DNA from: Promethearchaeota archaeon
GTDB taxonomy: Archaea; Asgardarchaeota; Lokiarchaeia; Sigyniarchaeales; SOKP01
Reading direction: 5' to 3'
DNA: 64,000 bases
Assembly (NCBI GenBank): GCA_016839555.1
Contig: JAEOUA010000006.1
Location: 320,001-384,000, forward strand
Positions within the stretch are counted from its first letter, which is position 1, and each line of letters opens with the position of its first letter. The translations under genes and the position numbers were made by a program. Shown piece after piece: positions 1 to 64,000 of the stretch. The notes beneath the pieces were generated by a model. That model did no database searches, was not told where the DNA came from, and was given only the letters and a program-made list of their open reading frames with translations.

Positions 1-80
1 GGAATGGGACCATGACTTAAAGTGTCAATTATAGTTAAAGATTCCAGAAGGTTTTTCAATCTTTCATGTTGTTCATTCAT
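1..80 (-). CDS. 5' part of a gene running off the window edge (possibly membrane dipeptidase/amidohydrolase-like)
   Basis: Manual translation from ATG at 80: MNEQHERLKNLLESLTIIDTLSHGPI..., open to the window edge; the IIDTLSH segment resembles the first strand of amidohydrolase-fold enzymes. Confidence 0.4.
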   Translation of the reverse strand, partial: MNEQHERLKNLLESLTIIDTLSHGPI

Positions 81-236
81 ATTTAAATAAATCACTATTT
101 AGAATTAATAATTGTTATTTTCTATTATAATACCATAAATATATTATAAAATTTTGTTATATTCAATTTTTAGAAATTTTTTAAATCTTTTTAGATTCAT
201 GCATTTAAATTATTAACTATTTTAAGAATTCATAAA

Positions 237-2157
237 ATGACTATTAGACCAAAAAAGGTTCTTTTGATTGGCGTAGATCAAGCAATCCCTTGTTTGATAG
301 ATAAATTTGTTAATGAGGGAGCAATTCCTAATATTAAAAGCCTTATTGATGGAGGAATTAAAGGCGAGGCTTATTCTTGCCCACCATGTGATACTCCTAC
401 GAATTGGAGCACTTTAGCAACGGGAGCCACAACTGCGGTGCATGGAGCGACTAGTTTTTATTTGCATATTCCCGGTGAACCATTAGACTATGGACTAAAA
501 ATTCGTTCAAGATCCTCGCTCTCTAAATATTGTGGGGGAGAATATTTTTGGAATGCAGCAGATAAGCATGGATTAAAATCATTTGTATTAAATTATCCAG
601 GTGGGTGGCCGGGTAATCTAAAAAATGGAGCAATCAGCTTGCTTACATGGCCTTTACCTGAATCAATTCCTTTAGAGCTAACTTTAAAGACAAAAAAAAA
701 AATATAAAAAAACTAGCTCAAATTCTTCGCTCAAGATTATTCCAACAGAAAAATTTGAAGAATTTGAGGGAAAGTTCAAGAGTTCATCTCCCTTATTACA
801 AATCTCTATAAAACTTGAACATGAAAAAATTAAAAACTTCCCGGAATTGAAAGCCTATATAATAGATACTGAAGGTTCAGGATATGATGCCTTAGCAATA
901 AAATTGGGAAAGGAAAACAAATGGGAAATTTTAAAAAAAGACCAATGGAGCGATTGGATCTCAAATGACATTATAACAACCGAATATGAGAAATTGCCTT
1001 GTTTATTTAAAGTAAATATTAAAGAATTAAAATCTGATGGAAGTGCCCTTCATCTTCAATTTACAAGCATTTATAATACAAAAGGCTGGACTAATCCTGA
1101 ACATTTAGGAGAAAAAATAATCCGGAACGCCTTAATTTATGATCTTACTAGAGAGCAACAAAAAGTCGATTATATGATTTCGGGAGCCGTGAAATCATAT
1201 TTGGGAATAGCAAGAAATGAAGCTCTTAATATAGCTAATATCATCAAATATATGAAAAGTTATATGAATTGGGATGTGTGCTTTTTTCATATCCATTTAT
1301 TAGACAGTGTTAATCATCGCACATTAGGTAATGTCTATGAAGAGTCTCCTCTTTACACTGAACGAAAGGCAGAAAAATCTTGGGAACATATAAGAATTGC
1401 TTACCAAATTGTAGATGAATTAGTGAAAAGTTTAATGGATTCTGTCGTTGATGAAGAAACCGTAATAGTTTTTGTTGCGGATCATGGTGCAATACCTACT
1501 TGGAGAGTTGTAAATCCTCTTCCAGCTCTCATTAATGCGGATCTTCTAAGCTATAAAAAACCAGATGATAATGGTAACTGCGCTGTGGATTGGAGTAAAA
1601 CAAAGGCTTTTCCGTATTTAGAACCCCCCTATATCTGGGTTAATCTTAAAGGAAGAGATCCTACTGGTATTGTTGATCAAAGTGAGTACGAAACTGTGAG
1701 AGATCAAATCATTGAGGCTCTATATCAGTTGAGAGATCCTGATACAAATGAAAAAATTATAAAACTGGCAATAAAGAAAGAAGAAGCTGAGTATTTGGGA
1801 CAAAATGGAGAAAGAATTGGAGATGTGATTTATTTTTTAAATCCTTCCTACCAATTATTTGACTATAGATTGGAAAAATTGGATCCTTCTCTTCAGCCAA
1901 TTGATTTGTTAAAAAAGCCAGCAGCCTATGATGCGCAAGTCAATTGCGCTGCTCATGCTTACTTTCTTCCTGATGCTAAATTGGGGGACTTTTCAATAAG
2001 TGTTCCTTTAATAATTAAAGGTCCTGGTATAAAAAAAGGGGTGCAGATGAAAGATATAGTAGATTTAATTGATGTGGTACCAACTCTTGCTCATTTACTG
2101 GATATCCCTCAACCATCTACGTTTCAAGGAAAGATTCTACATCAAATAATGGAATAA
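237..2157 (+). pseudogene. Alkaline phosphatase superfamily / type I phosphodiesterase-nucleotide pyrophosphatase, split by a frameshift in an A11 run
   Basis: ORF 237-707 carries the N-terminal motifs (KVLLIGVDQA, TPTNWSTLATGA, HG) and ORF 847-2157 the C-terminal ones (DSVNH, ADHG, LIDVVPTLAHLL). The second frame is open from 691, so removing one A from 692-702 gives one 639-aa ORF. Confidence 0.8.
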
Positions 2158-2364
2158 TTAATAAAGAACGTGAAGATTTTCCTTTTTTCGAAATCTGATG
2201 ATTTTTTATTCCATTTTCTTTTTTACTTTAAAAATTATTATATTCTAAATCCTAATTGACATTATTTTATAAAATTTAGAAAAAAAATATACCTTTAATT
2301 TAGATAAACTCTATTTTTAAATATTATAAGGATAAGAAAAAATTGTATAATCAAGCAAAAATAA

Positions 2365-3282
2365 GTGGTGAGGCAAACTATTAGTTATTATCTCTATTGG
2401 GGTGGGGTTTTTTCGGCTATTTTATCCGGAATGTTATCAAATTCGGGAACTATCATACAAAAAAAAGTAGTAAATAGGGTTATCAATAATCTCCCATCAA
2501 AAGAAAATATTATGAAATATCTCATCAAAGATAAAATATGGATTCTTGGATTAATAATAAATTTAGGAATTGGGACTATCTTTTATTTACTTGCTCAATC
2601 TTTGATCGGACCAGCGCTTATTCCAGGACTTATGGCATCAGGTCTAATAATTCTGGCAATAGGTTCCGTATTCGTTTTAAAAGAGAGTTTGAAGAAGAAG
2701 GAAATATTGGGAATTTTTTTAATGATTATTGGAATTACATTCCTAGGTTTTAGCAGACTTTCCATTGAAATTTCCAATAAAACTATTTGGGAATTCACTT
2801 TTTTATTTAGAGTCGCAATATTTACCCTAGTTTTATTTATAATATCAGTTTTACTTGACTTATTAAGTAGAAAATCTGAATCGTATCAAGGTATTCCCTT
2901 GGCAGTATTTTCAGGAAATATGTTCGCACTATCAAATTTATGGGTTTCTCTGCTTATAGGTACCATCAGTAAAGTTTTTGGAGGCACTTTTATACTGGGA
3001 GAATTATTTATATTTATTATCGCTTGCATTATTTTAATAGTCTCAAATATGTATGGCATTATGAAAATTCAGCAGGCATTCACAGTAGGGCAAGCAAGTA
3101 ATTTAATAGTTATTCAACAAATCCCTATTCAAATAGGTCCTATATTTATTTACTTTTTAGTGTTTTTAATGCCACTGACAGATGTTATTTCTATCATTTT
3201 TCTATTTCTCGCTATTTTCTTAATCATTATAAGTGCGTATCTATTAGGCAAGAGACAAGCAAAAATTGAGCAGATTGGATAA
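2365..3282 (+). CDS. DMT-superfamily transporter, NIPA Mg2+-transporter-like
   Basis: About 9 hydrophobic helices; IIQKK...YL.D.IWILG...PALI.GL...VLKE pattern typical of NIPA/DMT proteins. Confidence 0.6.
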   Translation: MVRQTISYYLYWGGVFSAILSGMLSNSGTIIQKKVVNRVINNLPSKENIMKYLIKDKIWILGLIINLGIGTIFYLLAQSLIGPALIPGLMASGLIILAIGSVFVLKESLKKKEILGIFLMIIGITFLGFSRLSIEISNKTIWEFTFLFRVAIFTLVLFIISVLLDLLSRKSESYQGIPLAVFSGNMFALSNLWVSLLIGTISKVFGGTFILGELFIFIIACIILIVSNMYGIMKIQQAFTVGQASNLIVIQQIPIQIGPIFIYFLVFLMPLTDVISIIFLFLAIFLIIISAYLLGKRQAKIEQIG

Positions 3283-3369
3283 AGAATTGGTTTTATTAAC
3301 GTGAATATAAATTTTCTATAAATTATAAAATATTTTTAAAGACTAAAAAATAAAATTAGTAAAGGTAAT

Positions 3370-3690
3370 TGCCATTTAGGGAGACATGCTGGAGTTTATG
3401 ATCCACCTCGAAACGTAATTGAAGCTATAAGAAAGAATGACTTCGTAGAAATGCGAAGAAATAGGAATTATGCTTATTGCTGTGGTGCGGGAGGAGGGGT
3501 TAAATCTGCTTTTCCGGAATTGGCTTTAGAAATTGCAGAAGATAGGATTAGAGAAGCAGAAGATACGGGAGCAGAATATTTGACCACTACTTGTCCTTTT
3601 TATTTAAATAATTTACAACAGGCTGCAAATGAAATAAATTCAAAACTTAAAGTTGTTGACCTTCTTGAATTATTTAATAGAGCAATTTAA
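3370..3690 (+). pseudogene. Remnant of a CCG-domain (HdrD/GlpC-like) Fe-S oxidoreductase
   Basis: In-frame upstream of the listed ORF: CHLGRHAGVYDPPR...EMRRNRNYAYCCGAGGG...TTCPFY. The N-terminal part is missing, there is a stop at 3337-3339 with no start before the homology begins, and CPFC is changed to CPFY. Confidence 0.75.
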
Positions 3691-3699
3691 TTTATTTTT

Positions 3700-4716
3700 T
3701 TACTCTTTTTTTATATATCCGTGATTGCGAAACCATTCAATTTGATCCTTAATAGCAAGTCTAATATTGGTCCTAGGCATATTCAGTTCGTTCCAGGCTT
3801 TTGAACAATCAAAGATGCGATACTTTGCAGCAGCGACACTTTCTAACGGAGTTTTTGGCAATTTATGCTTTATATTACATGAATAAAATTCATCGAAAAA
3901 AGCAAATGCTTCAGCCAAAATTTTTGGAAAGGAAAAAAATGGAGCTTTTTTACCTCCTACATCCGCAATTAATCTTAAAAAATCCCTGAATGACATATTT
4001 CTATTTCCTGCAATATATCGCTCTCCGGATTTTCCATTTTTAATAGCCAGAACATGAGCGGCGGCCACATCCTTTACATGCACAATATTCATTTTTGTAT
4101 CAACAAACCCGGGCATTTTTCCATTCATAAAATCTTGAATAATTCTACCAGTTGGAGTAGGTTTTACATCATATGGTCCGATAGGAACGGTAGGCAAGAT
4201 AGAACAAGTGGAAAGGTCTTTTCGATGCCATTTCAACGCTATTAATTCTCCAAGGTACTTCGATCGCTTATAATGTCCCGGTAATTCTTCGTCAGTTGCA
4301 AAAAGTTTTTCATCTCCAAGAGAACCATCAGAGGGCATACCAATCGCACTTTCTGAACTAGTAAATATCACTTTTTTTATACCTTTTACTCTGGCAGTTC
4401 TCATTAGTCTATCTGTAGCCCATACATTTACTTCATACATTTGTTCTATTTGTTTAGGATCTGCCCAAAACCAAATTGGTAGAAAGATATATAAAGCTCC
4501 AGCATGGATGATATACTCGCAACCATCCATTGCCTTAGCCAGTGAATTTATGTCCCTTAAATCGCCATAAGCATATTCTATTGGTAGTCCATTAATAGTT
4601 TGAAGATTAGAGGTTTCCCTCACAAAAGCTCTTACTTCATAATCTTCTTCTAAAGCCGCTCGGACAATGTTTGCCCCAATGAACCCATTAGCACCTGTGA
4701 TTAATACTTTTGACAT
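3700..4716 (-). CDS. NAD-dependent epimerase/dehydratase (dihydroflavonol-4-reductase/HpnA-like extended SDR)
   Basis: TGANGFIG Rossmann motif, YKRSK catalytic motif, PIGPYDVKPTPTG. Confidence 0.85.
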   Translation of the reverse strand: MSKVLITGANGFIGANIVRAALEEDYEVRAFVRETSNLQTINGLPIEYAYGDLRDINSLAKAMDGCEYIIHAGALYIFLPIWFWADPKQIEQMYEVNVWATDRLMRTARVKGIKKVIFTSSESAIGMPSDGSLGDEKLFATDEELPGHYKRSKYLGELIALKWHRKDLSTCSILPTVPIGPYDVKPTPTGRIIQDFMNGKMPGFVDTKMNIVHVKDVAAAHVLAIKNGKSGERYIAGNRNMSFRDFLRLIADVGGKKAPFFSFPKILAEAFAFFDEFYSCNIKHKLPKTPLESVAAAKYRIFDCSKAWNELNMPRTNIRLAIKDQIEWFRNHGYIKKE

Positions 4717-4794
4717 AATATCTCATGATTTCTCAAGAGTTTTAAATATGATGATAAAAATTTTTGTTTAATTTAAATATTTCAATTATCATTA

Positions 4795-6381
4795 CTATTC
4801 AAAATCTTGGATATATGGTTTACCCATTTCTAAACAAAATTCAGCTTTACTAAGTTCTCTCCCCAAATAATTAAGATGTTGAGAATGATCCGTTAATTGT
4901 AAATCAATTATACACTTACTTATATCTTCTGCATTTGTTCCAATTATAGTTTTAATTAAATCGTGGGAATTAGAATAAAACAGTATATAAATTTTTTTTT
5001 TATAGTGATTGACATAAATTTTAAAATATCCCTTTTTATCAGGCTCATAGGATGGATCTCTTTTATTAATAATGATTGGATTTTCATTTAAATCTATTCT
5101 CGGCATTTTCTGACTGGTTTTTCCTTTCGCTTTAAATATTTGAATGCCCTGGTTGATAGGGGGTGATTTTTTATATTTTGAGACATAATTTAATTTTACA
5201 GCTTCTTTTAATTCTTTCACGCCACCCATTAATTTTGTACTATGCTCTACTGTAAAAAGAATTCCCATATCTAATTCAACAGCTATACTTGCTAATAATC
5301 CATTAATACCTACTGAATCTATATCCATCAATTCAACCACATTTGAAATCCCAAAAAACATCGGTAATTCGAATTTTTTGAATTCGTCTTGCTGAACCTT
5401 TTTGCGATATAAGAAATATGTGGTAAGTGAAGGTACGATTCCGGGTGAAATAGGTGTTTCCAATAAGGGATCGGCGATTAATTTAGTAAAGCCTAAGTTA
5501 AACATTTTTTCAGTGAGAGTAAATAAATTTTGGACACGAGTCTGAGGATCTTCGGGAAAATAACCCTTATTAATATTGGTTGGTAAAATTACAATCGGAA
5601 TATCTTTTGGAATACTAATGAATTCTTTATAATTACCAATATCAAGACTTAGTATCATATCTATTTTTTCCTCTACAGCTGAATGGATTTCTTCAGTATT
5701 CATAGAATCTATGCTTAGAAGTATATTAAAATTGGATTGTAATAATTTAATAATTTCTTTTACTCGACTGGGTTTGGGTTTATTTGCGATGCATCCAATA
5801 TCTATTATATCAGCCCCAGAATCTATATAATGTTGTGCTTTCTTAATAATTGATTTATCAGACTTTTTTGTGCAATTTACTATTTCTGCGATTATTGGAG
5901 GAGGCAAATCCCTTCCAATCATTATATCGCTAACTTTTTTATTGATATAATAATTTGCTTGATCTATATTTTTTTTGGCATTATTAATTTGATCTTGAAC
6001 TATTTTTTGATATTCAGTTTCTCCAGTTAATTTGAGTTGTTTATCTGCTGGAAGTTCGGTGGAGAGTTCAATACTCTCTATATTTTCCAAAATTAATGGA
6101 AGGTCAGAAGCAAATTCCGGGCCTTTTCTTATGGAAATAGAAAATTGTTCTTCAAGATTTTTAGAACTCCATTGTATAAATCCAGGAAGTAATACTAAAT
6201 CATAGGATGAAAGATCTATAGACTTTAAAGCTTGTTTCGCTAATTTTTGAGTTATAAATGCCGAAATAGAAATAGGTACTTTATATACATTAATCTGATG
6301 TCCTTTAATTGAATTTGAAATTTTTTTTAATATAGAATAACTTTGTTGTCCAGTTAAGATCAATATATTAATAGAAATCAC
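4795..6381 (-). CDS. Archaeal dihydropteroate synthase-like protein with C-terminal DUF4346-like domain
   Basis: GADIIDIG, LSIDS, ADPLL, GISNVVELMDIDSVGINGLL; C-terminal DKKGYFKI...HLNYLGRELSKAE. Confidence 0.8.
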   Translation of the reverse strand: MISINILILTGQQSYSILKKISNSIKGHQINVYKVPISISAFITQKLAKQALKSIDLSSYDLVLLPGFIQWSSKNLEEQFSISIRKGPEFASDLPLILENIESIELSTELPADKQLKLTGETEYQKIVQDQINNAKKNIDQANYYINKKVSDIMIGRDLPPPIIAEIVNCTKKSDKSIIKKAQHYIDSGADIIDIGCIANKPKPSRVKEIIKLLQSNFNILLSIDSMNTEEIHSAVEEKIDMILSLDIGNYKEFISIPKDIPIVILPTNINKGYFPEDPQTRVQNLFTLTEKMFNLGFTKLIADPLLETPISPGIVPSLTTYFLYRKKVQQDEFKKFELPMFFGISNVVELMDIDSVGINGLLASIAVELDMGILFTVEHSTKLMGGVKELKEAVKLNYVSKYKKSPPINQGIQIFKAKGKTSQKMPRIDLNENPIIINKRDPSYEPDKKGYFKIYVNHYKKKIYILFYSNSHDLIKTIIGTNAEDISKCIIDLQLTDHSQHLNYLGRELSKAEFCLEMGKPYIQDFE

Positions 6382-6631
6382 TAACCTTTTTTACTTTTTT
6401 TAGATAAGAGATTTAATAATTCATTTTATGTAAGATTACCGTTAAATAAAATCTGATGTTTTTAATATATTCTTCTATTATTATTCAATCTACGATATTG
6501 GTAATTATAATCGATTGATTGCAAATATAATCTCGTATGATAAAAATATGAAAAAATAAATGATAAATTTCTCAAACTTGAACTTGATTATCTAATAACT
6601 AATAAATAAATAAATAAAAAAATTTTAATAT

Positions 6632-8107
6632 TTACATTTGGACTGCTGCTTTTAGCCCTAATCCTTTAGCGACTCTATCTCCCCAAGTTTCATCAGCTTT
6701 ATAGAAATAAGTTAGCATCCTTTCTTGGATAAACGTAGGTACGGTTTTAAGACTATTAACCAGATTTTGTATAAGACGATCTTGTTCATCTGCTGGCATT
6801 AATCTATAGAGATTTCCAGGCTGTATAAAATCAGCATCTACTCTGGGTTGTCCATATCTATCAGCATCTCCAGAAATTTTTAGTGGAGGTTCTTTAAATT
6901 TAGGATCCTCTTTAGGACCTCCGAAGCTATTGGGTTCATACACAGGAGAAGCTCCTGCATTATCGTCAAATCTCATAAAGCCATCACGATGATAGGTATT
7001 TACTTTTGCATTCTTTGGTCTATTTACCGGTAATGACTGATAATTTACTCCTAATCGGTAGCGATGAGCATCTGCATACGAGAAGAGTCTTCCTTGTAGC
7101 ATTTTATCTGGTGAGAACGAAATTCCGGGAACCTTATTAGAAGGATCGAATGCTGCTTGTTCTATTTCTGCAAAATAGTTTTTTGGATTCTTATTTAATT
7201 CCATTATTCCTACTTTTATTAATGGATAATCTCCATGGGGCCAAACCTTAGTTAAATCAAAAGGGTTCCATTCATAAGTTTCTGCTTCTAATTCTGGCAT
7301 TATTTGGACACTAAGTTCCCATTTTGGATAATCTCCACGCTCAATTCTCTCATATAAATCGCGTGTCGCCCAGTCCGGATCAATACCTGCAATTTTATCT
7401 GCTTCTTCTTGCATAAAATTTTTAATGCCTTGTAATGTTTTAAAATGAAATTTGACCCAGAAACGCTCATTATCTGCATTTATAAAACTATAGGTATGGC
7501 TTCCATATCCATTCATGTGGGTAAATCCATAGGGAATGCCTCGGTCCGAGAAAAGAATAGTGACTTGATGTAGGGACTCGGGAACTAATGACCAGAAATC
7601 CCACCACATCGTTTGGGAGCGTAGATTATTTTTAGGCATCCGTTTTTGAGTGTGAATAAAATCACTGAATTTTAAAGGATCTCTGACAAAAAACACAGGT
7701 GTGTTATTTCCTACTAAGTCCCAGTTGCCTTCCTCTGTGTAAAATTTAAGCGCAAAACCTCTCACATCTCTTACTGTATCCGCTGAACCTCTTTCTCCTG
7801 CTACAGTCGAAAATCTAGCTAATACCTCTGTTTCTTTCCCGACTTCTGAGAATATTTTTGCCTTAGTATATTTTGTTATATCATGTGTCACGGTAAACGT
7901 ACCATACGCTCCTGCTCCTTTTGCATGAACAACTCGTTCTGGTATTCTTTCTCTAGCAAATGTCGCTAATTTCTCCATTAAATGTACATCTTGCATGAGA
8001 ATTGGGCCTCTTTCACCAGCAGTTATTGAATTTTGATTATCTTCTATGGGAGCGCCTCCAGCAGTAGTTAGGGTATCTTTACTTTTTTTAGGTTCTTTAT
8101 ATTCCAT
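6632..8107 (-). CDS. katA: Monofunctional heme catalase (small subunit)
   Basis: [15 protein letters not shown] active-site signature; [14 protein letters not shown] proximal heme-ligand motif. Confidence 0.97.
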
Positions 8108-8383
8108 ATATTTCCTCTCTAATTTTAATTATTGGTTCAATGGTGTAAAGGATAACTATGTATTTAAGCAATCTTCTTTTAATTTATTAATTTTAAAAAT
8201 AAAAACAAGATACAAATAAAAATAAATAATTAATCAAATTATGAAAATAAATTATAATTATAACCTTTATAAGCTTTCAGATAATGCTGTTGATTTTTTT
8301 ATATTGTAATAAGGTAGTTTTGAACTATCTTTAATCTTTGTTTGTTTTATACTTAATCTGTTTAAATATCAAAATTTAATCTT

Positions 8384-9490
8384 TTATTTATTGTTCTTAC
8401 GATTTAAATAGTCTTTTTTGAATGGAATGAAGATATCGTCTAAAATTGATCCTGATGCGTGATTTAATTCTAAATTATTAACAATGGGTTTATATTTCCC
8501 TCCTAATAAACCATCAGCTATATAGGCGGCTCCTTGGGCGGCTCTCTTTGCTATTTGACTATAAGTTTTCATTAATCTTACAGGTATAAAATCATTTAAA
8601 GCATCATAGATGTTATGTTGAATATAATTAATGTTTGCACCCCTCCCTGCTAATAATATTTCTTTTTTTTTTTCTTTTTCTGAAAATGAGGAGGAAATAG
8701 AATATACTGCTTTTTGAACGCTTGAAATGTAAGCTTGGAAGGCAATTCGGGTTTGTTCATCCTTTTCTGCCAAGAGTGAGATTTCTTTCAAGCTTAAATC
8801 TGAATACCCTGCAATATAAGCTACACCACCTTTATATATATTTTCCTTCTTGATTTCTTTTATTAAATACGCTAATTCTCCATCTAAACTTCCACAGGCT
8901 CTAAATCCCATTATATTTGATCCCCCAATTCCATCAATGATTTTTCCGTTTTCAATCGCTAATACAGCAGTAAATCCATATCCAATTTCAACCATGATGA
9001 AATTTGTTCTTTCAGGAGGGAGATTATAGGTTTCCATTTGATCTTTTATTCCCACCACAGCGGTACATAATTTATCTGCAGTCCCCATATCGATTTTATT
9101 GATTTTTCGATATCTCGGTACGGTTGAGAGATGTTTTACGCCGGGAACCATGACACCGGGAATATTTTCTTTTTTAATTAATCTTAATATTTCTCCTAAT
9201 CCTAGTAATTCTTCTTTTTCTTTTTTCTGGAATTTTAATAAGGTTAAGAAAATATCTTTTTCGGTAAGTTCAGAACTTTTTCTTAAAGGTAATCCAAATC
9301 CACTAGGAGCAACCATTAAATCAATCTTATGTTTTTTATGTAATGATTTGATAACAGTAATACATTTACGGGGCTCTCGTATTATATCTTTAGTTGGAAT
9401 AGATGTATCTAATATGATCTGATCATCATTTAAACCGAAAAAATCCCAACTTAGGGAGCCAGGATCGATACCTAAGACGGTTTTAGTCAT
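8384..9490 (-). CDS. DUF1464 family protein (ASKHA/butyrate kinase-like)
   Basis: GIDPGS.S.D, APSGFGLP, NKIDMGTADK, GKIIDGIGG, AAQGAAYIADGL.GG. Confidence 0.8.
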   Translation of the reverse strand: MTKTVLGIDPGSLSWDFFGLNDDQIILDTSIPTKDIIREPRKCITVIKSLHKKHKIDLMVAPSGFGLPLRKSSELTEKDIFLTLLKFQKKEKEELLGLGEILRLIKKENIPGVMVPGVKHLSTVPRYRKINKIDMGTADKLCTAVVGIKDQMETYNLPPERTNFIMVEIGYGFTAVLAIENGKIIDGIGGSNIMGFRACGSLDGELAYLIKEIKKENIYKGGVAYIAGYSDLSLKEISLLAEKDEQTRIAFQAYISSVQKAVYSISSSFSEKEKKKEILLAGRGANINYIQHNIYDALNDFIPVRLMKTYSQIAKRAAQGAAYIADGLLGGKYKPIVNNLELNHASGSILDDIFIPFKKDYLNRKNNK

Positions 9491-9528
9491 TTGGAAAAAA
9501 ATATAATATTATATATATAAAATTCAAT

Positions 9529-9933
9529 TTAAAGTGTAAAAACTTTTTTTGCTTCGGCTATTGCATCTACTAAGTCATTTAATTCTAACTTTTCTAAACC
9601 TTCCGGTATATCAAATTTTGGTGGTTTTCCGCCTAATAATTTCATCCATGCTTGACAAGCATATAATGGAATTCCCATACCTTTAGCATGTTTAATTAGG
9701 TCGAAAGGGTCTATAGAAACTCCCATTTCAGCTGCATTTTTTTTGATGTCTTCGGAATATGGCTCCAAACCCTCTGGAAACCTGAATTTCTTGTCGATGA
9801 GTCCTGCTAATCCTTCTTGCATAAAAACAATTGATATATCGTCGCCTTTCTTCTTTGTATTGATTGCAATTACGAGAGCACTTAAGTAAGAATTAATTTT
9901 AGCCTCCTTACATATTATAATTGTATCTACCAT
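9529..9933 (-). CDS. DsrE/DsrF-like protein
   Basis: 134 aa; SIVFMQEG and LYACQAW pattern of the DsrE fold. Confidence 0.65.
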   Translation of the reverse strand: MVDTIIICKEAKINSYLSALVIAINTKKKGDDISIVFMQEGLAGLIDKKFRFPEGLEPYSEDIKKNAAEMGVSIDPFDLIKHAKGMGIPLYACQAWMKLLGGKPPKFDIPEGLEKLELNDLVDAIAEAKKVFTL

Positions 9934-10133
9934 TTTATTTCATCTAATAGAGTATATTATTATAATTATTTGTTTTTATTTTCAAATTATCATTATAATT
10001 ACATGTATTTTAAAAGTTAAATCTTTAGAAATTATTTCGAAAGCTTTTCTCAAAAATTTTTAATATTAAGATTTTTTTCATTCAATGATCTATTCATATT
10101 AGATAATAATATATTTAAATTGGAGAAGTTCAT

Positions 10134-10763
10134 TTGCCCCGTATTGCGCCTTTTGAAACATATCCCGACAGATACGAGAGATGGTTTCTGAAACATAAAT
10201 ATGCTTATAAATCAGAATTAATAGCAGTAAAAAATCAACTTCCCGAAGGAAAATTTGGCATTGAAATTGGTGTAGGGAGCGGTAGATTTGCAGCACCTCT
10301 AGGGATCAACCTCGGAGTAGAACCCTCCCATGAGATGAGAATGATTGCCAAAAAGAAAAAGATAAATCTTATTGATTCTATCGCTGAATATTTACCTTTT
10401 AAGAATAACTTATTTGATTTCGTTTTAATGGTGACTACAATATGCTTTCTTGACGATATAGAAGCATCCTTTAAAGAAGTGTTTAGGATTTTGAAAGAAA
10501 ATGGCTCTTTTATAATAGGTTTTATTGACCGAAATAGTGCAATTGGAAGAAAATATGAGAATTATAAAGAATCTAATGTTTTCTATAAAGTAGCAGATTT
10601 TTACTCCGTGGAAGAGGTTATAGACTTTCTAAAAAAAACTAATTTTAGAAATTTCTCCTTTAATCAAACCATTTTACACCCTTTATCAGCAATTAAAGAA
10701 AAAGAAGAAATAAAAAAAGGGTATGGTGAGGGATCTTTTGTGACTATTAAAGCAATAAAATGA
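10134..10763 (+). CDS. Class I SAM-dependent methyltransferase
   Basis: EIGVGSGRF motif I, AEYLPF, FDFVLMVTTICF, EVFRILK. Confidence 0.9.
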   Translation: MPRIAPFETYPDRYERWFLKHKYAYKSELIAVKNQLPEGKFGIEIGVGSGRFAAPLGINLGVEPSHEMRMIAKKKKINLIDSIAEYLPFKNNLFDFVLMVTTICFLDDIEASFKEVFRILKENGSFIIGFIDRNSAIGRKYENYKESNVFYKVADFYSVEEVIDFLKKTNFRNFSFNQTILHPLSAIKEKEEIKKGYGEGSFVTIKAIK

Positions 10764-10828
10764 TGATTGGTAAAGTTGGGAAAATTATCGTATTTTTAAA
10801 ATTTTGATCTAATTATCTGATGATTTTT

Positions 10829-11596
10829 TTAATAGTCATGTGGAATTCCTTTAATATGCAGGAGTAAATGTTCATATCCATCTATATCTTTTATCCATCC
10901 ATAATTTGCATCTTTCTTTGAATCTAAATCTTTAATATAAGGTTTAATATCGAGTAAAGGAGTATCATCAAAAACATCTAATCCTGAAGTAAAGATTTTA
11001 TTATCTACAATTTTTTTAATTTTTACAATGCTAATTCCTATGGGATTTGGGCGTACAGGAGATCTACTCGCAAAAACTCCAACTTCTAATCCACCAGTCC
11101 AAGGGGGAGATACTATATTCTCTGTTTCTCGAGATATACGATGAATATAATAAATTATATAGATATACTTAAATTTCTCAAGTGCGTGAAGTCCCTCAAC
11201 ATATTCAGGATTTAGAATAATTTGAAAATTTCCTTTATCTTTATCGACCGGTTGATAAGGGGCATTATCTGTATAAGGCGTATGAATGATCCCAATCTCT
11301 TTGAATTTAAATTTATTTATAGATTTACTCCTTTTAGGTATTGAACTTTCTTTTTCTTTTATTTTTTTATCTAAATTTTTATTTTCATCGCTTTCTAATT
11401 TTTCTTTCGCTGATTCAAAACTTTTATTTATTTCCTCAAATAAATGCATTGCTTCTGTTAAATCTTGAGTAATACCTTCAGAAATAGATTTTTTAATTTT
11501 TTCTACCCATTTTTCAATTTCTTTTTCATGCTGTTTATTATGGTTAATCCAATAAGAGAAAAGCTTGTTGAGCTCTTCTGGTTTTAAATCATTCAT
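10829..11596 (-). CDS. tsaA: TsaA/TrmO tRNA m6t6A37 methyltransferase with an extra N-terminal helical domain
   Basis: IGIIHTPY, GVFASRSPVRPNPIGIS, GLDVFDDTPLLDIKPY. Confidence 0.85.
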   Translation of the reverse strand: MNDLKPEELNKLFSYWINHNKQHEKEIEKWVEKIKKSISEGITQDLTEAMHLFEEINKSFESAKEKLESDENKNLDKKIKEKESSIPKRSKSINKFKFKEIGIIHTPYTDNAPYQPVDKDKGNFQIILNPEYVEGLHALEKFKYIYIIYYIHRISRETENIVSPPWTGGLEVGVFASRSPVRPNPIGISIVKIKKIVDNKIFTSGLDVFDDTPLLDIKPYIKDLDSKKDANYGWIKDIDGYEHLLLHIKGIPHDY

Positions 11597-11701
11597 ATTT
11601 AGTGTTTGCTCTTATCCTCTCTAGTTGAGTCCTTTTGTATTAAAAATTCTAAAAAGATATTTAATAATCCCCATCTAAGCTAATATAAATCTTAAAAATA
11701 T

Positions 11702-12043
11702 TTATATGAGAGCTTCGATTTTTTCTAAGGTTTTTTCATTAACTTTTATTTCCCTTAAAAAGTGTCTTTTAATTCTTTTAAGGAATCCTCTCCTTTCTTT
11801 TTCTGTTTCATAATTTGTTAATAGTTCTTTAACCCATTTGATGTTATTTTCTACTTCTTCAGGAATTTTTTCACTATCATGTCTGGCGGCATTTTGCGGA
11901 CATATTTTATGGCATGTGCCACATCTAATACATATATCCATATCTATTTGAGCATTTTCATCAACCATAGTAATCGCTCCAGAAGGACATTCTTCAATGC
12001 AAATGCCGCAACCATCACATAAATTTGCATCTATCCAAGGCAT
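11702..12043 (-). CDS. 2[4Fe-4S] ferredoxin-domain protein
   Basis: CDGCGICIEECP and CIRCGTCHKICP motifs plus a helical C-terminal tail. Confidence 0.9.
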   Translation of the reverse strand: MPWIDANLCDGCGICIEECPSGAITMVDENAQIDMDICIRCGTCHKICPQNAARHDSEKIPEEVENNIKWVKELLTNYETEKERRGFLKRIKRHFLREIKVNEKTLEKIEALI

Positions 12044-12287
12044 TTTATATTCACTTTTAAATTAAATATATAAAATCTATCATTAGTTTTATTAAAATTT
12101 TATTAATTAAGAAAAGATACACTATTTTAAAAAAAAGTTCGAATTTTATATATAATTATTTATTTAACAGTTTATATTTCAAATCTTTTAGCTTTTTTTC
12201 TCTATTATTACAAAAATATTTGTTTATTTTTCGATAAACCTAATAATATAAACTATTGGCCACTTCATATTGAATATCATCAATGAA

Positions 12288-13253
12288 TTATTCTACCCAA
12301 CCTATTCCAACTACACAGCCTTGATAATCAATCATTTTATTTTTAGTAAACCCCGCTTTTACCAAATCACTTTTCAATTCTTCCTCCGTAAAAATAGTAT
12401 CAGAAATAGATTCTTTATAGATTTTTAAAAGTAAATCCGCAGTAACATCGTCAGTAAGAGGAAAGTCTGCTTTTGTTACTACAATAATCATCCCTCCTGG
12501 CTGAAGAATCCTATGGAGTTCCTTTAACACTTCAACCTCATTCATTCTAAAAAAATTGGTATTTTTTTTATAGTCCGGTATCGCAACCATTTCAATGAAA
12601 TCATTAGGCTCTCTAATTGTTTTTTTATATACTTCTGAAATATGAATATCCATCAGTTCTGTTTCAGTATAATTCTCATAGTTTTCTTTCTTAGAGAGAA
12701 TAAAAACTTCATCAGCTAATGTTTTAAATAAACTTATAAGTCTCAAAAAAATATGCTTGGAGAACCATACTGCCATAATATTTTCTAAATGGTCTTTATT
12801 GCTAATTTTTTTTATCCGGTCCGTTAACCCCTCGTCAAACTGTATAACATCTGGAATCACACTGCTATCCATAAAAAATTGTAGCAGATATTTTAATAAA
12901 TAATTGGTTAGTGGTGTGGCCTCGACTGTTTGAACTCTTCTCTTATGATTAAGGTTAAATTTTACTAAACCTCGTTTTTCGAGGTTAGATAAATTATTAT
13001 AAAAACTGGAAGTAGAGAGATCTGAATTACTTTTTTCTTTTTTCTCAGTATATTCAAGATATTTGGCTTCATATTCACTTAAATTTATATCTTTGAATTT
13101 ATTTACGTTTATTTTGTTATTTTGAATTAATTCATTTACAATTACATAAAGAGTGTATCTTACAATTGGCTTTCCATACTCTAACAATAAATTTAGAGTA
13201 ATGATTTCTATAAGTGATAGATCAATAAGATTTCCAATTCGTAACTTTTTCAT
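12288..13253 (-). CDS. Putative transcription regulator: winged-helix domain fused to a degenerate methyltransferase-like domain
   Basis: LSTSSFYNNLSNLEKRGLVKF recognition helix and wing; C-terminal VLKELHRILQPGGMIIV and FTEEELKSDLVKAGF as in class I MTases, but no GxGxG motif. Confidence 0.6.
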   Translation of the reverse strand: MKKLRIGNLIDLSLIEIITLNLLLEYGKPIVRYTLYVIVNELIQNNKINVNKFKDINLSEYEAKYLEYTEKKEKSNSDLSTSSFYNNLSNLEKRGLVKFNLNHKRRVQTVEATPLTNYLLKYLLQFFMDSSVIPDVIQFDEGLTDRIKKISNKDHLENIMAVWFSKHIFLRLISLFKTLADEVFILSKKENYENYTETELMDIHISEVYKKTIREPNDFIEMVAIPDYKKNTNFFRMNEVEVLKELHRILQPGGMIIVVTKADFPLTDDVTADLLLKIYKESISDTIFTEEELKSDLVKAGFTKNKMIDYQGCVVGIGWVE

Positions 13254-13294
13254 AATTCGTTCTTATTTTTAAATAATTAAAATTTATTAATAAG

Positions 13295-13312
13295 ATTTTC
13301 AAAATTGAAAAT
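13295..13312. promoter_or_regulatory. Candidate operator palindrome ATTTTCA-N4-TGAAAAT in the regulator/GRE divergent promoter
   Basis: Perfect 7-bp inverted repeat; a second TGAAAAT half-site at 13329-13335 lies next to a TATA-like TTTAATATA; the AT-rich context lowers significance. Confidence 0.35.
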
Positions 13313-13435
13313 TATTTATACCAAAAAATGAAAATACTTTAATATAAAGTTATAAATTATAATAATTAGAATTAAAAATTTTAAAAATAATCTTTCTATA
13401 AAAAATTGAGAAAAATTAGAGAGGTATATCAATAA

Positions 13436-15937
13436 ATGAGTAAAACTTCAGATTCCTCTGAATTTAAGAAACAGCATCCTTTTGAGGTGGCAAAACCTCA
13501 CGATATGCTTCCACGATCTAAATGGCTTCGTGAATATTATTTTAAAGGAGCTGAAAGAGAATGGAACAATGAATTCTCTCCTTTCACTACTGGAACAGAA
13601 TGGGACATATTGTTTAATGAATTAAATTTTTACATCGTCCCAGAGGTGTATATGTACATTGGAAACAAAGGAAAGGGGGTATTTGAAACTTCCTTCAGAT
13701 CAAGCGCAATCCCCATTGATTTACCGGAAAATTTTTGGGATTTATCCATTCCTGAACGAAGAGTTCTTTTTTTTGAAAAAGCAATGGTGGATTATATCCC
13801 TTACGAAATTATCTCTGAAAACGATTTAATCGCGGGTGGACGTTATAACACTCAATTAAGTCATTGCTTAGATAATAAAGAAACTAAGAAATTTTGGAAA
13901 AAATTAATTAAAACGCGTGAAAAATTCTTCAAATTCCATAAAAGTGGATTCGGTAACACAGGCGCTACCTCAGGGCATATTATTCCCGACTATGAAACGG
14001 TTATAAATAAAGGTTTTAAATTTTTGCATGATAAAGCGAAGAGGAGCTATGAAAATCTCAGTGGAAAAGAGAAAAACGGAGCAGAAGGGGCAGAATTGCG
14101 AGCAATGATAAGAGCCACTGAAATCCCCAGAAAATTAGCAAAGAGATATGCAGAAGAATGTCGAAGATTAAAGGAAGATGCCACTCCAGAAAGAGCAGAA
14201 GAATTAGAACAGATGGCAAAAAGTTTAGAAAGAGTACCATGGGAACCAGCAGAAACCTTCTGGCAGGGTGTTCAAGCAATATGGTTAACGCATATGTTAA
14301 TTATGGCAGAAGAATCATACCCGGGAGCGGGCACATCTTTTGGCAGAACAGACCAACACCTCTGGCATTTATATAAGAAAGATGTAATTGAAGAGAAAAC
14401 CATCACCAAAGACTTCGCAAAAGAAATATTGGGAAGCTTTTGGTTTCATTGCAATACTGCATATGATGCGATGATACGAGTAGGGAAACAAGGGATCACA
14501 TCAGGCTTCGGACAATTAATGACACTTTCAGGCTGTGGTCCAAATGGGGAAGATCTGACGAATGAACTAACGTATACCATTTTAGAAGTCATAGATGAAT
14601 GGTCTCCGATCCTCGAACCGAAACCAAATATCCGCCTACATCGAAATTCTCCGGATAAATTACTTAATATCATTGTAGACATGGTGTCACGCGCTCAAGG
14701 AGCACCATTTCTGTTAAATTTCGATGAAAGAAGTATTGCAGGAATGGTCTTGGAAGGAATTCCCAAAGAGCAGGCATGGGATTATGCATGTGTGGGCTGT
14801 TTAGAAAATACAATGCAAGGAAATGATCGCTCTGGAACCGTGAATTGTAATCCAAACTTAGCAAAAAGTATAGAATTAACCTTATGGAACGGCAAAAATA
14901 TGCCGGGAAATGTAGTTAAAGACTGGACAAAGGAAGGAGAGCAATTTGGACCAAAAACAGGAGATTCAGAAAATTTTGAAACATGGGAAGAGTTTTTTGC
15001 CGCATGGAAAAAGCAAATCGAATTTATCATTAGATATCTTGTGGAAGTTAATAATGAAACAGAAGAACTACGTGGAAATTATCTTCCAACTCCTTATTTA
15101 TCCACTTTTGTAAGAGGATGCATTGAACAAGGCTTAGATGTGAGAAATGGGGGAGCAGAATTAAGTTTTATCACCGTGGAAGGGGTTGGCTATGCCACTA
15201 CCGTTGATTCTTTATTAGCAATCAAAAAACTGGTGTATGAGGATAAAAAATATACAATTTCGGAAATAAAGGATGCATTAGTTAAAGATTTTCAAGGAAA
15301 AGAAAATTCGATCATTCAAACCACTTTAATTCATAAAGCTCCAAAATACGGAAATGATAATGATGAAGCGGATGAATTGGCTCGAATAGTAATGAAAACA
15401 TGGGCTGATGAAACATGGAAATATAAAACTCCCACCAACTTTCAATATCGACCTGGAATGCTTTCGTGGAATTATTGGGCGGGTGCTGATGCAATGCTTA
15501 CACCAGCAACTCCCAATGGTCGGAATGCCGCGACCTATTTGTCGAATGCAATTTGTCCTACAGATGGCGTCGATATAAAAGGCCCCACAGCGGTGACTAA
15601 TTCCGTAGGAATGGCCCTCGGAGGCAAGACTGAGCATGGTGAATATATCAATTACTTACCAAATGGCGCAAGTCACACCATCACCTTTAATCCAAGCATA
15701 CTACGAGTCCCAGAAAATAAGGAGAAATTTAAATCATATCTTCGTGGATATATTGAAAATGGAGGAACTTCTTTGCAAATTAACATGATTGATGCTGATG
15801 TGTTGCGCGATGCTCAAAAGCACCCGGAGAACTATGAAAACCTGCTGGTCAGAATTACTGGCTATAATGCGTATTTTACGGCGATTGGGAAAGAGCTTCA
15901 AAACGAGATAATAAAGCGAGAATCTCATCAAATATAA
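13436..15937 (+). CDS. Glycyl radical enzyme (PFL superfamily, non-PFL type), substrate unknown
   Basis: 833 aa; Cys loop YACVGCLE (Cys455), Gly loop LLVRITGYNAYF (Gly809), SFGRTDQHL, APKYGNDNDEAD. Confidence 0.93.
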   Translation: MSKTSDSSEFKKQHPFEVAKPHDMLPRSKWLREYYFKGAEREWNNEFSPFTTGTEWDILFNELNFYIVPEVYMYIGNKGKGVFETSFRSSAIPIDLPENFWDLSIPERRVLFFEKAMVDYIPYEIISENDLIAGGRYNTQLSHCLDNKETKKFWKKLIKTREKFFKFHKSGFGNTGATSGHIIPDYETVINKGFKFLHDKAKRSYENLSGKEKNGAEGAELRAMIRATEIPRKLAKRYAEECRRLKEDATPERAEELEQMAKSLERVPWEPAETFWQGVQAIWLTHMLIMAEESYPGAGTSFGRTDQHLWHLYKKDVIEEKTITKDFAKEILGSFWFHCNTAYDAMIRVGKQGITSGFGQLMTLSGCGPNGEDLTNELTYTILEVIDEWSPILEPKPNIRLHRNSPDKLLNIIVDMVSRAQGAPFLLNFDERSIAGMVLEGIPKEQAWDYACVGCLENTMQGNDRSGTVNCNPNLAKSIELTLWNGKNMPGNVVKDWTKEGEQFGPKTGDSENFETWEEFFAAWKKQIEFIIRYLVEVNNETEELRGNYLPTPYLSTFVRGCIEQGLDVRNGGAELSFITVEGVGYATTVDSLLAIKKLVYEDKKYTISEIKDALVKDFQGKENSIIQTTLIHKAPKYGNDNDEADELARIVMKTWADETWKYKTPTNFQYRPGMLSWNYWAGADAMLTPATPNGRNAATYLSNAICPTDGVDIKGPTAVTNSVGMALGGKTEHGEYINYLPNGASHTITFNPSILRVPENKEKFKSYLRGYIENGGTSLQINMIDADVLRDAQKHPENYENLLVRITGYNAYFTAIGKELQNEIIKRESHQI

Positions 15938-15965
15938 ATAATAGTAAGGAGGTAATTATAGTATC

Positions 15966-16970
15966 ATGGCAAGTGCATCTAAAGTATTGATTTTCGAAAT
16001 ACAGAAAATGTCTACAGAAGACGGACCTGGAATTCGAACAACAGTCTTTATGAAGCATTGTCCATTAAAATGTGTATGGTGTCATAATCCAGAATCGATC
16101 CCGAAAAAGCCACTATTAGAATGGTTAAAACACAAGTGCATAGGATGTAAAACATGTGTAGAAACATGCAAACAGCATGCGCTCTCTCTTGATAAGGAAG
16201 GACTTCACATAGATAGAGAGAAATGTATTAGCTGTGGAGAGTGTGTAGAAGCATGTCCAAGCACAGCACTTCATATGTTTGGCACTTGGTGGGACTTAGA
16301 AGACTTATTTCACGAAGTACATAAAGATAGGGTATATTATATAAAATCTGGCGGAGGAATTACGGTCTCTGGTGGAGAGCCCACCCTTCAGCCCGAATTT
16401 ATAGAACATTTCTTTAAAAAATGTAAGGAAAATGGGCTTTCTACAGCCTTAGATACCTGTGGATATGCATCAAAAGAGACTTTTAAGAAAATATTACCCT
16501 ATGTCGATTTAATATTGTTAGATATTAAGGAAATAGATCCAGAAAAGCATAAGGAATATACAGGAGTTTCCAATGAAAAAATTCTTGAAAATGCCAAATG
16601 GCTTGCCAGCTATGTAAAAGATCATAACAAAAAAATCTGGATAAGAACACCTCTAATTCCAAACTATACTGCGACGAAAGAAAATATTAAGGGAATTGGA
16701 ACTTTTATCGTCAACGAGTTAGAAAATATTCCCGAGAGGTGGGATCTTCTGGCGTTTAATAACTTATGCGCCGCCAAATATGATCGCCTTGATATCGACT
16801 GGCCGCTAAACGGTTTACCATTGATGAGAGAGGAAACAATTGAAAAATTATATAAGCTGGCGAAAGATACTGGCGTTGCCAATGTGCAATGGTCTGGATT
16901 AACTAAAAAAAAGGAAAGTGAAGAAGAGATATCTTCTTATGATGATACAGTAAAATTACCTTCTTGTTAA
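15966..16970 (+). CDS. Glycyl-radical enzyme activating protein (radical SAM with 2[4Fe-4S] insert)
   Basis: DGPGIRTTVF, CPLKCVWCHNPES, CIGCKTCVETC, CISCGECVEAC, SGGEP; SD-like AAGGAGGT at 15946-15953. Confidence 0.95.
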   Translation: MASASKVLIFEIQKMSTEDGPGIRTTVFMKHCPLKCVWCHNPESIPKKPLLEWLKHKCIGCKTCVETCKQHALSLDKEGLHIDREKCISCGECVEACPSTALHMFGTWWDLEDLFHEVHKDRVYYIKSGGGITVSGGEPTLQPEFIEHFFKKCKENGLSTALDTCGYASKETFKKILPYVDLILLDIKEIDPEKHKEYTGVSNEKILENAKWLASYVKDHNKKIWIRTPLIPNYTATKENIKGIGTFIVNELENIPERWDLLAFNNLCAAKYDRLDIDWPLNGLPLMREETIEKLYKLAKDTGVANVQWSGLTKKKESEEEISSYDDTVKLPSC

Positions 16971-16999
16971 TAAAAATTAAATAAAAAAGATGACTGTGT

Positions 17000-17905
17000 A
17001 TGGCAAAAAATAAAACGAAAAATAAGACAAAAGGACCTCAATGGTCTAAGACATTATCTCCGGAAGCAATTGAGTTTACCCAACCCGCAATAATGTTAAA
17101 AATGGTATCGACAATTGATGATCGTGGGTGGCCTCATATCACCATCATCACAAGTAATCGTGCGTCTGCTAAAGATAAGATTGTATGGGGTGCCTTCACA
17201 GATGGGACGAGTAAAGAAAACGTAAAAAAAAATCCCAAGCAAGGGATTCTTTATATGACTGCTGAAATGCCCTTTAAATTCCTTCAAGCGAAAGCGGATT
17301 TTGATTATACAACGAAAGAAGGAGATGATTTAGAATTCTTCAACAACACCGAATTAATGCGCTATTTCACTTATGTCAGGGTTCATACTGCATATTATAA
17401 TAATCTGGTAGCTGCAACCGGAATAAGAGACCTTCCACTGTTGGGAATCGTGTCTGGGATTGTAAAAGATTTAATCGGGAAAGGAGGGTTAAAAACAGGT
17501 TTAGATGAAGAGCGGCTGAATCCAATAGGATATAAGCTCTATACTGCTCCTATTGCAGTACGAGCAATCGCATATTTGGATCCGTCCGATGGCTATCCTA
17601 TAATAATTCCTTGTATTCCACTACAGGCCGCTGATCATAATAGACTCGTTTTTCCCTTGGCATCAAACAGCGATGATTTGCTCAAAATTCCAGAAGGAGC
17701 AAAAGTAGCGGTTCATTGTATGAATTTTGATTTTGCTAATCTAGTTGTGAAGGGAACTTATACAGGATTTAAAAAATCACGATTATTCAAATTTGGTGTA
17801 ATCGAAATCGAGGAAGTCTATAATTCTTGCCCTCCTGTGTTTGGTGTAATATATCCTGAAGAGAGGAGATATGAAAGACCAAAGGTAGTTGATTTTCATC
17901 TTTAA
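17000..17905 (+). CDS. Tandem pyridoxamine-5'-phosphate-oxidase-like (flavin/F420-binding split barrel) protein
   Basis: Module 1 MVSTIDDRGWPHIT...SKENVKKNPK and module 2 AIAYLDPSDGYPIIIP...KVAV...VVKG. Confidence 0.7.
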   Translation: MAKNKTKNKTKGPQWSKTLSPEAIEFTQPAIMLKMVSTIDDRGWPHITIITSNRASAKDKIVWGAFTDGTSKENVKKNPKQGILYMTAEMPFKFLQAKADFDYTTKEGDDLEFFNNTELMRYFTYVRVHTAYYNNLVAATGIRDLPLLGIVSGIVKDLIGKGGLKTGLDEERLNPIGYKLYTAPIAVRAIAYLDPSDGYPIIIPCIPLQAADHNRLVFPLASNSDDLLKIPEGAKVAVHCMNFDFANLVVKGTYTGFKKSRLFKFGVIEIEEVYNSCPPVFGVIYPEERRYERPKVVDFHL

Positions 17906-17911
17906 AAATAA

Positions 17912-17945
17912 ATTTTATTCTTTTTTTTATATTTATTTTTTTAAA
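17912..17945 (+). terminator. Oligo-T tract, likely archaeal terminator of the GRE operon
   Basis: TTTTATTCTTTTTTTTTATATTTATTTTTTT immediately after the stop at 17905. Confidence 0.45.
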
Positions 17946-17962
17946 CTTTAATTTTACATAAA

Positions 17963-18256
17963 AATTTTGTACAATGGTATCTTCTTATAGCAGTAGTCAA
18001 AAATTTGATTATTGGGATTTTACTCTAATACTATTCACTTAAATCAGAAATTCCAGAAATTAAATTAAAAGGCAAATTATTGCTTGTAGCATTTATATCT
18101 ACTACTGTCGGAGCGGTTTTAGATACAACTTTACCATTTACAATCATAACTTTACCAATATTCAGGTCCTTAGAGATTTTTGGGTCTATTGCTTTTTATG
18201 GCGGATAAATTTTGCCAGATTGGATGAAGAGATTATTTTTAAAAGAAATTAAGTAA
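17963..18256 (+). pseudogene. Decayed C-terminal fragment of a multi-pass membrane protein
   Basis: One frame reads NFVQWYLLIAVVKNLIIGILL*YYSLKSEIPEIKLKGKLLLVAFISTTVGAVLD...FYGG*ILPDWMKRLFLKEIK*, with TAA at 18026 and 18206 and no start. Confidence 0.65.
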
Positions 18257-18311
18257 TTATTTAAATCTCTAAACTTTAGTATTTCTAATAAACCCAACAA
18301 GAAATTGAATC

Positions 18312-19052
18312 GTGAACTTGTTTCGAAAACAATTTGGAATGGAATATAATCATTTATACGAAATTTTAGCCACTTCAATTAGAGATAATCCTTTAAAAAA
18401 AAAAATTATTCCAAATACAGCAGCTATGGGTATAAGGTTAGTAGAAAATAATATTATCAAAATCGCTCCCTATCCTACTACCCAAACTTATAAAAATTTA
18501 AAAGAGAATGGAGTCATCATATTAAATCTGGTAGATAATGTATATTTATTTGCATTGGCTGCTTTAAAAGAACCCGATTCACCGATAGGATTAAAAAAAT
18601 TTCCTAAAGAAAAATATCATTACATAAAGGTTCCGAATAAAGAAAATTTAGCTAAAAATATTCCAAGAAATACTGTTGACAATTTAAATGGTATTCCATA
18701 TATTAAAAGCGCTAATGGGATATTAATTTGTAAAGTTATTGATGAAAATGACAAAATAAAGAAAAATAAATTAGGGGAGATCAAAATCACAGAATTCCAA
18801 TTAAATTGTATCTTTCATAAAAAATTTAAGGAGAGTGTTAAGCTTTTTAATAGAGCTGATAATCTAGCCCTTGAGAGTATTATTTTAGCAACACGATTAA
18901 AGATAGCATATGAAAAACAAGATCAAGAACTATGCTCGGTAATTTATAATCAAATTTTAAATTATAGAAAAGATATAGCTCGATTTTCGAAAAATAAAAA
19001 CGCTAATGAAACTATGAAATTAATAGATAATTATATTAGAAGATATTCATAA
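18312..19052 (+). CDS. DUF447 family protein (true start may be ATG 18339)
   Basis: NTAAMGI, TQTYKNLKENG..ILNLVD, FNRADNLALESIILATRL; converges on mptD/mptG. Confidence 0.75.
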   Translation: MNLFRKQFGMEYNHLYEILATSIRDNPLKKKIIPNTAAMGIRLVENNIIKIAPYPTTQTYKNLKENGVIILNLVDNVYLFALAALKEPDSPIGLKKFPKEKYHYIKVPNKENLAKNIPRNTVDNLNGIPYIKSANGILICKVIDENDKIKKNKLGEIKITEFQLNCIFHKKFKESVKLFNRADNLALESIILATRLKIAYEKQDQELCSVIYNQILNYRKDIARFSKNKNANETMKLIDNYIRRYS

Positions 19053-19058
19053 AATTTG

Positions 19059-19454
19059 TTATTTTTCAATAATTTTCTCGATAAACATTAAAGGGTATTC
19101 AAGATCTTTTACCCAATCTATTCTTGCTGTTATTTCTACCTGTTCAAACTGTACAATCACTTTTGCTCGGATAATTTTTCCCGTTATTTCATCGTAATCA
19201 AATTCATTGGACTTTTCTCCTTTAATATTATCTCGATCTAAATTTACTTCTACTTTTTTTATAAATGGTTGGCATTTCAGGGATGCTTCTATTCCCTTTT
19301 CAATAGAGGAAATTACTTTTTGATCCCGAGAAATAGGGATTCCACATAAAATGTGATAAAGAGCTCCGAGTTTAATACCTGCCTCAAAACATGCCCTTTC
19401 TCTTTCAGTTATATCAGAGGCAAAATAAATTTTATCTACAGTTTTTTCTTTCAT
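19059..19454 (-). CDS. mptD: Archaeal dihydroneopterin aldolase
   Basis: ERACFEAGIKLGALYH...G.PIS...IE.S...QPF...LEYPLM. Confidence 0.88.
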   Translation of the reverse strand: MKEKTVDKIYFASDITERERACFEAGIKLGALYHILCGIPISRDQKVISSIEKGIEASLKCQPFIKKVEVNLDRDNIKGEKSNEFDYDEITGKIIRAKVIVQFEQVEITARIDWVKDLEYPLMFIEKIIEK

Positions 19455-19459
19455 TTTTC

Positions 19460-20464
19460 TCAGTCAAGAATTTCAAATTCTGCTCCTGTGTTGTTAGGCT
19501 TACATAAATAGAAATGCCCGCCAACATGCTTAATTTGAGTTTTAACGGCTCTTAATAATTTTTTAGCTTCTGAGTGGGACTCTGTGATTCCAATCACGCT
19601 GGGACCGAAAGAACTCATCCCATATGCCTTTACACCATATTTTTCCATAAAATTTAAAAGATTCTTAACCACATTATGTTGTAATTGAATTTCCCTTTTT
19701 TTAAACCCGATTGATTGGATTTTTTTTAATCCTTCTCCAAAACAAGTTAAATTCTTTTTAAGAATCCCAGGAATTATTTTCATCAAAATTTGATGGGAAA
19801 CTTCATTAACCTCTTCTCTCGGAATGGGTGTATGAGATTGAAAAATAGATATTTCTTCATCTCCATATGCTCCTTTTTTAACATTTGGGATGGCAAGTAC
19901 AAAACGCCAATGTTCCGGAATATCATATCTGAGAATTGTTAATGCCGGATCGGCAGAATTAGCGGCAGATGAGGGAAGGAATGTTTCTTTTTCCTCCCCC
20001 TTGCCAAAATCATGGCCTCCATCTAAAATGAACCCTCCCATTTCAAATCCTCGCCAACCAATACCAGACGTACCTCCTCTTTCTACTATCTTTGTTAAAG
20101 TTTTATGAGAGACATTTAAATTTTTCAATTTCGCGATTGATGTTGCTATAGCCAGGCTTAATTGTGTTTTAGAACCAAGACCAACATGGGAAGGATAATA
20201 TTGTTTTAAATTGAAATGAAAATTTTTATTATCTATTTTATATGCTTTAAAAACCTTTGAAGCTTTTTCATTGATTACTTCAATTGATTCGCGGTAATAG
20301 TGGTTTGCCTCAATTTTAAATTCTTTCGCTGCATTAGTAGCTTCAAATACCACATTCGGGCGGTCAAGCATGAGACCTATTCCCCCATCGACTCTTCCGG
20401 TGTATCCATTCTCATCGATTAAAGATAAATGAATTCTGCATGGAGTTGTGACTCTGATTTTCAT
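19460..20464 (-). CDS. mptG: Beta-ribofuranosylaminobenzene 5'-phosphate (RFAP) synthase, GHMP family
   Basis: TPCRIHLSLID, GRVDGGIG, HVGLGSKTQ, RGGTSGIG, GGFILDGGH, GMSSFGP. Confidence 0.92.
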   Translation of the reverse strand: MKIRVTTPCRIHLSLIDENGYTGRVDGGIGLMLDRPNVVFEATNAAKEFKIEANHYYRESIEVINEKASKVFKAYKIDNKNFHFNLKQYYPSHVGLGSKTQLSLAIATSIAKLKNLNVSHKTLTKIVERGGTSGIGWRGFEMGGFILDGGHDFGKGEEKETFLPSSAANSADPALTILRYDIPEHWRFVLAIPNVKKGAYGDEEISIFQSHTPIPREEVNEVSHQILMKIIPGILKKNLTCFGEGLKKIQSIGFKKREIQLQHNVVKNLLNFMEKYGVKAYGMSSFGPSVIGITESHSEAKKLLRAVKTQIKHVGGHFYLCKPNNTGAEFEILD

Positions 20465-20780
20465 TGTTAGAATCGCTCACCCGGCGCATAAATAAAAATC
20501 TTTTTAATTTCCTTCCATTTTTGGATTATCAAATCTTATTCTTCTCCTTGTACTAAATTTATTTATGCTAAAAATTTCTCATTAATTCAATAAGGTTTAA
20601 AATGAATTAATTAAAAAAAATATTCATAAAATTATAAATTCTTTACTAAAGAGCATAAAAAACCATCAAAAGAGTCATTTAAAATCTCAATAAATCTTAT
20701 TAAATTAATGAATTAGAACAAAATTTTCATAATAAAAAAAATAGAATTATAAATTAGTATACCCAAAAATTTAGAATAAT

Positions 20781-21452
20781 CTATATTTCCTTTTTTAGTT
20801 GAGATTTGACTTTTTCAATATCAATAGGGGAATTAATATTAATTAAGGAAAGTAAATTAGAATCCAGTGGTTTTAATTCCTTTTCAACAGAAATGTAATT
20901 AATATTCCATGATTTATCAATAAGTTTGTTTAGTCCGTAATTTCTTTTTTCTTCAATAATTTTTTTTGCTTTTTGAAAGGTAGACTCAACCGGATAAATC
21001 GCGAATAAAGTTTCCAAAAATCCATTATTCCAACGTGGGATAACGCAATCATATCCTTTAGATTGATTAATTATATGCCTTATTACTTCCGATTTAATTA
21101 GGGGGGCATCACCTGATAAAGTGAATGCTTTTCGAAATCCTCTCTTGTTCAGCTCTTTAAAAGCGGAATAGATTCCTAACATTGGAGTAAAAACTTCTTC
21201 CAGGTGCGCATAGGACCTATCATCTACTGTAAAAATCACTTTTTTTGGAAAATCAACTCTTTTTTGAATAGCTATGACTTGTTCTTCAGAATTTGCAGCT
21301 AAAAAAATATCCTCATCAAATTCTGCTAGTGTTTCAATTTGATAGAGAATTAATGGTTTTTCATTGATTTCAATAGTACCTTTATCATACCCAAATCTAA
21401 TACTTTTCCCCCCGATTAAAATAACAATAGCAAGATCTTTTTGATTTTCCAT
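20781..21452 (-). CDS. mobA: Molybdenum cofactor guanylyltransferase
   Basis: ILIGGKSIRFGYDKG, PMLGIYSA, GDAPLI, NINSPID. Confidence 0.8.
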   Translation of the reverse strand: MENQKDLAIVILIGGKSIRFGYDKGTIEINEKPLILYQIETLAEFDEDIFLAANSEEQVIAIQKRVDFPKKVIFTVDDRSYAHLEEVFTPMLGIYSAFKELNKRGFRKAFTLSGDAPLIKSEVIRHIINQSKGYDCVIPRWNNGFLETLFAIYPVESTFQKAKKIIEEKRNYGLNKLIDKSWNINYISVEKELKPLDSNLLSLININSPIDIEKVKSQLKKEI

Positions 21453-21643
21453 ATTATTAATATAGTACTTTTTAAATTGTAATTTAAATGATTTAGATAT
21501 TACATATTTTTATATTTTAAAAATATTATAATTAGTTTATAATAATTAAATATTACACTTTAAAAGTATTTAAAAGTGTATCTATTGTTTTATTAATGGT
21601 TTCCATGTTATTTAAATATTAAAAGGTTGTATGAAGAACTATA

Positions 21644-21958
21644 GTGATCAGAATGAATAATGAAAGTTATGTCGATTTTTATGACCAGATATTGCATTAT
21701 TTTCATAATAAACCACTTAAAAAGGGAGATGTGGAAATCTGGAAAAATCAGACATATATTAAGCTAATGGAAGTATTAAAAAAAACAAATGATAAACAGA
21801 AAATTAGAAATTCCATTATCTTGCTTATATCATTATTCGAAGATCTCCCGCCTGATATTTTAAATAATCGGGGTGATAAAATGGAGAATTTAAAAATAGA
21901 AGAAAAAAAAAAGTTAGTTTCACTATTAAAAGAGGAATTCTCCTCAAATTCCAAATGA
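21644..21958 (+). CDS. Hypothetical protein
   Basis: 104-aa ORF with codon usage like its neighbours; no recognised motif. Confidence 0.6.
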   Translation: MIRMNNESYVDFYDQILHYFHNKPLKKGDVEIWKNQTYIKLMEVLKKTNDKQKIRNSIILLISLFEDLPPDILNNRGDKMENLKIEEKKKLVSLLKEEFSSNSK

Positions 21959-22056
21959 TTTAATTAAATTTTATTCTACTGAAAATACTAGTTTATCTTA
22001 TTCTTGAAGAAAGAACTCTTGTCGAATATATTAAGAAAAAAGCATTAAATCAGAGA

Positions 22057-24243
22057 TTAGAAAAAAGATAAAATTAAGGTGCTACCCCAATATACCAATG
22101 CCCCGATTAATAAAGCAACTAAAATCTCTAATAATGCGATTTTTAATGCGTACTTCCAACTGGTCTCTCGAGCAATTATTATAATGGTAGCGAAACAAGG
22201 GATATAAAGCATTGTCACTAAGCTAAACACAAACATTTGAAGGGGCGTTAATAGCATTGGTATAGTCAAGCCAAGTGAATTCGCAAGTTCCTGCAAAAGG
22301 ACTAATGTTAATTCCTTTCGGATAATTCCATAGAGCAGAAAGATCCCCGTAATAAGTGGAAGTCCCAGTAAAAACGTAATCGGCGATATGAACACATTTA
22401 TTGGTTCAAGAAGATTAAACATTAAGAGAAGTTCTAATACAATACCTAAGATGATGATGATTGGCATCGCTTTAAAAATAAATTCTTTGCTTCTGAGCCA
22501 CGTCTGTTTTAGTATTACTTTAATATTTGGTGCTCTATATTCGTGCATCTCCATTATTAATTCCGTAGATTTTCCTGGCATTGTTTTATTTAAAATCTTA
22601 CCAACAATGATAATTACCACAAAATTAATTAAAAATAACAATGCCACATATAAAGGTCCTAAATATCGTCCTACTAAGCCCATTACCACAGTTAACACAG
22701 CTGCGCAAGGAACCAATGAGGTTAAAACTATTGAGATCTTTTTTTCTCTCTGAGTTTCCATAATTCTGCATCCAGCACAAGCAGGTACATTGCAAGCAAA
22801 TCCAAGAATCATGGGAATAATTGTTTTGCCGTGAACACCAAGAAAGTGCATAAATTTATCTAATAGAAAGGCCGCACGAGGCAGATAACCCGAGTCTTGT
22901 AAGATTTCTATAATTAAAAAGAAGGGAACAACAAATACTAAAACACCCCCAACAGCACCGAAAATCCCACCAACAACTCCATCCCATAATATTTTCACCC
23001 CTAGTGTATCCTCTCCATATATATCATAAATTTGGCTACTCCAGATGTTATACAGATCCTCTAAATATCCTCCTAATAAATTACCAATTTCAAAGGTGAA
23101 AAAATAAGTACCTAGTAGGATTAAAGCTAAGATCACATATCCCCAGAAGGGATGGGTGGTAATTTGATCTAATTTTTCTCTAAATGTTTTTTTCTTTTCT
23201 TTTTCTACTTCACTAATCAGAACTAATTCAGTTATTTTATGTATTTTATTATATATTTCTGATGAGATTATGGTATTAATATCTTCTCCATGAAAGTCTT
23301 CTAATTCTTTCCGATAATTTTTAGCAATATCAATGATATATCTGGTTTTATCATTGTTCTGAAAGAATTTTTTGATTTCTTTATCATTTTCTAATAATTT
23401 TATAGCTATGAATCTCTGAGGATAATTATATTTAGAAAAATAATTATCAAATTTTCGTATTTCACCAATTAAACCTTCAAGTTTATTCTCTACTTCTTTC
23501 CCAAGTTTTAAAATAGGCTTAAGATCAGGAAATTGAAATGAATTTTTTGGTTTCAGATCCATATTGAGTTCCTTATTATAGATTTCTCTGGTTCTTCTCG
23601 CATGAGATAAATGCTCATGCATTCTTCTACCTCTTCTTGAATAATGAGCATGAGGATGATGATACACAGCTAATTCTATTGCTTCTTCCAATAATTGATG
23701 TACACCCCGTCCATGAATTGCAACGCAAGGAATTACTGGAAGTTTGAAAATCTCTTCTAACTTCTTAAAATCGATTGTCATATTCCTTTTATTTAATATA
23801 TCGCATAGATTAATAGCAAGAATAACGGGTACTTCTAATTCAAGCAATTGAAACGCAAAAAAGAGGTTGCGCTCGAAATTTGTCGCATCTATAACATCAA
23901 TAATTACATCAACTTCTTCAGAAATAATATATTCCCTACTCACTATTTCTTCTAAGGAATATGTAGATAAGCTATAAATTCCCGGTAAATCAACTATATT
24001 AAAATGAAAACCTAAAAATTCTAAATGACCTTCCTTTCTTTCTACGGTTTTTCCTGGCCAGTTTCCTATGGTTTGAGATAATCCAGTTAGTTGATTAAAT
24101 ATAACTGATTTCCCAACATTAGGATTTCCAGCAAGGGCTATGTTTATAGTATTTTTTTCACTTAATCCCTTTTTTACCTTAGCTCTTAATGCATGTTTTT
24201 GTATTTGTCTTTTCTTATGAAATTTTCTCATACAAATTACCAC
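22057..24243 (-). CDS. feoB: Ferrous iron transporter B
   Basis: GNPNVGKS, NWPGKTVE, DLPGIYSL GTPase motifs; DSGYLPRAAF, GFACNVPA, LYIPCFAT membrane motifs. Confidence 0.96.
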   Translation of the reverse strand: MVICMRKFHKKRQIQKHALRAKVKKGLSEKNTINIALAGNPNVGKSVIFNQLTGLSQTIGNWPGKTVERKEGHLEFLGFHFNIVDLPGIYSLSTYSLEEIVSREYIISEEVDVIIDVIDATNFERNLFFAFQLLELEVPVILAINLCDILNKRNMTIDFKKLEEIFKLPVIPCVAIHGRGVHQLLEEAIELAVYHHPHAHYSRRGRRMHEHLSHARRTREIYNKELNMDLKPKNSFQFPDLKPILKLGKEVENKLEGLIGEIRKFDNYFSKYNYPQRFIAIKLLENDKEIKKFFQNNDKTRYIIDIAKNYRKELEDFHGEDINTIISSEIYNKIHKITELVLISEVEKEKKKTFREKLDQITTHPFWGYVILALILLGTYFFTFEIGNLLGGYLEDLYNIWSSQIYDIYGEDTLGVKILWDGVVGGIFGAVGGVLVFVVPFFLIIEILQDSGYLPRAAFLLDKFMHFLGVHGKTIIPMILGFACNVPACAGCRIMETQREKKISIVLTSLVPCAAVLTVVMGLVGRYLGPLYVALLFLINFVVIIIVGKILNKTMPGKSTELIMEMHEYRAPNIKVILKQTWLRSKEFIFKAMPIIIILGIVLELLLMFNLLEPINVFISPITFLLGLPLITGIFLLYGIIRKELTLVLLQELANSLGLTIPMLLTPLQMFVFSLVTMLYIPCFATIIIIARETSWKYALKIALLEILVALLIGALVYWGSTLILSFF

Positions 24244-24330
24244 GTTTTTAAAATTTTAGATAATAATATTAAAAGATACATCAAACAAAATGTATTATTT
24301 TTCTAAAATAAAATTAAATCATTGTATTTA

Positions 24331-24630
24331 TTATTCTATACACTCCTCGCCACATTTCACGAAAATTTTGGACGCGATTCCACGACCAATTATTAAGCTG
24401 GAACTTTTTATTTTAATTTCTAAAGGTCCTTTTAATGGCGCAGATCTAGATTTAATGATTTCAACACCAGGAATAATTCCTAAATTCGCTAATCTTTGTC
24501 GTGCCTTTTTTCCCACCATTACTTTTGTAACTTTAAGAACTTCATTTTTCTCACATTCTGTTAAACATCTTTTTAATGGTATTCCTTGAAGTCTATTGCG
24601 TTGTATATTCTTAATCACAGTTTCACTCAT
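24331..24630 (-). CDS. feoA: FeoA family protein
   Basis: RQRLANLGIIPG...GPLEIKIK...IIGRGIA. Confidence 0.9.
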   Translation of the reverse strand: MSETVIKNIQRNRLQGIPLKRCLTECEKNEVLKVTKVMVGKKARQRLANLGIIPGVEIIKSRSAPLKGPLEIKIKSSSLIIGRGIASKIFVKCGEECIE

Positions 24631-24689
24631 AGATTTAAAACGAAAAAGTTATTTTTCTAAGTAATTATATGAATCATTATATTTAAATA

Positions 24690-24703
24690 TTAGGTAAGTC
24701 TAG
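24690..24703. promoter_or_regulatory. Candidate metal-repressor box TTAG-N6-CTAG upstream of feoA-feoB
   Basis: TTAGGTAAGTCTAG next to a TATA-like ATTTAAAT; the same arrangement recurs before the other feoA. Confidence 0.5.
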
Positions 24704-24935
24704 AATGATCTTTTTTTATAGTTATTTTAGAGCTATTGAATAGCTTTATTTAAGAGAAACTAATGATTTTTAAAGAATTAAATATTTTATCTGCCAATAT
24801 TACTTAAAGTATTATTGATAATTATATTCTTAAATAAAAGAAGCAAATCTCAAATAAACTCTCAATTTTATAAAAATTTTTGATTTCAGATAATTAAAAG
24901 AAATATTTATTAAAACAGTTACATTTACAATATTT

Positions 24936-25226
24936 TCATTTAACCATAACTTTAGCTGCAAGACCTCGTCCGAGAACAATGTTGCTGCCTCTAACAATTA
25001 CTTCAACTGGTCCTCTCAAGATAGCTGATCTAGTTTTTTTAATTTTGACACCGGGAACGATTCCCAGGTCCGCCAATCTCTGTTTAGCCCCTCGACCGGC
25101 ATTAACAGATACAACCTTAACCTCAGCACCATTGGGACATTCCGTTAAACATTTTAAGATGGACCTCGTGCCTTGAGTTTTTTTCTCAGTATTATCTTCA
25201 GCACCCAGAGTCATATTTGCTTCCAA
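24936..25226 (-). CDS. feoA: FeoA family protein (second copy)
   Basis: KQRLADLGIVPG...GPVEVIVRG...LGRGLA. Confidence 0.9.
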   Translation of the reverse strand: MEANMTLGAEDNTEKKTQGTRSILKCLTECPNGAEVKVVSVNAGRGAKQRLADLGIVPGVKIKKTRSAILRGPVEVIVRGSNIVLGRGLAAKVMVK

Positions 25227-25322
25227 TTTAGTATGTTTTATTTTAAGAAAATGAATAAATATTCATATAGTGAAAACTATGCTTAATTCTAATTAATATT
25301 ATTTTGTAAATTATTTAAATTT

Positions 25323-25336
25323 CTAGATTTAACTAG
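25323..25336. promoter_or_regulatory. Candidate metal-repressor box CTAG-N6-CTAG upstream of the second feoA
   Basis: CTAGATTTAACTAG, 2 bp from a TATA-like ATTTAAAT. Confidence 0.5.
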
Positions 25337-25587
25337 GGATTATTTTTTTTTTGAATATATTTTGAGCTCAAAACTATATTTTCTCCATTTAAATCATATT
25401 CTTCATTATAATTAAATACTTAAATTACTCAAGTTTTATTTAAACTAACTTATTTTATTTGATTCCTAATTTAAAGTGTTCTTTTATTATTTTTTAATTT
25501 TCAATAAAGGTTATAAAATAAAAAATTCAAATTTTTTCCTTTCTTATCTAAATTAATTTAAAGAAAAGTAATTTGAAGTGAGAGATA

Positions 25588-26979
25588 TTGAGCGATTTAG
25601 AAGGATTAGCGAGAAATTTAATGAAAAAAGGATATAAAGATGAGCAAATTATTGATCGCCTCGTTCAAGAATATCTTGATTATAAAGAGATTAACAAAGA
25701 ATTAGCTTATAAACTTTCTGCGGGTGTTCTTGAAGAGTGTAAAAAAAGTGATATTTCTAAGCTTAGTGATCCATTTATAAAAAGTCTTCTTAATTTTGAT
25801 AGGGCAAATATTACTGTTGGGAGGCAGGGAGTGGGATGTCGTGGAGCGGGTGATTTTTTTGTACATAAATTAATAACTGAATTTTGTGAGACCAGCACAG
25901 AGGCATATTTATCCCCTAAATCCTTGGATGATGCTGGAGCCGTTCGATTACAAGATATTGAATCATTATATAATAATATAGATAAAAAAGATATAATTAT
26001 CGTATCAAAAATGGAAGGAATTCATTCTCGATTGAGTGATTTCCCTTTCATATGTGGATTTCATGTAACCCGAGCTGCACTCCGGGATTTATATGTAAAA
26101 GGGGCGCAACCCATCTCTATTTTGGTTGATGTGCACTTAGGAGATGATAGTGATGTCGGAAAATTATTTGATTTCATGGCGGGGATTTCTACTGTCTGTG
26201 AAATAGCAAAAGTTCCTCTTACTGCTGGTTCCACATTGAGAATTGGGGGTGATATGGTTATCGGAAATCGCTTAGTTGGCGGAATAGGAGGTGTGGGTAT
26301 CGCAAGCACTAATTTATTTGCTAGGAGAAATATTAAACCAGGAGATAGAATATTAATGACTGAGGGTGCGGGAGGAGGCACTATTTCAACAACAGCAATT
26401 TATTCCGGAAACCATCATGTTGTAAAAGAAACAATGAATATAAAATTCTTAAAGGCCTGCGAAATAATATTGAATTCAGATTATAAAGATAATATCCATG
26501 CTATGTGTGATGTAACTAATGGAGGATTGCGTGGGGATCTTTATGAGATAAATTATGAAGCAAATTGCGGAGTGACTGTCTTTGAAGAAAAAATTAGAAA
26601 ATTAGTCAATCCTATAGTTTTAAAATTATTAGAACAAACAGGAGTAGACTATTTAGGTGTTTCATTAGATGCACTATTAATTTATTGCACTGAAGATACT
26701 TCAAAAAAAATAATCTCTGATTTAAGAAAACAAAATATTAATTGCGCTGAAATCGGATATGTGGATGAATCTAAAAAGATTTCTATAGTGTTTCAGGATA
26801 AACAAGTCAAGAAGATATTTCCTAAATTTCGAGAATCTGCATATACCAAAATTAAAAAGGTAATAGGAGAAAAAACTCCTGAAGAAAAAGAAGTTATGGA
26901 AAAATCAATAGAAGAAACGGCTAAGAAAGCGTTAATCAAAAGGAAAAAGATGATTGAGTATATAAAAAATTTAACATAA
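25588..26979 (+). CDS. AIR synthase-related (PurM/HypE-like) archaeal protein
   Basis: GVGCRGAGDF, LDDAGAV, EGIHSRLSDFP, DVTNGGLRGD. Confidence 0.85.
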   Translation: MSDLEGLARNLMKKGYKDEQIIDRLVQEYLDYKEINKELAYKLSAGVLEECKKSDISKLSDPFIKSLLNFDRANITVGRQGVGCRGAGDFFVHKLITEFCETSTEAYLSPKSLDDAGAVRLQDIESLYNNIDKKDIIIVSKMEGIHSRLSDFPFICGFHVTRAALRDLYVKGAQPISILVDVHLGDDSDVGKLFDFMAGISTVCEIAKVPLTAGSTLRIGGDMVIGNRLVGGIGGVGIASTNLFARRNIKPGDRILMTEGAGGGTISTTAIYSGNHHVVKETMNIKFLKACEIILNSDYKDNIHAMCDVTNGGLRGDLYEINYEANCGVTVFEEKIRKLVNPIVLKLLEQTGVDYLGVSLDALLIYCTEDTSKKIISDLRKQNINCAEIGYVDESKKISIVFQDKQVKKIFPKFRESAYTKIKKVIGEKTPEEKEVMEKSIEETAKKALIKRKKMIEYIKNLT

Positions 26980-27062
26980 AGAATTTTATATGAGAAATAC
27001 TTCTATATTCACGCAATATAACTTGACTTTACTTATAAATTCTTTAATATAATTCAAATACA

Positions 27063-27722
27063 ATGAAATGCAATTTTTGTGGTGCAGATATACCACCCGG
27101 AATTTTGTATTGTCCCAATTGTGGGAAAAGAATAACAAAATCAAGTAGAACGATTGATATAAACTCTGGAAGTCAATTATTTTTCCCTTCTTCTTATGAA
27201 GAAATGAGTAAATATATGTTATATTTATTTAATTTAGTAAATCTTCATATTTTTGATGAAAACTATAACGAAATTGGGATAATAAAGGTCCGTAACAAAT
27301 TTTTAAAAATAATTGGCGAAATATATGATATTCATGAAGGATTGATACTTTCTGTGACTCCTATTTTCTTTTCTTTTAAAACTGCATTTAAAATAAAAGA
27401 TTCTCAAGAGATAGAAATCGCGAGAATAAAAAAAATAGTTTTTTCTGCAATAATTAAAAATTTCTATATTCAATCACCTTCCAATGAGAAATGGTTTAGC
27501 ATCATTAAATCGCGCCGTTCAAACTACAAGATAAAGAGCTTTTCAACAAATAAAGTAGTGGCTGAATTTGGTCATATTAATCAGTTGGAAGAGATGATAA
27601 TAGATTTTTCTTTAGAAAATCTAAATAATTTTTATTTCTTAAAAGTTTATGATGAAAGGGTAAATAGATTGTTACTTCTTGGGAGCTTTCTAACGATTTA
27701 TTTGAATAATTATCTTTTATGA
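27063..27722 (+). CDS. Zinc-ribbon plus LURP-one/scramblase (tubby-C-like) domain protein
   Basis: CNFCG...CPNCG N-terminus; repeated beta-hairpins (IFDEN..EIG.I, IKDSQEIEIARIKK) and a hydrophobic C-terminal helix. Confidence 0.6.
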   Translation: MKCNFCGADIPPGILYCPNCGKRITKSSRTIDINSGSQLFFPSSYEEMSKYMLYLFNLVNLHIFDENYNEIGIIKVRNKFLKIIGEIYDIHEGLILSVTPIFFSFKTAFKIKDSQEIEIARIKKIVFSAIIKNFYIQSPSNEKWFSIIKSRRSNYKIKSFSTNKVVAEFGHINQLEEMIIDFSLENLNNFYFLKVYDERVNRLLLLGSFLTIYLNNYLL

Positions 27723-27877
27723 AGTGTGATAAATTAATAAGCAGATCTATTAATATACTTTATTTATTTCTATTTTATTAAAATAAAGAAATTATATTTG
27801 AAATATTAAAAACAAAAAATAATATGCTCAATAATAACTAAGTTAATTAAAATTAAATTAATAAAGGAAAATGATTA

Positions 27878-28288
27878 ATGGCCGTAAAAAAATATATAAA
27901 AAGGTTTGTACAATTTAGTGGAATAATACTTATAATCATGGGGATTATATTAATTATTATTGGGTTTTCAAGGTTTTTTTCAACAATATTTAATATATCA
28001 CCGTTTAGTTTTAATTTGAGTTTTATGGGTTCTAATAGGATATACTTTTTGATAGGAGGTCTAATGATTCCAGTGGGTTTTTTTATAACAATTTTTAGTT
28101 CTATTTTTATTAAGATTTCTAGCATAGATCAAGTATCTACGATTAATTATGAACAAAATATTTATAAAAAACCTCCTGAAACACCAATAGAAGACAAAAA
28201 AGAAAAGACTTTAATATGTATTTATTGCGGGCAAGAAGTTAAAAATGACCAAGAAATATGTTCTTATTGTGGAGCAAAATTAAAATAG
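27878..28288 (+). CDS. Two-TM membrane protein with C-terminal zinc ribbon
   Basis: Two hydrophobic helices; CIYCG...CSYCG. Confidence 0.75.
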   Translation: MAVKKYIKRFVQFSGIILIIMGIILIIIGFSRFFSTIFNISPFSFNLSFMGSNRIYFLIGGLMIPVGFFITIFSSIFIKISSIDQVSTINYEQNIYKKPPETPIEDKKEKTLICIYCGQEVKNDQEICSYCGAKLK

Positions 28289-29091
28289 ATCAACCCGCTC
28301 CTCCTATATCCTTCAATATCAATAGTTATATAGGAAAATCCCAATTTTTTTAGTTTATTCTTAATACGTTCTATATTATTTCTGTTAAAAATTTTGAAAA
28401 GATCTTCTGCTAAAAATTCAATCCTTATGAGATTTTCTTTATGATATCTAACCCTTAATTGCTTAAGGTCAAATTCTGTTTTGAGAAATTCCTCAGCTAG
28501 TTTTATTTTATTTACTAATTCTTCATCAATACAAATTCCATAAGAGATCCTGGTGGCAAAACATGCATTGGGGGGTTTATTTTTCACTTCTAAATCAAAG
28601 AATTCACTCAATTGAATAATATCTTCTTTATCAATATTGATATCTATATAGGGAGTAGCTATTCCTAATTCTTTTATAGCTTTATAACCAGGGCGATAAT
28701 CATTCAAATCAGAGAGATTGCTACCTTCAACGATTAGATCATATTGCAGCTCATTTTTAATTTGCAAAAATTTTGAATAAATAAGGTGCTTGCAAATATA
28801 ACAACGATTTTTGGGATTATCTCGAAATTCCTTTATTTTTACTGGGTCAAACTCTATAACTCTCTGTGGGATATTATGATTTTGCGCGAATTGAGCAGCA
28901 TCGTGGAGTTCTTTCTCTGAAAAAATTATTGATGATGCAGTGAATAATAAGGTTTCTTTTGAATATAAATTTGAAAGATAGGCCAACAAGGAGCTGTCTA
29001 TTCCTCCTGAAAAAGCAACTATAATTTTTTTATTTTGCATAGATGCTTTTAACTTGTTGAGTTTGCTTTGAAGCTTCTTAGATAATTCCAT
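28264..29091 (-). CDS. larE: ATP-dependent sulfur transferase LarE family
   Basis: PP-loop AFSGGIDS, NPKNRCYICK, DYRPG, ACFATRI, QLRVR. Confidence 0.88.
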   Translation of the reverse strand: MELSKKLQSKLNKLKASMQNKKIIVAFSGGIDSSLLAYLSNLYSKETLLFTASSIIFSEKELHDAAQFAQNHNIPQRVIEFDPVKIKEFRDNPKNRCYICKHLIYSKFLQIKNELQYDLIVEGSNLSDLNDYRPGYKAIKELGIATPYIDINIDKEDIIQLSEFFDLEVKNKPPNACFATRISYGICIDEELVNKIKLAEEFLKTEFDLKQLRVRYHKENLIRIEFLAEDLFKIFNRNNIERIKNKLKKLGFSYITIDIEGYRRSGLIYFNFAPQ

Positions 29092-29181
29092 TGCTATCTA
29101 CTTTGAATAATAATGATTAATAAATAAATAATTCAGCTTCAAAGTAAAAAAAGAAATAAGAAAATAATAAAGATTTAATGG

Positions 29182-29919
29182 TTATAGATCTAAATTTTTC
29201 TTAATCGTTATTGATGTAGGCATAATCCATGCAAATACGCTGAACAACATCATCCATTCCATAAATTGCCTTGGTAGCAGGGGAGGTATTATAAGAAATA
29301 ATATACTAACGGGTACATTTATAAAAAGCATACAAACTCCAATTGTTCGAGGATAGATGAGTTGAAAGTTTTGATTCTGAGCAAGGAGTACTATTCCATT
29401 GAAAATGGAAGAGAAGGCAAAGGAACCGAATACTATATAAGAGAAAAAATTGTGGAGTCCAAGAGCAGTTGTCCTATCTTCCGAAAAGAGCCCAATTCCA
29501 AAAAAGCCCACACCAGCAGAGGCCAATAAGATAAATCCGATGATAGTAAAAATTTTCATTACGATAAAAAATGCTTTCCATTTCCCTTCCGCATTCTTTT
29601 TAGTTTCTTTATAGAGACTCCATGAAAAGTACACATTAACCGGGAAAAGTAAAACCGAAGTAATCATCGCAATTATATCTAAGATGAATGGAGCAGGAGT
29701 ATATCTAATGGATCCGAGATCGGAAATATAATTTTCCCATAAGTTATATCCTGTGGCGAAGGCCGCAATTATATAACCTATTATCAACCCACTAAGAAAA
29801 ATTATAAAGCTCAATTCTATACAGATATTAATTAAACGTGGCTGGGTTAATTTTTCTATTACTTTGTGGATTTTACTTAGAAATGAATTATTTTGATCTT
29901 TTTGGGTACTATTTTGCAT
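29182..29919 (-). CDS. DUF998-like membrane protein
   Basis: YNLWENYISDLG, GIGLFSED, LHNFFS, EW motif; about 6 TM helices. Confidence 0.7.
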   Translation of the reverse strand: MQNSTQKDQNNSFLSKIHKVIEKLTQPRLINICIELSFIIFLSGLIIGYIIAAFATGYNLWENYISDLGSIRYTPAPFILDIIAMITSVLLFPVNVYFSWSLYKETKKNAEGKWKAFFIVMKIFTIIGFILLASAGVGFFGIGLFSEDRTTALGLHNFFSYIVFGSFAFSSIFNGIVLLAQNQNFQLIYPRTIGVCMLFINVPVSILFLIIPPLLPRQFMEWMMLFSVFAWIMPTSITIKKNLDL

Positions 29920-30032
29920 TTTTTAACCCCTATTATGTTTTTTTAAATAATTCTTTTTTCAGAAAAAAAAGAATAGGTTTAATATAAAGATTATGTAATA
30001 TAAAAAAAATATTTTAGAATAGAATTAGATAA

Positions 30033-30905
30033 TTAAATACTGGCAAACACGAACGCGATTAATCCTAAGAATGCCCCTATTTTTAACAATAAGCTAATCC
30101 TTTTGAACTCTTTTCGTTCTAATTTACTAATTATAGACAAAATAATTGCCACGGAGACGCCAACAAGACCAAAAATCATAGAAATAAGAAATGCCAGAGG
30201 ATTAATAATATCTGTAAAAATTGGAAGAATAAAAAATATAATGGCAAAAATATCGAATATTATTGAAATGATCAATGCCTTCTTTATTCCAAGTTTTATT
30301 GCTAAAGTTTTTACTCCTTCTAGTTTATCGCCTTCAATATCTTCACATCCTTTTACCACTTCTCTCGCTAATAAGAGAAAAAAAGCTGTGAGAAAGAAGA
30401 AATAAATATAGAGTGGAATAGAAATTCCATTTAAAATAGCTCCGTAGATTAATCCAATAGAAAAAGATACACTGACTATTATATTTCCTAATAATCCGCT
30501 TTTTTTACCCCATTTAGCGTATACAAACCCTATAAAGCCAAAAAACGCGGCAATAATTACATTAATAAAATATAGCTCTATTATAAGACTATGAATGATG
30601 GATATAGCAATACCGATACCTAAAGTAATTCCAAATAAATATTTCGCTTCTTTTAATGAGATGGCTCCTCGGGGGATTGGTCGTTCAGGTCGGTTAATTC
30701 GGTCAATTTCAACATCGTATATGTCATTAATAATCATCCCAGAAGAAGCAACAAAGAAATAGGTTAATATCCCCAATATAATGTTTATAATTAAATCATT
30801 TAAAGGGATGCCCGTTCTGGTATTTAAAATTCCTATAATAACTGTCAAGCAGCCCATTAAATCATTGATGGGCCTCATTATCTCGATAGATGCTTTTAAC
30901 TTCAT
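30033..30905 (-). CDS. Digeranylgeranylglyceryl phosphate synthase (UbiA family)
   Basis: MRPIN, INDIYDVEIDRINRPERPIPRG, AREVVKGCEDIEGD. Confidence 0.9.
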   Translation of the reverse strand: MKLKASIEIMRPINDLMGCLTVIIGILNTRTGIPLNDLIINIILGILTYFFVASSGMIINDIYDVEIDRINRPERPIPRGAISLKEAKYLFGITLGIGIAISIIHSLIIELYFINVIIAAFFGFIGFVYAKWGKKSGLLGNIIVSVSFSIGLIYGAILNGISIPLYIYFFFLTAFFLLLAREVVKGCEDIEGDKLEGVKTLAIKLGIKKALIISIIFDIFAIIFFILPIFTDIINPLAFLISMIFGLVGVSVAIILSIISKLERKEFKRISLLLKIGAFLGLIAFVFASI

Positions 30906-31160
30906 TTGAAATTTTAAAATTTTTTCTGATATATTTTATAAAATAATGAATGTTTAAAAATTATAAAAATTTTTACAATTCTCCTCTTTTTCAAAATGAT
31001 GCTCGATGAGATTATAATATGAAAGCCTTTTAAAACTTTAAATTTGATTAATTAATTTATTTTCTTTGTCTTTTATTTAAATAATATTTCAATCAGTTCA
31101 TATTTTTAGAGTTTTAAATACTATGAAAAAGAATATATATCTTAGAAAAAATAAAATAGA

Positions 31161-31298
31161 ATGATTAATTTGGGAAGAAAAACTCGAGTAAAAAGTCATA
31201 AGAGGAAGGCACATGAAAGAAGAGTATCTCCAACAAAAACCACGCACGTAAAAGCATCAAAAGTAAAATCTCATAAGCGAAAAAAAACGAAAAAATAA
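31161..31298 (+). CDS. Small, very basic protein (45 aa) not in the ORF track
   Basis: MINLGRKTRVKSHKRKAHERRVSPTKTTHVKASKVKSHKRKKTKK*; VKSHKRK occurs twice with different synonymous codons; alternative TTG start at 31170. Confidence 0.65.
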   Translation: MINLGRKTRVKSHKRKAHERRVSPTKTTHVKASKVKSHKRKKTKK

Positions 31299-31447
31299 AT
31301 ATTTTCAAAAAAAATAATTATTAGATTTCGATAATAGCGGACCTATGCAAGGAAAAAATCGAAAATTTTTCATAATCAAGAAACTTATACATAATTATAG
31401 TTGGATTTATTTGTTTGAATTAGCTTCTTTAATTTAACAGGGGTGGT

Positions 31448-32650
31448 TTGAGAATTTTCTTTGCTTATGAATTGGAAGATAACGGTGATGTAAAAGAATT
31501 ATTTTTCCCAGAGAAGCATCTGGCACAATTCCTTAATCCAGAGAAGGTATTATTTTTAATTCGGGAAGATATAAGGAGATTATTTATTTGGAAAGGTGCG
31601 AAATCACCAGTTAAAAAGAGATTTATCAGTACAGGTGTAGCACGAGATATACAAAAAGAACTTATAAAAGATGAGCGATATCATCGATGTAAAATTATAT
31701 CTGTTGATCAAGGAGATGAAATACAAGAATTTCTTGATGTATTCAATCTTGAATCTATGAAAGTTGAAGAAAGATTAGCGGATATTAATTATATCTTTAA
31801 TAGTGAAAAGAAGAAGGATAAAAAAGAAAAAAGATATCCAGAGGATAGAGAGTATAGAATTAATGATCATTTGACTTTAAAATTAATTCGGGGAAAAACG
31901 GTTATTTTTGTTGATAATAAACCCTTTCATCAATGTAAATATCTTCTTCTCAATCTTTCTGAGAAAGATTTCCGTAAGTTTGATCATATTGATTCAATAG
32001 ATGAAGCATTTGAGGTTTATAGCAATCTAGAAAAAAGTCATGAGAAAAAAAAGGATCTGATTGATCCCGAAACTGAATTCATCGGTCACTGCTCAAACCT
32101 CCAAGCGTGGTATGAATATGATTACGATCTAAGAATTTTACATAGCAGCTTGTCAATTCCTTTACTCAAAAAAATGGCATTCCTGGGAGATAAAAAGGCA
32201 ATTATTAAATTGAAAGAAAGTATTGCAACTAGAATAGCCTCAGGAAATTATAATACGATTATCTTCTACCTAAATGAGAAATACCTAGAACTATTTACTA
32301 ATGAAGAATTGGAGGTAATTTTTGAAGAATGGCTAGAAACTAATACGAATTTCAGCCCTATGGAAAAAAGAAGATTATGGTATCCTCTACTTAAAGAATT
32401 GATTGAAAGAAAAGTCTCTAAAGCTCAAAAAATCATTATGGAAGAAATAATTTCATCTTTAGAGGAGAAAAATTTTGAAACATTTCGCTATTTATTAACA
32501 AATAATTACTTAAAGCTACTTAGCTTGGATGAACTTGAAGAAATTTATGATCTTATTCCTAAAAACGAAAAGGTTGCGCTAAAAAAAATCGAAAATCTAA
32601 TTCTCAAAGCTACTATTAAAAATAGAAGAAATTTAGAAATTGAAGACTAA
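31448..32650 (+). CDS. Gelsolin/villin-like domain fused to a second globular domain and a helical tail
   Basis: LNPEKVLFLIREDIRRLFIWKGAKSPVKKRF...ISVDQGDEIQEFLDVF matches the gelsolin-repeat pattern; then INDHLTLKL...FHQCKYLLLN...EFIGHCSNLQAW. Confidence 0.7.
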   Translation: MRIFFAYELEDNGDVKELFFPEKHLAQFLNPEKVLFLIREDIRRLFIWKGAKSPVKKRFISTGVARDIQKELIKDERYHRCKIISVDQGDEIQEFLDVFNLESMKVEERLADINYIFNSEKKKDKKEKRYPEDREYRINDHLTLKLIRGKTVIFVDNKPFHQCKYLLLNLSEKDFRKFDHIDSIDEAFEVYSNLEKSHEKKKDLIDPETEFIGHCSNLQAWYEYDYDLRILHSSLSIPLLKKMAFLGDKKAIIKLKESIATRIASGNYNTIIFYLNEKYLELFTNEELEVIFEEWLETNTNFSPMEKRRLWYPLLKELIERKVSKAQKIIMEEIISSLEEKNFETFRYLLTNNYLKLLSLDELEEIYDLIPKNEKVALKKIENLILKATIKNRRNLEIED

Positions 32651-32673
32651 TAAAAATGCCAAGAATTTTCAAT

Positions 32674-33501
32674 CTATTTTATTGAATAATTTTTTTTCTG
32701 TTTCTTTCCAGCAATTTTGATCTCATCGATGATTTCCTTGAGAGAGGATCCATTATCTTTCAAAATATTTTCTTCAAGATAACTCCCCATAACAATAATA
32801 TCTGCTCCTGCTTCCACAAAACTCTTCGCATCTTCTTTTGTATTTACTCCCCCTCCTGCAATAATTGGAATCGATAATACCTGGGAACATAATGAGATAT
32901 GTTTTGGGGGAATCCGATCACCACCAGAACCCGCTTCTAAATATACCATTCGAAATCCGTACATTTCAGCAGCCAACGCATATGCGGCAGTTAATTTTGG
33001 TTTATCCCTTGGTAAAAGTTTAGCTTTTCCAACCCATCCCGCTGTTGCGCCAGGTTCAATTATTAAATACGCCATAGAAATATGTTCAAGTCCAGAGATT
33101 TTTATAGGGTAAGAAGCTAAAGCTTGTTGACCAATAATAAAGTAGGGATCTTCTGAATTTAATAAAGACATAAATAAGATAGCATCTGCTTCACAACAAA
33201 AATTTGAAATTCCTCCAGGAAAGATAATAACTGGTACTTCTATCTTTTCTTTAATATTACATATTGTTTTTTCTACAAATCCTTGATCAATGATAGTACT
33301 TCCCCCTACTAAAATGGCATCTGTACCCGCTTCTTGAGCATATTTCGCTATTTTAGCAGCCACATTAGGGCTTTGATTAAAGGGATCGGGATCAATTAGG
33401 CTGAAGTGTAAAGCACCCTCTTCATTAATTTTTTTAATTAAATATGAATAAGTACTATTTTTTTCTGTTTTATTTATAGAAATATCTCCCATTTTTATCA
33501 C
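32674..33501 (-). CDS. Geranylgeranylglyceryl phosphate synthase
   Basis: HFSLIDPD, DAILVGGS, FMSLLNS, YLEAGSG, IAGGGV. Confidence 0.93.
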   Translation of the reverse strand: MIKMGDISINKTEKNSTYSYLIKKINEEGALHFSLIDPDPFNQSPNVAAKIAKYAQEAGTDAILVGGSTIIDQGFVEKTICNIKEKIEVPVIIFPGGISNFCCEADAILFMSLLNSEDPYFIIGQQALASYPIKISGLEHISMAYLIIEPGATAGWVGKAKLLPRDKPKLTAAYALAAEMYGFRMVYLEAGSGGDRIPPKHISLCSQVLSIPIIAGGGVNTKEDAKSFVEAGADIIVMGSYLEENILKDNGSSLKEIIDEIKIAGKKQKKNYSIK

Positions 33502-33514
33502 TCTTTGATTATTC

Positions 33515-34909
33515 TCATTTATTAGTTTTTATACTAATAATCATTTTTTGAATTTTATTATAAATTTCTTCTACTTTTGTTTTCCATTCGTCAAAATTTG
33601 TAGAAATTTTTGGAAAATTTCTATATCTTTTAGAGATTTCATTCATTCTGAGTCGTAAATAATTAAGATCTAACAATAGATCAGGACGCATTATCCCCTT
33701 AAAGGCTTTGAAAGCCATATCAATTAAGGATAATGTAAGATCTCCGGTTTCTGCAATTTGTAAAATTTCTGACGCTGTTAAAAGATCTTTTTCTAATCCA
33801 AAATTTAAATCCGAATTTGTTAAGGATTGAAGAACTCTTCGTAACAAATCTAATGCCGCAAATTCCGCTCCAAAAGAGGTCATTACTTTTATATTATAAT
33901 CCCATAATTTCTCTAGGGAATAATCTCCACTATCTATTGCTCCGGAAGCGGTCAAAGCGGCATAATATCCCCCTCTCATTGATGGATCTATTCCCCCACC
34001 ATGCAAAGGATTTACTTGAAAGGCAGCATCTCCAACGAACATAATACCATTTTCAGCACAGGACCAGAGCGGGCGCCTAATTGGAGCAACCCCCCCACCA
34101 GAGGATAAAACTTCTATAGTTGGAGTAGTAATAAATTCTTTAAATACGTGTGTTTTGTAAAGTTCTTTTACTTTTCCACCATAATTCATGTATACTCCTA
34201 TACCAAGATTTAGGGAATAGTTGCCCTTGGGAAAATACCACATATACCCACCTGGAGCTTTATCTTGATCCAAAATTATAGATATATAGGTAGGATCTTT
34301 TACTTCTTGATCTTTTTTCGGAAACTTAATAATTTCCCGATAGCATAATATAGCATCCTTCTCAGAAATCTCGTTCTCAATCAAATCGCTCTCAATCTTT
34401 TTACGTAAAGGAGAATAAAGACCACTCGCATCAATCACTATTTTTGATTTGAGGTCTGCTTTTTCTCCGTTCTTTAACTTGACTTTTATTCCAGAAACAT
34501 GATTATTTCTATAGAGTAGGTCTATAGCCTTAGTATTATCTAAGAATTGATTGACTCCTGCGTCTAATGCCTCATTTAATAATCGTTGTCCAAATTTTAC
34601 GCGATCAACTATATAGCCCGTTTGTTTTGGGTCTTTCATCTCAATACATTTCTTTCGATTTGGAGAGTATAATTTTGCTCCTACTATTGGACATGATAAT
34701 TCCTCTCCTACTGGTGGTGCTATATCAAGTAGGTTAAAAATTTCTCTTCCCACTGCATCTCCGCATATTTTGGTCCCTATTTTGTTTTTGGCTTTACTAT
34801 CAATTAAACATACATCTAAGCCATTTTTCGCGGCAAACCGTGCCGCAGTGGTGCCACCAGTGCCAGCTCCAACGACAATAACATCAAATATTTGATCCAA
34901 AGAATCCAT
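33515..34909 (-). CDS. Geranylgeranyl reductase (digeranylgeranylglycerophospholipid reductase)
   Basis: VVGAGTGG FAD motif, KICGDAV, PGGYMWYFPKG, VGDAA.QVNPLHGGGI. Confidence 0.9.
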   Translation of the reverse strand: MDSLDQIFDVIVVGAGTGGTTAARFAAKNGLDVCLIDSKAKNKIGTKICGDAVGREIFNLLDIAPPVGEELSCPIVGAKLYSPNRKKCIEMKDPKQTGYIVDRVKFGQRLLNEALDAGVNQFLDNTKAIDLLYRNNHVSGIKVKLKNGEKADLKSKIVIDASGLYSPLRKKIESDLIENEISEKDAILCYREIIKFPKKDQEVKDPTYISIILDQDKAPGGYMWYFPKGNYSLNLGIGVYMNYGGKVKELYKTHVFKEFITTPTIEVLSSGGGVAPIRRPLWSCAENGIMFVGDAAFQVNPLHGGGIDPSMRGGYYAALTASGAIDSGDYSLEKLWDYNIKVMTSFGAEFAALDLLRRVLQSLTNSDLNFGLEKDLLTASEILQIAETGDLTLSLIDMAFKAFKGIMRPDLLLDLNYLRLRMNEISKRYRNFPKISTNFDEWKTKVEEIYNKIQKMIISIKTNK

Positions 34910-35103
34910 GAAAATCGTCTAGATTTATAAACTTATTTTAACCTAAGTTTTAATTATTTTTTATTATTTATTATTTTTTACCAAAATCACTATTCAATCT
35001 ATCTCAAAATACCTAATGGTTCAATCATGTGAATCTAAAATTGTTAAATTTTCCGTAAAATAATTTAGAAAATAAAAATGTTTTAAATTTTTTATATCTT
35101 CAA

Positions 35104-35895
35104 TCAAAACATCGAACTGAAATACACAATTAGAAATATAATTAAGGTCGTACCTATTGTAATGGTAAGATCATCCCAAGTTGAGGGACTGATTAATTCT
35201 ATAAAGGTGGCTACAAGACTCGTGAGCAAGGAATATAAAATAACTTCTCCAATAGATAATGTTAATTGAGTAGTCCCTATATTCAAAAATCCAAAAATAA
35301 AAAATGCTCCGAAACTTAAGATGAATGCACTTATTAACAAGATTAAAGAGCCTTCTACACTTCTTGTAGTTTTTGTCCACGAAAAGTTAATAAAATGCTT
35401 ACCATATTTTTTTCCAAACAGAGAAGCAAGGGTATCTGAAACGATCATAATCAATATTCCCGCAATGGCAAAATAAATTTGTTCTGGAAAGAAGATTGCC
35501 GCGATAGTGATAATGAGAGTAATTGCTAAACAATAATGAAAGGGACCTTGTAGATAGGGTCTCTCTAGCTCCTCTTCTGCCTCTTCGCCAATTGTATCGT
35601 ATAATTCTTTGAGTTTTTTAACTTTACTTTTTTTAGAACTAAGGAGAGTGACAATGGTTAACAGTCCAGCAATTATTGTGCCAAATAATTTCCACGTGAA
35701 AAATGGTGTGGCCAATACGGCAAGTCCAGCAAATAAATGAACAACCTTCCTCGCTTGGAATTTCGAAACCTTTTCTTTCTTATATAATTCCAACGGAACT
35801 ATTATTGTTATTCCAATGTAAACAAACGCTATGAGAACTACAATTAAGTCAATAAGAAGAGTTGATAAATTATAATTTGAAGGAAATAATTCCAT
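35104..35895 (-). CDS. Phytol/dolichol kinase-like membrane protein (CTP-dependent, VTE5/SEC59/DGK1 family)
   Basis: ARKVVHLFAG, GPFHY, DTLASLFGKKYG, RSVEGS, WDDLTI. Confidence 0.8.
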   Translation of the reverse strand: MELFPSNYNLSTLLIDLIVVLIAFVYIGITIIVPLELYKKEKVSKFQARKVVHLFAGLAVLATPFFTWKLFGTIIAGLLTIVTLLSSKKSKVKKLKELYDTIGEEAEEELERPYLQGPFHYCLAITLIITIAAIFFPEQIYFAIAGILIMIVSDTLASLFGKKYGKHFINFSWTKTTRSVEGSLILLISAFILSFGAFFIFGFLNIGTTQLTLSIGEVILYSLLTSLVATFIELISPSTWDDLTITIGTTLIIFLIVYFSSMF

Positions 35896-36151
35896 TTTAA
35901 ATACCTATTCTTTGTGATTATCGGTAAGAAATTTTTTTTTTTTATAAACTCTTTCCGATTTAGAAGAGTATTATATGTGACAAAATCATAATTAATTATA
36001 ATCTAATCAATATTAGTCATTTTATTATTAAAATAAATGTGATTAAGAATATCATAATAAGAAATTTAGATGTTATATAATTATAAAATGCATATATAAA
36101 GTTGGTTAAATATTTTTAATTTCTTAATTCATCTAAGTAGGGATAACAAAT

Positions 36152-37819
36152 ATGGGAGTTAAGAACCAAAAATTGGATGCTCTAAGAGCATATGAGAGGG
36201 CGTTATTCAGAGGTTGTGGGTTTTCATATGAAGATCTGCAAAAACCTAGAATTGCGATAGTTAATTCATGGAATGAAGTGAATCCTGGACATATCCATCT
36301 TAGAAATTTAAGTGCTTTCGTAAAAGAAGCTATTAGAAAGCATGGCGGCACGCCAATGGAATTTAATACAATAGGCGCATGTGATGGCATAGCAAATTCT
36401 GGAAATTTCTCAAAATATGTTTTGCCTTCAAGGGAAGTAATCGCAAATTCAGTTGAATGCATGATAAAAGCCTATAATTTTAATGGAATGGTAATGTTAT
36501 GCTCATGTGATAAAATCATTCCCGGAATGCTGTTAGCTGCTGTAAGGTGTGATATCCCCACTATTTTCCTAACAGGAGGGATAATGGAGGCTAAAACATT
36601 TACAGAAGGCCCTTTAAAAGGAAAAACTTTTGTCACCAGCGATATTAAGGAAGCAATTGGCATGTATAAAGCGGGAAAATTAACTTCGGAAGAGTTTTTT
36701 CAAATAGAATCTGAAACATGCACATCTCCTGGGGCTTGTAATATGATGGGTACCGCTAATACAATGGCTTGCATCGTAGAAGCAATCGGCTTATCTTTAG
36801 CTGGATGCGCTACTGCTGGTGCTCTTAGTAAAGAACGAGAAAAATTATGTCTTGAGACTGGGAAAGTAATATTAGAACTAATTGAGAAGAAAATCACCGC
36901 ACGAGATATAATCACTCCAATCTCAATGGAAAATGCTATAAAAACCGCCCTATCATTTGGAGGATCTTCAAACATGGTATTACATATGTGTGCTCTTTCT
37001 CATGAAATAGGAGGAAATTTGAATCATTTTGATTTTGAAAGTTTGAGTAGATCAGTTCCATTATTGGCAAAATTTAAACCCGCTTCAGACTATACTCTTA
37101 CCGATTTTCATAAAGTGGGAGGTGTGAAAAGAATAATGAAACATCTTTCACCTTTATTAGATTTATCAGCGATAAATGTAAGGGGCAAAACTTTGAAAAA
37201 ACATTTAGAAGATATACAAATCAAGGGGAGCCCCATAGTGAGAACTTTGGAAAATCCCTTAGAAGAGCAAGGGGGAATTGCAGTTTTAAAAGGAAACTTG
37301 GCACCAGAGGGGGCGATAGTAAAGCAGAGTGCCTTAAGCCCAAATATGAGATACCATAAAGGAGTCGCAAGAATATTTAATTCCGAGGAGGAAATAAAAG
37401 ATGCGTTATATGCGGGAGAAATAAAGGAAGGTTCTATATTAGTTATACGATATGAAGGTCCAAAAGGTTCTCCTGGAATGCGAGAATTATCTATTCCCGC
37501 AGCAATGTTAATTGGGATGGGATTAGGAGAATCGGTTTCTATGATAACAGATGGTCGTTATTCTGGAGCTACAAAAGGCCCTTGTATCGGTCATGTCTGT
37601 CCAGAAGCAATGGAAGGAGGTCCTATTGCGATAGTAGAGAATGGAGATATCATAGAAATTGATATTAATAATAGAGAGCTGAATCTGTTAGTTTCTAAAG
37701 AAGAGATTAAAAAAAGATTTAACAAGTGGACTCCTTTAAAACCTAAAATAACAGAAGGATATCTAAATATCTATCGAAAACATGTAGGTTCAGCTAAATA
37801 TGGAGCTTACTTGAAATGA
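36152..37819 (+). CDS. ilvD: Dihydroxy-acid dehydratase
   Basis: [50 protein letters not shown]. Confidence 0.93.
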
Positions 37820-38991
37820 TGGATAGCAAAAAAATAAAAAAAAATTTGGAAATGATTGCTTTTCCAAGACTTGCCGGAACAATATATGAACAACAGGCAA
37901 ATCAATTAATTAAAGCTGAAATTGAAAAATTAGGATTGAATCCAGAATCTCAAAAATTCACATTTTCCACATTTTATCCAAGAATTTATAAAAAGTTGGC
38001 TTTTACCTCAATATCTTGGTTGCTTATTGTATTTTTTATCTATATCAATACCATATTCATACTTATCAATATTATTATTCTTAGTCTTCTTTTTATCCCT
38101 CTAATACTTCTCACGCGAAATCCCGAAGATATAAGAATTGGAAAAAATTTTGAATCTGAAAATATATTTGTAAAAATTAACGCAAAAAATCAAGGTTCCA
38201 GGGAAAGATTCGACAAAAAATTTGAATTTTTATTATTATGTCATAAAGATTCAAAATCCCAAAGATTAACTATAACGATTCGGAGTATCAATATAAAAAT
38301 ATGGATTTATTCCCTCATTATAGCCGTAATTTGCTTGTTGTTAAAATATTTCTTTTTATCGAATATTTTTTTTAACATATTTGTTATATGTGTAATTGGA
38401 ATAAATTGTTTAAATACATTCTTAATAAATATAAATACTACAGGCAATAAATCTCCTGGGGCAATCGATAATGCATCAGGAGTGGCCATAGTATTAGAGC
38501 TATTAACTTACTTCTCTGAACCGAAAAATAGGCTTAAAAATATTGATCTCTGGTTTATCTTTACGGGAGCCGAAGAAAATGGTACAATGGGAATTAGAAA
38601 CTTTTATAAAAAGCATATAAAGCAATATCCTCATAAAGAATTAAGATATTTAAATTTTGATTCACTCGGATCTCATTTGGATACTTTTGCCGTGAAAAAT
38701 AAATTACAACACACGCAATTTTTTAAACTATTTGTTGAACTCTCTAAAGAATTAAATCCAACTTATCATATAAAATATTTTGTTTTTGCAGTGAATAGAA
38801 GCGATGGATATTATTTAAAGAATAAAAATTTTAAAGGATTAGGTTTTGCAGATAAAAAAGTATATAAATATATTCATTCATCCCAAGATACCGTAGATAA
38901 GGTCGATTCAGATTTTCTTGAGGCTTTTTGTAAGGTAATTGCTAAATTTCTCGAAGAATATGATAATAATATGGATAAAAACCTTATTTGA
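37816..38991 (+). CDS. Membrane-embedded M28 family peptidase
   Basis: [34 protein letters not shown]; two inserted TM hairpins. Confidence 0.82.
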
Positions 38992-39141
38992 AAAAAATTT
39001 TGAAAGATATGTAAATAAAAATGATATAAAAGAGTACATAAAGATTAATCAAAAAAATTGAAATAAGATTAAATTATGGAAAAAGATAAAAGAAGAAATA
39101 AAAGAAGTTTTATTAGAGAGACCGATTGGTTTTTACAATAG

Positions 39142-39786
39142 TTGTTTACTAGAATTCCTGCACCATATTTTGGTGTAATTGGATACTCCATATTTGGCTT
39201 TTTCATATCCTTTGCCTTAATATTATACATTTTTGAGGATCCTACATTTAGTATTTTTCAGAACTGGATTAGTCAATTAAGCGTGGGGACTAATGGCTCA
39301 AATATCTTTTTCTTCTTAGGAATAAGTATAGCAAGTCCATTTATGCTACTATTTCATTATTCGATAGTAAACTCATTTTATTATAAAACTAATAAAATTA
39401 ATACTTTATTATTCTTATATATCACAGCATCTATACAATCATTAGGAAGTTTTTTAGCAGGCATATTTCCATTAAACTTAAATAAAATACATGGATTTGT
39501 AGGTGAGATGTGTTTTTTTGGAGCAATGTTTTTTTATTCAGGGCTTTTATATTTATATATTAAAATCAAGGGTGAGGGGGGCCAAAAACTAATTTGGGTT
39601 GGTATTTGTTCTTTAGTAGTTATTATATTTAATGCGGCAAAGATATACACCGCAATCACAGGAAAGCTTTTTCCGGTGTTTCCTAATTATTTCTTAGAAT
39701 GGATTGTATATCTCACATTTCTAATTTCAAATTATAGATTAGCTTTTATTTTTTTAGAAGAGCAAGGATCAAAAAAAGTTGAATAA
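39142..39786 (+). CDS. DUF998-like membrane protein (possible 5' extension to ATG 39076 across a TAG)
   Basis: FSIFQNWISQLS, GIFP, IHG, LEW motifs; about 6 TM helices. Confidence 0.65.
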   Translation: MFTRIPAPYFGVIGYSIFGFFISFALILYIFEDPTFSIFQNWISQLSVGTNGSNIFFFLGISIASPFMLLFHYSIVNSFYYKTNKINTLLFLYITASIQSLGSFLAGIFPLNLNKIHGFVGEMCFFGAMFFYSGLLYLYIKIKGEGGQKLIWVGICSLVVIIFNAAKIYTAITGKLFPVFPNYFLEWIVYLTFLISNYRLAFIFLEEQGSKKVE

Positions 39787-39938
39787 AGAGTCTCATATTT
39801 CAATAAATCTATAATTGTTAATCTTTAAATAAGAATTCCACAAAGTATTGTAATACAGAGACTGCTATTCTGCTTGCCGTAGTAGCAGGACCTTTCGCTT
39901 TAGCGGCCATCCTATCATTATTTTTAAGACCTTATATA

Positions 39939-40175
39939 ATGAAAATTATTCGTAAAAAGGAGCTAAGAGAGATTGAAATCCCCTTTGTAGATAATAAGAA
40001 ATATTGTAGCAATTGCGGTGAAGAAACTTATTTACAAGATGTATATTGTAATAATTGTGGTGAAAAATTGATATTCGAAAATAAAATGGGTGTGTACAGA
40101 GGAAACTGTCCAAATTGTAATGAGTTATATTATGAAGGTGCGAAATATTGTACAAGATGCGGTTATAAATTATAA
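39939..40175 (+). CDS. Double zinc-ribbon protein (probably 5'-truncated)
   Basis: Four CxxC motifs (CSNC, CNNC, CPNC, CTRC); the frame is open upstream to 39822 and encodes a TM helix. Confidence 0.7.
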   Translation: MKIIRKKELREIEIPFVDNKKYCSNCGEETYLQDVYCNNCGEKLIFENKMGVYRGNCPNCNELYYEGAKYCTRCGYKL

Positions 40176-40200
40176 TTATAATAAATTTTTTTTCTTTTAA

Positions 40201-41949
40201 TTATAATTCTTCTAATTCTTTTTCTTTTACCATTAATTTATTTATAAATTTTTCAAAATCTTTTAATTCAGAAGATTTATTTACTCTTTCAGTTGTAGAA
40301 TTATTGATATTTAAATCCGAAGAAAATATCTCATCTTCTTTGATTATAGGTTTTTTATTTTTATCTATTTTAAGTAAATCTTTCCCATTTTCTAATATGG
40401 GAGGTTTCTTAAGTTTTTGTTCTTCAACACCAGGTTCTTTTATATTTGTTTTGATGGGTATTTCTTCTTTAATTAAGTTTTTATTTAAAATTCTTTTATT
40501 ATTCTCATTTATTTCGAAGTTAGTTAAAGATTCTCTTGGTATAAAAGGATTCCACAATAAAAATGGTCTTTTAAAAGAATTCACACGAATAAGACAACGC
40601 CCTTTTTCTAAAATTGATAGATAATGCTCATCTATTTCATTTAAATTTAATAATTGACATTGAAATTCTTTTTCCATATGATTTTTGAATATTACCAATA
40701 TTCCACAATTTGCTAATATTTCCTCGCTTACTTGAGGTCGTGTTGCGATTGAAATCAAACATTCCCCCGTACCTCTTTGAAGCAATGCGATATCTTCGAG
40801 GTAAGTGGTTAATTTTGTCTGGTTAGTTAAATCTTTGGGAGCAAAATATTGCGCATCTTCGACAATGGTAATGTGTTTTATTCCTTTATATTCTCTGCTT
40901 CCTTTCGTGAGATTTTCATCCCATAAATATTTCAAAATCATATTAAGAAAAAATAAAGCATCTTCCTTTTCCCCACCAAGCCGTATAATTGAACTTAAAT
41001 CAATAATAATATTCTTTTTAAACAGTTCTTTTATTTTAAATTCGGTTTTTGTGCCAAAAATCGCTTTTAATGGGCCTATTGAGAAGCGTCTAATTCTATT
41101 TCTGATGCTTATTAATGTTTGCGCCAGCATGGGCACCTTATTTCGCTCTTTTTTCAGGTAAATTCCACATTGCTTATAGAATCCCTCCCAATTCTGCAGA
41201 CTTTTATTTTTACATACTTCTGTTAGCACATCGACCAATGCTTTTTGCATTTGAGGGGAGTACTCCGCAGTTTCATCCAAGAATTGCCCACTTTTTAAAA
41301 TATCAAAAATCCTTTCTGCATGAATTTCAGGATGAGCTCCTTCAGGATCAAATATATTTATAGAAAAATTTTCTCCCGGTCTAAAAACCAATACATCTTC
41401 AATTATATTTTGCAAAAAAATATACTCTGCTTTAAATTCAATAAGTAAAAAGGGAATTTCATACTTTTTTTTAAAATTTATTAAAAAATTTTGGACAAAA
41501 TTACTTTTACCCATCCCAGTAGAACCACATATAAACACATGTTTTTCAAGATCATCAAGAGACAGATTAAATCTATGTTTTTTTACATTCTGGTTCATAA
41601 TTTTACCAATAAAAATTTTACCTTTTCGAGCTCTTAATCTTGAAGGATATTCTAGATTTATAATATCATCGTCAGAATACGTTATAGAGATAATATAGAT
41701 TCCAGAAGAAATGAATAGAAGAAACTGAGAAAGAAATACCATTATTGTATCATATGGTTGAGAAGGAAGTTCAGAAGGTACATATCGAGTAAAATTGATA
41801 AGAAAATCTAAAAAAAGAACGAAAATCATAAGTGGTATGATATAATTTAAATACTTTAGGTTGAATTCTCTAACTTTTGAAATATAATATATAATAGTTA
41901 CTATATTCAAAATTATAGTAAAAATGAGATTGAGTTGAATAAAGTACAT
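40201..41949 (-). CDS. Membrane-anchored HerA/VirB4/FtsK-superfamily ATPase (DUF87-like)
   Basis: Three N-terminal TM helices; KHVFICGSTGMGKS Walker A; ITIVEDAQ Walker B; INIFDP; ATRPQ. Confidence 0.82.
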   Translation of the reverse strand: MYFIQLNLIFTIILNIVTIIYYISKVREFNLKYLNYIIPLMIFVLFLDFLINFTRYVPSELPSQPYDTIMVFLSQFLLFISSGIYIISITYSDDDIINLEYPSRLRARKGKIFIGKIMNQNVKKHRFNLSLDDLEKHVFICGSTGMGKSNFVQNFLINFKKKYEIPFLLIEFKAEYIFLQNIIEDVLVFRPGENFSINIFDPEGAHPEIHAERIFDILKSGQFLDETAEYSPQMQKALVDVLTEVCKNKSLQNWEGFYKQCGIYLKKERNKVPMLAQTLISIRNRIRRFSIGPLKAIFGTKTEFKIKELFKKNIIIDLSSIIRLGGEKEDALFFLNMILKYLWDENLTKGSREYKGIKHITIVEDAQYFAPKDLTNQTKLTTYLEDIALLQRGTGECLISIATRPQVSEEILANCGILVIFKNHMEKEFQCQLLNLNEIDEHYLSILEKGRCLIRVNSFKRPFLLWNPFIPRESLTNFEINENNKRILNKNLIKEEIPIKTNIKEPGVEEQKLKKPPILENGKDLLKIDKNKKPIIKEDEIFSSDLNINNSTTERVNKSSELKDFEKFINKLMVKEKELEEL

Positions 41950-41993
41950 TTAGAATATTTTCTGAACTAATGTTTTAAACTGCACTATTATTT

Positions 41994-42707
41994 TTGAGTA
42001 ATCCTTTTGAAATGAGTTTAAATATTTTAAATTGGAATAAAAAATGGATGTTAATGAGTTTTATTTTTCAATTATTTTTCTCCGAAAATTCAACTTTATA
42101 TACTGGCATTCCGGATATTGTAAATGGATTAGAAGAGTTATGTATGTCTATAAATGAATTTTTACTCCTTTTATTTGGCTATATGAAGTATATTTTTGCC
42201 CTGATATTGATAATACTTGGAATAATGACTCTTTTAAGATATCGAGGGATTTATATTCTCCAAAGATATAGTCAAAATTCCTATGATAAAAAGGAAAAAA
42301 TTACTGAAAAATTAAAAAAAACTCACGTGATTCTTGGAATTGTATATATTTTCACAGGATTCGGAATTATCTTTAATTATTTAATATATATCTTAATATG
42401 GGTCTTAGATCCACTCCCTGATGGACTTTTTTTTCAATTTCTTGATATTGGTGGTATGATTGAACCTCAATATATTCTCAGGATTTCAAATATAGATTTT
42501 GCAATTCAGCCTCATGAAAAAACAATTTATATTTGTGTGGCTTATTTTTCTTTACTTTCTTTGATCCAAATTTCAACAAGTATCTGGTTTATCTCAAAAG
42601 GAGGACAGCTTTTAACCCATCCCAACATGACCTACTCAATTTTAATTTCAGGAGTAATGGAAGGAATTTTAGCAGGATTTACCACATGTCTTCCATTTAT
42701 GATATAA
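41994..42707 (+). CDS. Hypothetical multi-pass membrane protein
   Basis: About 4-5 hydrophobic helices; head-to-head with the ATPase gene; start codon uncertain. Confidence 0.7.
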   Translation: MSNPFEMSLNILNWNKKWMLMSFIFQLFFSENSTLYTGIPDIVNGLEELCMSINEFLLLLFGYMKYIFALILIILGIMTLLRYRGIYILQRYSQNSYDKKEKITEKLKKTHVILGIVYIFTGFGIIFNYLIYILIWVLDPLPDGLFFQFLDIGGMIEPQYILRISNIDFAIQPHEKTIYICVAYFSLLSLIQISTSIWFISKGGQLLTHPNMTYSILISGVMEGILAGFTTCLPFMI

Positions 42708-42735
42708 AATTAGGTAAAATTAGATTAAATAATGA

Positions 42736-43509
42736 TTATATAATTTCTTTGAATATTTCTTTTGCAATTTGATAAGTGGGATTAGAATCTGGTAATTCTA
42801 AAAGACTTTTTCCATTAAAGTTATATTCAAGAATTTGATTATCATCTGGAAAAAATCCTAATAGTTTAACATTGTTTTTTTTTAAGTTTTCAACTTCTTT
42901 TTCTAAAACTTCTTTTAAAGAATCTGGAAATCGATTTCCAAGAATCCATATATTTTCAAATTTTAAACTTACTTCATCTATTAACTCGATAATTCTTTTC
43001 ATAGTATGAAACCCCATTTTTGAGGGATCAGTCACAATTATTAAATCTGTTACGTCTCTACCCGTTTTCCGTGAAAAATGTTCTAATCCCGCCGGAGAAT
43101 CAATTAATGTGAATTGATAATTTTTGGATAAGGTATCTACTACATTCTTTAAAACATTATTAATGAAGCAATAGCAACCACTCCCTTCTTGTCTTCCCAT
43201 CTCCAAGATGTCAAAGTCGTCCATTTCAATTATCGAGCTAAACACATCCCCTTCGATGATTTGATTTTTAGGCATGTCAAGTGGTAGCAACTGTTTTTCT
43301 ATTTTGCGTTTTAATTCTTGCATTTTGGATGCTAATGTATCAGAAAAATCAACTTTTCTTCCAATTACATCTCCGACATTCGCGTCAGGATCGGAATCTA
43401 TAACTAAAATATCAGCAGAGTCGTTTTCTGTCAAGAATTTAAGAAAGAGAGCTAAAGATGTGGTCTTTCCCACTCCTCCTTTTCCGGCAAAGGCTATAAC
43501 TTTTTTCAT
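42736..43509 (-). CDS. cooC: CooC/AcsF nickel-insertion ATPase
   Basis: GKGGVGKTT, DSDPDAN, GSGCYC, DSPAGLEHFSR. Confidence 0.88.
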   Translation of the reverse strand: MKKVIAFAGKGGVGKTTSLALFLKFLTENDSADILVIDSDPDANVGDVIGRKVDFSDTLASKMQELKRKIEKQLLPLDMPKNQIIEGDVFSSIIEMDDFDILEMGRQEGSGCYCFINNVLKNVVDTLSKNYQFTLIDSPAGLEHFSRKTGRDVTDLIIVTDPSKMGFHTMKRIIELIDEVSLKFENIWILGNRFPDSLKEVLEKEVENLKKNNVKLLGFFPDDNQILEYNFNGKSLLELPDSNPTYQIAKEIFKEII

Positions 43510-43679
43510 TTTCTTACAAGTTTTACTACCTTATATATTCTATATTAAAAAATGGAGAGAATATTAAAAATTTAATAGTGATATTTTAAAAATAATTTGG
43601 AAATTAAAAAAGAATTTAAAATGACTTCTTAAGATATAATTAATAAATAATTAAGGATAAAGAATAAGAAATCTACATA

Positions 43680-44495
43680 CTATTGCTGTTGTTTGTAGAG
43701 CGGAATAATATTTGAGGTAAAGTCTTCAAGGGTGTATGGGAAATCATCTTCACTAGCAATTTTTCCAAGTTCTAACGAGATTTCTCTCGCAAGCAACCAA
43801 AACGCTAAACCTAATGCTTTTTTACCGCGATTATTTGCGGGGACTGCTAAATCAATTCCAGAAAGTGTGTCGTCGGTATCAAATAAAGAGACTACGGGAA
43901 TTCTCGCATGTTTAGCTTCTTCAAGAATTACTTTATCTGCATGGGGATCAACGATAAATACGACACTAGCATCCTTAATATATGTGTCAATATTTGGATT
44001 CGTAAGGGTACCAGGTATGAAGCGGTCTACAATGGCTCGACAACTAAGCGCTTCAGAGAATTTTCTGACGGGCTCCTTCCCATATCTTCGTACGGAAGAT
44101 ACAATTACCTTATCACTATCTTCTTCAATATATTTACTAAGAAATTTTGCAGCGATTTTTATTCGTTCTTCGGTTTTTGTGAGGTCTATTACATATAGTC
44201 CATAATTAGTTTGACGGTAAATAAACCTGCGGGCATCTCCAGTTAAAAGTTTGGTTCCTATATGAATTCCACAACTTAGAAAGAGATTTTTCTTTTCTTC
44301 ATCTTTATCTATTATTTTTTCTTCTTCCTCAAGGGCGCTAATATCCTCAGTATCAAGTAAATCTAGTTCTTCTTCTAAATCTAAATCATCTTCAAAATCT
44401 TCTTCAAATGTTTCTATAAAATCTTCTTCAAAATCTACCAGAGGTTCTTCATCCTCATTCTCAATTTCTTCAGACTTTTTCTTCTTTTTAGCCAC
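43680..44495 (-). CDS. rps2: 30S ribosomal protein uS2 with acidic N-terminal extension
   Basis: GIHIGT, GLYVIDL, RFIPGTLTNP, IPVVSLFDTD, PANNRGKKALGLAFWLLARE. Confidence 0.95.
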   Translation of the reverse strand: MAKKKKKSEEIENEDEEPLVDFEEDFIETFEEDFEDDLDLEEELDLLDTEDISALEEEEKIIDKDEEKKNLFLSCGIHIGTKLLTGDARRFIYRQTNYGLYVIDLTKTEERIKIAAKFLSKYIEEDSDKVIVSSVRRYGKEPVRKFSEALSCRAIVDRFIPGTLTNPNIDTYIKDASVVFIVDPHADKVILEEAKHARIPVVSLFDTDDTLSGIDLAVPANNRGKKALGLAFWLLAREISLELGKIASEDDFPYTLEDFTSNIIPLYKQQQ

Positions 44496-44873
44496 GATAT
44501 AAACCTAGATATGATTAAAAAATTGTTATTAATAATTTGTTAATAAATAGAATGTAATATAGTTTTAATAATTTATTGAATCTCTTTATTCTTTAAATGA
44601 GTTCTTTTAAGGAATACTTATTGTTAAAACAATTTGATTATTGCTATGAAATTTTTTTTAAAAGAGATTGATGGATTTAGGAATTTCATAAAATTCTCGT
44701 TATAAAATATACAAATAGTCGGTTTAAAATAAATTAATATAAATCTAAACTATGATTAGTGGAGTACTTTAAAATCTCAATTTTTTTGAATAATTGTCAA
44801 AATTAAAATATTAATATTATTTCATTTCTTTAAAAAATCAATAAGAAATTTAAAAAAATTAAAAGTTGATAAT

Positions 44874-45356
44874 ATGGTTAGATTGGCTATAGGGGTTGGT
44901 GTGGGTATAATTTTAAGTTTTTTCAGCGTATCTCTTTTCAATGAATGGGAAACTTTTCGCACATCTTTACAATTTTCCCAATATAGTGTATTGCAGGCAA
45001 TCGGAAATTTGATCGGAGATATATTTGATTTTGATATTATTCATTTTTTCTCATCAGGACCTTATAATATTGATAATTTCTTTCAACCAGCCCTTTTGGC
45101 ATGCTTATTAATGGGACTTATTTCAGGGGCTATTGCGAGGGGTCTTAGAAGGGGCTTTATTGCTGGTGTGTTAGTTATCGTTCTTTCCTTATTAATATGG
45201 ATTTGTTTGAGTATTTTTGCAGGAACTGATCTCATTTCATTATTTCAAGGACCACAGCTTATCGAGACGATTGGAGGGATCTTAGGTGCCCTTACAGGAG
45301 GAATTCTGGGAGGATTAGCAGGAGGATTTATTTCTAGAATACGGGAAACTGATTAA
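44874..45356 (+). CDS. Hypothetical Gly-rich membrane protein
   Basis: Four hydrophobic helices with GxxxG repeats. Confidence 0.75.
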   Translation: MVRLAIGVGVGIILSFFSVSLFNEWETFRTSLQFSQYSVLQAIGNLIGDIFDFDIIHFFSSGPYNIDNFFQPALLACLLMGLISGAIARGLRRGFIAGVLVIVLSLLIWICLSIFAGTDLISLFQGPQLIETIGGILGALTGGILGGLAGGFISRIRETD

Positions 45357-45470
45357 ATTCAATTTTTTCTTTTGTACATCTTAAAATTTTTCATTCAAAT
45401 CTACAAAACATTAAAAAGATCAAATCATCGTTAATTTAATTTTAAAATTTGTTTCTTTGTTAAAAATACA

Positions 45471-46034
45471 ATGAGCACCAAAAAAAATAAACCTCATGAA
45501 AACAAAGGAAATAATAGAATACCCACTCGAGATTTTGCATTTGAATTATTAAGGAAAGTGAAACTGCCATTTAATATTAGACGGCATTCAATTAATGTAG
45601 CAAATAAAGCATTAAAAATAGCTAATAAAATTAAAAAAATTCAAGTAAATAAAAATTTAGTGGAAATCGGCGCATTATTACATGATATTGGGAGATGCAT
45701 AAGTCATGGTTTCGACCATGGGCTCTTAGGGGGAGAGATTTTACTAAGTTATGGTCTTTCAGAACGATTAGCAAGAATATGTGAAACTCATCTTCTAGGA
45801 GGGTTAGATAAGGAAGATGCAAAAAAAGTGGGGTTACCTATTAAGGATTATCTACCAAATACATTGGAAGAAAAGATTGTATGTTTAGCAGATAAGCATA
45901 TGAAGGGAAGGCATGAAGTATCTATTGAAGATCGCTTCCAAATATGGTTCAAAAAATATGGAAAAACTAAAATATTATTAAAATCAAAAAGAAGAGTGGA
46001 GCGAATTCAAAAAGAAATTAAAGCTCTTTTTTAA
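45471..46034 (+). CDS. HD-domain (HDIG) metal-dependent phosphohydrolase
   Basis: RHS, LLHDIGR, HG..G, ETH, EEKIVCLADK. Confidence 0.88.
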   Translation: MSTKKNKPHENKGNNRIPTRDFAFELLRKVKLPFNIRRHSINVANKALKIANKIKKIQVNKNLVEIGALLHDIGRCISHGFDHGLLGGEILLSYGLSERLARICETHLLGGLDKEDAKKVGLPIKDYLPNTLEEKIVCLADKHMKGRHEVSIEDRFQIWFKKYGKTKILLKSKRRVERIQKEIKALF

Positions 46035-46509
46035 TTTTATTTAATATCCCGTTTTCTTCAATTATGTTAAATAAAAATTCTGGTAATTTATTAAAATTGA
46101 TTGCTCTACCTGTTGAAAGATTTTTTATCAATCCCTCTTGTAATATTATTTCTATATGATCTCCTTCAGAAAAATCCTCATCTTTCCAATTATAAGTGAT
46201 TCCAGGGATACCTTGATTTATTAAGTTCCTAAAATATATTCTTGCAAAAGATTTTGCGATGATCGCTTGTATCCCAAGAATTTTAAACACATTAACAGCC
46301 TCTTCACGAGAGCTCCCACAGCCAAAATTTTCTCCGGCAACGATGATATTTAATTTTTCTACTTTTTGAGGAAAGTCTGAATCAATTTCTTCGCAAGTAT
46401 ATTGAGCCATCTCATAAGAATCTCTAAGGGTCAAACAATGACTTGGAACAATATCATCAGTATTTATATTATTTCCCATAATATATACGAAACCTTCTAT
46501 TTTTTTCAT
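46018..46509 (-). CDS. leuD: 3-isopropylmalate dehydratase/homoaconitase small subunit
   Basis: NINTDDIVP, NFGCGSSRE, SFARIYFRNLINQG; substrate specificity (LeuD vs HacB) not resolved. Confidence 0.85.
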   Translation of the reverse strand: MKKIEGFVYIMGNNINTDDIVPSHCLTLRDSYEMAQYTCEEIDSDFPQKVEKLNIIVAGENFGCGSSREEAVNVFKILGIQAIIAKSFARIYFRNLINQGIPGITYNWKDEDFSEGDHIEIILQEGLIKNLSTGRAINFNKLPEFLFNIIEENGILNKIKKEL

Positions 46510-46511
46510 AT

Positions 46512-47771
46512 TTATAACACTTCTCTTGGATCAGTTATTTTTCCTTTAATAGCCGAAGCTGCTACCGTAGCTGGTGAAGCTAAATATACTTTAGAAGTTG
46601 GGTCTCCCATTCGACCTGCAAAATTTCTGTTCGTGCTACTAATACACACTTCTTCTTTACCCAAAACTCCTAAATGGCCTCCAATACAAGGCCCACAAGT
46701 GCTATTGCCTAAAACAGCACCTGCTTTAATAAAAACTTCAATAAGACCTTCTTCAAGAGCTTCTAAATATATTTTTTTAGATGCAGGGATAATAATCAAC
46801 CTTGTTTGTTTATTAACTTGGTTTCCATTTAAAATAGTTGCAGCAATTCTGAGATCTTCTATTCTACCATTTGTACAACTTCCAAGAAATGCTTGATCGA
46901 TATTAATTCCCTCAACATCATTAATTTCTGCAATATTTCCTGGACTATGAGGTTTAGCTACAACTGGGATAAGATCAGACAAGTTATATTCAAATTCTTT
47001 TTCATAAGATGCATCTTCATCCGGAATTACAAAGTTGTATGGTTTTTTCGTGATTTTATTTAACCAATCTTTTAATTTTTTATCTGGGAGAAAAATTCCA
47101 AATTTTGCTCCAGCTTCAACTACCATATTCGAGATGGTCATTCTCCCATCAATTGAAAGCGACTCAGCTCCTGTTCCATGAAATTCTAATGACTTGTAAA
47201 GTGCACCTTTTGTAGAAATATCACCTATGAATTTAAGAATGAAATCTTTTGCCATTACTGCTTTAGGTAATTCTCCAGATAAATTGATTTTATACGAGTT
47301 TGGGACTTTGAACCAGAGTTTTCCAGTCGCAAAAACAACTGATACATCTGTTGCTCCAATACCAGTAGAGAGGCAATTAAAAGCGCCATATGTAGTAGTA
47401 TGACTATCACTTCCAACAATTAACATTCCAGGTCTAGCGAATCCTTTCTCTGGTAATACTTGATGACATATGCCTTCATTCATTCCCATATTGTGGACAA
47501 ATTTGTACTTTTTAGCAAATTGTCTACAAACTTGATGCATTTGTGCGGCGGAGATTGTTGGGGCGGGTACCCAATGATCCAGAATAAAAAATATTTTATT
47601 GGGATCCCACACATAATCTAAGTCTAATTTTTTATATTCTTCATGGATCCTACCCCCTAATTGCTCATGAATCATGACCATATCAATTTCTGCCTCAATA
47701 AATTGCCCAGGAGTTATCTCATCTATTTCCGAATGTTCTAAGAGAATTTTTTCGCAGATTGTATAAGCCAT
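46512..47771 (-). CDS. leuC: 3-isopropylmalate dehydratase/homoaconitase large subunit
   Basis: GICHQV, GSDSHTTTYGA, GSCTNGR, CGPCIG, STNRNF.GRMG. Confidence 0.88.
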   Translation of the reverse strand: MAYTICEKILLEHSEIDEITPGQFIEAEIDMVMIHEQLGGRIHEEYKKLDLDYVWDPNKIFFILDHWVPAPTISAAQMHQVCRQFAKKYKFVHNMGMNEGICHQVLPEKGFARPGMLIVGSDSHTTTYGAFNCLSTGIGATDVSVVFATGKLWFKVPNSYKINLSGELPKAVMAKDFILKFIGDISTKGALYKSLEFHGTGAESLSIDGRMTISNMVVEAGAKFGIFLPDKKLKDWLNKITKKPYNFVIPDEDASYEKEFEYNLSDLIPVVAKPHSPGNIAEINDVEGINIDQAFLGSCTNGRIEDLRIAATILNGNQVNKQTRLIIIPASKKIYLEALEEGLIEVFIKAGAVLGNSTCGPCIGGHLGVLGKEEVCISSTNRNFAGRMGDPTSKVYLASPATVAASAIKGKITDPREVL

Positions 47772-47781
47772 TTTTTATTTT

Positions 47782-49098
47782 TTATTTTTTAATTTTATTT
47801 TTTAATTTTTGAAAATCGGCGTCTATTTCTAATAGGGCATTTTTTAATAATACACAAGTGTCTTTTAGGATTTTAGGATCAACTTTGTCAGCACTATCTT
47901 CCGGAGTATGTGCCCATTTTGAGGCTGAAATCGAGCCTAAATCAATTGCATTAAATTTTCGTGCATGAAATGGTAGAGAATCCGTATGAGCACCAGTTAA
48001 GAAGTGAATTCCATATATATCTATATTTCTTTTCCTAGCTGCTTTTTCCAAATATTTGCTTAATAAAGATGTTAATTCTTTTTTGGGGATTATTCCATAT
48101 GATTCAATATATTCTATTCTATTGTGTTTGCAATTTTTACAGGAAATCATATCTAGATTAAATTGAAATACTTTTTCTTTTGAAAAAAGATGTTCATGCT
48201 TATTAAGAAATATCCTTGATCCCATAGTACCAAGTTCCTCAGCAGAAAATTGGCAAAACCATAAATAAAAATTATTCAAAGGATGTTTTCTAAAATATGA
48301 ACTTAATTCAAATACAATAGCCATGCCCGAGGCATTATCTAGTGCGCCAGGAGATTTATTATGGGTACTCAGAAACATTAAAAAAAGATTAGCGGTTATT
48401 ACGAATCCTGCTGAAAGCCATAGACCAAAATCTAATATAAATCCCGCCAAAATCCAAGAGCGGATATTAACTGAAAAAAATAGAGCCATAAATAGCAAAT
48501 ACCAAAATGCTTTTGCAATCATAATGAGACAAAATGAAATCCCCCCGAAAAGGAATATCCGATAAATATTGACTCTCCATTGAGTTTTTAAATTTTGAGA
48601 CTTTGAGTCCAGATGAGCGGATATAACAAGATTACCTGCTTTATTATTAGTTAAAAGTTTTGCGGGTACTTTTACAAATACATTTGTAGCATCAAATATC
48701 TCTCCATAATATTTTCCCCAAAAACCTGGATTTTCCGGAGATTTTAATCCTCTGAGAATTAATAAGACAATGAGGCTTAACACACCTAATATAAAGAGAG
48801 AAATCAGAATTTCTATATAACTAAATAAGAGAAATGCCAATAAAAATACACATGTTATCATAGCAATTAATTTAATTAAGGTTGTGGAATAGAAATCTGA
48901 AAATTGAAACAATTCTTTTTTAATTTCTTTCCTATTAAAACCTAATTCTTTGAATTTTTTTACAGTCAGCTCTACGGCTTTCTCCTCTCCTTCCGTCCCA
49001 GCTAAACGTGGAAAACTGAATTCTTTAACATATTCAAATAATCGCTTTTCATTAAATGACTGGTCTTCGAACACTTTACTATTTGCTTTTATTACCAT
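47782..49098 (-). CDS. Membrane-embedded M28 family peptidase (paralog of 37816-38991)
   Basis: FPRLAGT, AHLDSK, GALDNASG, SAEELG, NLDM, AHT..D; inserted TM helices. Confidence 0.82.
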   Translation of the reverse strand: MVIKANSKVFEDQSFNEKRLFEYVKEFSFPRLAGTEGEEKAVELTVKKFKELGFNRKEIKKELFQFSDFYSTTLIKLIAMITCVFLLAFLLFSYIEILISLFILGVLSLIVLLILRGLKSPENPGFWGKYYGEIFDATNVFVKVPAKLLTNNKAGNLVISAHLDSKSQNLKTQWRVNIYRIFLFGGISFCLIMIAKAFWYLLFMALFFSVNIRSWILAGFILDFGLWLSAGFVITANLFLMFLSTHNKSPGALDNASGMAIVFELSSYFRKHPLNNFYLWFCQFSAEELGTMGSRIFLNKHEHLFSKEKVFQFNLDMISCKNCKHNRIEYIESYGIIPKKELTSLLSKYLEKAARKRNIDIYGIHFLTGAHTDSLPFHARKFNAIDLGSISASKWAHTPEDSADKVDPKILKDTCVLLKNALLEIDADFQKLKNKIKK

Positions 49099-49121
49099 TT
49101 CAATTTATTTCAATAATTTTT

Positions 49122-49715
49122 TTAGAATTGAATTTTTTTTAATTCATTCATAACGATTTTTTGGATTTGCTTTTGCACTGTTTCTATTTTATCATCAGAA
49201 TTGATGACATAATAGTTATTTTCTTCCGCTCTCTTAAGATACAATTCCCTCACTTTTCTTAAAAAAGTAATATTCTCAAATTTTTCTAATTTTTGTTCTT
49301 TTTTTCTTTGAAGGGAAAGTTCTGGAGGAATATCAAGAATAATAGTGATATTAGGCTCTTCCACAAACTTATTTAAAGTTTTAATCCATTCTATAGATAA
49401 TAATTCGGATTGAGAGGATTGATATACTACAGAAGATTCTAAGAATCTATCTGAAATTACAATATAATTGCGCTCTATTTTCTGTTTTATTTCATTAAAG
49501 AAATGATGAGACCTGTCAGCAGCAAATAAAAGAGCATCAGTAGAAGGATGAACATCGTTATTCTTTAAATATTTTCGTAAAAGTAGCCCTATTTCATTAT
49601 TAGAAGGTTCTTTTGTGAGATGAATTTTATAACCTTTCGCAATTAAAAATTCAGAAAGCAAGCTACAGTGAGTTGTGGTACCACATCCGTCAATTCCTTC
49701 AAAACATATATGCAA
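49122..49715 (-). CDS. tmk: Thymidylate kinase
   Basis: FEGIDGCGTTT, TKEP, LLFAADR, ISDRF..SS.VYQ. Confidence 0.9.
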   Translation of the reverse strand: MHICFEGIDGCGTTTHCSLLSEFLIAKGYKIHLTKEPSNNEIGLLLRKYLKNNDVHPSTDALLFAADRSHHFFNEIKQKIERNYIVISDRFLESSVVYQSSQSELLSIEWIKTLNKFVEEPNITIILDIPPELSLQRKKEQKLEKFENITFLRKVRELYLKRAEENNYYVINSDDKIETVQKQIQKIVMNELKKIQF

Positions 49716-49973
49716 GTTTTTCTTACTCCACTAATTGTGAGTATCAAAAATATAAATAGAACTATATAAATTAAAACTAAATCTTCTATTTAAAATATTC
49801 ATAAAGAGAAATTAAAATTTTCCATATAGTCATTTTCTAAAAAGATTTAAATAACTTTAATTAAATGTTATTATATATTATTCTAAACGGTTGGAATAAT
49901 CATAAACTATCCGAATCGTTTTTAGAATTTTTATTAGCAAAATAATAACAATTACTGGATAGTCTTATATAAA

Positions 49974-50402
49974 ATGTTAGGAAAAAAATATGCGTATTGC
50001 CCAAATTGTAGAACAAGAATTAAAAATCCAAAAAGAAAAAAGCTAACATCTTATAATTATCAAATATTAATTATCGCTTCGATTGCCACATTAGGAGTTG
50101 GTCTAGTAGCATTTATTCTTTATAGGTTAATATTTCAGAAGAAGAAATACTGTCCTGAATGCCAAAGTATTGTGGAATTTTATAAGTCCCCGGAGGAGTT
50201 TCCAAAAAAGGTAGCAGTTAAAAATCTGCTTGAACGGCTTGAAATAGAGAGAGTAAAAGAAAAATCTAAAGACGAAATTAAAAAAGAAGAGGATAAAGTT
50301 CTCTTAGAAGATACCTATATTATATGTTCTTTTTGTGGTGAAAAAATTGAGGCGGGTTTAGACGTATGCCCTTTTTGCGGAAAGGAACAAAAACCTTCTT
50401 AA
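49974..50402 (+). CDS. LITAF-like zinc/membrane protein with C-terminal zinc ribbon
   Basis: CPNC, hydrophobic stretch, YCPEC; then CSFC...CPFC. Confidence 0.7.
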   Translation: MLGKKYAYCPNCRTRIKNPKRKKLTSYNYQILIIASIATLGVGLVAFILYRLIFQKKKYCPECQSIVEFYKSPEEFPKKVAVKNLLERLEIERVKEKSKDEIKKEEDKVLLEDTYIICSFCGEKIEAGLDVCPFCGKEQKPS

Positions 50403-50597
50403 ATTATGTTTATAGGCATATTGGGAAAAAATATTAAAGAACCTAAATATTTACATCTTAATAATAAAATAAAAAATTAATTATTTGCTTATTAAAAATT
50501 GGTCTAAATATCTTTTTAATAACATTTATATATTTAAATATTTAGAGCTTATTAATAAAATGAAAACTTACCGAAAATAAATTGGAGGAATATAGAG

Positions 50598-50987
50598 ATG
50601 GAACGAGGATATTGTCCGCATTGCAATAAGATCGTGAAGGCGAAACGAGAGGATCTAGATCTCCTACTAATTATAATTCTGGCCATCTTTACAGCAGGAA
50701 TTGGGGTGGCGATTTATTTAGCCATTTTTTATTCAAAATATGAGAAAAACCTGTGTATCAATTGCAATCATAAATTAAAACCCATAACAGGAGAAGAAGC
50801 ATTATCTCAAGAAGAGATGATACCAATAGTAAATCCCTATAAGCTTAGTTCAAAAGAGGAGATTTCCGAAACGGATAATTTTTATACAGGAAAACAACTA
50901 ACTTTATGCCCTTATTGTGGACAGAGAATTGAACCTGGAATAAAAATTTGTCCTAATTGTAATAGTTTAATTGAACCGGGAGAATAG
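50598..50987 (+). CDS. LITAF-like zinc/membrane protein with C-terminal zinc ribbon (tandem paralog)
   Basis: CPHC, hydrophobic stretch, CINC; then CPYC...CPNC; SD-like GGAGG upstream. Confidence 0.7.
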   Translation: MERGYCPHCNKIVKAKREDLDLLLIIILAIFTAGIGVAIYLAIFYSKYEKNLCINCNHKLKPITGEEALSQEEMIPIVNPYKLSSKEEISETDNFYTGKQLTLCPYCGQRIEPGIKICPNCNSLIEPGE

Positions 50988-51121
50988 ATGTTTTTCCTTC
51001 CTTATTTATAAAAAATCTTACCTTTTAAAAAATAAGTATTAAAAGAAATTATTAAATTAATACAAGTTTATTTTACACAATCAAAATTATTTTTGACAAA
51101 TAATGCTTAAGGTGGTTAAAA

Positions 51122-52018
51122 GTGGTAAGTAAAGGAATGCGTAGAGTTTTAAAATTCCTCGAAAAAAGAAATGAACTTGAAGTGAAGCAGAAAGTTGCTG
51201 AATCCAGGGAAAGTTTAGAGAGCTTGGCAACCCTTGTTGAGCTTCCTGATGATGTGGAACTAAACCATATCGAAATAAATGGAATTAAAGCTGTTTGGAT
51301 TGATACTCCTCAATCAAATTCTGAAAATATTATCCTTTATCTACACGGGGGAGGATATATGGAAGGATCTTTGACAACTCATCAAGACTTAGCGATGAGA
51401 ATTGGAAGGGCTTCAAAAGCACGTGTACTCTTAATTGACTATAGGTTAGCACCTGAAAAACCTTTCCCTGCCGCTTTGAATGATACTATTTCATGGTATG
51501 AATGGTTAATTGGCAGTCAAAAAATACCCTCCTCAAATATTATATTAGCAGGCGACTCAGCTGGAGGTGGTTTAGTTTTAGCTACACTATTAAAACTCAA
51601 ACAATTAGAAATTCAATTACCATCTGCAGCAATATGTCTTTCTCCATGGACAGATTTAGCAATGGAAGGGGAATCTATCAAAACCAAGGCAGATATCGAT
51701 AAATTTTTAAAAATATGGGACTTATTTTTTATGGCTTCTTTATATATTCAAGATAATGATCCTAAAAATCCCTTTATCTCTCCTCTATATGGAGATTTGG
51801 GTGGACTTCCACCATTACTTATTCATGTGGGAAACTCGGAAATTCTTTTAGATGATTCAGTACGCCTAGCTAAAAAGGCTGAAAAAGCCGGTATTGAAGT
51901 GGAATTAAGTATTTGGGAAGATATGATTCATGTATTTCAAGCGTTCGCTGATTGGGCACCCGAGGGAAAAGAAGCTATTGACAAAATCGGGCAATTCGCA
52001 CAATCACATTTTAAATAA
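51122..52018 (+). CDS. Alpha/beta hydrolase, hormone-sensitive-lipase family esterase
   Basis: YLHGGGY, DYRLAPE, GDSAGG, EILLDD, HVF. Confidence 0.92.
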   Translation: MVSKGMRRVLKFLEKRNELEVKQKVAESRESLESLATLVELPDDVELNHIEINGIKAVWIDTPQSNSENIILYLHGGGYMEGSLTTHQDLAMRIGRASKARVLLIDYRLAPEKPFPAALNDTISWYEWLIGSQKIPSSNIILAGDSAGGGLVLATLLKLKQLEIQLPSAAICLSPWTDLAMEGESIKTKADIDKFLKIWDLFFMASLYIQDNDPKNPFISPLYGDLGGLPPLLIHVGNSEILLDDSVRLAKKAEKAGIEVELSIWEDMIHVFQAFADWAPEGKEAIDKIGQFAQSHFK

Positions 52019-52049
52019 AGTTTAAATAAGTATTGTGGTGTCCGCCCTT

Positions 52050-53285
52050 TTAAAAGTCAGGATTTAATTTTTTTTTTAATCTTAATCGATCTTTAATAAT
52101 GCTTAGAATTGTAGATTCTACAGGGGTACAGCCTTTAATAAAAATTCCTTTTTTGTAATCTTTAACTTTTGAAGTACAATTTCCAATTAAATATGTTTCA
52201 TCATAAAGATCAGAGTAGGTTACTCCCTTTCCAATTGCAAGATGTAAGGGATTATCTTCCGTAAAATTTTGATCAATAAATTCTTTATTATTTTTCAATA
52301 AATTAAAAATGGTAGAAAGACAAGCAGAACAAGAATTAATATCTATTAATCTTACATTTTTATATTTGATTGAAATAGTTTCAGGAGAAGGTTTTAAAGG
52401 GTGAATAAAAGCTTTAATGTTTTCTGGTATTGTTATAATATCCTTCTGTGATTTGGGGCTATTTGGCAGAAGTTCTGAGATTAATTTTAAATGAGGGACC
52501 TCTTTTAATCTCCATTTAGGTTGAGTAATTGCTAAAGCGATGATATCAGCAGCTAAAAAATTAGTGGATGCAATAATAGTATCGAGTTTTATTGGTTCTC
52601 CAGAGGAGGGCCCCATCCCTTCGTGAGCATAGGAAGCATCAATTATCGATAAATCTGCAGAAAAAACATGCGCAAGGTCCGAAATCGCGATATCGAGTTC
52701 TTTCACCTTTTTCATATCTTTTTGGTATTTTTTAATTAATTCAGGAGCTTCTTTATGATGGAGTGTTATTTTCTCCCGCTTATAAATTAATCCTTTTAAA
52801 TTTTTAAAACTAAGGGACGCTCCACAGTGCATATGCATTTTTAACACAGGAATAGAGATTATATGATCTATATCCTCCCAAAATCCTGTTACTTTTATTT
52901 TTTTTAAGATTTTACCGTGAGGTATTTTTAATTCAATAGGCGGTTTTTTATCTAAATCAATAAATTGTAAATCTTCATTTTTAAGTAACTCAGAATATCC
53001 AGATTGTTCAAAAGCTTTTTTTGTATCCGTATTAATAATTGGAGAATCTCCAATAAAATAGTTTGCTTTATATCTGCGTTTTAGATAATCAAAAACAGCA
53101 CTCACAACTTCAGCATTTGTATTAATCCCTAAATGAGGATCAGTTTCTCTTCCAACATTGGGTTTTAATAATATATTTTTACCGAAAAAATCAGGTATTT
53201 CTATATTATCTAGTGAAAATTTAACTGCAAGAGCAATATCTTTATTTTGAGCGAGAGAGACAACCGCTTTTTTCCTACCCATCAT
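52050..53285 (-). CDS. DUF362 domain Fe-S protein
   Basis: LLKPN, GDS, PVLKMH, SFKNLKG, EGMGP; C-terminal CSAC...GNC...KGCTP. Confidence 0.8.
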   Translation of the reverse strand: MMGRKKAVVSLAQNKDIALAVKFSLDNIEIPDFFGKNILLKPNVGRETDPHLGINTNAEVVSAVFDYLKRRYKANYFIGDSPIINTDTKKAFEQSGYSELLKNEDLQFIDLDKKPPIELKIPHGKILKKIKVTGFWEDIDHIISIPVLKMHMHCGASLSFKNLKGLIYKREKITLHHKEAPELIKKYQKDMKKVKELDIAISDLAHVFSADLSIIDASYAHEGMGPSSGEPIKLDTIIASTNFLAADIIALAITQPKWRLKEVPHLKLISELLPNSPKSQKDIITIPENIKAFIHPLKPSPETISIKYKNVRLIDINSCSACLSTIFNLLKNNKEFIDQNFTEDNPLHLAIGKGVTYSDLYDETYLIGNCTSKVKDYKKGIFIKGCTPVESTILSIIKDRLRLKKKLNPDF

Positions 53286-54139
53286 TTAATCCCGAGAAAG
53301 TCAATTATTTTTGTTTTCATTAATTCGGCATTAGGAGATTTTCCCGTCCACCATTCAAAGGCGATCACACCCTGATTTACTAACATATCTAATCCGCTTA
53401 ATGTTTCACATCCTATTTCAGACGCTTCTTTAAGAAGTTTAGTTATTAATGGATTATAAACCACATCAAATACAAATAAATCTGGATGGAGAAAATTTTT
53501 TGGCACTGGAGTTGCATCAGTCTTAGGATGCATTCCTATTGGTGTGGCATTTATTAATATATCAGCAGATTTTATTTCCTCCTCTATTGTTGACTCATTA
53601 CTTAATTTCCCTATAATATCAGCATTCATCTTTTCTTTTACTTCATTAGCTAGCTTACGGGCTTTTTCTTCTATAATATCTAAGAGAACAATTTTTTCTG
53701 CTTCTTCTGATAGCATATAGCATAAAGCTCTAGCCACCCCTCCAGCACCAATCATTAGAACTTTTTTATTCGAGATAATACAACCAGCATCTAAGAGGGA
53801 TTTTTTGGCACCATCGGCATCCGTATTTCTTGCTTTAAGGTATCCATCCTCATTTTTTATAGTATTGATCGCGCCTAATTTCTGAGCAAAAGGATCAATT
53901 TCGTCTAAAAAACTCATAACTTTTTCTTTATGAGGAATGGTTACATTGACCCCTTTGATACCTAATGCTCTAATTCCATTAATCGCCTCTTTTAATTGAT
54001 CTGGATGGACATCAAATGCAATATATATAAAATCTAATCCTAATTCTTGTAACGCAGGGTTCCACATAGTCGGACTCATACTATGTTCTACAGGTTGGCC
54101 GATTAAACAGAAGGTTTGAGTTTTTCCTGTAAAAGTCAT
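53282..54139 (-). CDS. aroE: Shikimate dehydrogenase
   Basis: HSMSP, NVTIPHK, GAINT, NTD, GAGG, NATPIGM, DVVYNP. Confidence 0.95.
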   Translation of the reverse strand: MTFTGKTQTFCLIGQPVEHSMSPTMWNPALQELGLDFIYIAFDVHPDQLKEAINGIRALGIKGVNVTIPHKEKVMSFLDEIDPFAQKLGAINTIKNEDGYLKARNTDADGAKKSLLDAGCIISNKKVLMIGAGGVARALCYMLSEEAEKIVLLDIIEEKARKLANEVKEKMNADIIGKLSNESTIEEEIKSADILINATPIGMHPKTDATPVPKNFLHPDLFVFDVVYNPLITKLLKEASEIGCETLSGLDMLVNQGVIAFEWWTGKSPNAELMKTKIIDFLGIK

Positions 54140-54276
54140 ATTTCATTCCTATTTTAATGTATAATATGTTTTATCATTAAATTATAATATTTTTTATCAT
54201 TTAACCAATTTAATTTATTTTACAATTCATTAATCATTTATTTTATCAGAAAATTTAGTATTAATTCAATCTTGAA

Positions 54277-54825
54277 ATGACAAATTTAAAAAAAGATTCA
54301 ATTGCGTTGATTGGTTTTATGGCGACAGGAAAGACTATTGTCGGTCAGAAACTTGCCCAAGTTCTTAGTAAAGATTATAAATTTATTGAAACCGATCAAA
54401 TGATCATAGATGATGCGGGCAAGTCTATTCCAGAAATATTTGAACAAGATGGAGAAATCCGGTTTAGAGAATATGAGATCCAAGCGTGCAAAAAAGCTTC
54501 CCAGCTGCATCATATGGTAATCTCATGCGGTGGCGGAGTGGTTCTAAATAAAATTAATATAGATTATCTCAAACAAAATTGCCATATTGTCTTGCTGACG
54601 GCTACTGCTGAAGAAATTTATAATAGAGCTATGAAGGATGGGCAGGAAACGAGACCAGTCATCGATAAAGATGATCCTAAAGCTGAAATTAAGAATGTTT
54701 TAGATTTTCGAGAACCTTTTTATAACGCCGCTGCAGAGATTGTCGTTAATACCACGAATAAGAGTTTGGAGGAAATTGTAGCTGAAATTATTACTAAAAC
54801 AAAAATTACGGAAAATAATAAATGA
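54277..54825 (+). CDS. aroK: Shikimate kinase (bacterial-type P-loop fold)
   Basis: IGFMATGKT, GEIRFREYE, ISCGGG, RP, REPFY. Confidence 0.92.
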   Translation: MTNLKKDSIALIGFMATGKTIVGQKLAQVLSKDYKFIETDQMIIDDAGKSIPEIFEQDGEIRFREYEIQACKKASQLHHMVISCGGGVVLNKINIDYLKQNCHIVLLTATAEEIYNRAMKDGQETRPVIDKDDPKAEIKNVLDFREPFYNAAAEIVVNTTNKSLEEIVAEIITKTKITENNK

Positions 54826-54963
54826 TAACTTTAAATCTTTTAATGTTTAAAGTTAAATCAAATCAATAAAAGCACAAACATGTTAATAGAAAATTATACT
54901 TTTATCTATTTATCAATAAATGTATATAAATTATATTTAAGAAGATGCCTATAGCAAAATACT

Positions 54964-55812
54964 ATGTCTATCATAGAAGATTTCATTCAGCTCATAAGTT
55001 CTCTTGAGCGAACTTTTGAAGTTCCTAAGATTGAGCAAATATTTTTTCCTTCTATGGAAATGAATCTTGCAGATCAAAATTATAATAATTTTGGGGCTAT
55101 AAAACTCCAAGATGATTCAATTGGCATAATTTACATAGGATTAAACTATGATATAAAACGAAAAGCCCAAGATTATAAAACTGAAACATTAGAGAGAATA
55201 AATCCATATTATCTTGCAAAAGAAGTTGAATCAAAAGATCTTTTTAGGAAGACTCTTGCTTTTGGAGCAATTAATGCCATCTGTCAATCTTTTCTAAAAC
55301 AAATTAACTATTCCTTCGATTTTACGACTGACAGTTTGGGATTACTTTCCCTTCAAGAAGGAGATTTAGTGGGAATGGTGGGATTATTCCCTCCATTGTT
55401 GAAAAGGATCGAGAAGATGAATATTCCTTTATATATCATCGAAAAAAAAGAGCATTTTGTTCAGAAACATAAAAAATGGGAAGTCTCATTAGATCCGAGC
55501 CTATTAAATAAATGTAATAAAGTGCTGTGTACAAGCACTACCGTATTAAATGATTCTATAGATGAAATACTTTCTCATTGTCAAAATGCTGAAAGAATTT
55601 CTATAATTGGCCCAACAGCCGGTTTTTTACCTGATCCATTATTTAAAAGAGGAATTGATGTGATTGGAGGGACTTATGTATCTTATCCTTCATTATTTAT
55701 GGAGAGGATTAATCAAAATAAAAAATGGGGTAATTCAACAAAAAAATATTGTATTCAAGCTAAAAATTATGTTGGACTTACGTCATTATTAAAAAATTTA
55801 GAAAAATCATAA
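54964..55812 (+). CDS. DUF364 (Rossmann-like) family protein
   Basis: GAINAI, VGMVGLF.P, TSTTVLNDSIDEIL, IGPTA, GIDVIGG. Confidence 0.78.
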   Translation: MSIIEDFIQLISSLERTFEVPKIEQIFFPSMEMNLADQNYNNFGAIKLQDDSIGIIYIGLNYDIKRKAQDYKTETLERINPYYLAKEVESKDLFRKTLAFGAINAICQSFLKQINYSFDFTTDSLGLLSLQEGDLVGMVGLFPPLLKRIEKMNIPLYIIEKKEHFVQKHKKWEVSLDPSLLNKCNKVLCTSTTVLNDSIDEILSHCQNAERISIIGPTAGFLPDPLFKRGIDVIGGTYVSYPSLFMERINQNKKWGNSTKKYCIQAKNYVGLTSLLKNLEKS

Positions 55813-55913
55813 TTTATCATTACTCCATCTCTTTTAAACTATTTTCTAGTTTCTTAAAAATAACTTTTATATAGTTTTTAGAAATAAAAAAATTCCTATA
55901 AGCGTAGATTTAA

Positions 55914-56144
55914 ATGTCTATACTTTACTTTTTATATAGTATATCAATAATATACGGGGTTTTGGTAGTGGTAGAATATAAGCGGATTAAATGCCCAGAA
56001 TGCGGCAATGAAGACCCAAGGAAATTATTTGAGCAAGCCGATAAAACTACAGTGTTATATTACAGTATGCAGGGAACTCCTGTATACCGTAAGCAAATGA
56101 AATGCGGAAATTGTGGTAATATCTTTGATAAAAATAATAGTTAA
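55914..56144 (+). CDS. Small C4 zinc-ribbon protein (start probably GTG 55968)
   Basis: CPECGN...CGNCG. Confidence 0.65.
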   Translation: MSILYFLYSISIIYGVLVVVEYKRIKCPECGNEDPRKLFEQADKTTVLYYSMQGTPVYRKQMKCGNCGNIFDKNNS

Positions 56145-56207
56145 TTCTTATTAATTTCATTAAGTTTTACCTTTTTTTTATTATAGCATTCCATTAGAGA
56201 AATTATT

Positions 56208-57410
56208 CTAAAGTGATAAGATTATTTTATTTTGAGCTTTAAGCATTCCTTCCATGATTAAAACCATCGCATCTTGAATATAAGGCAAATTTGCAGGGAC
56301 ACTTCGTTTTGCATCCACGCTTGCCATTAAGACTTCATTTAACCCCCTAAGGATCATGTCGGTATCATACCAGGGTCGTTTGGATGCCCACCACTGAGCA
56401 CATGAATGGATCCCCCGATCAAGCAAATTTCGGGCATTATCAAAAATCTTTCTCTTTTCATAATCCATGCTTTCGTAATATTTAGCAGATAAATGAACAA
56501 TGGTTAAGGCAAACATTAAAAATCTATGCTGTTCGATATGTATTTCGTTCTCTGGATTAAACCAGAGGGGGTAAGGCACATCCATTGCAAGATCATACGG
56601 CATAGTAGACCAAGAGGAATCTCTGGGTTTTTGTTTCTCGCCTAAAGGAAAAATGTCTACGATTTCTGAGATTGTGCATATTCTAATATCTTGTTGATTA
56701 GGTAATGCTTTAAATAAAGGAATTAAAAAGTCTGATATGGCAAGTTTGACATGATGGCCAAATGTTTCTCCATCCATAGCAAGAATTAGATAAGTATCTT
56801 CATTGGTGTTCGTATATTTTAGGCGGTTGATGAAGGTATCTACATTATTTATTTTATTAAAAGCACAATCGATTGAGATATAATCGTCCCGGAAAATCAG
56901 CTTTAAACCGTTAGGATGTTGAGAGATAAAATTTATTGGAAAATTCGGGAGAGAATTTGCGATTCCGCTCATGATAATCCATTCAAAACCCATTTTATTC
57001 ACTACATCAAGGACTTCTTCGGAAATGGCCATTTCAGGTGGGAAAAATCCTCTTGGTTTGTAAACTTTGCCAAAAAAATGTTTATTGGTCTGATTATTTA
57101 ATTTTATCTGGCGTTTAATCTCTGGTTCTGGAATTAATGGCAGTAAAGGGTGGAATTTTCCAGAACTTGTAAATTCGATTTGCCCCCGTGATGCCAAGGT
57201 TATTATACCTTCGATTAGATCAGAATAGCCAAAATCATCTAATTGCTCTGTGAGAGTTCCATTAATATTTAGAGTTATTTTTGTATCTGGATATTGTTTT
57301 AACGCATTAATAAGTGGGAAGTAGGATTCTCTTACAATTTGTTTAATAACAGGTGCTATCTGAGTAGGAGGTTGATAGATATGGAAAAGAAAGCTAAAAT
57401 AGACAACCAT
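56208..57410 (-). CDS. Glycoside hydrolase family 57
   Basis: HIYQP, HPLLPLI, FPPEMA (nucleophile), AMDGETFGHH (acid/base), SSWS. Confidence 0.9.
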   Translation of the reverse strand: MVVYFSFLFHIYQPPTQIAPVIKQIVRESYFPLINALKQYPDTKITLNINGTLTEQLDDFGYSDLIEGIITLASRGQIEFTSSGKFHPLLPLIPEPEIKRQIKLNNQTNKHFFGKVYKPRGFFPPEMAISEEVLDVVNKMGFEWIIMSGIANSLPNFPINFISQHPNGLKLIFRDDYISIDCAFNKINNVDTFINRLKYTNTNEDTYLILAMDGETFGHHVKLAISDFLIPLFKALPNQQDIRICTISEIVDIFPLGEKQKPRDSSWSTMPYDLAMDVPYPLWFNPENEIHIEQHRFLMFALTIVHLSAKYYESMDYEKRKIFDNARNLLDRGIHSCAQWWASKRPWYDTDMILRGLNEVLMASVDAKRSVPANLPYIQDAMVLIMEGMLKAQNKIILSL

Positions 57411-57572
57411 AATTAATTTCTTTAATCCTATAAAGTAATTAAACTCTTGTTAAATATCGTATATAATCAGAAATAATTTCCAAAGATATGATATAGCTTT
57501 TTGAAGCAAAATTAATTTATGAGTTATAATTTCTTTAAAGTATAAGTTTATAATAATCAAATGCTCTAATCT

Positions 57573-59078
57573 ATGAGAATTCCTAAAACTCCGATAATTA
57601 TTTCTTGTTCTCAGTATACCCAGCGAAAAGATTCTGATGCTCATTTGGATCCTCTCAGTTTAATGATAAAGACTGGACGGAACGCAATAAAGAATGCGGG
57701 AGTAGAAGAAATAAAGGAATATATTGATGCTATTTATATGATGAATATCAATAGCTGGTCTTACAAAGATGCTCCGGCAGCATTAGGGAGTGCGCTCAAT
57801 ATAATCCCCAAAGAGAAAGTATATTTACCAGATGGTGGAAATACTCCCCAAATGTTAGTCAATCGGGCAGCTAGAAAAATTTCAACACATAATCTTAGAG
57901 GAATTTTAATTATCGGAGCTGAATCGTCCTATTCTCTATTTCTTGAAAGAAAAGGAAAAATAAAATTAGATTGGCCCAAGAGGAGAAACCCAGATTATAT
58001 GGAAGGCGAACTATGGGATGGTATAAATCAATTCGAAAATAAATATAAGTTTAAATTTCCTCCATTAAGTTATGCCGTCCTTGAAAATGCGGTAAGAAAT
58101 GCTGCGGGAAGGAGTATAGAAGAACATAGAGCGTATATAGGGAACTTATTCCAGCATTTCTCTGAAATAGCAGCTAAAAATCCATATGCATTTTCTCAGA
58201 AGGTTTATACCGCCGAAGAAATTATTAATCCCACTAGAAATAATCGAATGATTTGTTTTCCTTATACAAAGAGTATGTGTTCGAATATGTTTGTGGATCA
58301 ATCGGCGGCAGTTTTGATAATAAATAAACCTATTGCAGAAGAGTTAGGGATTAGTAAAACCCATTGGGTTTATATAATGGGAGGAAGTGATTTAAAAAAT
58401 ATTCATGAGATTACTCGCCGCCCACATCTCCATACATCTCCAGCAGCTCGCGAGGGAGTAAAATTAGCTTTAAATCAAGCAGGTTTAGAATTAGAGGAGA
58501 TAGATGCATTTGACTTGTATAGTTGCTTTCCATCTATCGTAGAAATAATGAAGAAAGAAATAGGAATCTCAGAAAATGATCCCAGAGATTTAACATTAAC
58601 GGGAGGGCTTCCCTATTCTGGAGGCCCATGGAGTAATTATTCGCTTCACGCAATTGCGACCGCTGTCGAAAAAATACAGAAAAATCCAAAATTAAAAATT
58701 ATGGTGGTTGCAAATGGCGGATATAATACCAAGCAATCTTTTGGCATTTATGGGAAAAATCCAGCGGCAATTCCTTGGAATGTTGAAAATTCCTCCACCA
58801 TTCAAGATGAGATCTTAAAGAATTCCTTGAAAGATCCAATTAAAAAAGCAAACGGAATGTTGATGATAGAGGGATATACAATTACCTATAATCGAGATCA
58901 ACAACCAATAGAAGGCATTGTAATTGGAAAGATAGAGGAAAATAGAAGAACGCTTGCTTATATTAAAGTGAATCAAGATAAATTAATCGAGCTTGAGCAT
59001 ATAGAATTGTTAGGGAAAAGCTTTCCTGTCTATTATGATAACAAATTACAATATAACATTATTGAAATAAAATATTAA
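57573..59078 (+). CDS. Thiolase-like protein (acetyl-CoA acetyltransferase family) with C-terminal extra domain
   Basis: GGNTPQ.LVN, NRMICFPYTK, VDQSAA, DLYSCFP, LTLTGGLPY.GGP.SNY. Confidence 0.85.
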   Translation: MRIPKTPIIISCSQYTQRKDSDAHLDPLSLMIKTGRNAIKNAGVEEIKEYIDAIYMMNINSWSYKDAPAALGSALNIIPKEKVYLPDGGNTPQMLVNRAARKISTHNLRGILIIGAESSYSLFLERKGKIKLDWPKRRNPDYMEGELWDGINQFENKYKFKFPPLSYAVLENAVRNAAGRSIEEHRAYIGNLFQHFSEIAAKNPYAFSQKVYTAEEIINPTRNNRMICFPYTKSMCSNMFVDQSAAVLIINKPIAEELGISKTHWVYIMGGSDLKNIHEITRRPHLHTSPAAREGVKLALNQAGLELEEIDAFDLYSCFPSIVEIMKKEIGISENDPRDLTLTGGLPYSGGPWSNYSLHAIATAVEKIQKNPKLKIMVVANGGYNTKQSFGIYGKNPAAIPWNVENSSTIQDEILKNSLKDPIKKANGMLMIEGYTITYNRDQQPIEGIVIGKIEENRRTLAYIKVNQDKLIELEHIELLGKSFPVYYDNKLQYNIIEIKY

Positions 59079-59809
59079 AGAAGGGAAAGGAAATTCCTCA
59101 TTGTGGTAATATTAAGTTGCCCAGGCGCAGTGGTCTCTTCTAAGGCAGCATAGGTGAAAAAGGAGCCCTCCTTTATACACATTATTCTTGAAAAGATACC
59201 CAATTCTCCCATACAAAATGAGATAATTTTATACCCTTGCGAATTAAAGTTAGCGCATAGCTTCAAAGGGATGAGATTGTCTTCAAATTGAGTTGCTGTG
59301 AAAATTATTTTAAATATAAAGGATTCAAAGATAATTTCATCAGCTTGAATTAATTTTTTTAACTTACTCATATAATTCTCAATAAGTTGTAGAGCCTCTT
59401 GAAGCGGTTCTGTAGTTTGGAAATTATGATAAGAAGAAATTATTTTAACTCCTTTTTTCATACATAAATCAACAATCTCTTGTATAAGATTAATTGGAGA
59501 TCGTATTTCAATATCAAGATAATCTGGTTTTGCTTCAATTAATCTCTTAAGTATAGAAAGTCTCTGAGAAGATTTAAGTTCGAGATGTCCTCCTTCAAGA
59601 TTACTTCTGAGCGTAAAAATAAGAGGTATATTAGTTAAGCTTAGAAGTTGTTCCAAAAAAGACCTGCTAATTAGATTTACATCGTCGATATAATCAAATC
59701 GTAATTCAATAAAATCAGGCTTTTCTTTTATGATCTGCTTTAATATTGTTGTATTTATATCAATATTAGACGTTTTAATTGGGACGGCAATACAAAATTT
59801 ATCGCTCAT
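59075..59809 (-). CDS. aroD: Type I 3-dehydroquinate dehydratase
   Basis: ELRFD, IFTLR..LEGG, YLDIE, SYHNF, FCMGELG..SR, APGQ. Confidence 0.92.
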   Translation of the reverse strand: MSDKFCIAVPIKTSNIDINTTILKQIIKEKPDFIELRFDYIDDVNLISRSFLEQLLSLTNIPLIFTLRSNLEGGHLELKSSQRLSILKRLIEAKPDYLDIEIRSPINLIQEIVDLCMKKGVKIISSYHNFQTTEPLQEALQLIENYMSKLKKLIQADEIIFESFIFKIIFTATQFEDNLIPLKLCANFNSQGYKIISFCMGELGIFSRIMCIKEGSFFTYAALEETTAPGQLNITTMRNFLSLL

Positions 59810-59837
59810 AATTTAAATAAAAAAATTAAAATATTTA

Positions 59838-60494
59838 CTAAACTTCCAAAATATCTTTGATTTCGTCTTCGGTAAGTTCCAAAGTGTTTTGAGCATCGAC
59901 CTTTTTTAATTTTCCCTTTTTCCTATAATGTTCAATTATTGGTTTTGCATTTTTTTCATATACATCTAATCGCTTCTCTAAGGTTTCTTCAGAGTCATCA
60001 CTCCTTTGTTGAAATTCTATTTCTGCTCCACACTGATCACAAATCCATTTATTTTCCCCTATTTGTTTTTTAGGTTGAAGAGTATATTTATTATAAATTT
60101 CTCCACATTCAAGACAGCTGAATCTCCCTAAAATTCGTTTCTTAATAATATCTCGAGGGACATCAAGTAAAAGAAATGAATCTACATCTGCATTTTCATC
60201 TAAAAATTCTACTTGATTCATATTTCTAGGATATCCATCTAAAATCCAAGATTGTTTTTCAATCTTAGATAATTTATCTTTAACCAATTCATTTGTCAAG
60301 CTATCTGGAACTAATTCTCCCGCTTCCATATATTCTTTAGCTTTTTTACCTAAAAGTGTTTCATTTTTAAGATTTTCTCGAAATATATCGCCGGTACTTA
60401 TATGTTTAAATTCAGGAACAATTTCCATAATTCTTGAGGAGAACGTCCCTTTACCCGCGCCTGGAGGTCCAAATATCAATATATGTTTAGCCAT
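59838..60494 (-). CDS. adk: Adenylate kinase (bacterial-type, zinc lid)
   Basis: GPPGAGKGT, HISTGDIFR, GELVPD, LDGYPR, CLEC...CDQC lid, QRSDD. Confidence 0.93.
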   Translation of the reverse strand: MAKHILIFGPPGAGKGTFSSRIMEIVPEFKHISTGDIFRENLKNETLLGKKAKEYMEAGELVPDSLTNELVKDKLSKIEKQSWILDGYPRNMNQVEFLDENADVDSFLLLDVPRDIIKKRILGRFSCLECGEIYNKYTLQPKKQIGENKWICDQCGAEIEFQQRSDDSEETLEKRLDVYEKNAKPIIEHYRKKGKLKKVDAQNTLELTEDEIKDILEV

Positions 60495-60845
60495 TTTATT
60501 TTTTTCTATATTCTTTTTTTATATGATATATTAACGTGATTTATTAAGTTTAAAAATATTAAAAAAACTTTAGGTTTAAAGTTTTTTAAAATATAAGAAT
60601 TGGATATTTATCATTTTATATTAATTTTCATTAAAAAAGCATTATTCTCAATCATCAATTTATTGAACTACAAAAGAAAAATATGTAATAAATTATTTTT
60701 GGTATAATCTATTTTAATAAATTAAACTTAATTTAATTAAAACTAATTAATAATAATTTCCAATCTTTTTTATTCTGATTAATTTGATGAAATTTAAAAA
60801 GCATAAAATAATTAGATAGTAAATTAAGTTTTTGGGTAAAATAAT

Positions 60846-62396
60846 TTGAAAATTCTTTATATCAATCCAGCAAGAATACGAGCGGGCTTAGATTTCGTGA
60901 TTAAGGGACAGCCTTTAAATTTAATGTCAATAGCGGCGATGGTCCCAGAGCATGATGCGAAATTAATTGATTTTAAGGTTCAAAAATATGATGAAAATCA
61001 ATTAAAGAGAGAATGTAATCGACATGATGTTGTTGCTCTAACAAGCATGACTCCACAAATATATGGGGCATTAGAAAATGCGAAAATAGCAAAAGAGCAA
61101 GGATGTACAACCATTATAGGGGGGTATCATCCAACTTTAGATCCCGAATTTGTAACGAAAAATTCTTCCATTGATTATGTGATAAGAGGAGAAGGGGAAC
61201 ATACCTTTCGGGAATTAATTGATTTTCTTGACGGGGATAAGGAAAACATTTCATTGAAGGAGATAAAAGGAGTATCATATAAAAATGACCAAGAAAAAAT
61301 CATACATAATGAAAAACGCCCGTTAGAACCTAATTTAGATAATTTCCCCATGCCAAGACGGGACCTTATAAATTATAAGGATTATTTATATTTAGGGGCG
61401 AGAGTAGCCTCAGTAGAGAGTTCAAGAGGATGTCCACATTCATGTAAATTTTGCTGTATCCATAAAATGTGGAATGACCATAAGCTTTCTTATAGAACAA
61501 AGAGCATAAAGAGGATTATGCAAGAGATATATGACGTGAATTGGAACAACGATTTTATATTCTTCTGCGAGGATAATTTCACAATTAACGTAAAGCGAAC
61601 TAAAAAGATTCTTAATACCATTATTAGGTCTGGTATTCACCATAAGATGTTATTTAGCTGCCAATCTAGAGTGGATACCCTCTATAGGCATCCAGAAATT
61701 ATTGATTTAATGGATAAAGCAGAAATAAGGCAGGTATTTCTTGGTATTGAATCTGTTCATCAACAAAGCTTAGATGCCATGAATAAAAGAAATACTAATC
61801 CAAAAATGACTCGTAAAGTGGTAAATATGCTTCAAGATCGGGGGATTTCTATATTCGGTGGAGTGATTATAGGTTATCCAGGAGAAACTAAGAAAATGGT
61901 CCGACAAACTATCCAATATACGAAATCTCTGAATTTAACCTGTGTACAATTTACACCAATTACAGCCTTTCCAGGAACGGAATTTTATGAAGAAATGAAA
62001 GCACAAGGAAAAATTGTAAGTAATAATTATAGAAGATACAATCTATTTCACTCCATGATGAGAACAGATGAATTAACCGCAGAAGAAATGTATAACTTAG
62101 TAGTTGAAGCATATGCATCTTATTATTTAAGCGGAGAATGGTTAAGATTAGTCACTCTTAGATATGCGAATCCACTTGGTAAATTTAATTGGATGGGACA
62201 TAATGTTCCTAGATTTGTAAAACAGACGATGAAGAACGGATGGGCAATGCTTCGCACACAGGGAATAGAAACTTCAAAAGTCTCACCAGAATTAAGGCAA
62301 ATCGAAAAGAACGCAAAAAGTGCAAAAAAGAAGACAGGTGAAATCTTCAAAATTGAAAATCAAATAGAGCCCTTAGTCATTGAAAAACAAATTTAA
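60846..62396 (+). CDS. Cobalamin-binding radical SAM protein
   Basis: N-terminal B12-binding domain (IIGGYHPT, IRGEGE); SRGCPHSCKFC; GIES; TAFPGT. Confidence 0.9.
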   Translation: MKILYINPARIRAGLDFVIKGQPLNLMSIAAMVPEHDAKLIDFKVQKYDENQLKRECNRHDVVALTSMTPQIYGALENAKIAKEQGCTTIIGGYHPTLDPEFVTKNSSIDYVIRGEGEHTFRELIDFLDGDKENISLKEIKGVSYKNDQEKIIHNEKRPLEPNLDNFPMPRRDLINYKDYLYLGARVASVESSRGCPHSCKFCCIHKMWNDHKLSYRTKSIKRIMQEIYDVNWNNDFIFFCEDNFTINVKRTKKILNTIIRSGIHHKMLFSCQSRVDTLYRHPEIIDLMDKAEIRQVFLGIESVHQQSLDAMNKRNTNPKMTRKVVNMLQDRGISIFGGVIIGYPGETKKMVRQTIQYTKSLNLTCVQFTPITAFPGTEFYEEMKAQGKIVSNNYRRYNLFHSMMRTDELTAEEMYNLVVEAYASYYLSGEWLRLVTLRYANPLGKFNWMGHNVPRFVKQTMKNGWAMLRTQGIETSKVSPELRQIEKNAKSAKKKTGEIFKIENQIEPLVIEKQI

Positions 62397-62500
62397 TTTA
62401 ATATATTTAATTTTTTTAAGAAAATATTATTACTTGCCGAAAAATTATTAAAATTTACCAAAATTGATAAAAAGAAGAAACTTATTTTGGATTTAAGAGA

Positions 62501-63283
62501 TTATTTCAAATCTTCAATAATTAATTGAGCAACCTTCTCTCCGGATAAAAGCATCCCACCAAATATAGGTCCCATACGCTGTCCTCCAGACGCAGCATTC
62601 GCAGCCATACCCGCAACGTACACTCCCGGATATATTTCTTTAGTTGTATCTAATAACATCTTTTCTCCAATTTCCGCATTCATAGACCGCTCTCCTTCAA
62701 TTGTTCCAGAAGGAGTATTAAGCTTTGCATTCGGGACCTTTTTTAACACCACATTCACCACGTCGAGATCATGCCCTGTCGCGTCCAATACACATTTACT
62801 TTCAAATGTCAAGGGATCGATATGCAGTCCCGCTATCTCCACGGCTTTCCAATTCACTACTGCCCCAATAACTTTATTATTATTATCTATTTTAACATCT
62901 TCAACGCAAATTAAGTTGAAGATTTTTACTCCAGAATCAATAGCTTTAGCTGTTAGTTTACCCACGGATTCTATGGCATCTGCGACATAATAATTTGGCT
63001 CAAATTCTGTGGTTTTTATATTATATGAGTCCAAAATTCTTTTTGCTTCGCTCTGTACCACGATTTTATTAAACATCATGCCTCCTCCAAGCATCCCACC
63101 GCCTATAGAAAGTTTACTTTCAAAAATAATTGTTTTTAGCCCAGATTCTGCTAAATAATTGGAGGCAACTAAGCCTGCAGGACCTGCTCCCGCAATAATG
63201 ACGTCTGTACGGAGATTATCAATAAATTCTTCCATATATGTTTTAACAATAGCTTTCGTTATGAGCGTTTCATCTAAAGGCAT
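62501..63283 (-). CDS. thi4: Sulfide-dependent adenosine diphosphate thiazole synthase
   Basis: GAGPAGL, GGGMLGGGMMF, GLHIDP (His rather than sacrificial Cys), DATGHD, RMGPIFGGMLLSG. Confidence 0.93.
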   Translation of the reverse strand: MPLDETLITKAIVKTYMEEFIDNLRTDVIIAGAGPAGLVASNYLAESGLKTIIFESKLSIGGGMLGGGMMFNKIVVQSEAKRILDSYNIKTTEFEPNYYVADAIESVGKLTAKAIDSGVKIFNLICVEDVKIDNNNKVIGAVVNWKAVEIAGLHIDPLTFESKCVLDATGHDLDVVNVVLKKVPNAKLNTPSGTIEGERSMNAEIGEKMLLDTTKEIYPGVYVAGMAANAASGGQRMGPIFGGMLLSGEKVAQLIIEDLK

Positions 63284-63420
63284 ACTAAAATCACATTTTT
63301 TTTTCTACTTTAATTTATTGAAATAATTCTTACATTAAATAATAAAGAAAGCTAAAAAAAGAGAGTTATTAAAAAAGTATAAAACATATATTTTTAAAAT
63401 AAAAATTTTTTTCTTTAATA

Positions 63421-63624
63421 ATGAACTCAAAGCAATCGGAACCAACTATAAGTGAAGAAACTAAAAAAACCATATTCGAACTAATCTCTACACCAGGAAT
63501 AGAGATTGAAGATATCGTAGAAAAAGTGGGACTTGATTACGAAACCATAATGGATTTTTTATCAAATGAATATTTAAAAAACGATTTAGCTCACGGTAGA
63601 CGGCTCTGTTGTAGATTTTCATAA
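63421..63624 (+). CDS. Small hypothetical protein with HTH-like segment and C-terminal CC
   Basis: PGIEIEDIVEKVGLDYETIMDFL...HGRRLCCRFS. Confidence 0.55.
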   Translation: MNSKQSEPTISEETKKTIFELISTPGIEIEDIVEKVGLDYETIMDFLSNEYLKNDLAHGRRLCCRFS

Positions 63625-63729
63625 TCTTATTTTTATTTATACTTTTTTAATCATCTATGCGAAATTTTGAATTAAAGATTATATTATAGGTCTTTATAAA
63701 AAGTTATGAGTGTAGATTTTCCTAAACTT

Positions 63730-64000
63730 TTAAGATCTAAAATTTTTATCATCTAAAAAATTAGATAATTTACTTAAACACGAATCACAGTATTCTACTG
63801 GTTTTTCATCAGTTTCCCCTAAATGGTTCGAAAACCTCATGATACAATAATTTTTACAATGTCTCAACCCAAAAGTATGCCCCAATTCATGAACAGCTTC
63901 CTTTAGTGTTCTTGATTTAAATAATTCTTCATTGCTTTCATAATTATAAAATTCTTGTCTTAAGCGAGTTACTGAAATAATACATGTGCCATAAAATTTT
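63730..64000 (-). CDS. Archaemetzincin (zinc metalloprotease), 3' part
   Basis: Manual translation: ...IISVTRLRQEFY...RTLKEAVHELGHTFGLRHCKNYCIMRFSN...TDEKPVEYCDSC..., giving HExxHxxGxxHC plus the Cys-rich motif; not in the ORF track. Confidence 0.88.
   Translation of the reverse strand, partial: KFYGTCIISVTRLRQEFYNYESNEELFKSRTLKEAVHELGHTFGLRHCKNYCIMRFSNHLGETDEKPVEYCDSCLSKLSNFLDDKNFRS

Follow-up and report, generated by a model that had tools for sequence, protein, structure and literature searches.

A candidate three-component glycyl radical enzyme system with a tandem split-barrel protein in Asgard archaea and bacteria

Layout of the locus

The window analysed here is a stretch of 64,000 nucleotides from a Promethearchaeota archaeon (contig JAEOUA010000006.1). 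It contains three co-oriented genes, which code for an oxygen-sensitive glycyl radical enzyme (GRE), a radical-SAM activating enzyme (activase) and a split-barrel protein (SB), as well as a divergently oriented gene upstream. The features of the locus are:

12288-13253, minus strand: putative lineage-specific regulator, divergent (321 aa; weak Pfam and NCBIfam matches)
13254-13435, no strand: divergent intergenic region, AT-rich, with TATA-like tracts (182 bp; read directly)
13436-15937, plus strand: glycyl radical enzyme, GRE (833 aa; Pfam, NCBIfam, translation, clade motifs and tree)
15966-16970, plus strand: radical-SAM GRE activating enzyme, activase (334 aa; TIGR02494, Radical_SAM, Fer4)
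17000-17905, plus strand: tandem PNPOx-like split-barrel protein, SB (301 aa; AF2, Foldseek, HHalign and synteny)
17906-17945, plus strand: oligo-T tracts T8 and T7, archaeal-terminator-like (read directly)

According to the ORF coordinates, the gaps measure 28 bp between GRE and activase and 29 bp between activase and SB. Together with the 182-bp divergent region, the genes lie exactly as an earlier, sequence-only reading of this DNA had described them. The SD-like site and the oligo-T tract mentioned there can also be read directly: GGAGGT is located 12 nt upstream of the activase ATG, and T8 and T7 tracts are found at about 17917-17940, 3' of the SB stop codon. These tracts are the probable 3' end of the predicted operon. 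Just 5' of the GRE ATG, inside the divergent region, lies AGAGAGGT. The sequencing runs that match the operon consist of marine-sediment, marsh and soil DNA, with no RNA run listed among them.

The glycyl radical enzyme belongs to a separate clade

In Pfam, the GRE matches the pyruvate formate-lyase (PFL)-like domain (PF02901, E=3.9e-127) and the Gly_radical domain (PF01228, E=5.9e-21). Its catalytic Cys455 is part of a single-Cys CXE loop (VGCLEN), and the radical Gly809 is found in the sequence RITGYNAYF. The glycine of RITGY, a loop of the RVxG[FWY] type, and the cysteine of VGCLEN are invariant in 70 members of the clade, and C455-L-E457, a CXE loop of the GRE 1,2-eliminase/isomerase class, is invariant throughout it. 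With Cys455, Glu457 and Gly809 as its key residues, the protein is a bona fide non-PFL GRE of the CXE-loop type, which is predicted to form a glycyl radical.

The tree places the clade as monophyletic on a long stem. Its motifs comprise ES-YPG-x-G-x-S-x-GR-x-DQ, with a 2-residue insertion, as well as VGCLENT..G(N/K)D(R/V)SGTV, G(M/Y)LSWNY and R(I/V)TGY(N/S)A(Y/F)F. These clade-specific motifs occur in all three subclades and are missing from the four paralogues in the window's genome. Besides the catalytic cysteine, further cysteines are conserved in HCNT and GC motifs.

The proposal that this GRE lies outside the characterised isofunctional families is borne out by profile scores, which fall below the cut-offs of all NCBIfam equivalogs and of the PFL2-3 subfamily model. 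The window GRE scores 374.8 bits for HypD (cut-off 1100), 345.4 for CutC (1050), 384.6 for HpsG (1000), 356.8 for HpfG (1000), 267.3 for IAD (1100) and 193.6 for HPAD (1150). The PFL2/glycerol-dehydratase subfamily model TIGR01774 gives 426.5 bits (cut-off 678.2). Solved GREs are each ~30% identical to the window GRE and reach at most 314 bits, the best PDB match being glycerol dehydratase 1r8w (313.7 bits), whereas scores within the clade range from 650 to 1750 bits. The comparison set consists of the NCBIfam models and the solved structures, among which PhdB is not represented.

The fold and the radical relay (glycine loop, one cysteine, glutamate at +2) are shared with glycerol dehydratase 1r8w and the other CXE-loop GREs. 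The 1,2-eliminases/isomerases compared were PD, HypD, HpyG, HpzG, CutC, IslA/IseG, HpsG/HpfG, HplG, YbiW and PflD. In contrast to these enzymes, from which it is roughly equidistant, the window GRE has the clade-specific insertion and motifs, and its clade has an N-terminal region (about 175 aa) that is both conserved and divergent. None of the systems compared includes a flavoprotein-like gene as third member.

Assignment as a B12-independent glycerol/propanediol dehydratase was rejected on the basis of an HMMER alignment to 1r8w. While the equivalent of His164 is kept (H181) and the activase type with a ferredoxin-like insert is shared, Ser282 and Asp447 of glycerol dehydratase are replaced by Gly299 and Val469. 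A sulfonate lyase was rejected on the HpsG and HpfG scores; the Arg/Gln anchor positions, located by offset only, appear to be Ala/His in the window GRE. The Archaeoglobus fulgidus PFL2 (2f3o) is also an archaeal PFL-like GRE, the function of which is debated, but its match to the window GRE reaches only 283.5 bits, which places it in a different clade. We know of no SB partner for A. fulgidus PFL2.

Database names such as 'pyruvate formate lyase family protein' and 'formate C-acetyltransferase', together with the listing of PFL as present in Asgard papers, would suggest a standard pyruvate formate-lyase with SB as an unrelated neighbour. This is hardly credible. PFL is defined by a Cys-Cys motif, and its absence from the VGCLEN loop refutes this identity; the motif is found in none of the five GREs of the window's genome. 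In addition, the window GRE scores 89.6 bits for TIGR01255 (cut-off 994.2) and 289.6 bits for NF007437 (cut-off 1109), E. coli PFL reaches only 55 bits, and the linkage with SB is kept across two domains of life.

The activase and the split-barrel protein

The activase scores 331.6 bits for TIGR02494 in NCBIfam (cut-off 174.35) and has Radical_SAM and Fer4 matches in Pfam. It possesses a CX3CX2C motif and, at residues about 55-104, a ferredoxin-like insert for two clusters; the cysteines are invariant in the activase alignment. Ferredoxin-like clusters of activases need an external electron donor; in the case of E. coli PFL-AE, this donor is flavodoxin, a small FMN protein (GRE review, June 2026).

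SB adopts a split-barrel fold in its AF2 model (pLDDT 89.3), for which Foldseek returns 3in6, 2htd, FMN-bp and Rv1155, among others, at a probability of 1.0. Each match spans one half of SB, with a TM to target of 0.63-0.73 and an identity of 12-19%. The closest structures belong to small FMN-binding proteins (3in6 and D. vulgaris FMN-bp), to HupZ and to F420/FMN FDORs. The two halves are homologous to each other (HHalign probability 93.5%, E=2.2e-7), and the earlier description of SB as a two-module PNPOx-like protein holds. The match of the window SB to PNPOx_N (PF01243) is weak (E=2.8e-4; 21.7 bits, below the gathering score of 28.1); among the 22 SB family members, 18 match at E<=0.01, the best of them at 2e-7. 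A single-module homologue of 136-161 aa, present in one Asgard family, exceeds the threshold with 42.7 bits. Its existence fits a history in which a homodimer became the fused pseudodimer of SB. A search of the ESM Atlas returned 'hypothetical protein' clusters only.

The N-module contains an FT-x3-SK-x5-NP motif (F66, T67, S71, K72, N78, P79), which we take to represent the phosphate-binding residues of PNPOx, and the invariant His46. In the C-module, the FT..SK..NP motif is lost. Just 11 columns of the SB alignment are invariant, with H46, S71, R121, Y274 and N275 as the polar ones; so few polar residues would suffice for a cofactor site but seem few for a specific substrate pocket. Neither an NAD(P)H-binding domain nor a conserved cysteine was found in SB. 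The modelled fold and the motif suggest that SB probably binds a flavin. As for F420, which had been put forward as an alternative cofactor, the window SB scores 18.2 bits for the F420-dependent FDOR model TIGR03618 (cut-off 79). F420 is unlikely to be the general cofactor because the gene is also present in Clostridia and Izemoplasmatales, which to our knowledge do not produce F420.

Each half of SB thus has the fold of Swol_0183 (3in6), the Desulfovibrio vulgaris FMN-binding protein and PF01243, with the FT..SK..NP motif in the N-module. Unlike these small FMN-binding proteins, SB consists of two fused modules, of which the second is degenerate, and is in a fixed genomic partnership with a GRE activase.

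Linkage and distribution of the three genes

In the 301 Asgard genomes sampled, the clade GRE and SB occur together in 110, SB alone in 9, the GRE alone in 9 and neither in 173. The clade GRE is present in 119 of these genomes (about 40%), including that of the cultured MK-D1. The window's genome encodes five GREs, three activases and one SB. The order GRE-activase-SB is found in MK-D1 too, and a second Asgard subclade, with a GRE that is 44-47% identical, keeps it as well. The earlier reading had placed the system in an Asgard-type setting, but it is not specific to this group, as a bacterial sister clade exists in rumen and sediment Clostridia, Desulfobacterota, Chloroflexota and Izemoplasmatales. 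Between the two domains, the GRE is 53% identical and SB about 30%, SB diverging much faster.

Synteny of SB with GRE homologues elsewhere, on which the earlier reading had made its idea conditional, was found in both domains. In GRE-anchored loci, the three genes are together in 26 Asgard loci and in 25 of the 27 bacterial loci, the remaining two of which end before SB would be reached. Loci anchored on distant SB homologues have the GRE adjacent in 12 of 12 cases, with the activase in between in 11. The linkage is far beyond chance, its order is kept across two domains of life, and in Asgard archaea and several bacterial phyla the three genes are inherited together.

SB lies directly 3' of the activase in all 41 GRE-anchored loci that contain both genes. 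The gap between the two has a median of 36 nt; in several bacteria, the genes overlap by 4 nt. Where the operon is split, it parts between the GRE and the activase-SB pair, as seven examples show, and in two loci no clade GRE is located within 8.8 kb of this pair. Among related genomes, such breaks between GRE and activase are not independent events. In two genomes (L029/G704 and L089/G240), SB stays beside the GRE and the clade activase is found on another contig.

Regulators and flanking genes

The divergent gene has a match to a TrmB-type wHTH domain (Pfam, E=0.009, below cut-off), and its relatives are named PadR-family by JGI. At its C-terminus, only residues 240-307 match the methyltransferase model NF045667 (E=0.0024). 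A helix-helix-hairpin pattern is seen in the AF2 model, which was built from 5 sequences and is unreliable (pLDDT 42.4), and comparison of the profile with the PDB found nothing meaningful. Orthologues are present in only 4 of 53 Asgard loci, those closest to the window's, and the family comprises 34 clusters, all Asgard. The putative wHTH/MTase-fold regulator, which the sequence-only reading had counted as part of the system, is therefore outside the conserved module.

Other lineages have TetR (MK-D1-type) or GntR/FCD regulators with the module, and the bacterial form is a compact cassette, GntR/FCD-GRE-activase-SB, with no further conserved enzyme. A rubrerythrin gene directly precedes the GRE in 13 Asgard loci and in none of the bacterial ones. 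Ene-reductase-like genes lie beside the module in some Asgard lineages (Oxidored_FMN+Pyr_redox_2 in one of them, f21, and NMO-like elsewhere). Asgard flanks otherwise contain cofactor-biosynthesis or beta-oxidation-like genes, which are conserved within lineages only. Bacterial flanks are unrelated (ZnuA, alanine symporter, TamB, P-type ATPase, surface protein); some in Clostridia and Chloroflexi contain DAO- or amine-oxidase-like flavoproteins, an FNR-like 2Fe-2S reductase and an MFS_2 transporter. Naming a substrate from the neighbours was rejected, since no flanking gene is conserved across the clade.

Relation to known GRE systems

A literature search combining glycyl radical with Asgard, Prometheoarchaeum, split barrel or FMN-binding did not find a description of the triad. 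The GRE review of June 2026 lists no flavoprotein partner and no archaeal PFL-like GRE of known function, in agreement with the earlier statement that no known GRE has a dedicated split-barrel partner. The sole mention of a PNPOx-like gene within a GRE operon that we found is LssP of the limonenylsuccinate synthase operon, which is expressed and has an unknown function (PMC12583861). LssP is one of about 17 genes in this X-succinate-synthase operon and is likened to SB here by its description.

HPAD and the X-succinate synthases likewise have small subunits, additional polypeptides that serve a single GRE and whose genes lie in its operon. However, these are short Fe-S or structural proteins with conserved cysteines, whereas SB has a flavoprotein fold, no conserved cysteine and a position after the activase. 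The triad matches no studied GRE system, and a third, linked gene of this kind has not been described for any GRE.

Proposed mechanism and alternative roles of SB

We propose that the three genes constitute a real, uncharacterised three-component GRE system, at a probability of roughly 85%. By analogy with the family mechanism, the activase, with its [4Fe-4S] cluster reduced, would cleave SAM and take a hydrogen from Gly809. The radical would then move to Cys455, which would abstract a hydrogen from the substrate. Glu457 may deprotonate or hydrogen-bond a substrate hydroxyl, as in GRE 1,2-eliminases/isomerases. Such a role would make a small hydroxylated organic compound the probable substrate, and the bacterial GntR/FCD regulators suggest that it carries a carboxylate.

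SB may be a pseudo-dimeric carrier of a flavin, most likely FMN, with one intact cofactor site in the N-module. It could act as a dedicated redox partner at activation that reduces the ferredoxin-like clusters of the activase, comparable to flavodoxin and E. coli PFL-AE. The radical-SAM activase of the GRE depends on a one-electron donor in both systems. The E. coli donor, however, is a flavodoxin-fold housekeeping protein encoded elsewhere, whereas SB is a split barrel encoded right after the activase of one GRE clade. We lean towards a role of SB at the activase, as opposed to one in converting the product, because SB almost always directly follows the activase, but we hold this tentatively and at less than even odds. 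The gene order somewhat favours this role over product processing. Against it stand the other GRE-activase pairs of the same genome, which have no SB, so that a dedicated donor is not generally required, and the two genomes in which SB is beside the GRE and the activase elsewhere. Moreover, the donors known for activases, flavodoxin and ferredoxin, do not share the split-barrel fold, and split-barrel FMN proteins usually have potentials less negative than a radical-SAM cluster requires. A complex prediction of activase and SB scored 0.00, which gives no verdict for or against.

Alternatively, SB may be a second enzyme that reduces, oxidises or isomerises a reactive product (enal, enone, imine or enamine) of a GRE-catalysed 1,2-elimination or isomerisation. 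This had been the first suggestion of the sequence-only reading, and electron supply to the activase its second. Many PNPOx-like proteins are small-molecule oxidoreductases, and in the compact bacterial cassette, which has no other conserved enzyme, SB could finish the conversion to a central metabolite. The two genomes that retain SB with the GRE, and the ene-reductase-like neighbours, which hint at an unsaturated product, also speak for this role. We nevertheless consider it unlikely, as SB lacks an NAD(P)H-binding module, its anaerobic hosts have no O2 for oxidase turnover, and it diverges faster than the GRE with few polar invariants. Split operons usually keep SB with the activase rather than the GRE, and no characterised GRE pathway has such an enzyme.

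SB could also serve the GRE itself, either by supplying reducing equivalents for a net-reductive reaction or as a radical-quenching 'deactivase' under oxygen. Class III ribonucleotide reductase obtains reducing equivalents from formate or thioredoxin. Strict co-inheritance with one GRE clade only, the rubrerythrin gene 5' of the GRE and the extra conserved cysteines of the clade (HCNT and GC motifs) would be compatible with this idea, which is improbable and wholly speculative. A CXE loop typically marks redox-neutral eliminases/isomerases, and the rubrerythrin adjacency is lineage-restricted and absent from bacteria. Less probable again is the reading in which SB has lost its cofactor and assists the GRE as a chaperone or non-redox accessory subunit, similar in role to the small subunits of HPAD and benzylsuccinate synthase. 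The C-module without FT..SK..NP, the sub-threshold Pfam score of the window SB and HupZ-like relatives that do not bind flavin point in this direction; yet the N-module motif and the invariant His, Ser, Lys and Arg are kept from Asgard archaea to Clostridia. The GRE small subunits known so far, moreover, are Fe-S proteins or short peptides that are encoded beside the GRE and not 3' of the activase.

Returning to the three-component system proposed here, the chance that this GRE clade depends mechanistically on a dedicated flavoprotein falls only just short of even. SB would then be either an FMN module for electron entry into the activase or radical maintenance, or part of a flavin-coupled step of the radical reaction. 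This leads to a concrete question of enzymology, namely whether a flavoprotein feeds or controls a glycyl-radical activase. GREs form a small group of enzymes for hard anaerobic chemistry, and with every new clade assignment a new reaction has come to light. If our proposal is true, the triad would represent a new GRE architecture of three components that acts on a new substrate. Genes of the clade are usually mislabelled as PFL in genome papers and Asgard metabolic models. With the most widespread GRE of Asgard archaea counted as 'PFL', reconstructions of formate metabolism and fermentation in the archaea most closely related to eukaryotes would then have to be revised.

Operon organisation

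Re-reading the open reading frames reproduced exactly the four gene positions proposed by the sequence-only reading:

12288-13253, (-) strand: divergent putative regulator, 321-aa ORF
13436-15937, (+) strand: glycyl radical enzyme (GRE), 833 aa, PFL-like and Gly_radical domains
15966-16970, (+) strand: radical-SAM GRE activating enzyme (activase), 334 aa, TIGR02494 match above cut-off
17000-17905, (+) strand: tandem PNPOx-like split-barrel protein (SB), 301 aa, Pfam PNPOx_N match only sub-threshold

Gaps of 28 and 29 bp separate the genes of the GRE-activase-SB triad, and the spacer to the divergent gene measures 182 bp. The sequence GGAGGT lies 12 nt upstream of the activase start and AGAGAGGT upstream of the GRE start, while oligo-T runs (T8 and T7) follow the SB stop codon. 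The activase has a radical-SAM core and a ferredoxin-like insert with two clusters. Just past the divergent gene, at 11702-12043 (-), lies a 113-aa 2x[4Fe-4S] ferredoxin, which could serve as a local electron source.

The GRE lies outside the characterised families

The Cys loop of the GRE (VGCLEN) contains a single Cys, Cys455, with a Glu two positions on (CXE), and the Gly loop reads RITGYNAYF. PFL requires a Cys-Cys pair; a PFL identity was therefore rejected. The GRE scores far under the cut-off of every NCBIfam equivalog (bits/cut-off: HpsG 385/1000, HypD 375/1100, HpfG 357/1000, CutC 345/1050, IAD 267/1100, HPAD 194/1150, PFL 90/994) and does not reach that of the PFL2-3 subfamily model (426 against 678 bits). 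Compared with all solved GREs, a set that took in the 2022-2026 additions HpyG (8id1), HpzG (8iof), HplG (7vua), YbiW and PflD and left out PhdB, it is closest to glycerol dehydratase (1r8w; 314 bits, ~30% identity). The remaining characterised eliminases and isomerases, those additions included, score 230-300 bits, against 650-1750 bits within its own clade. The earlier proposal that this GRE falls outside the characterised isofunctional families is thus borne out. In one pairwise HMMER alignment, His164 of glycerol dehydratase is retained as H181, but Ser282 and Asp447 are replaced by Gly299 and Val469, which points to the absence of the diol-binding site. Four motifs are diagnostic of the clade, and none occurs in the four GRE paralogues of the same genome.

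A June 2026 review cataloguing all characterised GREs mentions no flavoprotein partner and states that every PFL-like GRE with a known function is bacterial (PMC13450708). A triad with a tandem split barrel is described neither there nor in the other papers found by literature search; the closest mention concerns LssP, a PNPOx-like gene left unexplained within a 17-gene limonenylsuccinate synthase operon. The triad shares its activase pairing with CXE-type GREs and would work much as they do, yet it fits no characterised family tested, and the tandem split barrel is its own. What is new is the GRE clade together with an obligatory third component.

Linkage and distribution

A GRE-anchored scan of one genome per species gave 80 loci. 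By tblastn with the four window proteins, the order GRE-activase-SB is found in close relatives of the window, in the cultured Asgard archaeon MK-D1 (L044) and in 25 of 27 bacterial loci, the sequence ending before SB in the other two. The bacterial carriers comprise Clostridia, Oscillospiraceae, Syntrophomonadaceae, Desulfobacteraceae, other Deltaproteobacteria, Chloroflexia and Izemoplasmatales, with identities to the window proteins of ~53% (GRE), ~45% (activase) and ~30% (SB). Searching 1.8 billion representative proteins with an SB profile returned only 320 clusters at E<=1e-10. Among the most divergent SB matches, sampled at 12 loci, a clade GRE (44-47% identical) adjoins SB in all 12, with the activase between them in 11. 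The synteny of SB with GRE homologues, on which its proposed partnership hinged, therefore holds well beyond the window.

SB and the clade GRE were each detected in 119 of 301 Asgard genomes (both in 110, SB alone in 9, GRE alone in 9, neither in 173), counts in which related genomes are non-independent and some misses reflect incomplete MAGs or unscored candidates. The window's genome encodes five GREs, three activases and a single SB. SB occurs in 2 of 399 Clostridia genomes sampled. Asgard archaea commonly carry the module; in bacteria its occurrence is sporadic.

In a FastTree phylogeny of the GREs, rooted on the paralogues, a divergent Asgard subclade branches outside a pair formed by a Loki-type subclade, including the window and MK-D1, and a bacterial subclade. 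This topology suggests transfer between domains, in one direction or the other. On one contig labelled 'Candidatus Nanopelagicaceae bacterium' (L014, DATKTW010000103.1), an Asgard-type GRE with 75% identity sits in the Loki-type context; the public MAG was probably misbinned or mislabelled.

Fold and possible role of SB

The two-module architecture first read from the sequence is upheld by structure prediction. AF2, given an alignment of 22 sequences, yields a confident model (pLDDT 89.3, pTM 0.87), and in Foldseek either half matches small FMN-, F420- or heme-binding split barrels (3in6, HupZ, 2htd, D. vulgaris FMN-bp, Rv1155). The N- and C-terminal halves align in HHalign (probability 93.5%, E=2.2e-7), so SB is an internal duplication. 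PNPOx_N is matched by 18 of 22 family members. The family lacks an NAD(P)H domain and a conserved Cys; invariant polar residues are few and chiefly in the N-module (H46, S71 and R121, with K72 near-invariant). The protein contains an FT..SK..NP motif, which we take to be the PNPOx FMN-phosphate site. A single-module version exists in one Asgard family, f21, where one split barrel of 136-161 aa (L099:4424-4909, L100:5205-5615; PNPOx_N E=8.6e-11) follows GRE-activase. Here, an enoate-reductase-like Oxidored_FMN+Pyr_redox_2 gene lies immediately upstream of the GRE.

In the GRE family, the reduced activase cleaves SAM and generates a radical on the Gly, a Cys thiyl radical takes a hydrogen atom from the substrate, and the CXE glutamate touches a substrate hydroxyl (PMC13450708). 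By analogy, SAM cleavage by the reduced activase would place the radical on Gly809, from where it would pass to Cys455, and the resulting thiyl would abstract the substrate hydrogen while the CXE glutamate (Glu457) contacts the substrate's hydroxyl. The reaction is thus probably of the eliminase or isomerase type, with a small hydroxylated compound as substrate.

SB may be a cofactor-carrying electron-transfer protein tied to the activation step rather than an enzyme possessing a substrate pocket of its own, a tentative reading to which we assign a probability of roughly 0.4. It is based on the missing NAD(P)H domain and Cys, the few polar invariants, the FT..SK..NP motif, the single-module version and gene order. 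Wherever a GRE-anchored locus carries both genes (41 of 41), SB comes immediately 3' of the activase (median gap 36 nt, with 4-nt overlaps in several bacteria). Where the operon is broken, the break nearly always splits the GRE from the activase-SB pair, inserts of at least five kinds being seen, and in two genomes the pair lies >8.8 kb from any clade GRE. However, two other genomes keep GRE and SB joined with the activase on another contig, the other activases of the window's genome manage without SB, and we know of no split-barrel donor to a GRE activase.

The main rival, that SB catalyses a further step by converting a reactive product of the GRE, draws slight support from the ene-reductase-like neighbours, which are lineage-restricted, and we consider it unlikely. 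That SB acts on the GRE itself, as a reductant or radical-quencher, seems improbable, as does an accessory subunit devoid of cofactor.

Regulators and neighbouring genes

The divergent gene had been counted as a member of the system. This was not sustained: the orthologues detected by tblastn are confined to the four closest loci, and its family of 34 clusters is exclusively Asgard. Its wHTH/MTase-fold signal consists of sub-threshold matches and an unreliable model. Upstream of the triad, the MK-D1 group has a TetR-family regulator, 18 of 27 bacterial loci a GntR/FCD gene and 13 Asgard loci a rubrerythrin. Ligand-sensing repressors have been recruited repeatedly, which fits an inducible catabolic module. 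The usual ligands of FCD-type regulators are carboxylates.

The triad is flanked (4795-9490 and 18312-20464) by an apparent tetrahydromethanopterin-type cofactor cluster, with genes for pterin-binding/DUF4346 (528 aa), DUF1464 (368 aa), DUF447 (18312-19052), archaeal dihydroneopterin aldolase (19059-19454) and a GHMP-kinase fold (19460-20464); related loci add two radical-SAM genes resembling CofH/MqnC. The arrangement recurs in about 11-17 Asgard loci and is absent from bacteria, which argues for lineage synteny, not functional linkage.

Loki-type loci (L004-L011, L014, L017-L019, L030) show a second context, in which a 75%-identical GRE copy neighbours Orc1/Cdc6, XerC/D-like integrase, thioredoxin-reductase-like, NMO-like, thiolase and 3-hydroxyacyl-CoA dehydrogenase genes, and the activase-SB pair lies kilobases away or elsewhere. 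The triad is followed by sulfatase, NMO-like and H+-pyrophosphatase genes in some Asgard loci (L025:6841-8394, L036, L050); L010, L014 and L034 carry a molybdopterin oxidoreductase and Fe-S subunit between GRE and activase. Bacterial flavoprotein and transporter neighbours were noted in L054, L056, L058, L059, L063, L072, L076 and L077: in some Clostridia the triad is followed by flavoprotein genes of DAO-like, amine-oxidase-like and FNR-like/2Fe-2S type, and in Chloroflexia an MFS_2 transporter and an amine-oxidase-like gene lie upstream. These neighbours, unconserved across the clade, possibly hint at an amine- or imino-acid-type substrate.

The four GRE paralogues in the window's genome (contigs C6:268350-270302, C7:233757-235658, C10:456070-457950 and C1:225533-227446) are 30-35% identical to the window GRE, and only two have an adjacent activase. 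Their Cys loops (VGCLE, TGCVD, VGCVE, TGCVE) are all single-Cys, none having the PFL Cys-Cys pair. 'PFL' labels in Asgard metabolic reconstructions may be unsafe in general.
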